Made by a program: the position numbers and the translations under genes | NCBI GenBank assembly: GCA_029953675.1 | Contig: JAMWBK010000009.1 | Span: forward strand, 186,001-250,000 | DNA length: 64,000 nucleotides | Source: Rhodosorus marinus CCMP1338 | Lineage: Eukaryota; Plantae; Rhodophyta | Reading direction: 5' to 3' | Part shown: one piece after another, positions 1 through 64,000 of the stretch | Numbering within the stretch: position 1 is the stretch's first letter | Layout: each line of letters starts with the position of its first letter | The notes under the pieces: model-generated | Database searches by the model: none | The model's input: the letters and a program-made list of their open reading frames with translations, nothing else | What the model was told of the DNA's origin: nothing

Positions 1-718
1 ACATTCAGATTCGAACCAATCATTCGATTCAGAGTCACCAAGGGATGGCCGTACAAAGACACGATTGGTCCTATTCTTCCAACACCCGATAATATCTACT
101 AAAAACAATAAAATATAAATCCCCAAAGAATGAATTTAGATACTATATGACAATATTCACAAACCCGTTGGACCGAAAATTAATTATTGATTGACTAATA
201 TATGAATTCATAATATTTAACCATTATTCAGTCAATATTCGCCCATCCGGTGTATAAAAATAATTAAAAACGAATTGCGGTACATTAAAACTAAACGGTC
301 TTGTATTATATGTGGAAAATTCGATATCAATAAGAACAAAACAAAAGGAGCCGCCTGGGGGGGAGGAAGAGGAGGCAGGAGGAAGCTACTATTCCCTTAT
401 TTTTGTATCAAGTTTCTTTTTTCGTTTACCCTTTTCAAGAGTTGGGACAGGAGCCTTGTGTTTTTAGACATTTTGAGAGGTTTATGGGAGTGAAGGGGAA
501 GGGGGGTTCGGGGGAGCATTTCGCAAAGGAAGTTTGGAGGATGTTAAAAGGGAGTAAAAAAATTGATCATCTTAAAGGAAGTTTTGGGGTTGAATGGGAG
601 GCAAGTTGAGATTCGGATAGGAGGATGGGGTGGCGGTGGTCGCTGTGTGTGGATGGGTGATTAATAGGATGGGTTATAAAGAGGGGAGGATGTCAGTGGA
701 GTGTTTGAGTGACGACGG

Positions 719-2510
719 ATGTATAGTTTGAAAGGATGGAGAGGAATAGAGCCTGGCTTTGGTGTTTGGGTCAGGTCTGGAGTTGACGGGAGCGGTGTGA
801 GAGGAAGAAGAGCGGTTTGCGAGATGGGGATGATGAAGGAGTCTTCTCTGCCTGGGCACGCGTGGCCATTGAGGCCCAGGACTGAGGTGAAGTATCCATT
901 ACAAAAGAGCATCGTTCGGTTTGTCATGGGACACCCTCGGAAGAATGTGCCCTGCGTGCAGCTGAGAGATTCAGATGAGTCGGAGTTTGCAATCGTAGTC
1001 GAGGCCGGTGCGATGCGCGAATGCCTAACTATCAGGAACGGCTTTTGTGAGGAGTGGATTGACGTGGAGTATGAGGATATTGAGCAATTGGAGATCATGT
1101 TCAGAGTTCAGAAAGGTGGTGTCGAGATTGGCAGACTGGCGATTCTGGGTACAGATTTGCGGGAACGACAAGGGTCTCTTCGAAAGCCGCTCATGGAGAA
1201 CAGCGTTATTGGATACTTGACGATTGACTATCTCGTAGTTACCAACTTGCCAGCAGCTGAAATGGCCACCGTAGAGGATGGCATCAGCAACGTTCGGGCT
1301 CCAAGATTTGTAGGTCACCGGGGCTCTGGTGCGAAAGGTACCTCTCCATATATGGAGAACACTGTGCTAAGTTTCGTAAACGCCACGAGGACATCTGATG
1401 TGACACATGTGGAGCTGGACGTGCAGCTAACAAGGGATGGTGTACCAGTCATCTTTCACGATTTTCACGTTCCATTGAAGACGAACGACGAGAAAGCTTC
1501 ATGCATGGTTCCTATTTGCTCCATGACAAGCCAACAGTTTGTCGATTTGGATCCAGCGGTCTTGTGCGACGACGACACTCACCTGTCCGACGATGATTCT
1601 ACGTTGAGGTCCCGAACTAGCGTTAGGGCGCCGTTCAAAAAGCCAAGGGCGCGAGTCGAGCTGGGAGGGCCGGTGAAGGATTTAATGCCGAAGCTTGCAG
1701 ATATTTGCAATGAGGTAAGTGCATTGACTTTTTGTGCTCGAATAAGCCACTTTGGAAACGGACACTCAATAGCCTGTTCGCACCTTCCTACCATGTTTGT
1801 GTACATAGTGCCCCGTTGAAATCGGACTAATGATCGAGCTCAAGTACCCGACGCTAGAGTACCTCGAGGAGTACAAGATTCATTTTCCAAGCCGAAACCT
1901 CTTCGCCGACAGAGTCTTGGAGACAGTCCTGGAGACGGAGGGAAACTCAAGGAGGTCGATTATTTTCCTCACTTTCGATGCCGACTTGGCCATGATTTTC
2001 AGGGCGAAGCAGTCTCGGTATCCCGTCTACTTCCTATCCGAGGAGTACGGTGACGATTCTGGAGGCGCGACGACTGAGTACTACGACTGGAGGTGCATAA
2101 GAGGAGAGAATGCTGTGGATTTTGCAAAGGCCGTTTCTTTGCAAGGCAACGTGTTTTTCGTGGATGTTGCTCTGCAGAAACCGTACTTGGTGGAGCGTGC
2201 GCATCAGAAGGGACTGGTTTTGATGACCTACGGCAAGGCCAATTCTAATAGCGCCATTGTCGAGAAGCAGCTTCAGCTGAAAGTTGACGGTGTCATCGCG
2301 GATAACGTGAACCTGCTGACCACCGAGCTACTTGGTACCGAGGCCAATGAATCCGAGGAAGAAAAGACTGCAAAGATAAGCAGGGACACACCAACTTCTG
2401 ATATTTTCACCAAGCGGTCTACCTCGAAGGCTTCGTCGGTGACAGCTGCAAACGAATCGGAGAACGCATCGGGCCCTCCTCAGGCACCAGGAGAGTCGAT
2501 GACAGTGTAA
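719..2510 (+). CDS. Glycerophosphodiester phosphodiesterase (GDPD; GDE1/GPCPD1-like), 2+ exons; 5' start uncertain
   Basis: FVGHRGSG...ENTVLSF...VELDVQLTRDGVPVIFHDF GDPD motifs. A phase-0 GTAAGT..TAG intron at 1715-1808 joins ORF 719 to ORF 1830 (..ICNE|CPVEIGLMIELKYP). Confidence 0.88.
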
Positions 2511-3145
2511 ACTCGCAAACCAGCAGTCCGCAGGATCAACTGCGTTTTTGACCACATTCGTGGTAGGGATGCTGAGAAAGATCAACAAGCGCAGTACCCT
2601 CACCAATCGGTGAAGATGTAATGTAGCATAATTTATCGTCCCACGCGAAGGAGTACCAGCCGATTACAATGCCATTTGTACTCTGGAGCGCTTAAGTTTA
2701 TTAACGACTTATTATCAAGCGAAAAGTTTCTTGAAATTGGTTGCTACTGAAGAAGAACACATAGTCCACCTGCAGAGTTTTCGTCATTACGTTTTTGGCC
2801 AGAGGGAGACACTGATCTCCACTCACCACCCTCCTGGTCAACACCCTACCCACATTTTAAACGGTAGCTAGGCTTCCTTCTCGTCCATAGTTCCTCTCAA
2901 GTCCAATTGCAGGATTTCATACAACGGAACAGAAAAGCCTCCTCCGTGACTTGGCTGTCGAAGGTCTGGAAGACATTAAGTTCCAGGAGGAAGAAGATGT
3001 CATCATCGTCTGTTCGACCATTGTCGCGATCTCATCAATCGATTTCGTCAACAGCTGTCAACCACAAAAAACTACTCAAATTGGAGTATTACTAAAACTA
3101 CTCAAATACTAGAATCGTTGTCCAGCTGTTCTGGCTTCCAACATC

Positions 3146-3363
3146 TGAGAACCTCTCCCCTGACAGCCATGTAATCCGTCTATGTTTTAGTGTAGGGCAC
3201 CTACTTTTAGTGCAAGACGTCAATGTTTTAGTATCCACTAGTTTCTACTTTACTGCCATGTATTTTTTAGTTTACAGTAACCAAGACTATATAAGGCCTA
3301 GCTTTGCTAGACCTTGAGACCTAGAATTGAGCAAAAGACAAGTTGGTTCGAAGAGTTCTAACA
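3146..3363 (+). repeat. 5' LTR (~218 bp)
   Basis: TGAGAACC...CTAACA, matching 6992-7208 with about 11 substitutions and 2 indels by eye; contains a TATATAA box. Confidence 0.9.
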
Positions 3364-3724
3364 AAGCGGTCTCATCCGCCGGAAGAAAGGAAAGGCTGAT
3401 TTACGAAGAGAGAGAGAGAAACCAACTTCAACAACAAAAAAAAAAAGGCCGGGAACATGGCAACTTTCTCGATTCCCCAAGCGGACGAATACGACGGCCG
3501 GCGCGACTACGTCAGGATCGAGACGTTTCTGGCGTCATTGCGCGGCTATCTCGGGTTCCGCGCAATCGCCAATGCCGACCGGCAGTCGGTCCGGTACGCG
3601 GGCCTCTTTCCTTAAGGGCCAGGCTCAAACCTGGTACCAGGGTCTAGTCCGAGGACCGGACGGCATATCGGAGACCCTCGAATCTCTGGACGCATTCGAG
3701 GCAGCTAACAGCAACCACAACCGG

Positions 3725-4074
3725 TTTCCTTTTCTAGTCGATGTAGACCCTGGCTGATATCTTCGCGCTTGATTAAGTATTCTGGTTCCGTGCCACATTC
3801 TAACGCCAACCGATGGTGCCTTAAGAAGTCAACGCCAATGTACACAGTTGACGACACAACCGTCACAAGCCCGAGCTCGACGACAACGACGCTCACTCTA
3901 AACGGCACAACGTTTGAAACCACGCTACGAGTTTCAAGAATCTAAGCCACGATGTGTACATTGGCGTTGACTTCTAAAGGCACCATCGGTTGGCGTTAGA
4001 ATGTGGCACGGAACCAGAATACTTAATCAAGCGCGAAGATATCAGCCAGGGTCTACATCGACTAGAAAAGGAAA
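3725..4074. repeat. 122-bp inverted repeat (3725-3846 / 3953-4074, 1 mismatch, 106-bp spacer) inside the retroelement
   Basis: The left arm is the reverse complement of the right arm. The same peptide LALECGTEPEYLIKREDISQGLHRLEKE appears in ORFs on both strands. Confidence 0.95.
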
Positions 4075-6991
4075 TCGAAATGAAGCCACAAGATCCAGGC
4101 TTACAGGGGATCACAATCATGGAAGCTGAGGAAGAAGTAGGGGAGAAGCACACCGACGAAGGGAATACGGGGTGCGATGATGCCCTCAGAAAGGAGTTCC
4201 CGGATGTGTTCAAGGAGAAGTTGCCGGTGTCGCCGAAGGAACGGGAGAAATACGCGCTCCACATCACCTTAGAAGCCGGGGCACGAGCTCCAGCACAAAG
4301 AGCATACCCGATGTCCTTAGTCGATCGTGAACAGCTACAGAAGGAGTTAAAGGATCTGGAACAGCAGGGCGCCGCGCCTGCGCTGTACGTCGAAAAGAAA
4401 GACGGAGGGGCGACGCCTGTGCGTAGACTACCGCCCGCTGAACAACATCACAGTCAGGGAAAGGACGACTCCGCCAAGAGTCGAGGAGCTCATAGACACG
4501 TTGAGTAACGCTCGGGTGTTCACAACGTTAGATCTCCGGTCCGGCTACTGGCAACTTCCTATTGAGCCAACATCACGGGAAAAGACTGCGTTCACGACGT
4601 GCTTTGGACAGTACCAGTTTCCACTCATGACATTCCTGTCATGCCGTTTGGGTTGAAGAATGCGCCCTCGGTGTTAATTCGCTACCTGACGGATGTGTTG
4701 TATGACCTTATCAACGAATGCCCGGTGTTGTACGTCGACGATATCCTGATTTACTCGGCGACTCAGGAGGACCACGAGAAGGATGTCCAACGGGTACTAC
4801 GACGACTAAAGCAACATCAACTACTCGTCCAAAATTCGAAGTGCCAGTTGGGAGCACGTCAAGTGTGCTACGTAGGTCAAATCTTGGCGGGAGGCACTCG
4901 TCGTCCCGACCCAAAGAAGGTGGAGGCCATTCAGGGTTGAAAGGCCCCAACCACTGTCAAGGAAGTACGGGCGTTCATGGGCTTCGCAAATTTTCTACGG
5001 CCGTTTGTTCCTCGCTTTGCGCAAGTAGCTGCACCACTTCACGCACTAAGGAAGAAGGATCAGCAGTGGAACATGGCAACAGGAGGAGCAGCACGCCTTC
5101 GACGACCTCAAACGGTCCATATCGACCACCACCACTCTGCACGTGGTCGACCCGACGCTCCCTTTCATTGTTCAAGTGGATGCAAGTGACGCGGGTGTCG
5201 GTCTGTTCTCCTTCAAACGCGGCAAGACCAGGAGGTGCCAGCGGCGTTTATGTCGCGAGCATTCAACACAACGGAAAAGCGATACAGCACCTACGAGAAA
5301 GAATTGTGTGCCATCGTACTGGCAGTACGACAATGGTCAATATACCTCGATGGGCAACATTTTATCGTGCGTACGGACCATATCCCGGTGCGTTTCCTCC
5401 AAACGCAAACGACTTTGACTCGACGGCAAGCAAGATATGTTAACTTGCTATTGCCGTATTCCTTCGAGATTGAATACATAGGAGGGAAAATCAACGTAGC
5501 GGGCGCACGGAGCCGGGCGCCTTACGAGCCATACGCGTTACCCCGAGTACGGATTGGAATGTGGATTACCTGGCCGACCCTGAGTTCAGTACGCAATTCC
5601 AGAGGCCTGGCCAGCTTGAAGGTTTTCAACGAAAAAAAGTGCCTACTCTTCCTACATGCGAGGCTCTGTGTACCCGACAACCGCGTCAACGAAGTCATCG
5701 ATACGCACCATACATCAGTAACAGCAGGACATTTTGGGGCACAAGCAACGTATCGCCTGATACGCCAACGTTACTACTGGCCGAACATGCGGAAGGACGT
5801 ACTAAAACGCGTACAACAATGCGAGGTATGCGCACGTGAACAACCACTGCGACGAAACCAGAGCGAGCTGCAACCCTGCCCATACCGGAAAAACCGCGCG
5901 GTCGCTTGGGCATGGATTTTGAGACCGGATTTCCGAATGTCGCGGGACATGATACGATTCTGGTTGTGGTGGACCGACTCACGAAGTTCGCCGTATTCGT
6001 TCCAACGACGAAGACAGTGACCGCAGAAGAGGTGGCAACGCTTATTGCGAAGTATATTGTAGCGTTGTTCGGACTACCCCGGAGCTTCGTAGCAGATCGT
6101 GATAAGGTCTTCACAGCGACCTTTGGGCGACACCTTCTGCGATTGAAGGGGGTTCAACAGCTGCTCTCTACCGCGTACCACCCCGAAACGGATGGACAGA
6201 CGGAACGGGTGAATCAGACCCCACAAATTATGCCGAGATGCTGTTGTACCAGTCAAACATGGATGCAGTGTCTACCCCTACTTCAGCTGGCCTACAACAA
6301 CCGTACTTCGGCCAGTACGGGATATTCACCGTAATTTCTGTTAACCGGAGGGCATCCGCGTTTGAACTTGGGCGTCTCAACCCCAACCCCGGCGACTACT
6401 AATCTTGCCGTCGCGGCGACTGCTTTCGTGAAACGACAACAACAAATTCTTGCAGACGCACGCAAGTCCATAGCCCTGGCGCAGGAGTTATATACTGACC
6501 ACGCGAATTCACGGCGTCACACGAAGGTGTTCAACATTGGTGACAAGGTCTATTTGTCCAAGCGCAACCTCGCTTTGGAAGGCCCGATGCGGTTTCGACC
6601 TCTCTGGTTAGGCCCCTTTCCAATCATCGAAAAACATTCGGACGTCGCGTACACGCTACAGGTACCTGATGAAATGCGGGTACATTTCATGTTTCCTTAC
6701 TGAAGAGCGCACCGCCTGGGACAACTGAAACCCAACATATTCCTGTCCGAACCAATCTACGCCTAACGCAACCTGTGCTATCGGTATTGAGCGTGCGTAC
6801 TGACGATGAAGCACCCGCCAGTTTCTATGCTACCGCGAAAATGGATCGTGGACGGATGCTATTTGGCTCCCTGAATATGACTATCCTACGGATACGCTGT
6901 CTCGAGAACGCATCCGTCTACCTCAACTACCGAAAAATGCTCGATGCTTTTCAACTTCTTGAGTTTGTGCCCAAACTCTGCGCGAGGAATG

Positions 6992-7208
6992 TGAGAACCT
7001 CCCCTGACAGCCATGTAATCCGTCTATGTTTTAGTGTCAGGCACCTACTTTTAGTGCAAGACGTCAATGTTTTAGTATCCAGTTGTTTCTACTTTACTGC
7101 CAGGTATGTTTTAGTTTACAGTAACCAAGACTATATAAGGCCTAGCTTTGCTAGATCTTGAGACCTAGAATTGAGTAAAAGACAAGTTGATCCGAAGAGT
7201 TACTAGCA
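6992..7208 (+). repeat. 3' LTR (~217 bp)
   Basis: TGAGAACC...CTAGCA, direct repeat of 3146-3363, preceded by a short purine run (gaggaa). No clean TSD found. Confidence 0.9.
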
Positions 7209-7723
7209 TCCATTTGTCCGGGCAATGGATAGGATGGCCCTGGTGACCCAGAGTTGTTCAATATCGAATCCTAGCATGCCAGCGTAGAGAAATGTGAAAA
7301 TTTTCCGAGATAGGGCAGCTTTGTTGGTTAAGTCTGGACTAACTTGAGAACCCCTTAACGCCCTTCGGCTAAATCTTGGCGTGTATGGATGGCACCCACG
7401 CGTGAAATTCCGCATCTAGCAGTATCGATTCTCGGGGTTGCTGGATTGCAGGTCTTCTTGTTTAATTTCGGTGCTTTCCATGAGGCGATTGCCAAAACAG
7501 TTGGTCAAGGCATGAGAAACCCTAGCGGGAGAAAAAAAAACGTGTGAAGACAACGGTTGTGGAGACGATGAATGGGTTTGCACGGGGTCGGCGCTTCACT
7601 CCGACGGGTCGAAAAGCTGCTCTCAGATATAACAACAACAAGCATCCGCTTTCTGTTCTTTTATCCTTCGCAAGAAAATCCTATTACATATAATTATTAC
7701 GCCTTAAATATATCTATTTTTCG

Positions 7724-8292
7724 TTAATACTTAATCTTTTGACTGGACAACTTCAGCTCCTCCTCGCACACGAGCTCGAGCGAGAGAGACGACAAAGCAT
7801 CAAATCCCGGACTGGAGCCTCGGGAGAGGCTTATCGGAGAAACGTCCCGACAGACTCCTCTAACTGGGGTTGTGATCTCGGCTACTTCAATAACTGATGT
7901 ATTCCTATATCGGAGCTCAATCTCTCCGAGGCAGTTATCTCCATCTGCAACAGAGCTCCTTAGACAACCTCTGGAAGTTCTGTTGGAAACCTCGGGGAAG
8001 TTAGCTATACCAGCGGTCTTACCCTTTCCGGTTCCAATCCTGACCGAAAACGGGACCACAGGTAACTCCACTTCGACACTCTTTCCTTTTCTTACGTGCA
8101 CCCAAACTTCTCCATTAGCCCAAAAGAACTGAAGAAACGCAACGAAGGAAGGAAGACAAGGTCAGATATCACTACAGAACACCACGACGCACTGACCGGC
8201 ACAAAGCGAAACTGGCTACTTACTTTCAAGAATTTGACGGATTCGTTCCCATCCAACCGGATACTGGCGACTTCAACCTTCAAGCTCCTCAT
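7724..8292 (-). CDS. Hypothetical protein, spliced; ends uncertain
   Basis: A phase-0 GTAAGT..CAG intron at 8223-8129 (95 bp) joins ..VKFLK|FFWANGEVWVHVRKGK.. in frame. C/A-rich region at 8300-8800 resembles the 5' ends of other minus-strand genes. No recognised domain. Confidence 0.4.
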
Positions 8293-11200
8293 CGATCCTT
8301 ACCAACAGGAACCCCTTAACAGAAAAACTTCCTCCCAAACACGAGCAGGCAAAAAAAACAACAACAGTTCAGCCCTTAGAAAGCCCTCAATTAATCTAGT
8401 ACCTTCATACCCACCAACCTCCCATGCATAACTCCCACCGTTCTCCCCCACTTCTCATCTGCACTACCACGAACTCCTTATATACATCCCATTCCGCACA
8501 AAAACAGAACAAATACTCTCCCTGTCCAAAACCCGTAACATCCTTTTCGATCCATAACCTCCTAAAAAAACACTAAAAACAAAATACACAAAATCCAATC
8601 CTCGAAAATCCTATACATCAAACAAAGCCCCTTCCTCATCAATAATATAATATATTTTCCGCACTAATATATTTTAACCCTCCGCCTATACCCCCCCGTC
8701 CTTTTCCCTCCCAACAGCACAAATCTCTGCAACTCAACTCAAACATCATCATCTGACATTAGAAACACAGGGAAGACGTAAGACACACACACACGCACAA
8801 CACCACGAAAGTGAATACGTGCATTTCTACAGTTCAATAGATGATTATACCCCTCTTATAGTATATTTATAAAATATATGCTAGAGGCCCTATTATTTTA
8901 TAAATTCAATATATGTATATGGAATACAACCCTCGGCTCCCCCCCCCCCTTGGTTTTGCTATATTTGTGAAGTCATAATTTGATGTCCTATATTTCCTTG
9001 AAGAAAATTGTGTCGATGGTGAATGCTGCTCTCCAATAAAACATAGTCAAGGGAAAGCTGAATTGTTCTTGTTTTATTAGAGGATGAGATTTCTTACATT
9101 TCCAATATATGGCAAGCCGCGCATATTTATATATATTTTTTTGTGGCTCGTGTTGTCTAGCCAAGATATTGAATGGGAAGAAATATAAGGGGGGTAGGCG
9201 GACGTGGGAGAATAGCGGTGGACCAGATTTTATAGTTTTGAAGAGAATCTATATGAGGTTGGAGTGTAGACTGTAGATGAGATCGTAGGGGTTTTGGTTC
9301 ATGACCAGCGATGAAATTCTGCTGGATGTGAAAAAAGGGATGGTTGGAACGTACTAAATTTTAAGTTCTTTCATGGTCAGGTACAAGTGGCCACCAAACT
9401 CTGAACTGCGCCTTTTATATGGGGAAAACCGTTTTTTTTTGTTAGGGACAGAGGTTAAAGGTATGAAAAAGATACTCATTTTAAAATATCTCGGCCTTGA
9501 TCAGTAATATTGCTTTAATGTAGAGCTGCTTTTTATGGAGGCTTCCTAAGATACTCAAAAAGAGATAAACTTTAGGATTCTACACATCAAGATTTTGTTA
9601 CTACGTGCATGTATTTCCAATTATGTTCTTTTTAAGTGGGTAAATTAACGAATACATACAGAAGAGTGAAGGAACGCGTATCGCTAGCGTTCTCGTTCCT
9701 ATCCTTGTTCGAGATGCGTTGGAAGCTCTTTCCCAATGCCGTAAACCATGGTTTTGATTATGAGAATACGTCAAAATATAGATCAAAACGCCCAACTTTC
9801 TTTTCAAAACAGCCCTGCCGCCCTTGCTCTTTGGGAGATCGTATCCAGGGACGATCCACGACAAATTTGTATTTCGCTGAAAATTTGTCGAGTGTGACGC
9901 GGATCCTTGGTATTCAACGTATCAAGGAATTGTTTTTTTCGGAATTGATAAACAAATCATTTACGATCGAGCGGATCCAATTTTACGGTTCATATATATG
10001 AATCTGTAAAGTTCTTAACGTTTTTGCACTGAAAACAATTGTACACTCGATATCTCTTGCTACTAGTGTGGCTTGACCTCGACTATCCATTGGCTGGAAA
10101 GATGTGTTGTCCTATACGTAAGAAAATTCTTCATTTTCAGATATCTTGGGCGAAATACCCGGTGGACATAGGGGGGTGGATGGCGGACAGGACAAAACGA
10201 GTCGGTTTCAAATTTTCTTGAATAAAGTTAAATTATGGTTGTATTGAACAACTCCTTCGGTTCATAACATCCTTATTCTACACTCCCTTTTCCAGTTCAT
10301 GTCTGGAACGAGTGTCCAGGGATTCAGATCGTGAATAAGAAGCATTTCTATGAGGGTTTTAGCTAAATTCGTTCTGTTTTTAATATAGAAGCAAATATCT
10401 CGTGTGGTAGACAGACGGACACTTTCAGTTTTTGTTTTTTTTGTATTGTGTCTTACTGAGTAGCAAATTTAGATTCCCTAATTTAGATTCCGTGCAGAAG
10501 TGATATTGCCAAACGGTCAGGGATAGTTTGTCTGGCGTCTGTGGATGGAAGGCCTAACCAGATCTAAACTCCAGGGACGAGCAAATCGATTGATTGCTTC
10601 TAGATTGCTTCTAGGGCTGGAGGCATAACGGGCCTGGTCAGCCCCTCGCCGACCGGGACGCTCTGATACACAAGGGGGAATATGCCTGAAACCAGGACAT
10701 TAGTTCGATATCTCTCTCTAGGAGAACTTCAAACTCCCAGGCATTTCGCTCTACTAAACGAAGGGAGGGGGCAACGAACTACCTGTGGAAGTTGAGCTAG
10801 CTCATGAACGGGGTCGTTCGCTCCCTTTTGCTTCAGACAGGTACCTGACAACTGGCTGAACATCGAAGCTCAGGTGAATTCATATCCTGAAGCGAGTACT
10901 TGGAGTGTTCCAAAAGCACGCTCGTCCCTCCCCTCCCCCTCCTCCCTCAGCTGCGTACCCTCAACCGCCTCTTGCCAAGCTCTCCTAACAACGTGCCCAA
11001 AACTCAAAAACTAAACACTTCAAAACAGCATAATAGAGGAGAAACATCGCTTCCAAGTGCGATGACATCCAATTAAAAATAGACAAGCGAAATCATCTCC
11101 AAAAACAATTACTATTCATGGATCCAAGTCCGCCGTCGGTGCATTCCTATTCGGAACAAATTAGCACGTTTCGAAGGGCTCTGAACAGCTTTTTGTTCTG

Positions 11201-11645
11201 CAGTAATAAATTTACTATGAGCAACCAACCAATGAGGAGGGAGAAAAAGTTAGCCGCTTTTGAGTGCCAGACTGGATCGTTTGATTTTGGTCGCGTTGTC
11301 AACGGCGGATGCTGGTTTTGAACAAGTTCTTGATTCGATGAGCGAAAGCTACGCAATGTGTTGTGTTCCAATGTATTTATGAATTAGGTGATGTGGTGTG
11401 CAGGAGGCTCGTTCAGAAAACAGGCTAGGTGTTTTCAGTTCAACTGGAACGGCAGCTTCCAAAATGGTGGTTTGGAACACTTGATGTCAAGCGTGCGAAA
11501 GGGGCGCGGATGCAGCGGTTGCTTCACCCGCACCCAATTTGGGCTTTTTTTGGAGTTTCGATGTGCAGATGAGTGAGTTGATTTTGGCGAACTGTTCTGG
11601 TTCGCAGACGTGCGTTGGGTTCAGTGGATTCTTAAACGGTACAAG

Positions 11646-11865
11646 CGCCCGCGGGCGAACCGGATGAAACGAGGTCGCCGGGTCTTGACAAGAGTGAGCG
11701 GATGCCATGAGCACTTTCCAGCAACCAAAACAAAATCCAATTTAAGCCTTTACATCGCCCGCGAGCGAACCGGATGAAACGAGGTCACTGGGTCTCGACA
11801 AGAGTGAGTGGATGCCATGAGCACTTTCCAACAACCAAAACAAATTTCAATTTAACGCTTTACAT
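11646..11865. repeat. Tandem duplication of a 110-bp unit (~91% identity)
   Basis: Units 11646-11755 and 11756-11865, 10 mismatches by eye. Confidence 0.9.
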
Positions 11866-12157
11866 AGCTAGAATGAATAATTATTTCACTATACAAACAC
11901 ACTCATGAATTCAGTAAGCATCGTCCAAGTTGACAGGGCTCCAAAACACGCATAGTAGACCATAACACCGAAGCGCCAGCGCTTGTCCACGATAATCGGG
12001 ATTCATCCTCCGGGCAAGGCTATAAGTTGAAGGCCGACTTAAGAGGAATCAACTCCCGTTAACAAATGCCAGCCGATACTCATCATTACTTTAAGGCATT
12101 GCCGGCCCCAATGCTTCGATTCGGGATTGGAACCCGCGAAACGATTTGAAGGTCCAC

Positions 12158-13665
12158 CTACGGCCGGTAACCAGAATTCATTATCGCAATGTTCGTGTTC
12201 GCCTTCAGCTTTCCAATGTAGTACTGTCGTTTGGAGACATGATTGTCCAGTCTTCTCTTCGATTCCAGTTGCTTCCTGCTGGGGAGGGCAGCTTGCTTGT
12301 TGCTGACCGATCCCTGACCTATCATCCGGTACTCTCCCATGATTCTCGTGAGCTGAACGCTGTCCCTCGTCTCGTCCGGGCGGGGTGCCTGCTTGTAATA
12401 TCGCAGCATTGATCGATGTCCTACCCTCGCGCCTGTGTGCAAGTTCGTACGGCGGTCAGTTGCGTTTGGTTCCATGTGTTGCGAACTCCCCAAGGCAACC
12501 AAGAGGAGCCAAAGCGTACCTGAATTCAACACCAGCTCAACGGCTGTATCATCTTCAGTTGCAGTGTCTTGGGGGCCACTTGTGCCAATCGCTTCTCCAT
12601 CTGCCCCTGCTTCGTGTTTGGATAAAATCATCTCGCGCTCCTCCCCAACGACTTCCTCCCACTCTTCGCCGTCATCCAAGGCATCCTCGTCCTCCCAGGC
12701 ATAGAACTCCCCATACTCGTCGTACCAATCCTGCTCGGAATCAATCATTCGTGAATGGTTCTTGTCGATCATATGCTTCTGAGCGGAGAATACGGCGGAA
12801 AAGCTTCGCGAGCAGAAAACACAGGCATACCCAACTCCAACCTGAGGTGGAAACCGGAAGGAAGTGAAACGGAGCTGAGGACGTGAACGGGTCGCTAGAA
12901 GTAACTCGTACCGCTTTCCTCGCTACTGCTGAAAGCTCGCAAGCTCAAGGCTTTTTGCATACCTTTTCGCCCAAGTAGGTCAACAAACTTTCAACGCTCA
13001 GAAGGCTCTCGACGTAGGGAATAAAACACCCATGTAACTTTGCCATGTGCTTTGTGTTTGCCTCCACATCGTCGGAACTATGGTTACAGAAGAGGCAGTT
13101 CGTCAAGGGAATCATTTCGGCCTGTTCGAGTCTCTCTTCAACAACGTCGTGAGTCTCTTCACCTTCCATTTCCCCGTCTATGCAAATTGGAAACGAGTAC
13201 ATGTGAGAAAATCTTCTTTGAAGACGTCTCTCTCGGTTTCACAAGATCCCCCGAACCATGGGAGAAGCCTGGACTTTTTCCGCTGAACTTACCTTCGCCC
13301 TCGACCCCGTTCGCCGCTCTAACGTGATCGATATGTCTCTTTGAACGTTCATGCTGTTCCAAGGCTTTTTCGCTTGAGAAACGTTTTGAACAATACTCAC
13401 AAAGATAACCCTTTCTATCCCGTTTTTCCTTCTTGTTCGCTTCTTGCTTCGACTTCTCCTCAAGCTCCTTCACGCGAACCTCAAACTCACCCGAAGAGAT
13501 CGGTCCCAAACCAGCCACCCTCCTCTTCAAGTTAACCCGATGCCAATCCGACTGATAATGCTCACGTTGATTCTCCGCAGCAACTACAACACGACATCCC
13601 ATACAAGTTATCGACTCCCCTTTCCTCCCAGGAGCAACTCCTTGTCCAGGAACATGTTCCGACAT
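12158..13665 (-). CDS. REI1: Cytoplasmic 60S maturation factor REI1/ZNF622-like C2H2 zinc-finger protein; exons 13665-13293, 13177-12963, 12841-12158
   Basis: CMGC..HYQSDWHRVNLKRRVA, CEYCSKRF..HERSKRH, CLFC..HMAKLHG, CVFC..HMIDKNH, and C-terminal GARVGHRSMLRYYKQ. Two introns with consistent phase. Confidence 0.9.
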
Positions 13666-14612
13666 TCTCAAAACAAAAAAATTCCCCCTCTCCAGACTCT
13701 CCACAAACTAAACTCGAGAAAAACAACACGTCAGCTCTTATCTTCCTCCTTCCTACGCCTAGCTCGTCTCTCACCCCCCCACACACACACACACGTACAC
13801 AAACACAAAAAGTTTTGTCATCTTCTCGCCCGCGTCCGCCCTCCTCCGAGGCTAAGCGCTTCGAAGAAGCTTCGAAGCTCCTGAAATCCCGGTCGATCAT
13901 TATTTCCAAGATGGAGCTACTGTCCCAAAAACTCTGTCCAGAACTGTCCCAAGTGGTTTTATTGTTGTCTGGTGAGGTGGTAGTAGCGGGATTGATGAGT
14001 TTCAGTACGGGGGTAATTGTCCGGGAAGTTTTGGGGCCAAGCATATCAAGTTTGAAGATTTCGGCGAGAAGCTTCCCTTCTTAGACCTGTTTGGCTGGAT
14101 CAAATAGTTTGCCTGTGTCGCTTTGTTTGTTTTCTGGATGGCGGGTGACTTTGGGTTCAAAACGAGATTGGCCGGTGTAGTTGGGTTCCGGGCTGGTGGG
14201 ACCGAAGCTTGGCAAAGCGACAGGTCCAAAGCAGTTGTATGAAGAGCCAGTTCCACTACAGTGAGCATGGGCTACCGATAACTCAAAGCTTCAGAGCATA
14301 TTCCCTAGTAGTTCCTTAATTGGGGCGCAGGCGGAGGCGTTCAAGATGGCTTGCGCTCGAGAGGGTGCACTGGGCTTTTGATAGAGTTACATTTAGTATT
14401 TCTTTGGAAGCAACTGAACAAAAAAAAGGGCTTGACAGCAAAAAGCGAGCAGGTTTCCTTCGCTCTGCTTTCTCCATTTCACGTGATAACATGGTAGAGG
14501 GAACTCTTGCATTCCTCTCCCCTGATTTTCTCAAATGCGAGGCTGGGGAGTTTTTCATCCCTCATCAACTCGCAGCTTCCTTCCAGATTTCACCAATTTA
14601 CAATCGCAGCCA

Positions 14613-16166
14613 TCAATTCGCTGCCCTCTGCTTGCCAGTAATGTTTCGCAGAAAGTTGCCGAATCGCTTGAGCAGAGTAGGGCATACAGGAGCGACCTTA
14701 ACCTTCTCCACTTCTGCCAACTTTCTCACTAGTTCAAGCTCTTCTTTGCTCGCTCGGGTCGGGATTACAATTTTGAAGTGAACCACCTGGTTCCCTTTAC
14801 CCCTGGGACCTCTTGCCCCTACTCCGGGTACCCCGTACCCGTTCAAGACAGTCTGGTCATCCTGTTGTGTTCCTGAGGGGACTTTCACCGGTGTCGTTCC
14901 ATCGATGGTCCTCACGTCAACAGATCCACCTAGTACAGCCTATCGCCAATGTCAGCATCCACCCAAAACAAGAAAGTCTTCTGAATGAGGAAGCTAGTTC
15001 ATCGGGAGGGGTCTTCACCGTTCCAAAGTCTTAGCATCTTACCTGAGAAAATGTGATCGGGGCCACAACGTGCAGGTCAAGTCCATCCCTGTGGAAGAAA
15101 GAGTCCTCTTCAACTCTGATCTTCACGTACAGACTCCCAGCAGATCCTCCTCGAACACCCGCGTTGCCTTTCGCCGGAACGCGCAGGGAGTCCCCAGAGT
15201 CAACGCCAGGAGGAACTACAACGGTGACGGATCTCTTCCCTCTGACTTGGCCGTTTCCGTCACAAGTCCCACACGGGTTCTTCACGATTCGCCCAGATCC
15301 ACCGCACCGAGAACAGGTCGATTGCTGAATGAAAAATCCTCTTGCCATGGTCTCCATTCCGGTTCCCCGGCAGTTTCTGCAGTTGGTTATAGACGTGTCA
15401 CCTGTTTTCCCGGTTCCGTCACATCTATTACATTCCACGAGAGCGGGAACTGTAATGGTTCGCTCCATACCCTTGATTGACTCCAGAAACTGTAAGGTAA
15501 CAGTAGTCTGCAAGTCTTCACCGCGAATCTGGTGACGAAAACGAAGAAACCTACTTCAGAACTCTGCTTTGTGCGGTGCCTCGCGCGTACAGCAAAGAGC
15601 AACAACCCCATCCCTCCCCACACACCCCCCCAAAAAGCCTTCATTCTGCAGAACAAATTGCTTACCTTCGACTCCGGGCTTGGGGCTCGGTGGGCATTGC
15701 CCCCGCCGAAGAAGTCGCTCACGTCCCGTAGAAACTCTTCAGCCGTGGTTGTGTTAAAACCGCCACCAGCACCTGCACCTGCGTTTCCAAACCCACCAAA
15801 TCCACCCCCTCCAGAGAAAGGATTCTGCGTCGGATCTGCTCCCATATCGGCAGCCTGTACACCCTCCTGTCCGAATTGATCGTAAATCCTTCTCTTTTTT
15901 TCATCGCCGAGAGTCTGGTATGCCGTGTTGACCTCAGCAAACTTCTCCTTATCTCCTCCGGAATCCGGATGCAGCTCCTTCGCCAGCCTGTAGAACGCCC
16001 TCTTTATGTCAGAATGCCCAGCATTCTTCCCAACCCCAAGGATTTCATAGTAATCCTTCTTCCGCTGAGCCTGATTCGCCAAAGACCTCGTCGGTCCGTA
16101 CCCAGGCAACGACCAAAACAGCCGACCTCTCAATCTCGTCAAACCCCACCCACTGCCCAGATTCAT
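14613..16166 (-). CDS. dnaJ: Class A DnaJ/Hsp40, probably mitochondrial (Mdj1-like); exons 16166-15666, 15528-15043, 14939-14613
   Basis: J domain ([11 protein letters not shown]), G/F-rich linker, four CxxCxGxG repeats, C-terminal domain, and an Arg-rich N-terminal presequence-like segment. Introns are phase-consistent. Confidence 0.92.
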
Positions 16167-17619
16167 CCCTGGAGATCTCAGTCAAACCCTCATTCCGCAA
16201 CCCACAAAACCTGCCCAAACTTAAAAAAACTCAATCACAAACCCACATAAAGGATCCCATTCAACATCACAACCATTCAACAAAATCCAGCCAAATAATA
16301 CAAAACAAAAAACCGCTATGCCTCCTCATCATCGCCACCTAACCTTTCCCCCTTTCCCCCCCCTTTTCCCCCCTTTCCCCCACCCCCCAACCCCCCTTCC
16401 TCCAACCCCAAACCCACCCTGTCCCACCCAGAACGTCAAACCCTTCCTCACCAGCATACGTTACTACAATGTCCCTCTCACTCACTCACACTCACAAATA
16501 CCGTGGGATACCCCATTGCCTTCCTTCCTCCCCCTACTCAGTTTTTTTATTTCCTTGTTGTTTTTCAGAGCTTTACGCACGTCCTACGGTCATGAATCTT
16601 AAAAAAAACAAAATAAAAAATGCTATTCTAGCCTTCGGGCCATCGACCATCACCAATATTACCACCCCCCCCCCCTCTCCTCTCTCTCCTCGTTTTATAT
16701 AAAAAAAACCCGAACGGGTTTTTCTGAAAACATGGACGCCGTAGGTTTACCGTCCAAAAAAAATTGCAGGTTTGACAAAGTATCCTTTTTTTGTGTAGTT
16801 TTATGGACGATAGCAAATAACCTTTCAGCTAATGAGTGAAGATGTTAGGGGGGGGGGAGGGGGTTGCCGGATTGTTGAAAATATTTTCTGCTAGATGGAA
16901 AACTATGTTCATTTTTATTCGTACAAAATTATCAAGTCAGTCAAGAAGAGTAGTTTTTTTTTTCCCCTCCTAGCGAACGCATTTCTTTGAAAGGGGGTAA
17001 CTAGTCCAAGGATATCTATTAAACAAAATAAAATACTCATTTTCGTGCTTTCCATACCCCCCATTCCCCAACTTTAATTTAAACATGTCAGGAAGACTTT
17101 GAGGGGGGTAAATCGCGGTGGCACTCAGAACTCATTCGACTTCGTTTCAAAGCTGGAATGCAATATTGCGGAAAGCCTTCTCAATCATTCACCCGGGGGA
17201 TAACTTTTCCAATCAATAAACTTAAAATGCATTATATTATGTCAATGTTTTCACAGAAACTTCGATTATGGTTGGAAAATGTATTAGAATTCAAGCCAAG
17301 CGGCTTCCACGGGAGTCCGTTCGTAAGCAAAAAAGTTGACTGAAGCTGTTGAATGTTGATTGTATGAAGGCCACAGCTGTGGGACATTGATCGGCTGAAG
17401 GAGTTGTCCATAGCGGATGGTCGTTGGAGGTTGGTGAGGGTTTAGGGAAAGCTTGAGCCTTCAGAATGAGAATCAGAATGCTGCTTTCAGAAGGAACCAT
17501 TCTGAAAGTGAGAGGGGGACCCGGTAACCTCATTTGCGAAGGCGTTTTAGAATAAAGTGAGAAGAAAGGAAGACTGTGACTGTATTGAAATTATTTTGAT
17601 TTCGATTTGCAGGGTCTCA

Positions 17620-18357
17620 TGGAGTGGTGTTGTAACGGGGGTTGCCTATGGTTACTCCTGCAGCAGAACGAATGGTAATACACCTCTCCGTCGTTCGCAG
17701 TCGCGGAATCGGGAGCCCCAGCAGTCTGATATTGAGGTGCATCCTGCAATCGCTGTGATAGCCACGTACAAGAATTCCATCATTGTCAGACCTCGACGGG
17801 TTTGTGGCAACGCAGACATGACGAGATCTGTACCGAGCTAGCGAGATGGCTTAACAGATGGCAGTTCAGGGATTTTGAGCAAGAAACTTCAGACTACTGC
17901 ACGAACTCGAATCCGACCTGATCTGGTGGCTAACCACGCAAGAACATGGCAAAGATTTGCGATCGATGTGACGGTGGTCTCGATACTACAAGCCAGACAC
18001 ATTCCCAACAGCAGGGAACCAACAGCTACGCAGCGAAGCACGCGGAGCGCTGGAAACTCGCTCACTATAAGGAGGCATGGCGACAAAACACCCATACGAT
18101 AATCGAAACATTCGGCAGAACTGGCCAGATAACACAGGATTTTCTGAGGTCTCGAGCTGAGCAACGTGAGGGCTCAAATCAACAGAAAACTTTGGGCGGG
18201 GAACGCTGAGCTCGCACTAGCAGCTCTGCGTCTGAATCAGTCGGACCTGCCGTTGATTCCTGTGTTTTTCTTTTTATCGTGAGCTGGAGACCCCGGGGTG
18301 CGGGGTTAGGCTGGCCTTTTCCCTAGAAAGTGCTCGAGTTAGCAACAACAACAACAA
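17620..18357 (+). mobile_element. 5'-truncated non-LTR retrotransposon with restriction-like endonuclease (CRE/NeSL/R2-type), frameshifted
   Basis: CNRCDSHVQEFHHC zinc knuckle (17745), RHD (17814), RPDL (17914), IDVTVVS (17962), AERWKLAHY..ETFGRTG, then a 3' UTR ending in (CAA)5 at 18343-18357. Confidence 0.8.
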
Positions 18358-19043
18358 TCAGAGCCTATCTACTCGAATTGGTGTTGCGCTTGAGCATTAG
18401 GCAGCTGCCCAGTAAAGGTTACAGTTACACAAACCAGTGGCCGTGAGCCCGCAACCGATAAAGTGATGGCGGGGGCTGGTGTGTGTTAACGGATAAGGCC
18501 TACACAGTTTCAGATCCTTGGACCTGGGTGGATGAGGACGATTCAGCTCGCCAACTGCACGGATTCGTATCTGTCCGAATTCTCAGTGGGGTACACCTCC
18601 TCTGCAAGGTCGAGTCTGGATCCTTCGCACAGAACGCTTTTCTTACTGCTTGAGCTTATCATCTGCTCCTAACCGACGGTGGATCAATCCTCAGGGGGGT
18701 TTTCAATATTGCTCTATGCGCTCCGATAAGCCTGATTAGAGCTCATTGTCGGCAGCGCAAGAACAGTAAGCAGTATCACTACTTGAAGATTGACGATTCC
18801 GGGCCAAATTGGTTTTAGCACATTGTACATACAGGTATCCTTTTATCGGGGACGGAATGGCAACTCTTCTCGTCTGTGCACAGGACGCCACGCAAAAGAG
18901 GACCAGGCCAATTTCGCATGATCTACCCACCATTTAAAATTACAAAAATGTGGCCCCCATCACAACATGTCCACCTCACTGTACGAGCTCGCCATGTACA
19001 ACGAACACGGGGTGATGTTGTCGATATTAGTATTCTACACGCA

Positions 19044-20494
19044 CTACGAGTCCGAAACCACTGATTCTCCGCTAGAACTGAGCTCGTCTGTCTCTGCGCG
19101 AGTCAGCAAACGCGATTCCTCTGTTACAAACGTTCCTTTGGATATCGCAACCAAATGGGATTGCTTTTCGTGCTCCAATCGCAACAGAAGCAAACTCGCG
19201 GGCAGGCATAGACCCATCATGACTATTGCGACCAGAAATGACGGCGAATAAGAAGAAAATCGTGTCACACTGATCCCTGCCGCGGTGGATCCAGCGGCAG
19301 AGCCGAAGTGGTAAAATGACAGCATCATTGATTGAATAAAGACGGTATCGCCGATGCCGAATATGCCCGGGATAATCGTACACATGGATGCAAGCACACA
19401 GGCATATCCGCAGCCAAACATGAGCGCAAATGCGATGAAAAACGCCACCTCCGTGGTCTGTGCCATAGAGAAGTCAAATCACGACGCCACTGGGTTAGGA
19501 CCGTTCTTTACGGTCGTCCTTGTAAGCACCTGGCGATTGAATAAGTGAGTCTCACCTGTCTAAGCATGCAGGATATTGCACAAAGTGCCATGACACATCC
19601 CGTGCAGAGAACCTTCGAAGCGCCGAATCTGTCCCCAGCGTACCCCGCAATGAGCTTCGTAAACAACGCCGATGAGTTGAGCACGGACATAATCAACGCA
19701 CTACGCGTGAGGCTCATTCCACGCTCCGCGGTGAGGAAAACAGACAAGTGGTCAAAGAACGTTCCAATGACCCAGGACATAGATACATAAACTACCGCCA
19801 GAGCCCAGAATTGCCTCATTCTGAAGTAAATCCACTTGACTCCATGCTTGGTGTCCGTTTCACGCGCCATGTCCGGTGGAGGCTGCAGAATGAACAACGT
19901 GGTGGGAATAGCTGAAGCAGCAAAGATGACGGCAAGAGAAAACATTGCCGCCCTCCATCCCCCGGATTGCTCGAATATTGCAACAAAGGGCGGAACCACA
20001 ATACCAGAGATAGACCACCCCACAATGACAAGTGCACCTGCTAGCCCGATTCCATGCTTAGACCATAAGGCTACGATGCTGAAGAGCGTGGGCAGCCCGA
20101 AGAATGTTGTACATAGAGCCCATATCGCGTTGATAGCGATCAGCTCGTTCACGGTCTGTGCCAGAGGGTACAGAAAGCCGCAAACGGACGCAACCACAAC
20201 CGAGACGATCATGCACGGTCGAATTGGGAGACAAGCCAGAATAGGACCAACGACAGGCAGCAGGCACATCAAACATATCTTGTACAAATTCGAAGGCAGA
20301 GCAGCCATCTCCACAGTCACGCCCAAGTCGACGTGAATTTTCCCCAGCAAAGTCATCGGCGCAAAATACGTCAGCCCGGTGAACAAACCCCAATACAAGG
20401 ACGCCCCAAAAGCCACCACCCACGGCTGAACATCCGCCGCAAAAAGACCAACCAACCCCATTCCACAACTACCAAACTTCCCACCCTCGTGCAA
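19044..20494 (-). CDS. Major facilitator superfamily transporter (OFA/MCT-like); 5' end uncertain
   Basis: About 12 hydrophobic segments, GWRAAMF and AGYAGDRFG loop motifs. Phase-0 intron at 19555-19458. Confidence 0.85.
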
Positions 20495-21598
20495 ACAAAA
20501 CCAAAAAAATCAGCAATCACACCCCTCAATCCCTCCCACCACTCCACCACCGTATCCTTCCAAATCCTCCTCAACCAAAACAAAATCCGAATCTCAACTC
20601 TTCCCTCAGTCACCCTTAATACCCGCAAACCATTCTCACCAAAATCCCTCTAATCCATCCAAATCCAAAAGAATCAACAGTCAGCCTTCCCTCGTTAACA
20701 TCCCCTCCTTTCCCCATTTCCCCCCTCCTCTCCCATTCCTCCCCGCTCCTAATCCCCGCCTTCCCATCCCTCCCGTACCTATACCGCCTTTCTCATCGCT
20801 TCTGTTCCCATTCCATTCCGCCTTCATCACAAGATGCAAATCCTGATCTCCTCTTCCAAATAAAAAAGTAAAAGAGAAACCCCACTCTCCAAAAAAAAAA
20901 TCAAGCCCCCTAGAGGCGGGTCAATTTAACTATCCAGCCACTCCAAAAACAAACGCAAAACAATTTTTTGCTTAAAACCATAGTTTAATTCCAAGGCGTT
21001 GGAGGCGACTCACATATTTTTTGGATGCTGGTTTTCTCCCCTTTTTTTTCTCTTTTTCTCACCTAGGAAAACTTATGAAATATACAGAAAAATTTTAACC
21101 ATCTTCATCGAGTCGAGATTTCCCGTAAAAGACGGATGCTGGATCTTTATTGGTGAAATTCGAGACTCAATAAAAAGTACGCCAATGATATTTGATATTG
21201 GATGGATATATTTGTTTTATTGGATAGCTCGAAACGGATATTGTGTATTATCCAATGGTTTGCTGGTTTTGGTGCATGGGTAGGGATATCTTGAGTTTGA
21301 AGGAACGTGATTGGAAGTCACCTGGCAATGGTTGTTTTTTGAAAATGTTTTGAAGGTCGTTCGGGTGCGGCGACTGTTTAATACTCAATTTGTGAGTCAG
21401 GCACAGTTTGATAGTGAAGACTTGTCGGGGTGCTGATCGGGTTGAGTTGAAGTTTATTGCACAACTGTGAAAACGCCTATAAGAGGTAGATCAAACGCTT
21501 CTAAAGCAGCGGGTTCATCAAGCTTATGTACAGCTATAAAGCGAAAGTATCAAAGCCGTCCCGGTGGGGCCTGACAGTTGGGTCTCGTACTAAGGCCT

Positions 21599-22093
21599 TC
21601 ACTCGGCGCGGAGGTAGTCCGGATTTGTGTAGTCTTGATAGTAACGAAGCTCAACTGAGTTTTGCTCTGGATCTTTATAGTACAGACCCGTTCCGGTGCC
21701 CCTGGCTCCAGACATCTGTCCCTCGCCCCTGGTGGGGTTGATTCCGTTGGCGGCCATCACGTTCTTGATGTTTTCGTAGTCCTCGTGGTTGAGCCGGACG
21801 CAAAAGTGACTCACTTGCTGGAAACTCGCGTTTGCATCCTCCAGGGGGAAGAAATCAAGAATTGTCCCTTGATTGATCCTCACGGATGGAAATGATGCCT
21901 GGCCCTGCCTGAATTTGTCAACGTTCATCGCCGGGAATCCGAGCAGTCCATTGTAGAATTTCAGCATTGAATCGACGTCCTTACAAGCTATCGCAATGTG
22001 ATCAAGTTCCCCGACTGTTGCTCTCGTACTCGCGCTCCTCGCTGCCATTCTGCCCCTAGCCATCGACCTCCCAACAGTGCCTACGAATGCCAT
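21599..22093 (-). CDS. VOC/glyoxalase-family protein, paralog 1, putative plastid transit peptide, intronless
   Basis: MAFVG.. Ser/Arg/Ala-rich leader; ELDHIAIACKDVD..FY..LLGF, HFC, YKDPEQNSVEL VOC motifs. Confidence 0.85.
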   Translation of the reverse strand: MAFVGTVGRSMARGRMAARSASTRATVGELDHIAIACKDVDSMLKFYNGLLGFPAMNVDKFRQGQASFPSVRINQGTILDFFPLEDANASFQQVSHFCVRLNHEDYENIKNVMAANGINPTRGEGQMSGARGTGTGLYYKDPEQNSVELRYYQDYTNPDYLRAE

Positions 22094-22222
22094 TCTTTCT
22101 TCTGCAAAATCTTCTTGTGTTTCTCCGAGTCCTTTCGAAATACTATCTTCTGGTTCTTGTCTTCTCATTGTTCACTGATGCGTTCCTGATTCTGTCCAAC
22201 TTCCGAACACGTCAAGCTTTCT

Positions 22223-22231
22223 AATTTATAC
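22223..22231 (-). promoter_or_regulatory. TATA-like GTATAAATT about 130 bp upstream of VOC paralog 1
   Basis: Same core as the GTATAAATA boxes upstream of the HAD genes. Confidence 0.35.
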
Positions 22232-24266
22232 CCTGTCGTCGGCCTCAGCGAGGTTCGAATCCGCTTGATACCAGCCTCATAGATCCCGTAGCTCGCTGGA
22301 CGACCGCAATCGGTCTCGCTCAGAAACCTAGGCTCGAGAAGAACGTGGACAGTTCCATCTGCGCACGGCTGCTCAGCTGAACTTATCAGGAGCATACTCT
22401 GGAGCCCAGATTCGCTTCGGTCAGTTGCAATCCAGGCCATACGCGAAACTACCAGCCTGTAGCAATTTGCACCTCCCTCATCACTGCTCACTGTAAACGC
22501 AACCCCAACCATTCCATGCACGTGAACCTTCCAGAGGCCAGATACCTCTCAACACGGATAGAACACAAGATATCCAAAACCCACGCCCGTACAAAGATCA
22601 TCGTATGGCCACTACACTCCCCTTCCCCCCCCCCCCAAAAACCATGAAACCAAGGTGCAACACACAGCAGCAGAAAAAAAACAAAAAAACGTTCGCGGAA
22701 TTACGTTTTTTTTTCTACCCTGCTGCACAAAAACCTTAAACCTTCTACCAGGGATACCATACCCAGCCACAAAAAATCAAATTCACACGCAATAACAGCC
22801 TCCTCACTCGTAAGGGATACAATCGTTAACATCTGCTACACGACTCATCCTCCGCAATCCCTCGCCAAGCTAATCCGCCCAACTGAAACCATCTCAGAAT
22901 CACCCATCCAAAAACATTCATAAAAAAGGAACAACATCGAAATCGCCAAAAAAAAACATAATAAGCATTGCATATTAAGCACGTCATTTTTACACCCCCC
23001 TATTAAAAATAGAGCTTCTTAAATATTAAAAAATATAAAATTATACATATAAAATATAGTATGAAAATATTAGTGTGTTCTTATTTATTTTATTATTCCA
23101 TATATTGTAGAAGTAAATATGAAATGTTTAGTTATACCATGTCTTTGTTTGTTTTTATCATATTTTAAAGTTGTTGAGATAGAGGGGGGTGGGTAGTGGA
23201 AGGGATTGTCAATGTAAGTGATGAGTCACTGACGAGTAAATGTTAGTGCTGGATGTGAACGGTTCAGAGTTCAGCTACTGGAAGGAGGTTATCGATTGCT
23301 TGGTAGACATTTTTTCTCTTTGGTTTTCGTTTGATAAGGTTTGCAGGTCTGAAGGGCTGGGTGAATGCCGAGGCTTTCTAGGCGCTATGAGTTTGTGGAG
23401 GGTTCGCCCGTTGAAGGTTGGCGATATTCGGATTAAGTTGCCGGGGGCATTCGCTCATGAAGGGATTGGGAAGGTTCCTTTCTGGTCCACGTTTTGTTGA
23501 CAATCTCGTTCATTGAAGAGCTGAACTCACGGGATTTTGAAGAAATAGATCATCAGCCACTAGCGAAAGCTGGACGTGTTGGAACGCTTAGTTGATGCAG
23601 AGTTTTGATATCGAAGGGTTTTGTTGCTTGCTAGCGTTGCGGCATGAGGGGTTGCGTATGAAGCTAACATTTCGTCTGGCTGGATGACCATGATGCACAT
23701 CCTTTGGCTGGTGCACAACCTGGAGGAGAAAGCACTATTGATGCGGGAAGGGATGCTCCGTGTAACCTCCAGACGTTTGTTCCTTTTGGTTCACTGACTG
23801 CGTAAGCTAGCGTGTCTTTCGTCTGTTTTGGGATGGGTTTGTCTACTAAGGTCCTTCCTGAGTCATGTACAGCGCTCTGTCAATGTTTCCACTTTCCAAG
23901 AGCGCAACAGGACGAACCAGAACTTAAGGGCTGCTAAGCCACGAAAGAAGCAATGTCCGAGTCTAGAGAAAATCAAAACATGGAAATAACCTCCGTGGTT
24001 CTCAATTTCTGTTTATCTGGTCCAAGACATAGACCAACGAACGTAATCGCAGGCACAGCGCGTTCTTCCCTTCGACAGGAGGTCTCACCCCCTTCCCCTG
24101 TCGAAGAGAATAATACTCTTCAAAACAGAATGCCCCCCCCATTAGAAACCCGAGCACTTCTCACTTGAGAGCAAGCCCAAAGACTTTGAGACTTGAAACG
24201 AACTTTTCCTCTGTTTGAGCACTATCCGCAGATGCTCTTCCAACCGCTAACGGAGGGGAGCTGGTT

Positions 24267-24746
24267 CTACGCCGTCGAGGAAGACGCAGACTCATAGAAT
24301 CGAAGTTCAACTGTGTTGTCTTCTGGATCCTTATAGTATTGAGCGATTCCAGTTCCCCTCGCGCCAGATAGTCTGCTCTCTTTCCTCGTGGGTTCGTACC
24401 CGTTTTCGCTCAGCACTTCCTTGACGCTCACATAATCCTCTTCCTCCAACCTAATGCAGAAATGGCTGACCTGCTGGAAACTCGCGCTGGCGTCCTTAAG
24501 AGGAAAAAAGTCAATAATGGAACCTTGATTAATCCTCACCGAGGGAAACGGAACAGAACCTTCCTTGAACTTTTCCAGATTCACCGTAGGAAATCCCAAC
24601 AATCCAGAGTAAAACTTCACCATTCCATCAACGTCCTTACAAGCCAACGCAATATGATCCAGTTCTCCAACTATCTCCTTCCTCTGCGAGACTCTGACTG
24701 CCACCTTACCTCGTACTCGAGGTGCAAAGCCCGTCGTAAACGCCAT
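24267..24746 (-). CDS. VOC/glyoxalase-family protein, paralog 2, putative plastid transit peptide, intronless
   Basis: MAFTTGF.. leader; ELDHIALACKDVD, HFC, YKDPEDNTVEL; clearly homologous to 21599-22093. Confidence 0.85.
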   Translation of the reverse strand: MAFTTGFAPRVRGKVAVRVSQRKEIVGELDHIALACKDVDGMVKFYSGLLGFPTVNLEKFKEGSVPFPSVRINQGSIIDFFPLKDASASFQQVSHFCIRLEEEDYVSVKEVLSENGYEPTRKESRLSGARGTGIAQYYKDPEDNTVELRFYESASSSTA

Positions 24747-25817
24747 TGTCTTCTCTTGCCAAACAAACAACCGCTTACAAAACAAATTGCTCTCACCAAC
24801 GCCTCCTAATCACTCTCAATCATAGCATGATTCACCCCAAGATAAGCTTTCGATATCTTGTCGACTTTAGTGAGTTCGGCAAAGCATATCCTTTCGACTC
24901 CAGAGCCTTACTCCTCACCGACGAAAACTAAAAACTAGCACAGTCTCAAGCTCCTTTCAAGAATCAGCTAGGATACGAGGAGCTGAACTATCTCCAGAGA
25001 ACAGCAGAATTGGTATGCGCAAGGCTCCGATATTGGAGAGACTTTCCAGACAGCTGAGGATGCTGAATGCTCTGCACTTCTCTCAAGTTTGCAGTTCGAC
25101 GAGATGCATGATCTCCAAAAGTATCAGAACTGAAGCATTGAGCAACAAGCGGCTCAGATACGAGAGACACCATCTGAGGGTTAGAACCTCTAGGAGTTGA
25201 AGGTGAACGCTCTGTCCGCACATGTCGAGTACAAAGCAGCAGAAAGATACTCAAAAGCATCAGAAAGCAGATCTCTTTAAGCGTAGGGCACAGATACCTG
25301 GGAGACGGCCTGGATGGTTGGATAATCTGAAACCAGAAGTTCACTATGGAGCCAAGGGCGCGGATACGGCGGTGCTTGTCAGAGGTCTAACAGAACTTCC
25401 GAATAGCCAGCTGTGCAGAGCGCCTGTAGTGTCTTCAGTTTTATGTATCTGCGGGTCAGGATATGCTGCTAGCAGGAGCAAGCTCGAGCAACCTTACAAA
25501 CGTTGTGGACTCTGACGCAGATTCGACGGAACAACCCCGGCTGTGGAATTGCTAGTGCGAAGAGCTCCGTTTCGTCGACGAAAGCGTTCTAAGATTTGCG
25601 TTTTTGTTCTGTGACTGCAACCTACGCGGCGTAATTATCAATCCTTGACTTTCTTTAGTACAAGCTGTAAGTTTTATAGATTACGTCTTCACGAATCGTT
25701 TCGAAGTATAAAAATTGGGCAATCCGAGGTCGCCAACGGGTTCAGATCACTTCTCGCTGATATCCGCGGTGAGCTACCGCTGAACTCTCACGGGGAATTG
25801 AATTGAATGGGCTCGCT

Positions 25818-26564
25818 TCACTCATCACCTTCTCCTTCTTCCTCCTCCTTTTGCCTCTGACTTAGAGGACCAGTATCGCGAGCTCCGTAGTCGTTGTAAA
25901 TGTCAGGAAGCCTACCATTGTCTTCGAACAAATCCGCATACATCTGAGGAGTGAGAGGAGGTGGCCTTTTGTCTCTGCACTGAGGATTCATAATTATCTG
26001 AACAAAGTCTCTGTGGAGACGATCACAACGCCGCTGGCGAGCATTTCCGTACTTCAAATGGCATTCCTAAATTTTTCGAAAGCGTCGAGGAGTTCAGATA
26101 TCAAGCCGGTGCTATTTGCAAAGACACATGAGCAATTAAGTCCCCATTGGAAGCGCTACTTACTACTATCCTCTTCTCCATAATCGCCATACGTCCCATT
26201 CTCATATACTTACCACGGAGTGCAATCTCTTTCTGGTTGTGGACAAAAAGAGTAGAAAAAAAAGACATCCTTTCCCGTGAGAAAAGCTCTAGCGGACGGC
26301 ATCCAACAGAAACAAACCCAATTCCAGATACAACGTTCAAACGGCTCAATACAACGATCCAACACACAACAATCCCACGAATCCAATAAACCAAATACAA
26401 TAGCAAAGCAAGAAACTTACACCTTCCCAATAGTCTCTGATAGGTCCCTCTCCCTTTCTCATCAGCTTGGTACCCTCAGAAAGCTCCGGCATACGAACCG
26501 TCCTCTTCGGTAACTCCGGTTCCCTCTCCCATGGATCAGGTTCCTCACTCAAAACTCTGACCAT
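25818..26564 (-). CDS. NDUFB10: NADH dehydrogenase (complex I) accessory subunit B10/PDSW-like; exons 26564-26421, 26232-26164, 26066-25818 (153 aa)
   Basis: Three in-phase exons give YWEGKEIALRGKYMRMGRMAIMEKRIVECHLKYGNARQRRCDRL. The C-x4-G-x6-C spacing and preceding helix match the plant/fungal NDUFB10 pattern as recalled from memory. Confidence 0.6.
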
Positions 26565-27322
26565 GTTCAAACAAAAAAACGCCTTAAACCGAAAACTAAG
26601 ATTCCAAAAAACAAAAATTGGTACTAAAAGAAACCCCACGAGCAAACCGAAAGAAATCTCAAAACCAACCACCCTTCTCCCTCTCCTCATCTTCACACCC
26701 TAGACGACTCCTCTGCTCCTCAAACTCCCAATATTGATCCCCATCAACTCTTCCCCGAAAACCAATAAACACCTCTAAAACAAATCCACATTGATCAACT
26801 GTCCTAATCATAAGGTAAATCCAACCCCTGATACGCAAGTAAACAGGACATATATTATTGAACAACATGACATATAATAAATTATACAAATAATAAAAAA
26901 TTACTTCTAAACTATTAATTGAATTTTATGTCATGTTAATAATTTATTAATATGATCAAATTTTGTGGGTGCTGTAAAGGGGGTATGATTTGTTACCGTG
27001 ATATCAGTCGTGCATTATTTAGTTCTCTGAGAACGTTATTTTGGCATTATATGGAATTAGAACGTTTGAGGATGAGATTTATGACATATATGACGAGATT
27101 TTGAAAACGAAATAGTCTTGAAGGCGACATAAGTTATTTGTTGAGATTATATACAAATTTGATTCGAGACCCCTTCCTTTGTTTTAAAATAAGAAGTATT
27201 TTGTGATGGTGTACTAATTTAGATATATTTGAATTATGTTCAATTAGAGATAATGTCGTCCTAAAATATGGGATTTTATACAACATTACGAAAATTTATT
27301 TTTTTTAGATTTTAGAAGTTGC

Positions 27323-28375
27323 TTAGGGTTTTGGGATGGAATTCGATGCGCGGAGGTGTTGAGGGAGTAGGGCGGCGTAGAGGGTTGAGCTTATTGGGGT
27401 AGGGACGTTGTGAAGTTTTCCTAAGTGAACTATTCGTCCACTGAGATACTCAACTTCAGTTGGACGTCCGTCCATAACGTCGCGTAGAGTGGAGACTGTT
27501 GCATCGTCGTGGCGGGCCCCGGATCTGTGGCATTGGCAGTTCGGATACGTGTGAGGAACGTAGGTTAGTCTATAGCAAGGGGATGTTGGGATCTGCACGG
27601 AGCGTTGATGTTCTGCTTACATATCAAGGCGTTTAAATATAGATTCTATTGGGTTCCCCAATTCAACACCGATAGCCTTCGCCACGCTTTTGATCTCTTG
27701 CATCGTTTCCCGAAGAAGCTCACGGGTCTCAGGAATTGCTAAAATTTCATTCACTGATGCGCGCGTGATTGCAGAAATTGGTCCAAGAGCTCCCATGGTC
27801 AACATCTTCGCCCATAGAGCCTGCCTCGCATCCTGCATGACTTCGTTCTCGACCTCGCCCTTCGTAAACAGGGAACAAATCTCTCTCACCCTCGCGCTAT
27901 CCGAAGGACCTTCCCATTCTCCAAGCAGGACAGTGTATCTCGTGTCTTGAACAACGATCGTGCCAGGCTCAACCACGTACGCAATGATCACACAAGCACC
28001 CGCGATGACCCTCGGGCCGCCGAGGGCTGCCGCAAGAATTTCCACCGCATCAACTCCGTTCAAAAGAGGCACGAAACAGACGCTATCCGGTAGGCTTCTG
28101 CACGCCTCCACAACATCCTCCAGATCGCGATACTTGACACAAACGAACACGTAGTCGGGTACAAACCCATCCAACTGATTCAAGTCACCAACAGCTTCAA
28201 CCGAGAACACTTCGTCATTATCTGGCTCCCAGGACCTCTTAATTCGAAGCCCACGTTCCTGGATCGCCTCTAGATGCTTCCCACGAGCTATAAACCTTAC
28301 ATCACAACCTCCTTTTAGCAAAGCCGAACCATAAAAGGCACCCACACCCCCAGCCCCGTAGACAACAACTTTCAT
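27323..28375 (-). CDS. panE: 2-dehydropantoate 2-reductase (ApbA/PanE family); exons 28375-27621, 27524-27323
   Basis: GAGGVG Rossmann motif, VCVK, LLNGV, WAKM, ST..D..GRPTEVEYLSG. Phase-2 intron at 27620-27525. Confidence 0.88.
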
Positions 28376-29040
28376 TGCCCTGAAGCTCCTCCCCTTGCAA
28401 ATGAGTTTCCTTCAGAGATCTAAAGAGCCAGTCCCACCAAACTCTTAGTCCTCAAAGGGCAACGATCAATAACCAAGATCCGCACATATGAGATTGATAA
28501 CTAAAGGTATCATTCCATTGCCAATAACTCCCTCTGATTAGGATATCACGAAGATACTTAAGACAACCGCCTGGTATGATTGCTCACTTGGAATTCCTAT
28601 GAGCCGCCTTGCAAGACTGCTCACTTGGAATTATAGAACGATGAACACCTTGCGTTGAGGCGGCTGAGAGAACTTGTCTAGACATTATTTATTGAAACAG
28701 ATGGCACAAAAAAAAATTGGATGCGTCAGGTTGACTCACGTTCTTCCCACCAGCCAGCCCGACGATGCTTTGTTACATAGATTTAGGCGGACCGGGTTCA
28801 CAACTCCTCGGTGCAAACAGATGAGTGTGACCTTGAATAGTCAGGTCTTCAAAGAGGAATCGAAACAAAGGACTGAGAAAGCAAAGGACCTGTGCATCTC
28901 CGACAGGTCACTTAGAAACGCCAACGGACAGTGTGGACGTAGAAAAGGCTGGCTCGTAATCTGCGAGACGCTTTCGCAAGTCGAAACCTGCGGACCGTGG
29001 TGACAACGATTCGTTCGGGCAAAGAATAAGTAGAGGCAAG

Positions 29041-30374
29041 ATGAACTTTGCTCATCCAAGTGCCATTGTCCACAAAACGGCGAAGATTGGGTGAGTTGAC
29101 AGATGTTTTTCGTTGACTGGTTTTCCGGCAATAGCTAAGCGATCAGCAGTTCAAATCTTGTCCATCTCACGCAGGCCGCTCGTTGCGATATTGGAGAAGG
29201 CTCGCATCCGTGCGAATGTGGTAACGCCCATCATCAATCACTAAGAATTTGCGAGATAGTCCATTTTCACTGAGTTGAGAGAAAAAACAAAAACCAAACA
29301 GGTCATTGGGGCTGGAACAGTAATCGGGGAGAACGTTGAGGTTGGAGAAGGCACAGTCCTCGGTGAGACGAAATTCCGTCCACTGTATCCACAACAGAGC
29401 TACGATGACTCACTCTTGACGGTCATGTGAGAAAACAGGCAGTGGCGTCCATCTCTCCAATTGTAGAATAGGAAAAGAGTGTATTATTCATCAAGGAGTC
29501 TGTATCGGTCAAGACGGGTTTGGTTTCCACTTGGATACTGTCGGAGGGAACCACCAGAAAAAGCCTCAGACGAGATCCGTACTCATCGGATCAAATGTAG
29601 AGATAGGTATTGATCACCTTCTACGCTTAGATTGGAATCCAACTCTTCACGATCCTGAACAAACCTTCCCGATCCGCTTCCCGACTCGAATGCGCTTGGA
29701 CAAGAAAGGTGCGAATACAACAGTTGACAGAGGAAGTTGGCGGAATACCGTGATCGAGTCTGGCTGCAAGCTCGACAACCTTGTGAGTAGCAATCTTTAC
29801 TGAGTTATCCCTTAGCTCAGCGAACTCATAAGTTGTTCCATGCACGATTTGTGTGGTGAAATTCTTTTGCTGGGTGGTAGGTCCAGATCGGTCACAATGT
29901 AAGGCTCCGCAAGGGTAAGCACCAACATTCAATGCCTCTTCAGCACGACTGCTGTCGGAAACTGACCATGCAATCGACAGGATGCGTCATAGCTGCTCAG
30001 TCGGGTGTTGCAGGCAGTACAACACTAGGTCAGAGGGTGCTCATCGGAGGCCAAAGTGGAATCGGTCAGCACATAACACTTGGCGATGACGTACAAGTTC
30101 TAGCGAAAAGCGCAGTCTTGCGTTCAGTTGCTAGCGGTGGCGTCGGTAAGTGAGGAATTTGATCTTTCAGCCCCCGAAATCGTGTCATTTGCTCTTGCTC
30201 TTTTAAAATATACATATTCACAACCTTTTTTCCCCCCTCATCTCCATGCCTTCTTTGGATCAAGGAGGGAGGCCGGCCCTACCAGTCCGAGACTACCACA
30301 AGACAAAGGCGCTAATCAAAAAGATGCTAACTTCTCGGACGGATCCGAGACCCGAAAGTGAGTCAGTTTTGTAA
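29041..30374 (+). CDS. lpxD: UDP-3-O-acylglucosamine N-acyltransferase (LpxD), 8 exons; an upstream targeting exon is possible
   Basis: Spliced product has hexapeptide repeats plus IGQDGFGF, KKPQ..V.IG.NVEIGANTTVDRG, KLDNLVQIGHNV, AQSGVAGST and GGRPA, all LpxD signatures. Seven GT-AG introns with consistent phase. Confidence 0.88.
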
Positions 30375-30448
30375 AATCAAAAACTTAAAAAGAAACACAG
30401 AAATACCTATACATCGCTGCAACAACTCATGTGAGCGCCTGCAGCCAT

Positions 30449-33400
30449 CTACCCACTGGATTCTAGTGCCGAACTTGGTTTAATAGGGAGCGAGCTGTCC
30501 CTCATTCCTCCTCTAGACTCCCGCACAACTTCGTTGTCCGGTACCATCTCAACGCTGTCGTCATCTGTCAATACAACAACATCATGCTCTGGAACGGGCT
30601 TAACATCCGTCTCTATTGAAGGCGAGTCTTCAGCGACTCCTTTGCCATTCTCAGCAGCGTTTCCGGATTCTCCCTTAGCCAATTCATCAGTGGGCACCAC
30701 GTTCGGGTCATCTGGAGCTTTTGCCGCTTTTTCTTCCTGGTTTGTCGTAACTTCAACCATGTTTTCCACGGCAGCTCCCGCAAGCGCGGCTTTGCAAGTC
30801 TCTCCAGTCTGGTTCCGGTCCGCTGGATCGCTTCGATTCTTGCTGGGCGAATTTCCAGTGGCCTCTTGGTCGTATTCTGCCCACACTGCGAGAGCGCGCT
30901 TGGCGATCCTCTGGTCAGTATTCCATTTCTTGGCACAGAAGCGAACCGCCGCTTTGAACACTGAAGGAGCGGGCTTCGAACCCTCTTGTTGATCATCTTC
31001 GGCGACGTCTAGCTGTGGGTAGACGAGCTCCATCATCTTCTTAACGGCGAGGAAAGGTTCCCGGTACACGCTGCTGGATTGCTGGTGTTCGTGCAAAAGG
31101 CGAGTCGTCTCATCCATCGCATCCCACGCCCTTTTCATCGCCGCCGGCGCACCATTCGAAATGCTCTTCTCTGGTTCGGCCACCGCAGAATTTGCGTATG
31201 CAGCTATGACAGAAAACATGACCTCATGTTCAAAAGCATCGTCCTTGGAGCGTTTTCTCCCCCGCAAGAATACGTTCCATAGACGACCGTGGTCATTGGA
31301 CTGAGAGAGCAGGTCAATGTACAGTTTGAGGCACTTCGAACGCCACCTTCGATACTTCCTTTCAGTCTCCAGGAAGGTAGCTCGTCTCATATCCGTGAAG
31401 CGATAATTCCACATCAAGTAGAAATACCCACGTTCCCCGACGTCGGGACGGAACAGCGTGGATAGCTTCTCCAACGCCAGCGGCAAATCCCCAAGAAGTT
31501 TAAGACTGCCCAGAGCAACATAGTACACGCTCTTGAAAAAATATTCCCCATGATCTTGAGCCTCTTTGGACCGACATCGTTCTAGCCGCGAAATGAGCAC
31601 AGTGGCAATTTCTTTGATCCGACTCTCTTCGTCTTCTTCAACAGAAACGCCCTTCCGTACCTCGAGATTCCTCTCCATGAACTCCAGCAGGTCGGGGTTG
31701 CTCAAGTAGCTCTGGTTCAATAAGGCCTTCATTTCTGATCCGAGCAGCCTATATGTAGCCTCCACTTCTGGAGCGACCGAAACCCCTTTCCTTCTCTCTC
31801 GCAACGGTTCCGCTTCCTTTTGCAGCTTGGCAGCTTCAGCAAACTCCTCGAGCGCCTTAGGCAAGCTCGTCCGGTCTAGCTTGAGCAAAAGCTTGCCTTT
31901 CAAAAACTTGTAAAACCATTTCAAGTGCTGCAAAACGCTGAAGTCCTCAAAGTCGGCGTTGTCGAGCGCGTCCAAGTTCTCTAGATTCGAGTAGACATGG
32001 CTGAGTGGCTCCGCCTCCTCGATGCACGCGAGAGCCTCTACAAGGAGCTGTCGTTGGTCCGCCTGGTTTTTAGCTCGCCTTTCGGCAGCAATAAGATATA
32101 AAGATAAGGCGCGCTCATAGTTGGCGCTCGCCAGGAACATGGACAGTCCTATGCTCCGGCTGGGCGTAACCCTTTTGCCGGGCTCCGAAGGATCGTGCTC
32201 GTAAGATCCTAACATCGCCTCCAGTCGGCTGCGGATGAAGACAAGCGACCCCTCGTCCTCGGTATCCAACTTAGACGAGCCATGTCCGTCGTGTTCCTTA
32301 CTTTCCGCCTCATGGCCCTCCGTTGTCTCCTTCTGTGCTAAGATCAATCGTGCCAGCTTCGCAACGATGTCAAAACAGTTCGCAGACTGTTCCAACACAG
32401 TCAGTGGGTCAACGACAGAGTACCTTCCCTTTCCGAGCATGGAGGTCAGGTCGAGACCGACGTTTCCGGCATCTTGGTTGACATAGCCAAACCGTCGCCA
32501 AGCTGTTACACTCCATGGGCGAACCCGTACTGCATCCTTCAGCTCACGGGCACCCTCTAAAAGGTTCTCCAACACCTCCTCCAAATCAGAACGGCGTTCC
32601 GGCTCTTTTCTCCTCTTGAACTCGCTTTCAGTTATCCGCATTATTGCCGCCGCCCTGAGCATCTTAACTTCGTACACCGTGGACCTATGAGCCCGGATCT
32701 CATCGATCTCCTCATCAGACTTGCCATCTTTCGAGGTGCTTTCGACGCCCTTTCCGAGGTACTGTGCAAGTGTCTGCAACGTGGCTCCGTCATCGCTTCG
32801 GCTGCATCCAGTTAGCTTCTCGATTTCTTCCGCACGCAGCAGTGCGATACCATCGATAAAACTCTCCGAAGACAAGGCCTCGGACAAAACTGCTAGTAAA
32901 TCCTTTACCTTTTTGATGTTTTTGTCCCGGTTGACACGCCCGGCCTGCACCAAATTGGGCCTGTAGAAATTCAAGATATGGCCGCACGTTGTAGGGTCCA
33001 AATAATTCGCCGCTGATCCCCCGTAGTCGCCATGCCCGTCTTTTCCCGTGCCCCCCTTCGATTTGGTTGTCGCACCGTCAGTAGCATTCTTTGATGAACT
33101 GTTAGGCTTGTCCAGCCCAAGCTCCGCGACATGGTCGCAGGAGTCCGTCAGCCAGTTCGACCCTTGGCCGTTCATATTAGGAATGTCAAAAAGCGCATGA
33201 TAGCAACACGCGAGTTCCTCCTGACAGAGTTCCACCTTGTTCCAGATTGCCGCATCTTCCCGGTCGCTTTCATCTTCGACAGGACTCTCGCTTTCCGAGC
33301 CCGACTGTGACCTATCTCGATCCTCCCCTTCTTTATCTAGTTCCCTGAGCCGATCTCGTATGAGCGACGTATAGAATTTGATGACTGCGCCGCTGACACC

Positions 33401-35959
33401 GTCGGCTCTCAGCGCACTGCAAGACGCCAGCTGCTTCAGAGAAAAGCGAACTGCTCGAAACAGTCGCAGGGATAGTTCCTCCTTCTCCCCAGCTTCAGCT
33501 GCGGTCTTTGATGTTGTTTCAGGGTTCCAGCGGAACACAAACCAGAGAGACCTGCAGAAAGATAGCAAGCACCTCGAGAGAGAGAGCTTTTTCTGGCGGT
33601 GCGAGGTCGGATTGTTTACCAGTTTGCCAGAGGCTCGTTTAGTGCGCAAGTCTTCCACTAAAATGGCAGCAACGGACGGCACCACTTCAACCGACAACAT
33701 CGCGGCTTCTAGGAAGCTTCTTCCGCTTGGTCCAGGCGTAGTGACCGATTCCGTCACGGCGTCGGCTGTTGTCAAGTCCTTCACTTTTGCACTGAATTTC
33801 TTTACCGGCACCATCAGTGATGTGGAGTCCTGCGCAGCCTTATCCTCCCCCTTTCCGATGGCTATTAAGTCCGTTGCCGCAAGCTTCAGCTCCATCGCCC
33901 GACAGAACAAAGCCCCCGCATTGTCTCCGAGGTTCTCGCTTGCAACTCGAAGCATTTGGACCTCTGTTAGAAACTGGGGGTCTTTTTCCTGATGATTTTC
34001 TACACTCTGTTTTACTCTCGGACCCAGAAATTTCAACATCTGCTCGTCCTGTCCATTTTCGAGCATCAATCTTGCCTCCTCGAGAGACGACGCGCTTTCC
34101 ATGGTCCTGAGCCTAAAGCAACAAGCAGAGGAATCCTTACGCCTTCAGTGGACTTGCTGAAGGAAAACTAAAGCACCTTCCTCGAACGTGAAATCCACCC
34201 AACCTTACCTCTGCGCGACGAGTTCACGTCGATCACCATAACTCATGGTTGACTTTATTCCCCCAAGGAAAGCTAGGTGAGCGTTCTCTTCTCCCAAATT
34301 CAATAGCAGGTCATCGCATTGCTGATACCAATTTGACGCTTCTTTGATTCGTCCGCGAAAGTGTGACGTCTCTGCCTTGACCCACGCTTTTCTGGCTTCT
34401 GTGGCGATCACCTGTGGGCTGTGCTTGCCATCTAGAATGTAGACTGGTTGCATGGACATGGAGTTCAGGAGGGCCTCAGTATCGTAGAGGCGCTTGAGAT
34501 TTTCCGAGTCTCCAGAATCCATTGAATGTAGTATCCCATCCTCGTCGTGTCGATTGGAAGGCAGGAGGGCCTCCGCGACGACAAGTGCTTGTGCTGGGGG
34601 AAGGATCGAACGGTGATAATGAGGCTTCAACGATTTCCAAACTCGCCGAACTGCTTCTTGCTGGTCACCGTTACGAGGTGCGGACATTGCTTTCAGCATA
34701 CGCCAAAGGATGTCAACTATACCCGCTCCGCCATCCTTTTGGAGAATTTGGACAAACGTGCAAACTTCGTCGACCTCCGCAGATCTGATCATTGAGCACG
34801 TCGTATCATCCCGGGACTCAGTCTCTCTTCCTGCGGATGTAAGCGCGAGAGATCTGCTCGAACTCTGCAGTTGATCAGGGACAAGTTCCAACAGGTACCG
34901 CTTCACATCAATGTTTTTGTCCTCCCGTTTCTGCTCAAGTTCACGGCGATTCTCTTCCCTCTGTCTTTCAAGATCCTTTTGCCGCTGTGAGACTCTTGCT
35001 CTACGTCCCTCAATGTCATTACTTGCTGTTTTCTTCCCCAAAAAGCGGTCAGCCGCTCCTGCATTCCATGCAAAGTTGCTCTGAGTATTGTCCAATATTT
35101 CCGCATCGTTCTTACTGTCTTCAGATCGTTCCGCAGCGCCCTTCTTCAACACCAATCTAGCAGAAACCGAGACTGCCTTATGCTGCTTGAGTCGAATTCG
35201 TAAAGCGCGCGAAAGTGCCCCAGCCAGAGACGCCCAAGTTGGCTCGTCCACGAGGACCTTCACGGCCTCTGGGTTCGCTTTCTCGTCTACCGCAGTCCCC
35301 TCAAGCTCGGCTCGACTACGCTTTCCTAACAGCGTAGAACCGCTTGGATCGTCTTGGACCTCGCCAAGCGCGACGAGCACCTTTCTGAGCTCTCTGGAAC
35401 ACAGAATGTGGTTCGGTTGAGCTATTAGCCCTCCTTCAAAAGCTCGTCTAGCCACATTCAGCTTCCCTAGCTTTGCAGCACATCTGCCCGTCCTCAGCCA
35501 GACGACCACGTCAGAATCATCCTCGTTTAGAGCAGCTCGATAGTCTTTGGAGCACATGCAAAGAAGTGAGAACGCTACAAGTTAGAGGACTGGCAAAGGC
35601 GCTATGAACTCACAAAGCTTTGACAGGGAACGTTGAGGTTTTTCCAGATACGTACGAGCGAGCGCCTCTTCTAGGTTTGACCTGATTTCTTCGATCTCTG
35701 CGAGGTTCCTTCTTGCTAAATACGTTAACTGGCTTTCCCATTCCTTTTTGCTCTTCTTCTTCGCCTCGAGCTCGTCAAGCACCGACGTCAATCCTTTAAG
35801 AGCACCTACAAGATCTTCCGCCGCGAACAAACCCAGGGCCTCCACATACTTCTCCTTCACACGAGCCTCTCTCGCTTCCCCGCTCTCCTCGCGTGCATTC
35901 CCCTGCGACAGCAGGAGCATCTGCTGACCGTCATCCTCTATAGCAACAAACCTCTGCAT
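30449..35959 (-). CDS. CABIN1: CABIN1/Hir3-like TPR protein (HIRA complex); exons 35959-35656, 35544-34209, 34112-30449 (~1767 aa)
   Basis: N-terminal YLARRNLA..ALAHYRAA..D.VVWLRTG..A..L..ARRAFEGGL..PNH pattern typical of CABIN1, with further TPR-like helices. Total exon length is divisible by 3. Confidence 0.72.
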
Positions 35960-38900
35960 CCTGACCACTCTCCTCAGCCCACCAAGTCATTGCCATGCTG
36001 TCACATCCATCCCGATATCCAGGCTTCGTAACTACAACCTCACCTAATCCAAACGGAACCAGAAATCTCACCTGGTCCTACATGTACAAAAGTCGGCCTT
36101 TTAAATTCTCATAAGGCCAACGCCGACCAACTTGACTCCAAATGAGATGAACTCATGCACACCCAACGTCATTAGAGACCCAACAACCGCGCTGATCCGC
36201 CGGCAATCTAACTCTATCAAGACCCACGTCTCTCTACAAACGCATAAACTTCAAAGGATCCATTCTACCTCTTCAATTCTGGCAAAACCTGTTTCTCATG
36301 GACTGGTACTTAAAAGACCCCGCAAGCACTGTCAACTGGATGAAAATCCTTTCGGGCTACTTTAGCTGGATGTCTTCCACTCCTACGAGTCTGGCGTCCT
36401 TCTGCCAACCCCATAGATTCTGTAAATTTTGTTTTCTGATGACCGCATGCTTGTATGCTGTACAGTACACCCCCTCAAACTCGACGAGTCTCCTGATGAC
36501 CTGTGTGTGCCTAAGTCTCTCCGGCCTATGAAAATTCGAAGGATTTGGATGAGCAAAGTTCGACTTCGTTTTGCAGCAGGTATTGCTCATACTGTTTCAG
36601 CCTTAGGCCCTACTGGCGCAGAGCACAGGTTTCGTTGCAAAACTAGACTTATAATCTTGAAACGCAAGAGGCACTTGCCTCAGGTGCAAACTACCGATTG
36701 CGAGGAACCCGTTTCGTAGGGTACTCTGTGATCTGCAATCTTCGCCAAACCGGTCGGAGTGGTGTTCTTTGATCCATACGAGCTTGACGCGGGGGAGAAG
36801 TGGGCTGGATTCATTCCAAACTTTGCAGATTTTAGCAACATGTGCTTGTTTGTTTCATGTCTCCTAGCCTCTTGAGTACGCGGCGCTCGGAGCGGCGAGT
36901 GAGCTGGCTCGGGCGTGAAAGAGCTACTCGGTTTCTCTGGCAATTTGCAATTCGAAAGGCTCATGAATTTTTCTTGTGGCCTTGTGGCATCTGACTAATA
37001 GTGGCGGGCTTCGGTATTGAGTCTGATATAGTGAGCACGAGCTTGGTTCTCACAGGCGAATCTTTGAGGATAAGCTGTTCTGAGCTTCTTGTAGCCGGTC
37101 CAGTGCCTTGATCTTGTATTGAAGGCCTCGCAGCCCATCTGTGAATGTTGCGTACAGCATTTGCTGCAAATGGTCGTTTGCCCTCTGGATATCTTCCCCA
37201 AAACCTTTCGAGGCGTGCTCTGGTCAGGAATACAAGGCAGAAAGACAATGCAAACGGCCACTCAGAAGCGAAGTGAGTTTCGTAGTACCTTCCAAGATCC
37301 CTTGAAGCTTGTGGGACAGCTTGTCAAGCGTATCTTTTCTACTTTCGATACCCGCCAAGCCATGCTGAGCTTCGGCTGATGCTTTTTCGCGAATATCGTC
37401 ATCGTTTGGCTGAAGCGACTCTAGGGACAAATTGCGGCCCTCAGCGTAATCCGCCGCGCTTTCCCCATGTTCTAAGGGGAGCATCTGCTTGTTCAGAACA
37501 TTTCCAACTTCCTAGAACGAGCCAAGCTCTCCGTCGTCATAAAGGGCGAACTAGATCGGACAGCATGGAAAGCAGACTCTCCATTTCTTGCGACAGAAAG
37601 GACTGATTTCCCTTGGTGGGCTGTTCATGACTCACAGTACTAATATGTCCTCTCCTTGGTTCCTCGTTGTCTGCGATTGAGTCCGGTCCGGAGGGCATGA
37701 TGGCCGTGTGCAAAAGAAACAAACAACAAACAAAGTCCTTTAACAGAATCTCGGACACCGTCTTCTCTAAGGGGAACAGCAACCTCGTCTCCTCGTAAAA
37801 CCCAAGATTCTTCTTTCCTTGGAACCACGTACCCATGCCAGCGATCTTTACCCAGACTCGGCTGCCCCTTGCCTTTCCGAAGTCGCCCACTCTGAGGGCA
37901 ACCCCTGGCCGCAGAAAACAAGCACAGCAACAACTTTGATCCGTTCGAGGACATGGCCGATAGTTGCAATCAGGGCTTGGCAAAAATAAGTAAACTTCTA
38001 GAACCGCGCTTAATCCGCAGAACATCATAATTTTGGTTCTGAAAAGCAGGAAAATAAGCCCACCAAACAAAATTAAGCTTTTTCTAAAACTTTTAGTCAG
38101 ATAACATATTGAGACTAGCAATTCTTTTTTAGTGAGTTTGGCGACCCCCTCTGATGCTGATGTTGGTAGGTTCAAAAAAAGAATTCATTTGAATTTAAGA
38201 CAATTTATTAAAGCACTGGGTCATTAGGCAGGGGGTGAGGGGTGACAAATTGGTGGGTGTTGATGGTGGTGTCCGGGGTGAGGTGAGCTAGGTGGCGTTT
38301 TGAGCATTTGCGGAGGATGTTTTGCGCGGACTGAGCGATCAGCTAAGAAGGTAGTTCTGGTCAGCTAGAACGAGTTCGACTTATACAACTTACCTGACCG
38401 AATTTCGTCATTGCATGCGTAAGTTGACTATGGCCAAGGACGCTTCGAAAGAGGCGATCAGTCTGGCGGCTACAATTCTTGCAGAGACAATATTGTCCGT
38501 GCGGCTCGATAGTTCGCCTCAAAACAAGCCAAGTAGGATCGAAGGATTGTATTCCTCATCGACCACTCCTGTCCTCCACAGATAACCCTTTCCAATACGA
38601 CACGAGGAGTCAAGCGCTTAGAAACAAGTGCGAAAACGAAGGGCCACGGGGTCACAACAAGTGCAACGCTTCTTCACACGCAAACACCTCCATAGAGCTT
38701 TCATATTTGCAAAAGGGGGATTTGAGCAGGATTGGATAAGCGCTCCGGCACCCTCCACTAACACAGAATCAGCGCTCTTTGTATCGTGTGTGTCCCCAGA
38801 TACCGTTCACATTCACCATCGGTAGCAAAACGATTTTGGAAAAATTGCTAACAATATCAGCAATTGGTACTTGGATATCGCATTAAACAATGAACGCGAA

Positions 38901-39556
38901 CGAATCTTTTTTCAAGAATTTGCCAATATAGGCAGTACTGCAGACAGAGGGAGGACTCTTGCCGGGCTATCTGTCTGCTAGCTAGGGTTCTTCGCTATAT
39001 TGTTTTTGAAATAAAATTCACAGGAATCAATAGAGATGTGTCGGTTAGGATATTTTCGTCTGTTCAATTTTGTTCCATTCGTGGAGGAGATTTGTTGGAG
39101 AAAATTATGGTTACTGGTTCTCAATTGGATATTAATATATATCCTCTAGATAAATAAATATCAATATTGTGCTTATCGCCTCTCCTGAATGTTTTGGTTC
39201 AGAAATTTTTTTGCGGTCTGGGGCGTAGCATTGGAAAAGGTGCGGGGTAGGAACAGAGGGTATCTTCCTGTAATCATTTTTTGAAGTAGAAAATACTATG
39301 GGGGGTTTGTAGTGAGGATAAGAAAGACATGAACTGGTTAAGAGAATCCAGGAAAGGGACGGAATACTTCCCTTGCATTAGTGGCGAATGGGCTGTGCAG
39401 CTGACTGATCTGATCTTAACATAGGAAACGGGTTTTTTATATTTTAGTAACTATTATCACTTCCCATTTTTCGTATAGTACAAAAACATATCAATGCCAA
39501 AAACTTGGAATGGAGAACAAGCAACGTCTTGTCATATTCCGGATCAACCACTATTC

Positions 39557-40561
39557 TTACACGGCTGTGAGCTGTACCGTATCGTTCTTCTGGGATGGAA
39601 CGATTTGCGCTTGCTCAACCCTATTATACAAGCTGGATGACAATCCGTTCAGAGAGTTGTTCCTCAGCACGTAGCGATTCAACGCATGAGCTACACCAGC
39701 CTCGTCGTTCGTTTTCGTTACGTCCTTGGCAACGTTCTTCAAGCATGGCATAGCATTCCCCATCGCTACTCCGTACTTTGCCATTTCCATCATCTCCAGG
39801 TCGTTTTCAGCGTCTCCAAGAGCTAGGAGGTTGTCAAATTTCCCTCCAAAGCTGTCCAGGAACATTTCCACCCCAGCACCCTTTGACCCCTGTCCGGGCA
39901 AGATTTCGATCATGTCGGGAATCGCCTGGGTCACCTTCGCTTCACCCTCCATCAATATGTCGATCTCTCCACGGTACTTCTTGCACTCTTCCACTGGTGC
40001 AAGGAACATGAACTTGTGCAGTGGAACCTTTCCGATCACGTTCTCCCATTTTCCGATAGGTTCCGGGTGTGGTTCCTTGTAAGGGCGAAGTTTCTCCGTC
40101 TCTGCGTCAAACTTCTCGCACAGGATTCGGTCCTCGTTGTACGCAACAAGCGTCATCCCAAGCTCGCGCGCCTTGTTCACAATCTTCCAGCTCGTGCTCT
40201 CCGGCACCGTCTTCTCGTATACAATCTCTCCCTTCAGCCCATACACAATCAGGCCGTTAAGGAATACTCCGGGCACCTGGCCACCGTAGGCCTTGCGCAG
40301 GTGCTCCTCAATCGTAGGGCCTACACTGTTCAGCACGCCCTGTCGGGACTTGCCACTAGCACAGACAAACTTGACACCACCCGCAAGCGTATCGATGATC
40401 GCCTCCTCCACTCTCGGGTCAACGCTGTGCTTGCTATTCAGCAGCGTCCCATCAACATCACATGTGACGTACTTCACATTGGGTCTTTGTTGCGGTACGC
40501 TCCTGACTTTCTTCACGATCACTCTCGAGTCGATTGTTGTCCTCCTCACCTTCACAGCCAT
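39557..40561 (-). CDS. Cof-type HAD-IIB phosphatase, copy 1, intronless
   Basis: DVDGTLLN (motif I), ASGK (II), SKGAG (III), GDAEND (IV), AMGNA. Confidence 0.92.
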   Translation of the reverse strand: MAVKVRRTTIDSRVIVKKVRSVPQQRPNVKYVTCDVDGTLLNSKHSVDPRVEEAIIDTLAGGVKFVCASGKSRQGVLNSVGPTIEEHLRKAYGGQVPGVFLNGLIVYGLKGEIVYEKTVPESTSWKIVNKARELGMTLVAYNEDRILCEKFDAETEKLRPYKEPHPEPIGKWENVIGKVPLHKFMFLAPVEECKKYRGEIDILMEGEAKVTQAIPDMIEILPGQGSKGAGVEMFLDSFGGKFDNLLALGDAENDLEMMEMAKYGVAMGNAMPCLKNVAKDVTKTNDEAGVAHALNRYVLRNNSLNGLSSSLYNRVEQAQIVPSQKNDTVQLTAV

Positions 40562-40731
40562 TTCGAATTTGTAATTGTATTTTTAGAAGCAATCGTGCGT
40601 CCTTATAAGTTTATAACAAGATCAAGTATCTCTTCACAGGTTCGTGTCCTTCTGGTTGTTCACCTTCCTCGCCTGCCGCTTACTTGCCCTTCCAAGATTG
40701 CGTCTCCGCGGCATTTCACCCCCCACTTACG

Positions 40732-40740
40732 TATTTATAC
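40732..40740 (-). promoter_or_regulatory. TATA-like GTATAAATA upstream of HAD copy 1
   Basis: Identical 9-mer lies 110-175 bp upstream of all three HAD ATGs although the flanks do not align. Confidence 0.5.
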
Positions 40741-41064
40741 CCTTGCGAAGTGATCTGTGTATCTGTTCAGCTCGCCCCCTATCCCCCCCCTCAAAATGTG
40801 ATTCTGCAGAAAGCACCAAATGGATTCATAATAAAAATTTTCAATTTTTTCCCTCCCATTTATTGATTTGAACTAATTTCAGAGAGGACTGCAGACCACA
40901 TCATTTATTCAAAAATATATGAAAATTAACGAGTTCCAGGACTAGCGTTGGATATGATAGCATGAATTTCAAGAGATTTGTTCTGGCCACATGGTGTTTC
41001 TTGGCCAAGCAATTACTTTCAAACTACGGTACTACGAAAACTCTATATTTTAATGACTTGTTCT

Positions 41065-41468
41065 GGCCATACATGGCCGGACTCCTTTTTTCGTTTTTCG
41101 TGCTCAGAGGAATATGAAAAGAAAAGCATTTCAGGCCATTACATAGAAACCATTGGCAAAATTTCCATCTTTGTGCAAGTCCACCTATAGAAATATGCAT
41201 TATTTTATACGGCCAGAGCTGGACAGTAAATAAATACTTTATTTTAAATATATATTTCAATATATATTTAAAAATATTATATTATAGAAATAATATCTTG
41301 GCCATATCTGGCCACTATAAATCTATTACAATATTCGTCCAAATACACAATATAATAGAAAAATAATCGACTCCTTTGCACTTTGCTGATCAGTCCAGGA
41401 ACTTTCGAATGCGAGGCGGATGAAACTTATGTTGATAAAGAGAAGAAATTACCTGGCCAATGCTGGCC
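41065..41468. promoter_or_regulatory. Cluster of palindromic GGCCA-N4-TGGCC sites (41065, 41300, 41455; one-mismatch copy at 41211)
   Basis: Read directly from sequence, in AT-rich DNA 500-900 bp upstream of HAD copy 1. Function is inferred. Confidence 0.55.
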
Positions 41469-44400
41469 GCAGAATATTATCGCCAGTTAATTCGATCGTA
41501 TATTTAATAGTAGAACTTTTCCGTTGGGCACTTTTGGCCAAAAAAATTCAAATGGTTTTCTAGACGAAATGATAGTCTACGTTTGAAATATCTAGTCATT
41601 CTGATCTAGCCTCTTAAATATTCTTTGAAATATGTCCTGAACTCTCGGGCAACAAGGTAATACATATATATTTAGCCACTATCGACTTCAGTTTTACGAC
41701 ACGTGAGTATTCTGGACTTGATGTTGGTCCTTATTGACGGAAAGAGATACAAAGAAACGGTTAACGTCTTCCCTGATATAGAAGAAAAATGTCAGGGGGT
41801 GAAACGCATGGCTATTGCATCTGAAAAATTTCTGCGACTGGCAAACTATCCTGGGGGTGTTTACTTGAATATTCTAGAGCCTTTTCTTACGAAGAACAAT
41901 ATTCCGATTTCGGCGCGCGATTCTCTGTGGGGCCAGGCTGAAAGTTCTGCGTTTTGAAAAGTTCTAAGCCGTTAGGAGGGGTTCAGCAACGGTCTAAACT
42001 GATTTCGGAGACATAGCAAATAGTAAGGAACTGCTTGGTCTATACCCCCCCAATTTTGACTGAGGGAAACTGATGAGAATTTAAATAGATGTTTTTGCGT
42101 TATTTATTTCATAGGTTGTTAGATTTTGAGCGGGAAACTCTGGAGGGGTGGGATAATTATGGTACTGACGCAAGGATTGTCCCGCTGGGAAGGGTGGTTG
42201 CTGGGGGTTTCGTCCACAATAAATTTCTCTCCGATATTTGTAGAAGGCTTCTGTACGGACAGCGATTGTTCGTGCTTTGTTGATATGAGAGAAGAGCGTT
42301 TTCCCGCTGCAGGGTCACACCACAAAAAAAATAGCTGGACAGATATTTCGTCAACAGATTTGCTTTTAAAGAAAAAACTGCACCGGAATTACATCAGTGC
42401 TTTCTATGGGTGGCGGTGGTTGCAACATATGGATTGGAAAATCAAAATCCACGTCTTCGGGAAGGCCCGCCCGAATTTCTTTGGAGCCGGTCCCCCCCAG
42501 ACTCGCCATGACATTTTGATCAGCCGCTTTTTCGTTCCCTCCAAAGTTTCGGATTGCGCTCTGTTCGAGAGGCAGCTTTCAATTTTGATTGGGACAATCT
42601 TTTTTCCGAAATTTTCTGAGGCAGGGAAGCTTCGATTTGGATATTCTATTGACCATTCTCGAAAATGCTCAGCTCCGCTGAGCGAATTTAAATATGTATA
42701 TTACCTCTTTATTTTACTTTTATTCCAGATCAGCAGAAGCACATACGTGGGGTATGACATCGAAAACAATTATTCCAACAAGACACCATCTCCCAACTCC
42801 TTGATAGGTCGGATTGCTAAGCGAAAGTACCTCATATATTTGGAAAAAGAAGTTAATTGGTGCTATTCTTTGCAAGAAGGCTAGGGGTAGAAGAAACAAA
42901 AACAATTACTAAATTGCAATAAAAATGAATTCATGTGTTGTTAAATAATTCTACTCCTGCCTTTCGCTAAAAATCTACAATCGTTTTCCCAGAACTTTAA
43001 AACAAAAGATGGCGGGGGCAAGTGCTATCGGGACTAAAGTGCGCGGTTACCATGCCAGGATCTTTTTTTAGTCAACTGTTACTTGGATGGGTAGGTCATT
43101 AGGAGATGAGATACTTTGATGCCTAGATTGGCAACGTGAAACTCCGATTCAAATATTGTGGAATAAAAAACTGCATCGGTTAGTTTGAGAAGATCTTCGC
43201 TCTCAGGAGAGGGAGTCCTTGAAGAGGCTCCTAAGGGTTATTTGAGCGTATGGGCGATGCCCATTTTCATGGGGGGGTGATGGAGTGTGGGAATATCTGG
43301 TCGAAGGTAGTTTTTGATCGAGTAAGTGGTAATTCAGAATGTCCTGAAATTTGGGGCGCGTCCCACAGAGCTCTTTCCTAAAAGGGTTATACAGAATTCT
43401 CGCTCACAATGTTGGGAAGAACGCCCTAGTTCCGTCTGGCGCTACCCTTTCCTCGCTTACAGGGGTTCCGTAACCCCATCCGATTTGATATCTGAAGAAG
43501 ATCTAGAATCTCGGCTTGTCAGACGGGCAGGGAAGATGGCGGCAAAGCAGAGTTGGAAGGCATGGTACACCTCCGCCTGCTTCAGAGCTAGGAGATCCGA
43601 AGCTCGTTGACTAGCTTGAGCGGTACCGCCTCCCTCGAGCGGATTCGTGCTGACCCCGAACGGTTTCCCGCTGCATTTGAGAACACAGGGATTGACGAGG
43701 AACACCAAGCTACACTACCCAAGTTCGCTAGATCAGAAGCTCTTGATGTGCTCTACAGGGAATCTCAGCACGGGCCTTCTGCTCAAAGTGCACAAGGCGT
43801 CCTTGTAGTTCGGAGGAGTCATGGTAAAGAGCTCTTGCAGATGTGACAGACCCAGACTCTGGCCTCCGAGAAAATCAGGATTCTCCGTAGCCTAGCGCAT
43901 AGTTAAGAGACCTCTGTAACTGTCTGCAAGAGCAACAGTTTAGATATTCCAATCAGATCAGATTCCACGAAAGTACAGCCGTCACGAGCCTGACATGAGC
44001 TGTGAGAGCTCAGCATCAACACCATTCTGCCAGCAGCTCATCTTCTATTGAGAGGCAACAGCTCTACCCAGCGTTGAATAGAGTGCTCCTTTTTTTTCAA
44101 GGGGTAGTTCAAAAAAAGATGTCCTCATGGGGTGGCTACGAAAGCGCCTTTCAGGAAAAGATCGTTCAGAAAACGATGGAGGAAAAGCACTCCTACATAT
44201 TTTGTCGGGAACATGTTTCCCCCCGGGGCACGAGTATCATCGTAATCAGAATCGTTTTGGTTCCCAACGGGCTTCGGCTTGCACGGCTGTTCCGAGTGGT
44301 TTTGATTGGGATAAATTTTTTTCCTAAACTTCTGAGGCCGGGATGGGCTACATGGGATATTATATTCGTTTCTCTTGAAATCGTGCCGCAGTCAAGTGCT

Positions 44401-44769
44401 CTTTCAAACGGTTTATTTACCCCTTTATTTTTCCACTATTCAGTACTCAACCGCTCATTCCCTGGGGTATGTGTCTCCTCCACAATTGAGTTCGAAAAGG
44501 AAACGAAGTCAAAGGCTCTCTGTCCCCAGCAGTTTCCATACATTCCTTTCTAAATATTTCGTGAAACGAATAAACCAGAATGGATCGATCACAGATATCC
44601 AGGGGTTAAAGGATATTGATTATACTCTGTTTGAGTAAAACAAATTTGGACCATCCACAAGTTAGTTTTCCTAAATAATCTCAAGCTCTATATTCTTGAT
44701 GTCACATAGTTAGTAAAAAGCTTCAAAAAATTGCCTCCCATTTATCTTAAAAAACAAAACAATTATTGG

Positions 44770-44783
44770 GGCCAGCTTTGGCC
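44770..44783. promoter_or_regulatory. Palindromic GGCCA-N4-TGGCC site upstream of HAD copy 2
   Basis: GGCCAGCTTTGGCC, about 390 bp upstream of ATG 45175. Confidence 0.5.
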
Positions 44784-45037
44784 TCAAAAACAAAACTTTC
44801 GAAAAACAAAAAGGTTTTTTCTTGAAGAAATTTCTGGGCCAAAAAAGAAGCAGCCCATGCGCCTCTAATTTTTTTTTGAAAACGGTTCATCGCCTGTGAT
44901 TTTGTGCACCCCTCATAAAATTACTCACAATCAAATAATTGAACCATGAAGATTGGAAAATATTATTCCGAATCCATTTGTGCTTCCTTTTTGGTGCAGG
45001 TCACATTGGGAGATGGATAGATATCACGTCTAGAAGG

Positions 45038-45046
45038 GTATAAATA
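45038..45046 (+). promoter_or_regulatory. TATA-like GTATAAATA upstream of HAD copy 2
   Basis: Same 9-mer as at copies 1 and 3. Confidence 0.5.
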
Positions 45047-45174
45047 GGTAGGGTTTGCTGGGATCCCCCTGTGGGTTAGCGGATTGTGCAGAGAAAGGGT
45101 AGAGGACTCATAGCCCCAAGACCTAGACTGTTAGCAGTGACTTGATCTTCTCGGATACAATCAAATACATCGAA

Positions 45175-46179
45175 ATGGCGGTCAAGGTGAAGAGGACAAC
45201 AATCGACTCGAGACTGATCGTGAAGAAAGTCAGGAGCGTACCGCAACAAAGACCCAATGTGAAGTACGTCACATGTGATGTTGATGGGACGCTGCTGAAT
45301 AGCAAGCACAGCGTTGACCCGAGAGTGGAGGAGGCGATCATCGATACCCTGGCATGTGGTGTCAAGTTTGTCTGTGCTAGTGGCAAGTCCCGACAGGGCG
45401 TGCTGAACAGTGTAGGCCCTACGATTGAGGAGCACCTGCGCAAGGCCTACGGTGGCCAGGTGCCCGGAGTATTCCTTAACGGCCTGATTGTGTATGGGCT
45501 GAAGGGAGAGATTGTATACGAGAAGACGGTGCCGGAGAGCACGAGCTGGAAGATTGTGAACAAGGCGCGCGAGCTTGGGATGACGCTTGTTGCGTACAAC
45601 GAGGACCGAATCCTGTGCGAGAAGTTTGACGCAGAGACGGAGAAACTTCGCCCGTACAAGGAACCACACCCGGAACCTATCGGAAAATGGGAGAACGTGA
45701 TCGGAAAGGTTCCACTGCACAAGTTCATGTTCCTTGCACCAGTGGAAGAGTGCAAGAAGTACCGTGGAGAGATCGACATATTGATGGAGGGTGAAGCGAA
45801 GGTGACCCAGGCGATTCCCGACATGATCGAAATCTTGCCCGGACAGGGGTCAAAGGGTGCTGGGGTGGAAATGTTCCTGGACAGCTTTGGAGGGAAATTT
45901 GACAACCTCCTAGCTCTTGGAGACGCTGAAAACGACCTGGAGATGATGGAAATGGCAAAGTACGGTGTAGCTATGGGGAATGCTATGCCATGCTTGAAGA
46001 ACGTTGCCAAGGACGTAACGAAAACGAACGACGAGGCTGGTGTAGCTCATGCGTTGAACCGCTACGTGCTGAGGAACAACTCTCTGAACGGATTGTCATC
46101 CAGCTTGTACAATAGGGTTGAGCAAGCGCAAATCGTTCCATCCCAGAAGAACGATAAGGTGCAGCTTGCAACCGTGTAA
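45175..46179 (+). CDS. Cof-type HAD-IIB phosphatase, copy 2, intronless
   Basis: Same motifs as copy 1; near-identical, inverted copy. Confidence 0.92.
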   Translation: MAVKVKRTTIDSRLIVKKVRSVPQQRPNVKYVTCDVDGTLLNSKHSVDPRVEEAIIDTLACGVKFVCASGKSRQGVLNSVGPTIEEHLRKAYGGQVPGVFLNGLIVYGLKGEIVYEKTVPESTSWKIVNKARELGMTLVAYNEDRILCEKFDAETEKLRPYKEPHPEPIGKWENVIGKVPLHKFMFLAPVEECKKYRGEIDILMEGEAKVTQAIPDMIEILPGQGSKGAGVEMFLDSFGGKFDNLLALGDAENDLEMMEMAKYGVAMGNAMPCLKNVAKDVTKTNDEAGVAHALNRYVLRNNSLNGLSSSLYNRVEQAQIVPSQKNDKVQLATV

Positions 46180-48803
46180 GAATACTATTGATGATAAGGG
46201 GCTCCGAAGGAGCCGGATTAGTACCATACTTTGTACAATACTATCGAAGGAATATTATAATAAAAGAACGTTCAAACAAAAACCGATCACCTCTCTACAC
46301 GGTCAAAAACCACAAACCAACCGCAACCCGAATATCCCGAAACCGACAACTCACACGTTGCGCAAAGTATGTCGCTCCCCACCTTCCTCCAACAACTTGC
46401 TTCCCCGCATCCACCACCACTGTTTCTACGAATTGATTGAGGACATGCCCACGACCAACAGCACCTCACCCCCCCTCCTTCCCCCGCCACGCGAGCCTAC
46501 TTCAACCCCTCTAGGGAACTAACTCTTTCAGCAATCAGAACCCTACACGAGCATTGGTCCTAAAACAAAACAAAGGAATCCAAAATAGCATTCAAATTAT
46601 AATCACGTCAATATATGTTTATCCAAACTATTTTTCCATAGAAGGCATTATCCAATGAATTCTAGCCACGAGCAAAAGTATCTGAAAATATCCTAACGGA
46701 CTCATCTAATTCCATTCCCGTTAATTTCTTCATAAATACAAAACTCTTCGGGAAACCCAAGAGGTCTTTTTTTCAAGTCGGATCCGCTGCCAGGGAGAAT
46801 CTCGAAGTCGCGGAAGCGGGCAAGTGGAAAAGACAAAGAAGGGCCAGTTAGAGTTGAGGACCAAGCTGAAGCTTCGCTAAATGGTGTGGAAGGCCATGCA
46901 CGCGGAGAAGTGAGAGAGAGGCGGAGGTGGACACGGATGATGGCGCCAGGTCTTTGGCGGTTTTTGTTGGGTGTCCCTACTGGAGCAGACGGACTATGCC
47001 GGAAGCGGGAGGACCTGCCGAAATTGGGATACCAGCAACCGGCTGAAAGCAAGTGGAGAGCTTCAGTCCTATCTGTCAACAAGAAACGCCAGAGGTGGAT
47101 GTAGTCGTAACCTCTACTAAGCAGCTGCCCCAGTTTCAGCACCTTCAGTATTCTGTCCACCTCCTTCCTCACCAGCGGCAACGAGCTTGGTTGAGAAAGG
47201 CATCTAGAATCGGAGCAACAGGGCACGGACGCGGCCTTAACCATCTGGTAGAGTCGGCGGTGCCTGTCCAGCCACTGTTGATGAGACCTGTCGCGAGATG
47301 GGCAGGGTAGGAAAATTGCGGCAGTGGTAGGTGCTGGGTAGTTGCTGACCGACTTCCGGAGTAGCTAAGAAAACTGGTTCCGAGCTCACGTGAGAACGGA
47401 GACTCTGGGTTCCGAGTTTGGGCCCTGCTGAGCTCAGCTGACCCCGGGTCCAACGCCGAGCCCAAATTCAGATAGTCTCCACCTGCTGATCTGCTGCGTA
47501 TCACCCCGATTTATTAGCTGGCGGCGGCGGGGGGACTTCTCCGTTCAGAAGAATTGTGCCCATCCTCCGACAAAACTCATTTAGTACCATCGTTCGGAAA
47601 TCCCCTTAGGTTATTTTTTTATGTGGTGCTAACCACTGTGTTGGTAGCTAGATAGAGGGACGACTCAGTTATGGCAGTGTTGGTTTCATGCCCTGAAGAG
47701 CAAGGACAAAGTTTAATCTATGAGCGAGGCTACTCAGGCCGATAAGGAAGCTAAGATAGTGACTCCCCCTAATAGGTAATTCAAAGCCTGGAGCTGGTCT
47801 GTGCACCGTTTTCTCCTATTCAGCGCTACAAGCTTTTCTCAATGTCAAAAATTCCAACCGCAGGAAGCATCAACTCTTGCTTTGAAACTCGCTCAATCGT
47901 GTTTCAGACCAAAACAGTCCGCGCTTGTGAGTTCCGGATCAGACTCTACACACTCCTTGGTGCGCTCCTTTCCCATCATCTCGGAGCGCTTGAAAAATAG
48001 CCTCTACCCTACTACACAGCAAGCAAGGAGGTTTTGCTCTCTTTCACAATCCTGGCCCTCATCAGTAGCCGCGGTCCCAGCTATTTGCGCAGCATACTGC
48101 CCTTTACTATGATGAACCCGCCGCTTTTGGGCGGTGGCCATCGGTATACGGTCAGTTTTCCCGAAAGGCTTACTGCACGAAGGAAGCCGACCACAACAAC
48201 TCTCCACCAGTACTGGATACTCAATTCCTGTTCCGAACCAGGGAAAAATAGAATTGTTTGTGCAAGGCAAACTGGAGTCGTAGCTGGCAGGTCGCGATCG
48301 GGCGAGGATGCTAGCTACGTAGACTAAAGACGAACAGGAAAGGCGGTTGAACGCTTGAACGAGCACATTGCATTTCTCTGCCAGAGTGTCACGATCGCCA
48401 TCCAACGAAGCAAACCAGTGTAACGCCGTAACGCCAACCAGCTGTCCCCACTTTTTTACTTTCCGTTTGTTACAGTCCTAAGCCCATCTTAATTTTCTCC
48501 TAGAAATTTAGACGAAGCAGCAAAATCTATTAATTCTTAACCGTTGGATCAATATTTATAAAACCAAACACAATGCAATTTAAAGCAAGGTAGATATTTT
48601 TGAATGGTTTCAAAAATTCAACATACAAATCATGAAAAAAATCCAGTTTTCGCGGCCTCACAGCGCCACTCAAAATCGAGTAAATCCAAAGAAAATTATC
48701 ATATTACTCGATCCGCCTTTCTTGAGCCACCCGCGAAAATGATTTGCCTCGATGCTGAATTTCTCTTTAAATATTTTCACGAGTTTTCTAGAAGATTATT
48801 ATG

Positions 48804-49097
48804 GGCCATGTCTGGCCAACAAACTATTTCATAAAATCACATAGCGAAGCGACGTATGAAAAATATTTCAATATGAAAAATATTTTGTGGCCAGGTTTGA
48901 ACCCGTGAAATTTTGCAGTTTACAATGTTTTAAATATTCCCATTTTCTTCAGACAGTTTTTGATGTCCCGGAGCCGCCTCCCTGGCAGGGGAAGGCTTCC
49001 CTGAGCGCTGAATTTTCCCTAATTCTTAAGTTGATTATGTTTCTGGCCGTTGGGCAACTATAGAATAATGAAAATAAATATATGGCCAATATTGGCC
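48804..49097. promoter_or_regulatory. Two palindromic GGCCA-N4-TGGCC sites (48804, 49084) upstream of HAD copy 3
   Basis: GGCCATGTCTGGCC and GGCCAATATTGGCC in AT-rich DNA. Confidence 0.55.
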
Positions 49098-49385
49098 AGC
49101 GGGAAAGCCTCTAGAGGACAGCATATTTGGATATTGTAATATGAAACAAATTATACGGCCATAGATCGGTTGAACTTGGCCCGGTAAATAATTTTAAAAT
49201 TCATGGGCTATCCTTGATTGCAGTCATGTTTTAAATCAATCCTATTCAACAAATGTTGGAGAAAAAAAGAGAAATTTTATGGTAGAGTCCATTTTGAGAG
49301 CGTTTGAGGCAAGGTAGAGGTGACGATAGACAAGATTCTCTGACTTGGGTATCGCGGAGAAGAGCATCCGCGGACCTCCGCAAGA

Positions 49386-49394
49386 GTATAAATA
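49386..49394 (+). promoter_or_regulatory. TATA-like GTATAAATA upstream of HAD copy 3
   Basis: Same 9-mer as at copies 1 and 2. Confidence 0.5.
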
Positions 49395-49502
49395 GGTCAG
49401 TTTCGACATGCTGAAGCCATCGCTGGCAAGTCTCCAGAGTAAGAGCATCGGAGGAGAGGAGAGATTGTCCGTGGCTAATAGTTGATTGAGACAAGTATCA
49501 GG

Positions 49503-50513
49503 ATGGCTTTCTACGTGAAGAGGAATACTACGATCGAATCCATTGCGGTTCACTCGAAGAAGGTTAGGAGTATACCAAGTCATAGACCGCATGTGCAGTA
49601 CGTCACATGCGATGTTGATGGGACGCTGCTGAATAGCAAGCATAACGTTGACCCAAGAGTCGAGGAGGCGATTATCGAGACGCTGGCATGTGGTGTCAAG
49701 TTTGTCTGTGCTAGTGGCAAGTCCCGACAGGGCGTGCTGAACAGTGTAGGCCCTACGATTGAGGAGCACCTGCGCAAGGCCTACGGTGGCCAGGTGCCCG
49801 GAGTATTCCTGAACGGCCTGATTGTGTATGGGCTGAAGGGAGAGATTGTATACGAGAAGACGGTGCCGGAGAGCACGAGCTGGAAGATTGTGAACAAGGC
49901 GCGCGAGCTTGGGATGACGCTTGTTGCGTACAACGAGGACCGAATCCTGTGCGAGAAGTTTGACGCAGAGACGGAGAAACTTCGCCCGTACAAGGAACCA
50001 CACCCGGAACCTATCGGAAAATGGGAGAACGTGATCGGAAAGGTTCCACTGCACAAGTTCATGTTCCTTGCACCAGTGGAAGAGTGCAAGAAGTACCGTG
50101 GAGAGATCGACATATTGATGGAGGGTGAAGCGAAGGTGACCCAGGCGATTCCCGACATGATCGAAATCTTGCCCGGACAGGGGTCAAAGGGTGCTGGGGT
50201 GGAAATGTTCCTGGACAGCTTTGGAGGGAAATTTGACAACCTCCTAGCTCTTGGAGACGCTGAAAACGACCTGGAGATGATGGAAATGGCAAAGTACGGA
50301 GTAGCGATGGGGAATGCTATGCCATGCTTGAAGAACGTTGCCAAGGACGTAACGAAAACGAACGACGAGGCTGGTGTAGCTCATGCGTTGAACCGCTACG
50401 TGCTGAGGAACAACTCTCTGAACGGATTGTCATCCAGCTTGTATAACAGAGTAGAGCTGCCACAAATGGTTCCCTCCAAGAAGAACGAGACGATACAACT
50501 CAAAATCATGTAA
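49503..50513 (+). CDS. Cof-type HAD-IIB phosphatase, copy 3, intronless, with divergent termini
   Basis: Core nearly identical to copies 1 and 2; N-terminus MAFYVKRNTT and C-terminal tail diverged. Confidence 0.92.
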   Translation: MAFYVKRNTTIESIAVHSKKVRSIPSHRPHVQYVTCDVDGTLLNSKHNVDPRVEEAIIETLACGVKFVCASGKSRQGVLNSVGPTIEEHLRKAYGGQVPGVFLNGLIVYGLKGEIVYEKTVPESTSWKIVNKARELGMTLVAYNEDRILCEKFDAETEKLRPYKEPHPEPIGKWENVIGKVPLHKFMFLAPVEECKKYRGEIDILMEGEAKVTQAIPDMIEILPGQGSKGAGVEMFLDSFGGKFDNLLALGDAENDLEMMEMAKYGVAMGNAMPCLKNVAKDVTKTNDEAGVAHALNRYVLRNNSLNGLSSSLYNRVELPQMVPSKKNETIQLKIM

Positions 50514-51066
50514 CAACACTAATTATTTTGCTCGTTAAGAGGACTTCTCCTCTCACACCAGGACAAGAACGTGTGCGTATTTCCGCGGCGAAGCAAACCA
50601 TGTTTTGTACAAAATAATTGATCTGGACATTTTATTCCCAACCTATTCTCCCTTCAACGGAGAGAATAATAATATTAAAACGAAACACTACTTTTCCACA
50701 TCAGCAACAAGTACCTGTTCTTCAAACTATCTACAACTGCCTGACGGCAGTTCATGTTAAGAGCGGATTGCATGATATGGTTTGCTACTAGTTGACTTGG
50801 TCGAATAGTCTCTTCCTTACCCAACATAACGCGCACCAGGGAAATGCCAAATTCCCCGAACTCCCGACATTCAGACATCAATTTCCAATACCCTCAAAAG
50901 CTACCTTAAAACTTGATAAGCACCATATTGACTTTTATGCGAAATTCATCGTTCAATTGATAATCAGCAATATGCGAAACAGCCAATGAATAACTTCCAC
51001 GAGAAAAATATCTAAAACTATCTTAGCAATCAATATCGACACATTGCTTCCGCTCAAATCACTTTT

Positions 51067-51112
51067 CCCTCATGGACATGCGAAGAGCCCTCATGGACAT
51101 GCGAAAAGCCCT
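51067..51112. repeat. 21-bp tandem repeat (x2.2)
   Basis: CCCTCATGGACATGCGAAGAG / CCCTCATGGACATGCGAAAAG / CCCT. Confidence 0.8.
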
Positions 51113-52855
51113 AGCTATGGGCATCGATCCTCCTATCGACTTGTGTATGAATGAGCTGAACCTTCGAATTGGTTTTAAGGATTCCTATGTACGAAGAGGC
51201 CCCGTTTGATAGCCAGATATCGCATAGACCGCGACTTTGCTGCTGTGTGTAGTCTAGCATCGTGAACACTACATCGGCGTTTGCGGCGCCCTCGGAAACC
51301 CACAATGAACCACCCTCCTCCCGATGGGCCAATGCCAACCCTGCCGGTTAGGATCCACTCTCTGTCTAGAACGTTGTTTAATGCCGTGGAGGCTTAAGCA
51401 TGAGTCCGCTTTTTCAGTCTGCAAACGAACGTGTTGAACATTCTTCACGTACGTGCCCCCGCCCAAGTCGTTATCTCGGCCTCTACTGCGGTTTCGAGGA
51501 CGCAAGCTGGCGCTCTCTGGATGGAGAATATGTTCACGGCTGTACAGCTCCTGGGCTGGCTAGAAAATTTGATTTGCTCTGTCAAGAATTTACTGGATCG
51601 GTGGGAAGTTGCACTAGACTTGGACGATATATTTCAAGCGGAGCGTTTCAAGTTTCTAGACCTGTTTGGATCTCTTGACCAGCGAAAGACTCATGATTCA
51701 CAGACACATGGATGCCGTTGAATACAAATTCATAGAAAAAAGTGCTAAACGAGCAACAGGGTTTTGATTCCTCCAATGAAGAGCGAATCTGGTGGAGCAT
51801 GGAAACCTAAGCTGCATACGTCTGAAGCTCAAGTTCGATGTGAATCGCCTCTGGTACTTTAGCGACTCCACAGATCATCTGGCATTGCACTCTACTGCCT
51901 GTCACTGGGGATACGCCTTCAGTAGTTTGCTTACCGCACGCTCTGCGCTTTTAGAGTGAAGGACGAGTCTTGAATAGAAAGCTGAAACCCACTCACAAAC
52001 CCCGGGACTTGAAAATGTGCTTACGACAATAAACATCAAGATTCGTGGGGCTCGAAGTTTTAAGGCTGGAGGATTGGAAGTTGTTAGAAATCAGAGCATC
52101 ACGCCAACAACATTGGCCTTTGGGAGATTCGGTTCTTCAACACCTGCTGAGGGATTTCGCAACCAACCCGATAAACTAACTCATCTGGATCGATTCAAAA
52201 TGTTCCACTAACTAGATACATTTGTTCGCGCCATCTTGTACGACACCATAGCAGCTGGGATCAGTTTTTCTCCTTCCGGGAACTGAATCCTGTCACGAAC
52301 AAAGTAAACAATAGTCCTTCAGAACAACGCAGTTCATAACGACTCGAGGGGTACGCTCACGGCGTGCAACGTAGCGATCGCCTATACTACAACCAAACAA
52401 GCACGATCAGTAACTATTAATCCACATACCAAGCCACTTAGCGACGCAGGAGATCAAAGCTAACTGCCTCCAGTCTCCCCCACTCTTGTTGCTTGATCAG
52501 CTACTTAGTAAAAACCTACCTAGTTTTCCAATATTTAGTCCATTCACCACCTATTAATCAGCTTTTATGTATTTTACGCAATAAATACGTCCTATTTTGG
52601 AATAATTAGAACAATATATCTATACTTTAGAATGTTTAATTGCCTAAATGCTTTTATCGGGAAGAGGATGCTGCGAATGTGGATAATGAATGAGTCATGT
52701 GGCCGACGCTGAATGTTCGGGTAGGAAGAGGATTTGAAGGAAACGGATGAAGAGTTTAGGAGGTTTTGAGAGGGAGTTTAGGGATAGGAAGGAGGAATTT
52801 GACTTGAAATTTTTAGAAGAAGGGCTTGGATTTAGGGAGTGTGGCTTACGGAGGG

Positions 52856-53873
52856 ATGTCGACGGTGGTTGAATGGATAGTTTGGCTGTTTGAGATCGAT
52901 TCGGATCGGATTTGGCATGTTGAAGCAGTTCGATTTTCGGTTTGGTTGTTTATTTGGAGTATAATCTCAATCATTTGTGACTGTGCGGTAGCTCGGTGGT
53001 CTGACTCGAAGCGATGTTTCCTGAATCCGAGTGTGAAGGAAGGGTTCCGCGCTACGGCTGGATCGTATATCACGTCGCTCGTACATTCACTCCTTGTATC
53101 TTTCCGGGGCATAGATCATATTAGGAGAACACTTCCCCTTCCTATGGACGTTCGGATACAACCACCGCTCAATGTAGATAGCTTTGACAGCGAGGCATGG
53201 CTTGGGCCGCTGAAGACCAATCGAATATTTATGGCCTATCTCCTTATCGACATGGTGAGAGTGATCATCGCATGGCCAAAGCTCGGACAGTACGATTTTA
53301 TTTTTCACCATCTAGGATTCATGAGCGTAAGAAAGACGAAACGAACAACAACAACGTCAACAAGCTTTTCCTAAATACTGAAGAAAACCAACGTCTTCTC
53401 CAACTACAACAACCAGGTTTCCATAGTAGGCGCAACAACGATCTCAGCACCCTTTCAATTCGGCTGGCTGATTGTTGGAGAAGTATCCACCATCTTCCTC
53501 AACAGCCGATGGTTTCTCATCAAGCTCGGATATGGGGCAACTCCGGTAACCATCACACCCAACCCCAACCAATGCTCTGCTTTTTCTTTTTCTTTTTCTT
53601 CTCAAATTTAGACTCTAACTCCGTACACAGATCATGACTGCAGCCAACATCCTCTTCGCACTCAGCTTCTTTATCTTCAGAATTGTCATCTACACCTTCG
53701 GGGTCTATGAACTGTACTATTCCTCTCAATACTTGACCAGACCAAACTTGGTCGGTAGATGTATGCTCATCGGAGGTATCCTCATTGGATATGTACTTAA
53801 CATCTTCTGGTTTAAGAAGATTGCTCTGCTTGGCTTCTCCAAGAACCAGAAGGAGAAGGGTAAGACGACCTAG
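52856..53873 (+). CDS. TLC (TRAM/LAG1/CLN8)-domain membrane protein; exons 52856-53326, 53417-53545, 53631-53873 (280 aa)
   Basis: YLLID..FIFHH, GEVSTIFLNSRWFL, FFIFRI and LNIFWFKKI TLC hallmarks. Two phase-0 introns. Confidence 0.85.
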
Positions 53874-53929
53874 AACAAGTATTCCACAAAAACGTCTTGT
53901 GAGAAATTTCTGGAGCAGGAGGGCGAGAG

Positions 53930-53932
<3 letters not shown>

Positions 53933-53962
<30 letters not shown>
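53933..53962. repeat. (GA)15 microsatellite between the convergent TLC and SDR 3' ends
   Basis: Read directly from sequence. Confidence 0.95.
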
Positions 53963-53967
<5 letters not shown>

Positions 53968-54015
53968 GAGGGGAGTGGATTGATTAAGCACCAGCGAGGT
54001 TTGTTGATCTTTTTC

Positions 54016-55040
54016 TTAAGAGAGATCACTGTACGTAGCTTGAGTGAGAGTCTCAAGCTCTTCCCATAGTTTTCGACGCACTTGTTCGTCATAGGTACTA
54101 AGCGCTGCTTTGGTTTCGCGTCTTGAGACGAAGTATTTTCCACTGACGCCTTGGAGACTTGGGTCAGTCGCTAGAAATGTCTCGTTGTTGGCACTGGAAA
54201 CGTCTATCCCGACCCTACCCCAGCCCGCCAGGAGCATCTTCGTATTGACTGTTCCTGGATCACATGCATTAACTGTAACTGTGCTGCCTCGAAGACGATC
54301 TGCGAGCTCATTCCTGTGAGTGATTAGGGAGGCGAAGAATAAAATAGTCAGGATTAACAAAAACGATCGAAATCCACGTTCTTCCGGAATGGACCTTGGG
54401 TAATGGACTCAAGCCATCATCCTTACGTAAATGCAATCAAACTGAGCTTCGATAACCCGTACGCTCCATAGACGTCATATCCAGATTCATGTTGGAGGTT
54501 ATCAAAGTCAATCTCGCCGCCTCTCCTTCCCGCTCCCCCTTGCATATGGGAGATCGATGCAACGTTGACAACCCTGGCTGCAGGGGCGGCCTTTAGTGGC
54601 TTCATCAGCAATGACGTCAACAAGAACGGAGCCAAGACGTTCACTGTTAAACAGCCGATGCCCATTGGTCAGTAACACGAGATCATCCACTGAAAACCAT
54701 CTTTCGGCGCATACATACCAGCAAATGTCATCTCATAGCCATCGGCGGAGGTCCTTCTCTCCATCTCAAATACTCCGGCGTTGTTGATAAGCACATCTAT
54801 CTTGCTGTTCCTTTCCGATACCTCCTCGGCCAACCTCCTCACCTGAGCCAGCTCAGCGAAATCAGCTATATACTCCTGAACAGCCCCGCCCTCGCTCTTA
54901 ATCATCTCAGAAGCAGCCTTCACTTTCTCCGGATTCCTTCCATGTAGCAACGTTACATAACCCATCCTCGCCAGATTCCTCAACGTATGAAGTCCAATCC
55001 CATCAGTTGAACCAGTAACCAACGCAACCTTCTCACTCAT
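54016..55040 (-). CDS. Short-chain dehydrogenase/reductase (retinol dehydrogenase/WWOX-like subgroup); exons 55040-54719, 54643-54427, 54313-54016
   Basis: VTGSTDGIG, LINNAG, RVVNVAS, YGLSK catalytic motif, DPGTVNT, SGKYF. Introns are phase-consistent. Confidence 0.92.
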
Positions 55041-55233
55041 TCTTGATAGCACTCGTACTTGTCTAAACCGAACCCTTGATCCTTGAATTCCTAAACCTGA
55101 GAAACATAAGTCCATCTCTTACTATAGAAAGCCCTCAAGTTCAATCCAACATCAACTCGATCTCTGCGGCCCGACTGATTCTATATCTCCACATCCCCTC
55201 CGCTTGTATGCTCCTCCTTTCAGCTCCCCTTAA

Positions 55234-55862
55234 CTTTGCTCTCGAGAAGAAGACGGTGAGTGACAATGAACAAAGACTTCTTCCAGAAACTATAAATTTT
55301 TTTTGTTTACGACGACGTCGTCTATACCCGATGACTTTCTTTCGGATCGTGAACAGGACCATTGAAGTGATTCGGTGTCTTTGTTTTGGAGGAATTCGAT
55401 GAACAGAAACTCCCTTTCACGTAGGTTATAAATGTTCCAAATCGAACGGTCGTAACCACAGCTCTGTGTGTTCCCCATGGAGATCCAGATCATCGCTTCT
55501 CGATGATTAAGGGTCGATAATAAATCTCCGCTGAGATTTGAACTGTTCCCAAACAACTTTGCTCGTGAAGAAGACGATGACTAAGAAGCTACTATGGTCT
55601 TCATGAGAACTCCCGTTCTCGTAGGTCGTCATCAACGCAACTTACTAATTTTCCGGTGATGAAGAGGACCATGCAAATGATTCGGTATCAGTTTGGAGAA
55701 ACCTCGTGAATAGAAGCTTCTTTCTTCCCAACTGAACGTAAACGTCGATGGTACCCACAGCTCGGCGGGGAGAACCAGACCATCGCTTCTGGATGAAGCC
55801 GGAAACTATTAAATACCTGCGGAGGTTTGAACAGTTCCCAAGTGACCTTGCTCGTGAAGAAG
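55234..55862. repeat. Diverged tandem duplication, period about 290-320 bp
   Basis: Shared blocks such as CTTTGCTC..GAAGAAGA (55234, 55557, 55847), AGGACCAT..TGATTCGGT and CCACAGCTC..CCAGA.CATCGCTTCT.GATGA. Confidence 0.7.
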
Positions 55863-56456
55863 GCTATCCAAAATTGGTCGCCTGGACATTAAACACTCAG
55901 TAGGAGCGCAAATTCTCGAGGAAAGGATTCTGAAAGGTATGTGAACTTATAATTCGGGAGCACAGGGGCCTGAGAATCCTGGCAAGGACCTTTATTCGAA
56001 GAACTCAAGTTGCCGCACTCTTTGTGCTTCCACGTAAAGGATAGATTGAGCATTGATCTCGAGTTCAAGCGCGTTTACCTTCGACCTGAGGATGACAAGC
56101 AATTCAACTCCGACGAATCCTCCAAATATGTGGAGGTCAGCCTCCCTGCATCGGAGCTACACATCTGACAACGGTCTCTTATTGTAGTATTCTAGACCTT
56201 AGGCATCTTCCCACCAGACAGAGTTACAAGCATCCCGAAAGCTGTGAGCACAGTCATCGGTAGTAAAAGCACTACAACCTAATTGACTAGGTCGCAGCTG
56301 TGTACCCAAGCAAGGCGACCCAACGTCTGAGTACGAACGTATTTGCGGGCAACGAACGACAGCTCAAGATAAGTCCTTTCCATTGCGATCCACAGTAGAT
56401 ATGAGGGGTAGATCATCTAAAACTGTTCATCACAAGTTGACAGTGTAGATCATGCA

Positions 56457-59400
56457 TCAGCCACATAGTTCCGTCTTCGAAGAGAACAAAGCCATGCTGT
56501 CACCTTCACCTCGAAAACGCTCACCTATATCAATCTCATCATCCGCAACGTCTGGGAGTAGTTTCCTCTCTTCTGTTGAGCTGTAAGGCGACTTTGCAAC
56601 GGTCGAGACCATGTGCGTTAAATTTCCAGCCTCTTCATAATCCTGTCCGTCATAGACCTTCGCGTGGCGTGTTCTTAGGGATGCTGACGCAGCTTCTGCA
56701 AGAGTTTTATCCCCTCCAGTATTGACCCTCGCCATCCTATTGAGGAAATATAACCGGAAAGAACCCATACAATACATTACGTTTTCGACGAGTGACGAAG
56801 CGCACCAAACCAAGTAGAGTGGGTTGGCAAGTCCGGTCTCACCTGAAGACACGGTCTTCGGAGTGTTCCAGGTCGACGGGCATTAAGTATGAACATGACA
56901 GCTTGTTAAGTTTTTCCACCATTCCACGAAGCTGCGACTTCCACTCCTCCTTGCCCGTCTTTGACTTATTAAGTTCCTCGATCCAATCCACAGACTCGTT
57001 GTTCACTATAGCATTTCGCATATCAACATACGCGCGACGCACTACTTCCTTTCGCGACATTTCATCGCTCGAGGCTCGCTGCTGTAGTTCTTTCTGAATG
57101 GTAGCTACTGCACAGACCTGCGTCAGATCCGCTTGGCTTCCACGAGCCATGCTTCGCATCTTCCCCGCCATGGTGGGTCCGAGTTCATCAATGAGGCTGG
57201 AGAATATTGAATTGGGGTCGCTCAAGAGAGCGATCGGTGTGTCAAACTCCCGAACACGCCCGGCGTCCAGGACGAGGATCTTGTCGTAGGTTATGATGGT
57301 GTTGATCCGATGCGCGATTGTCAACGTGGTCACATCCTTGAACTCCTTAGCCAGTGTTTCCTGTACCCGTTGGTCCGTTTCAATATCAACACCGGACGTT
57401 GCTTCGTCCAGAACCAGTATAGACGTATCACGTAGCAGTGAGCGACCGAGGCAAAGCAGTTGCCGTTGCCCAACTGACAAGTTCGATCCACCTTCAGAAA
57501 CCTGAGCATCCAGTCCACTACCAGCTGCTGCAACAAGCTCGTCAAGTCCTACTGTCCGTAATGCTCGCCAGAGCTCCTCGTCTCCTCGCTCCTCGAAGGG
57601 GTCCAGATTATTCCGGAATGTTCCCGAAAAGATTAATGGTTCCTGAGGCAAAATGTTGAGCGAACCTCTGACGTCGCGGAGAGCCACGTGGTTGGTATCG
57701 ACGTCATCAATTACTACCGAGCCCTGATCCAAAGGAGTCAGCCTGAAAAGTACGTTGACCAGGGACGATTTACCGGCCCCGGTCCTGCCACAGATGCCGA
57801 TCTTTTCCCCTTTCTGAACCGTGAAATTTATGCCGGAGAGCACGGGCGGCAGATCAGCACGATAACGCATGGTTATGTTGCTAAAAACGATCTGCCCTTG
57901 ACGCGGCCACGACTTTTTGACGGATTGCAGACGCCTCTTGGTCTCAGGAGGTTCTTCTTGAGGGACACCAGTCGAAGAAGAGTACTCGCCAATTCTCTCG
58001 ACTGCACTCATCTGACTCTCCATATCTGTGAACGTTCTAATAACCCAGGTCAAGCTCGTCGTAAGTTGCAACGCGTACGACAGCATGAGACCTGCCATAC
58101 AACAAAAGAAAGAGCACAACACGAACAGGAAGAACAAAAAAAAAAAAATCATCAGCATCTCGGGGACAATGCTAGGTCATCCCATTCTCTTAATTCGTCC
58201 TCGAACACGGCAATCGCACCAGCAAAAGCAGGATCAAGCCGCTTCCCTCCCACTACGGCCAGAAGCGTCACACAGAAGACAAGCCCGATGGACATAAGCT
58301 CCAACCGCGTTGACAGCCATCGATTCGCACACAAATTCGCAAAGCTAACGAGCGCGTTGAGGTCCACCATCTCCTGGTTCAACTTCTGAGCCCTCCATAT
58401 CCGACCGTACGCCCTAAGCGTCACCAAGCCATCCAAAGTCTCTGTGAAGTGATTGTAGAGCGGTGACCGTACAATCGCCTCTAGACGCCTCAGGTCCACG
58501 CTACTCTTGCGGTAGAAATCCTGTGCTATGTAGTAAAAGTATCCGGAGGCCTTTCCACAACAAGAAAGAACATAAACGAAGAAGCGCTCCAGAACTTAGT
58601 GATCTTGCATCCGCGTCAAGAAAACGGTCAGGACGGGAGAGACTCGCAGCTTACGAGCATTGGCAAGACGAATAGTGGGACTCCAGTAACGATGAGGATG
58701 AGAATTCCCGCAAGATTGAGGAACTGCCGAAGGAGCCCTTGGATAGACTGCATGAGAGTGGAATCTATTTTGTCGATATCTGCATTGAATCGATTGATTA
58801 GACGTCCAGTGGGAGTTGCGTCAAACCAAGCCATTGGAGCGCCAAGCACGTGGAGAAGCATCTTGTAATGCATCGTTCGGGAAGCAGTGATCCCAGCGAA
58901 CGCCAAGGAGATGGACGCTCTACGTAGGGCGGAAAATTCAGAAGAGTTAGTAATTCTACCACGGCTTAAGTGTTCCATTCGCATGTGAACCGGACTTACA
59001 GGCCCGCGGCAACTACCGAGAACGCTCCCAAGAGCGCGTATCCAGATAGGTAGAAACCCGAGCCCGGGTCAGGTTGAATAACTTGGCTTGACCAAATACT
59101 GAGCCAGTATGTTGATCCTATGTTGAAAGCCTGCGACAATGCCATGAGGGAAACCAAGAGGAAACCCACGAGCGGACCACCGAACGCACTTACGTACAGC
59201 CCGTAGTCCCTCAATCGTACCCGTCCTGCGGAACACCAGAAACAATACCCTGGTAAGCAGCTTGGTAAACTCAGAGATCATACCCCATCTACGCCCTACC
59301 CGTTTCCCGCTTCTCAACACCAGTAAGATGTCCATCTCCCGATTGGGTCGCCGCACTCTCGGTCTCGTCTGGCTTCGTCTCGTCTTTGGCGTCCGTTTCA

Positions 59401-62189
59401 ATTGGCGGAGTCGCAGCTGTCTCCTCGCGTGCATCTGAGGCGACATGAGAGCGAATAAGGGACGCAACCGTTGTGTCCTTCGCCATGAGCTCATCGTACG
59501 TGCCACGCTCAGCTACTTCCCCATTCTTCAGGAAACAGATTTGGTTCACATGGGGAGAGTTAAGGTAATGCAGTTGGTTCGTGACAAACACTCTCGTCTT
59601 GTCCCTAAGGTCGCCAGCAATGCATTCCTTGAATATATGAGCCCCAACCGAGGCGTCAACGGCAGACAACGGATCGTCAAGAAGGTATACATCCGCATCT
59701 GAATAAACAGCCCTTGCCAATGACACTCGCTGCCTCTGCCCACCGCTGAGATTCACCCCACGGCTTCCAATCTCCGTCTCGTCCCCTGCCGTAAGCAAAG
59801 CGAGATCCTTTTCTAGTGCGGTCACATGAAGAGCTCGCTTATACCTTTCGTCGTCGTACTCTTCACCGAACAGGATGTTATCCTTCAGAGACGCGTTAAA
59901 TATGAAAGCAGTTTGATCCACAAACGCAACCTTGGCTCCGGGTCTGATGGCACAGTAGCCGCTCATTAGAAAAGCTTCATGCAAAAGACCGCACAACAGG
60001 GTCGATTTCCCACTACCAGTCTGACCGACAACCACGCAGAGATCACCTGTGGGAATCTAGGAAGAACACAAAACAAACAGGCCATTCAGTCTCCCAGTCG
60101 GGGCTTTGAAGTCAGCGACGGTCAAAGTTCCCAGAATCGAGCTCCAAGGCCGCAAGAATCCAGCGCTGCTGCGTAGCTTGCTTTGTGCGAGCTTTCTTAC
60201 TGTCAGGGATACCCCGGAGAGAATTGGACCAACCGTTTGGTGGCTACTGAGCGATCGATCCCAGGAAAAGGTGGCCCCGCATGCGTAAATGTCGGCCCCT
60301 TCATCGAAGTATTTTTGGTGCTTTAAGGTCTTCTTCCTGGGCGGCGGGGAGACCTCGTCAGCGCCCAAGAAGTCTTCGAGACGGTTGATGGAAGCCTTTG
60401 CTTGTGCGAGTGAGACGAGGACGTTGGGCAGAAACAGCAGAGGCGCCCTCAGAACGTTCAGAAGTGCGATTGCTGGGAAAACAACAGCGGGGTCCAGTGG
60501 ATTACCCATGAGCGCATAAGTTCCGATCGACACCGTAGAAAGGATGACAGGGAGCGTGGATACTACTGTAGAAGCTCCCGCAGAGTAGAAAAGCGCCTTT
60601 CTTATCCAATCAAGTTCGATATTCCGAAGCTTTAACACCCGCGCAACAAAGGAATCTTCCCACGCGTAGAACTTGATCACCTTGATCCCTTGAAAGATCT
60701 CGGAAAGGGTTTTCACCCTCTCGTCCGTACTGCTCAGAGCCATCTCCCTCGCGTGTCGAATCCTTGACATTAGCTGTCCCTGTAGTGGGGAGTTGATAAG
60801 GCAAATGACAATTCCGGCGATCGTAGGTACCACCCCAAGCAGTTGTACCAGAAGGATGAATGCAATACAGATCTGGAAAACCCCCGACCAGAGGTAGTTC
60901 AAGAACATCACGAGATCTGATAATCTGCGAGCATCGTTTGCCATAAGGTTCTGAACTGCGCCAGAGGAAAAATGTCCTCGTCCTTCCGCAGATAATCTGC
61001 AGCTCTTGTCAAAGACGGTCCACATCAGCGCACTTCTAGTTCTAGTGGATACAATGTTCACCGCGTGAAAGTATTGGTTGAATGAACCGGACTGAACAAA
61101 GTAGCTCAAAATGAGCCCAATGGACAACCAGATGCCCTCCCAGACTTCAACAGAGTCATCCCTGTATTCTTGAAGGAACAGGATGATACTCTGCAGAATC
61201 AAAGGCTGGGCAAAGTTGCACAAGTCGTTTGCAATCTTGATCGTGCCTGCGAGAAGCAGCTCGCGACCAAAAACCTTCACAAGCACCGCTGAAAGGGACG
61301 GCTTCGGCTTCGTCGCTTCCGCCTTCCAAGCGGATCCAAATGTCTGAACGTGAAACACAGAGCTTGCTTAGCAAAAATTAACGGCTTAGGGGCGCTGCTC
61401 AACCTGTAGAAGGATCGCTTTGCGTGGGGGAAGGAAGAGGGGCGGCTATGTCCGTTCAATACTTACGCGTCTTCCGACATCGTCGGCGGCCATGTGAGGT
61501 GCAAGATCTGGGAGGTCTTCGCGATTGATTTGTCTCTCTGAGCCAATCCGGATAAGTTTGTTCATGTACGAAAACATCAGGAGATATATTGCTGGCGCTT
61601 TCCTGCCAGAAGGAGGGAGTACGCTGTCCCTCCCGGACCGATCATCGAACTCGTCAACGGAGCCGCTGAGAAGAAGCTCGTCCTCGCCATTATCTTCCGA
61701 GATCTCGTGACTGGCATCACCCCTCCGTTTTCTTTCCCTTGCGACTTGGACGCCTTGAGAAGCAAAATTAACAACAGCAATAGACGCAGGAACAGCAGAT
61801 GCTCCAGATGCAAGCACCAGCCAGGTTTCATCAGTTAAAATGTAAAGAACAGCGGTAACTGCGAAGTAAGAAATGCTGAATCCATGAAGTAGGTACGGAA
61901 TCTCAAAGTTTCGAGTAGCGACCCTCAGCACAAGAACAAACCATGCAGCAGACGAGCTCTGCCAGCTGATATCCGTAAACGTCCTTGGTAACAAGAACGG
62001 TGAAATCAATATCAACAACCCCGGAATCAAGCAGCCGATCCCTCTTCCAAAATGTACAAGCCCCTTCTTCGACTTCAGCTTAAATTTCAGCTTCTGCGGA
62101 GTGTAAGGATCGGCTACAAGAATCTGATATATGCACACAATAAAGAACACGTCACATAAAACAGCCAGAACAGCCTCTAGCACATTCAT
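56457..62189 (-). CDS. ABCC/MRP-type ABC transporter, 8 exons (~1657 aa)
   Basis: Extra N-terminal TM region, TMD1, NBD1 (GQTGSGKS, LSGGQ, YLLDD), TMD2, NBD2 (GRTGAGKS, LSVGQ, LVLDEA). Introns 61466-61344, 60200-60057, 59299-59226, 58999-58920, 58654-58551, 58219-58092 and 56842-56737 all keep frame. Confidence 0.93.
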
Positions 62190-62799
62190 TTTGTCTCAAG
62201 TCCAGCGCCTCTCAAGACGTCCACACTCCTTCGTCCCTCCACAGCCAAACAATTTCACATTCACATCAAAAACCTCGACAGGCACTGCAAGCATCGTCTG
62301 GAAACGAAACCCTCCCCTTTTACAATCCACATCTTCGTGTCTCCGAAACAAAGTCTCACAGATAAAACAGATCCTCAACAGTTTGGAACTGATCCACTCC
62401 CCAACCAACCCCCCCTACCAGCCGAAATCTCCTGAGGTTGCCGGCTGATCTTCTCAACGCCAAACATGGGCTACATGACAGCCGGAGAAAGACAAGCAAG
62501 CTTCGGTCGTGTTCGGATTATTGAGGGAGCTGCCTTTCCCCAACCAAAGTAGCTCTCCTAATTCAATCGCCAACTCCTTGCGCTCGAGTTAGGGCAGCCG
62601 GGAGGACATAGTGTACCCCGTGTCGATCTCAGGATGTTTCTTTATCGAGTTATAAAGATTGGTCACCCTATCCTGACGTTGTTGAGGGCTGCCATTCTTG
62701 CCAACTAGATCAAAACTGAATCTACTTTTGAAACGGACGTACAAAAACAACACAGACGTTCACTCTCACGAGATCATCAGAACGGAGAAAACGTCTCGT

Positions 62800-63780
62800 A
62801 AGCTCCTCAAGCTCGTGAGCTAGGCTACCTTTCTGGTCAAAACAACCTAACCAGACGGTAAGTTCTTGTTGGACAGCAAGATCCTGTTCATCTTCCACAT
62901 GGTTCTTCTACAAAGTCTGTGAGTCTTCCGAATAGATTCTTGGTCTTGTGTACATATCTTGACATGAATTGGACCTCCGCAGAAGAGACACCTTATTACA
63001 AACAAGACTAGCGACTTCAATGTCCGCTAACAAACTGATTGCAGAGTGAGCTCGGACTTTCTAAGACCCCTGAAGCACTCTGAAAGAGGACAGCAAAGCC
63101 TAAGTCGTTAGGATTGACAGTCAAGTTGGAACAATCTATTCCATTCTTCGACGCTGGTTGACGCGCAAATGTCGAGCAGATTGACGTCTAGTTTGCATTG
63201 CTGTCGACCAAGGTTGCCGTGAAAGTCTTCTTTTTCTCGTTTGCGATGAGAGTAATCAGAGCGAGCAGGTCCTTCAAATGCTTCAAAGACATGAGCTCAG
63301 TAATCAATGCAGCAAAAAGGGCACTGACTGGCGGTTAGTAAGAGATCGGCTCGAGGGTGTGAGGTCATTTAGTATTTGGCAGTAGGTTTTGGTTTTCAAC
63401 TCGCTGCTGCTGCTTGCAAAATAAATTAGTTGGACAGTTGGTGAGCCTTCATAGAGTACGCTGACGGAAAGAGATATCTTCGAGGAAACTATTCGAGGAA
63501 ACTATTCGCAAGCTTCTCCCCCGGAAGCGATTGTATCATTAATATACAGAACAATAATCACACTTTTGTCCTTTTTGCCTTCCAAGAGGAGGATTTCTTC
63601 TTTTCAATCGTCTTGACGGACTTTGTCTTGGACTTCGACTTTGTAGTACGAGAACTCTTCTTGAGCTTCGCCTTCTCCATCGTCTCATCGTTTCCATTGA
63701 CCTGTGCAACACTGCTAGAAGAAGTCTGTAGCGGACGGGAATTGGTTGCTCAGTTTCAGCCAGCAGCACATAATGCGCGG
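62800..63780 (-). mobile_element. Possible heavily decayed Ty1/Copia relic
   Basis: Lys-rich segment plus CDYC (Gag knuckle-like) near 63560; RRTMWKMNRILLSNKNLP resembles the Copia integrase NRTL.EM.R.ML...LP motif. Many stops; similarity judged by eye only. Confidence 0.3.
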
Positions 63781-64000
63781 CTATGGCAGCTCGAGCAAAA
63801 ATCTTACCGCAAGGGAGTCAAACACGCTCTCCTTACTTCCAAAGATCTCACTCAGTTCTTTTCGACTGTAAAGCTTCACGTTCTTTCCAGATTTTCGCCT
63901 CTCAAGGAATGACGCACTTTTACTCTTCTGAGACCCTTTTTGTCTCTCCCGTTTAGTACTCTTCGGCTCTGACCCAACCGAGCCAAGGTTGGAGAGCAGG

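Follow-up and report, generated by a model that had tools for sequence, protein, structure and literature searches.

Clusters of binding sites for a single type of transcription factor are described from eukaryotes; strong and weak copies precede a TATA core promoter by a few hundred bp, and the motif is kept while the surrounding sequence turns over. The conservation of transcription-factor sites in paralogous promoters is, as a general principle, not new. Here, we describe site clusters that share these traits upstream of three phosphatase-like genes in the nuclear genome of the red alga Rhodosorus marinus CCMP1338. Unlike the described systems, this case is read from the sequence of three paralogous promoters in one red alga. 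The recurrent element is the dyad GGCCA-N4-TGGCC (scan pattern GGCCANNNNTGGCC), built from the hexamer TGGCCA. With a probability of about 0.6, we consider the TGGCCA clusters to be predicted binding sites of a sequence-specific protein, forming an upstream regulatory module common to the three paralogues. The feature is real, though of a fairly ordinary kind.

Among the defined site classes, the dyad resembles the CArG box CC(A/T)6GG of the MADS proteins (SRF, MCM1, plant MIKC), as it contains CCA-N4-TGG and hence a 10-bp palindromic CC...GG frame. The frame is similar to CCAWWWWTGG, the sites of plant MADS proteins, and the copy at 49084 (CCAATATTGG) matches the CArG consensus perfectly. Red algae possess MADS genes. 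However, this copy is the only one of the six exact dyads that fits CC(A/T)6GG. The central six bases contain one non-A/T base in two copies and two in three copies, and the central four are not A/T-enriched (0.67 versus 0.65 in the region). On these two grounds we rejected membership among the MADS-domain sites. Moreover, the dyad keeps the outer G and C of GGCC, and lone GGCCA is enriched; the CArG box requires neither. The Nuclear factor I site, TTGGC-N5-GCCAA, is also dyad-symmetric; its half-sites are TGGC/GCCA-like, and the spacer between them is free in sequence but fixed in length. Our half-sites stand in the reverse order (GGCCA...TGGCC versus TGGC...GCCA) and at another spacing, and the opposite order led us to reject membership here also; NFI is a metazoan family.

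The CP2/LSF sites (CNRG-N6-CNRG) and the paired palindromes of the p53 type show 10-bp centre-to-centre repeats with contacts on one helix face, as our dyad would. Read as a direct repeat, the dyad becomes NTGG-N6-NTGG, as in CP2/LSF, and its paired palindromic units would fit a dimer of dimers, as in p53. In contrast, CNRG fits only some of the dyads, and the resemblance is one of geometry only; these families are opisthokont or metazoan. In the literature, we found TGGCCA as a binding word only for vertebrate BCL11A/B. The C2H2 zinc-finger arrays of BCL11A and BCL11B recognize TG(N)CC(C/T/A), including TGGCCA, in clusters of short motifs (PMC12978192, PMC13225276). The TGNCCA-type six-base word and the clustering are thus shared, but these vertebrate proteins are unconnected with red algae and do not show the strict 10-bp pairing. 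The dyad itself, written out in five spellings, was not found in the literature.

The window, that is, the whole 64 kb stretch of DNA that was analyzed, belongs to a compact genome, with 8,392 genes in 31 Mb (PMC10250338). In the homologue search, the only further Cof-type HAD gene from this genome was KAJ8909211 on contig 1. With the 21 kb round this fourth paralogue, about 85 kb was covered, or ~0.3% of the genome. Judged by their sequences, HAD1, HAD2, and HAD3 are three neighbouring paralogous Cof-type HAD phosphatase-like genes; HAD1 is already a called gene in GCA_029953675.1. The identity of HAD2 to HAD1 is 98% and stops ~5 bp beyond the coding sequence, while HAD3 is 95-96% identical to both in the coding sequence only. 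The paralogues are thus 95-98% identical to one another, whereas another Rhodosorus lineage shows 89-92 differences from them over the final 900 bp, which indicates that gene conversion is homogenizing the HAD coding sequences; the conversion tracts end ~5-20 bp from these. Between the HAD genes, the ORFs at 42126-42884, 44002-44553, and 46702-47244 have no Pfam match, and we rejected the first and the third as genes, as their translations resemble chance ORFs. A glycerophosphodiester phosphodiesterase gene is present in the same window. The coordinates of the genes and sites are given in Table 1.

Table 1 The HAD genes, their TATA boxes, and the upstream sites, in window coordinates.
Feature	Coordinates	Strand	Remarks
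HAD1, Cof-type HAD-IIB hydrolase gene, 334 aa, single exon	39557..40561	-	Pfam Hydrolase_3, E=7.7e-49
TATA box of HAD1, GGGTATAAATA	40732..40742	-	181 bp 5′ of ATG; kept in three promoters and the second Rhodosorus lineage
Two lone TGGCCA hexamers (HAD1), 18 bp apart	40984-40989, 41002-41007		Unchanged in the Rhodosorus sp. SRR32518362 promoter
Dyad A of HAD1, TGGCCATACATGGCCG	41064..41079 (core from 41065)		Exact match; MAFFT-aligned with 49084
Lone half-site GGCCA (HAD1)	41134..41138
Decayed dyad D of HAD1, GGCCAGAGCTGGAC	41211..41224		One mismatch; aligned with the more decayed 48889 copy
Dyad B of HAD1, TGGCCATATCTGGCCA	41299..41314 (core from 41300)		Exact match; aligned with 48804
Dyad C of HAD1, TGGCCAATGCTGGCCG	41454..41469 (core from 41455)		Exact match
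Near-dyad GGGCACTTTTGGCC(A), HAD1 site farthest from the gene	41526..41540		One mismatch
Dyad A of HAD2, GGGCCAGCTTTGGCCT	44769..44784 (core from 44770)		Exact match; 395-405 bp 5′ of ATG
Lone half-site GGCCA, then A-run (HAD2)	44837..44841
TATA box of HAD2, GTATAAATA	45038..45046	+
HAD2, 334 aa	45175..46179	+	Pfam Hydrolase_3, E=1.6e-48
Dyad B of HAD3, GGGCCATGTCTGGCCA	48803..48818 (core from 48804)		Exact match; aligned with 41300
Decayed dyad D of HAD3, TGGCCAGGTTTGAACC	48888..48903		Left hexamer whole, right half gone
Lone half-site TGGCC (HAD3)	49044..49048
Dyad A of HAD3, TGGCCAATATTGGCCA, perfect 16-bp palindrome	49083..49098 (core from 49084)		Exact match
Two lone half-sites (HAD3): GGCCA at 49157, TGGCC at 49177	49157..49181
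TATA box of HAD3, GTATAAATA	49386..49394	+
HAD3, 336 aa	49503..50513	+	Pfam Hydrolase_3, E=9.9e-49

Performing an exact search of the window, we obtained six copies of GGCCA-N4-TGGCC, at 41065, 41300, 41455, 44770, 48804, and 49084, the same six that a first-pass annotation of this DNA had listed. The expected mean is 0.03, and none of 100 dinucleotide-preserving shuffles reached six; this chance calculation assumes independence of the six copies, which probably does not hold. Exact dyads were absent from the rest of the window, including its other intergenic regions, in agreement with that annotation, and no dyad was found in the 21 kb round KAJ8909211 (locus L014). When one mismatch was allowed, the window gave 13 matches, compared with 1.6 expected. 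These include the copy at 41211, which had been noted before, and another at 41526. Three of the 13 occupy one equivalent coding position, once in each HAD gene; those at 854 and 37897 are isolated.

Each half-site lies inside the palindromic hexamer TGGCCA. Because each half belongs to this hexamer, the dyad amounts to two TGGCCA units one helical turn apart, and direct and inverted readings of the pair are equally valid. No 5-mer is more enriched than GGCCA in the three wider distal-promoter regions (33 versus ~3 expected), and TGGCCA occurs there 11 times against ~0.5 expected. The three site-bearing stretches hold 22 GGCC, and lone half-sites are enriched as well, so the earlier description of the region as rich in them was correct. 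Across the window, in comparison, GGCC is not over-represented (164 versus ~207 expected). Adjacent GGCC exactly 10 bp apart were counted six times against 0.29 expected, a number reached in none of 200,000 random placements, which bears out the claim that the half-sites are fixed at this distance.

A fixed 4-nt loop of free sequence between inverted arms would also suit a structural element, in which the dyad is a hairpin with a 5-9 bp stem, in the DNA as a cruciform or in the RNA of an unannotated upstream transcript. All six dyads fold as a stem-loop (-5.1 to -7.8 kcal/mol; z = -1.9 to -4.5 against shuffles), and in two copies the stem runs on into the flanks, with different bases in each, and reaches 8 bp at 41065 and 9 bp at 44770. 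However, the stem is always GGCCA and shows no compensatory changes, the near-copies at 41211 and 41526 lose the pairing, and the enrichment extends to lone half-sites that cannot pair. Arms of 5 bp are, in addition, short for cruciform extrusion. Scans of the region against Rfam (E <= 1) and for tRNAs were both empty, so no Rfam family matches the hairpin. We regard a structural role as very unlikely. A Helitron-type 3′ hairpin was rejected, as inspection by eye showed no consistent CTRR after the dyads.

The placement of the sites is regular. All of them lie 5′ of HAD genes and upstream of a conserved GTATAAATA TATA box at -113 to -181. The distances from the dyads to the ATG are 395-904 bp, in line with the 390-900 bp reported earlier, or 325-975 bp with half-sites counted. 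Each cluster has 3 to 11 GGCC cores over ~70-550 bp, roughly 150-800 bp upstream of the TATA box, and dyad A is ~260-330 bp from that box. Site-to-site distances of ~70-90 bp and 145-156 bp recur. Using TRF, we detected only two-copy period-10 dyads (41293-41314 and 49077-49098) and AT-rich simple repeats; a tandem repeat or minisatellite as the source of the ~70-90 bp spacing was rejected, since TRF found no such array.

These recurring distances would be in keeping with an architectural or chromatin factor, whose sites (boundary or insulator, nucleosome-positioning, or replication-origin) lie between these genes by chance. So would the setting, as the site-bearing regions are long AT-rich intergenic tracts (35% GC) in a compact genome. 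A general factor should, however, have sites in other intergenic regions, and both the rest of the window and the 21 kb locus are devoid of the motif. The invariable position 5′ of a HAD gene, with dyad A at its distance from the TATA box, also argues against this explanation, which we think unlikely. The genome paper reports abundant NUMTs and minicircle non-coding regions with raised GC content (PMC10250338); at 35% GC, a NUMT origin of our regions is unlikely.

The upstream DNA had been called non-alignable. This is not so for the TATA-proximal 300-400 bp, which are clearly homologous among the three genes (z = 3.5-12.6; proximal promoter U1 versus U2 and U3, z = 11-12.6; U2 versus U3, z = 3.5); the distal flanks are nearly saturated once the sites are masked (z = 2.5). 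The site order is collinear in the three promoters, and the six copies therefore make up about three groups by position and should not be counted as six separate events. MAFFT aligned dyad A of HAD1 with dyad A of HAD3, and dyad B is common to HAD1 and HAD3. We put 44770 in the dyad A group by its matching distance to the TATA box, because MAFFT left it unaligned. A counterpart of dyad C was not found in the HAD2 or HAD3 promoter. The reverse-complement control of the distal alignment still gave z = 4.9, because the motif is palindromic, and the positional homology of the distal sites leans mainly on the motifs themselves.

In pairwise comparisons, the cores of the paralogue dyads are identical at 10 of 10 positions, whereas the spacers are identical at 3 of 16. 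A core kept against diverged spacers and flanks is the signature expected for a selected protein-binding site. The first-pass annotation had proposed selected sites, and the core conservation favours its proposal, while the probable non-independence of the six copies weakens it. Dyad D is decayed in both promoters having it (HAD1 and HAD3); thus, the constraint is not uniform.

The three promoters come from one ancestor, so the shared sites can come by descent, and the sharing could be wholly by descent in one gene family. One may go further and take the sites as functionless, either inherited undecayed from one ancestral promoter or spread by short gene-conversion tracts between promoters. 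The conversion that homogenizes the HAD coding sequences and the decay of dyad D lend this some support. On the other hand, the conversion tracts stop close to the coding sequences, and the spacer differences imply that the dyads were not copied as blocks. With flanks near saturation, there is a negligible probability that five copies would each have kept 10 of 10 bases by chance, which makes this explanation highly improbable.

The sites could also be relics of a mobile element. An old non-autonomous DNA transposon, with the sites as its subterminal transposase-binding repeats, or else a short dispersed repeat, would have landed 5′ of the ancestral HAD gene or of every copy separately. Subterminal repeats of DNA transposons or MITEs have this appearance, with a short motif repeated in either orientation over a few hundred bp of AT-rich DNA, and the subterminal arrays of hAT or CACTA elements resemble such clusters. 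There is also a 33-nt same-strand similarity between 41186-41218 and 49132-49164 (76% identity); it is inverted relative to the genes, so simple promoter homology does not explain it. Yet no terminal inverted repeats bound the three regions, where the only inverted matches are short and AT-rich or motif-derived, and the DNA examined shows neither target-site duplications nor an alignable family. The site flanks are no more alike than controls (best non-overlapping score 13 versus 11-13), and a BLAST comparison of the region with the whole window revealed no other copies; none was present in the 21 kb of the other contig. A non-functional relic would not hold a 10/10 core while its spacers randomize. 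The old transposon that had been offered as an alternative, and the placement of all copies in an alignable MITE family that would have favoured it, thus find no support in these results, and we judge a mobile origin to be quite unlikely.

For a comparison between lineages, we used a Logan contig of Rhodosorus sp. SRR32518362, the second lineage, which carries an orthologous HAD promoter; 24% of its third codon positions differ. Upstream of the TATA box, the two lineages are 87% identical without gaps over 298 bp, and the 5′-UTR is 57% identical. Both TGGCCA hexamers reached by the contig are unchanged, and the surrounding block has one difference in ~57 aligned bases; this is a weak test, as the whole 298 bp is also 87% identical. 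The contig ends ~25 bp before the first full dyad, and the comparison therefore covers the two hexamers only. We also searched SRR32518362 with a protein query that concatenated six-frame ORF pieces of at least 24 aa from the three upstream regions, and obtained no further contigs at E <= 0.01. The JGI metagenomes gave no match for the conserved 25-mer TTGGCCAAGAAACACCATGTGGCCA or the HAD2 protein. Outside Rhodosorus, the nearest genomic homologues share 47-48% protein identity and come from contigs with a GC content of 68-70%; these contigs lack the motif, at a distance too great to be informative. The HAD homologues of Bangiopsis and Purpureofilum are available as transcripts only.

We thus favour the upstream regulatory module. 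In such a module, a protein would dock on the TGGCCA hexamers, above all on the pairs 10 bp apart centre to centre. Two hexamers one helical turn apart would present the same helix face, an arrangement that fits either one dimer on two half-sites or two cooperative dimers. The lone hexamers may act as weaker auxiliary sites. The whole cluster would then activate or repress from upstream and put the three HAD paralogues under common control. We infer protein binding, the dimeric or tetrameric state, and the transcriptional effect from the arrangement of the sites.

A wider reading takes the dyad as the operator of a lineage-specific red-algal factor with a genome-wide regulon, of which the HAD phosphatases would be the most densely targeted members. 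The regulon might serve a nutrient or stress programme; the glycerophosphodiester phosphodiesterase gene in the window may be compared. We hold this reading only tentatively and think it rather doubtful. The word regulon, as first applied to this locus, was an overstatement: the genes are paralogues, and the fourth HAD paralogue has no site in 21 kb.

To our knowledge, almost nothing is known of transcriptional control in red algae beyond a few model species. This short and sharply defined dyad, evidently under selection, can serve as bait for the factor in DNA pull-down, yeast one-hybrid, or DAP-seq experiments, and the published R. marinus assembly can be queried with it for target genes. 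The pattern at this locus is one in which the coding sequences are converted and the promoters are near saturation, while binding-site cores and TATA-proximal blocks survive. If the regulon reading is true, the Stylonematophyceae would have in the dyad and its targets their first defined cis-element and regulon.

The product of the minus-strand HAD gene matches contig JAMWBK010000009.1 of the assembly GCA_029953675.1 at every residue. This assembly is described as the nuclear genome (31 Mb, 8,392 genes) of Rhodosorus marinus CCMP1338, a red alga (Stylonematophyceae) (PMC10250338); thus, the window is eukaryotic nuclear DNA. A NUMT origin is unlikely on composition. The three paralogous phosphatase-like genes, HAD1, HAD2 and HAD3, are intron-less and encode Cof-type HAD-IIB hydrolases (E ~1e-48). 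The three coding sequences share 95-98% identity, which breaks off within about 5-20 bp of each start and stop codon. The assembly annotation places no genes between them. The HAD1-HAD2 (4.6 kb) and HAD2-HAD3 (3.3 kb) spacers are long against a genome mean of about 3.7 kb per gene, and all their ORFs look like chance; the former holds a 45-bp direct repeat (84% identical).

Performing an exact search, we found six copies of the dyad GGCCA-N4-TGGCC upstream of the HAD genes and none in the rest of the window, just as the first-pass annotation had claimed; dinucleotide-preserving shuffles of the window give 0.03. A one-mismatch search yielded 13 matches against 1.6 expected, recovering the near-copy noted earlier at 41211 and adding another at 41526. 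One-mismatch dyads (GGCCTACGGTGGCC, encoding ..AYGGQ..) also occur within the HAD coding sequences, probably incidentally, since the three paralogues carry them at corresponding positions. Each half-site lies within the palindromic hexamer TGGCCA, so the dyad consists of two such palindromes whose centres are 10 bp apart, and an "inverted" arrangement is indistinguishable from a "direct" one. In the three distal HAD promoters (2.1 kb together, 35% GC), GGCCA is the top enriched 5-mer (33 vs about 3 expected), and TGGCCA and CTGGCC are the top 6-mers; across the whole window, GGCC is slightly depleted (164 vs 207 expected). Among the 22 GGCC cores of the three site-bearing stretches, six adjacent gaps are exactly 10 bp where 0.29 would be expected; in 200,000 random placements, the count never reached six. 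This confirms an over-representation far beyond chance.

Features of the HAD locus and its surroundings (window coordinates unless stated)
Feature	Position	Strand	Remark
HAD1	39557-40561	minus	Pfam Hydrolase_3
HAD2	45175-46179	plus	Pfam Hydrolase_3
HAD3	49503-50513	plus	Pfam Hydrolase_3
HAD paralogue identity blocks	39552-40566, 45170-46184, 49556-50516		L015 486-1490
Dyad A	41065, 44770, 49084		exact
Dyad B	41300, 48804		exact
Dyad C	41455		exact
Dyad D	41211, 48889		decayed
TATA boxes with GTATAAATA	40732, 45038, 49386		HAD1, HAD2, HAD3
GAATCCATTT/TCCATTT blocks	40818-40827, 44970-44979, 49288-49294		
HAD1 GGCC cores	424, 442, 504/514, 573, 650, 739/749, 894/904, 975		bp upstream of ATG
HAD2 GGCC cores	338, 395/405, 839		bp upstream of ATG
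HAD3 GGCC cores	325, 346, 409/419, 458, 614, 689/699, 849		bp upstream of ATG
TGGCCA (25 in window)	40984-41540, 48813-49098		7/25 and 4/25
Coding one-mismatch dyads	40279-40292, 45444-45457, 49778-49791		
45-bp direct repeat	42583-42627, 44300-44343		
33-nt similarity	41186-41218, 49132-49164		same strand
Cross-lineage alignment	40562-41040		L015 1-485
GDPD-family gene	719-2510		ORFs 719-1819, 1830-2510
Hexamer triplet	853-878		
Ty3/gypsy-type pol fragment	4718-6020		

The TATA-proximal 300-400 bp are clearly homologous among the upstream regions (HAD1 vs HAD2 and HAD3, z = 11-12.6; HAD2 vs HAD3, z = 3.5), with GTATAAATA, (GAA)TCCATTT and other blocks in common. In HAD1 and HAD2 the shared blocks read GAATCCATTT (TCCATTT across the three) and GGGTATAAATA (GTATAAATA across the three), and HAD1 also has TGCAGTC in common with HAD3; such conserved blocks are candidate additional regulatory elements. 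Further upstream, the three promoters have their GGCC cores at parallel distances from the ATG. In the MAFFT alignment, dyad A comprises 41065 and 49084, dyad B 41300 and 48804, and dyad D the one-mismatch copy 41211 and a relic with three mismatches at 48889. MAFFT left 44770 unaligned; we assigned this copy to dyad A because its distance from the conserved TATA box matches (about 260-330 bp in all three genes). Dyad C and the near-dyad at 41526 occur upstream of HAD1 only. The six copies are thus probably not independent. With the sites masked, the distal HAD1-HAD3 alignment barely beats shuffles (z = 2.5, 7/200), and, owing to the palindromic motif, its reverse-complement control still scores z = 4.9. 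The distal flanks are diverged nearly to saturation, and the positional homology of the sites depends on order and spacing.

All copies agree at the ten specified bases, while the four spacer bases show 3/16 pairwise identities and the flanks cannot be aligned. Fixed cores beside diverged spacers and flanks are not a pattern that neutral decay would produce, whether or not the copies are independent. The ancestral dyad D has decayed, so the constraint is not absolute. The first-pass annotation had offered subterminal sites of an old transposon as an alternative; this found no support, as there are no terminal inverted repeats and the site flanks are no more alike than control positions. BLAST of the dyad regions against the window returned no further copies. 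A 33-nt similarity (76%, borderline significance) ending in TATACGGCCA lies in opposite orientation relative to the genes and is therefore not explained by simple promoter homology. A tandem array is rejected, as TRF reports only the period-10 dyads themselves, and an RNA gene likewise, as Rfam and tRNA scans were empty. The dyads do fold as DNA hairpins (-5.1 to -7.8 kcal/mol), with stems lengthened by the flanks in two copies. However, the stem sequence is invariant, near-copies break pairing without compensation, and unpaired lone half-sites are enriched, which argues against a hairpin function; the conserved property is sequence, not structure.

A 1.5-kb Logan contig (L015, SRR32518362) carries a HAD1 orthologue with 485 bp upstream. 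The divergence at third codon positions is 24% (80/335), marking a distinct lineage. The CCMP1338 paralogues show 18-31 differences among themselves and 84-92 to L015, although their promoters have diverged much further from one another than the orthologous HAD1 and L015 promoters have. This pattern points to gene conversion limited to the coding sequences. The L015 protein ends like HAD3 (..IQLKIM), while its promoter and N-terminus resemble HAD1, which suggests mosaic conversion. Between the lineages, the TATA box is preceded by 298 bp of gap-free alignment at 87% identity, compared with 57% for the 5'UTR and 76% for third codon positions; thus, the whole upstream promoter is constrained, not the TGGCCA sites alone. 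The hexamers at 40984 and 41002 are unchanged in L015, where the surrounding stretch of about 57 aligned bases shows a single difference; L015 stops about 25 bp short of dyad A, so this comparison covers two lone hexamers, not full dyads. A search for adjoining contigs of this lineage or other relatives recovered none.

In the 21 kb around KAJ8909211 (contig 1, 58% identical), the only further R. marinus Cof-type HAD gene from the homologue search, the dyad is absent and TGGCCA is at background level. With zero dyads in about 85 kb outside the HAD promoters, the motif is not common in the 0.3% of the genome covered, and the earlier "regulon" label is premature at that coverage. Other window genes encode glycerophosphodiester phosphodiesterase, DnaJ, MFS, ketopantoate-reductase-like and ABC-transporter proteins, and a Ty3/gypsy-type retrotransposon pol fragment includes an RT RNase H and an integrase zinc-binding domain. 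The break that splits the GDPD-family gene into two ORFs is presumably a short intron or frame change. The N-terminal part of its GDPD-domain ORF has three TGGCCA-like hexamers in 10-bp register (TGGGCA-CGCG-TGGCCA-TTGA-GGCCCA), probably a coincidence in coding DNA. In plants and yeast, GDPD genes belong to the phosphate-starvation response, which makes this neighbour of a phosphatase gene cluster of interest.

The dyad clusters resemble ordinary eukaryotic transcription-factor binding-site clusters. The inner ten bases, CCA-N4-TGG, have the frame of the CArG box bound by MADS-domain dimers, and the copy at 49084 (CCAATATTGG) is a perfect CArG. However, the defining A/T-rich centre is absent (spacer A/T 0.67 vs regional 0.65), only this one of six copies fits, and the dyads additionally conserve the outer G/C and lone half-sites; they are thus not CArG boxes. 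NFI sites have the opposite half-site order, the resemblance to CP2/LSF and p53 sites is limited to the 10-bp geometry, and vertebrate BCL11A/B, which bind TGNCCA-type words, have no connection to red algae. The dyad is absent from the papers of the library searched, and no described factor that recognises it is known to us.

We favour, at a probability of roughly 0.6, that a sequence-specific DNA-binding protein recognises the TGGCCA hexamers. With one helical turn between them, two such palindromes would offer equivalent contacts on a single helix face, fitting one dimer across two half-sites or two dimers binding cooperatively. Lone hexamers may serve as extra low-affinity sites, as in other single-motif clusters. 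Lying upstream of the conserved TATA box, the cluster would act as an upstream regulatory module, placing the three HAD paralogues under common control; from conserved site, we infer both protein binding and transcriptional effect. The motif is real, statistically compelling, apparently selected and common to three paralogous promoters. It is a fresh example of a well-known kind of feature, and a larger target set genome-wide would raise its importance.
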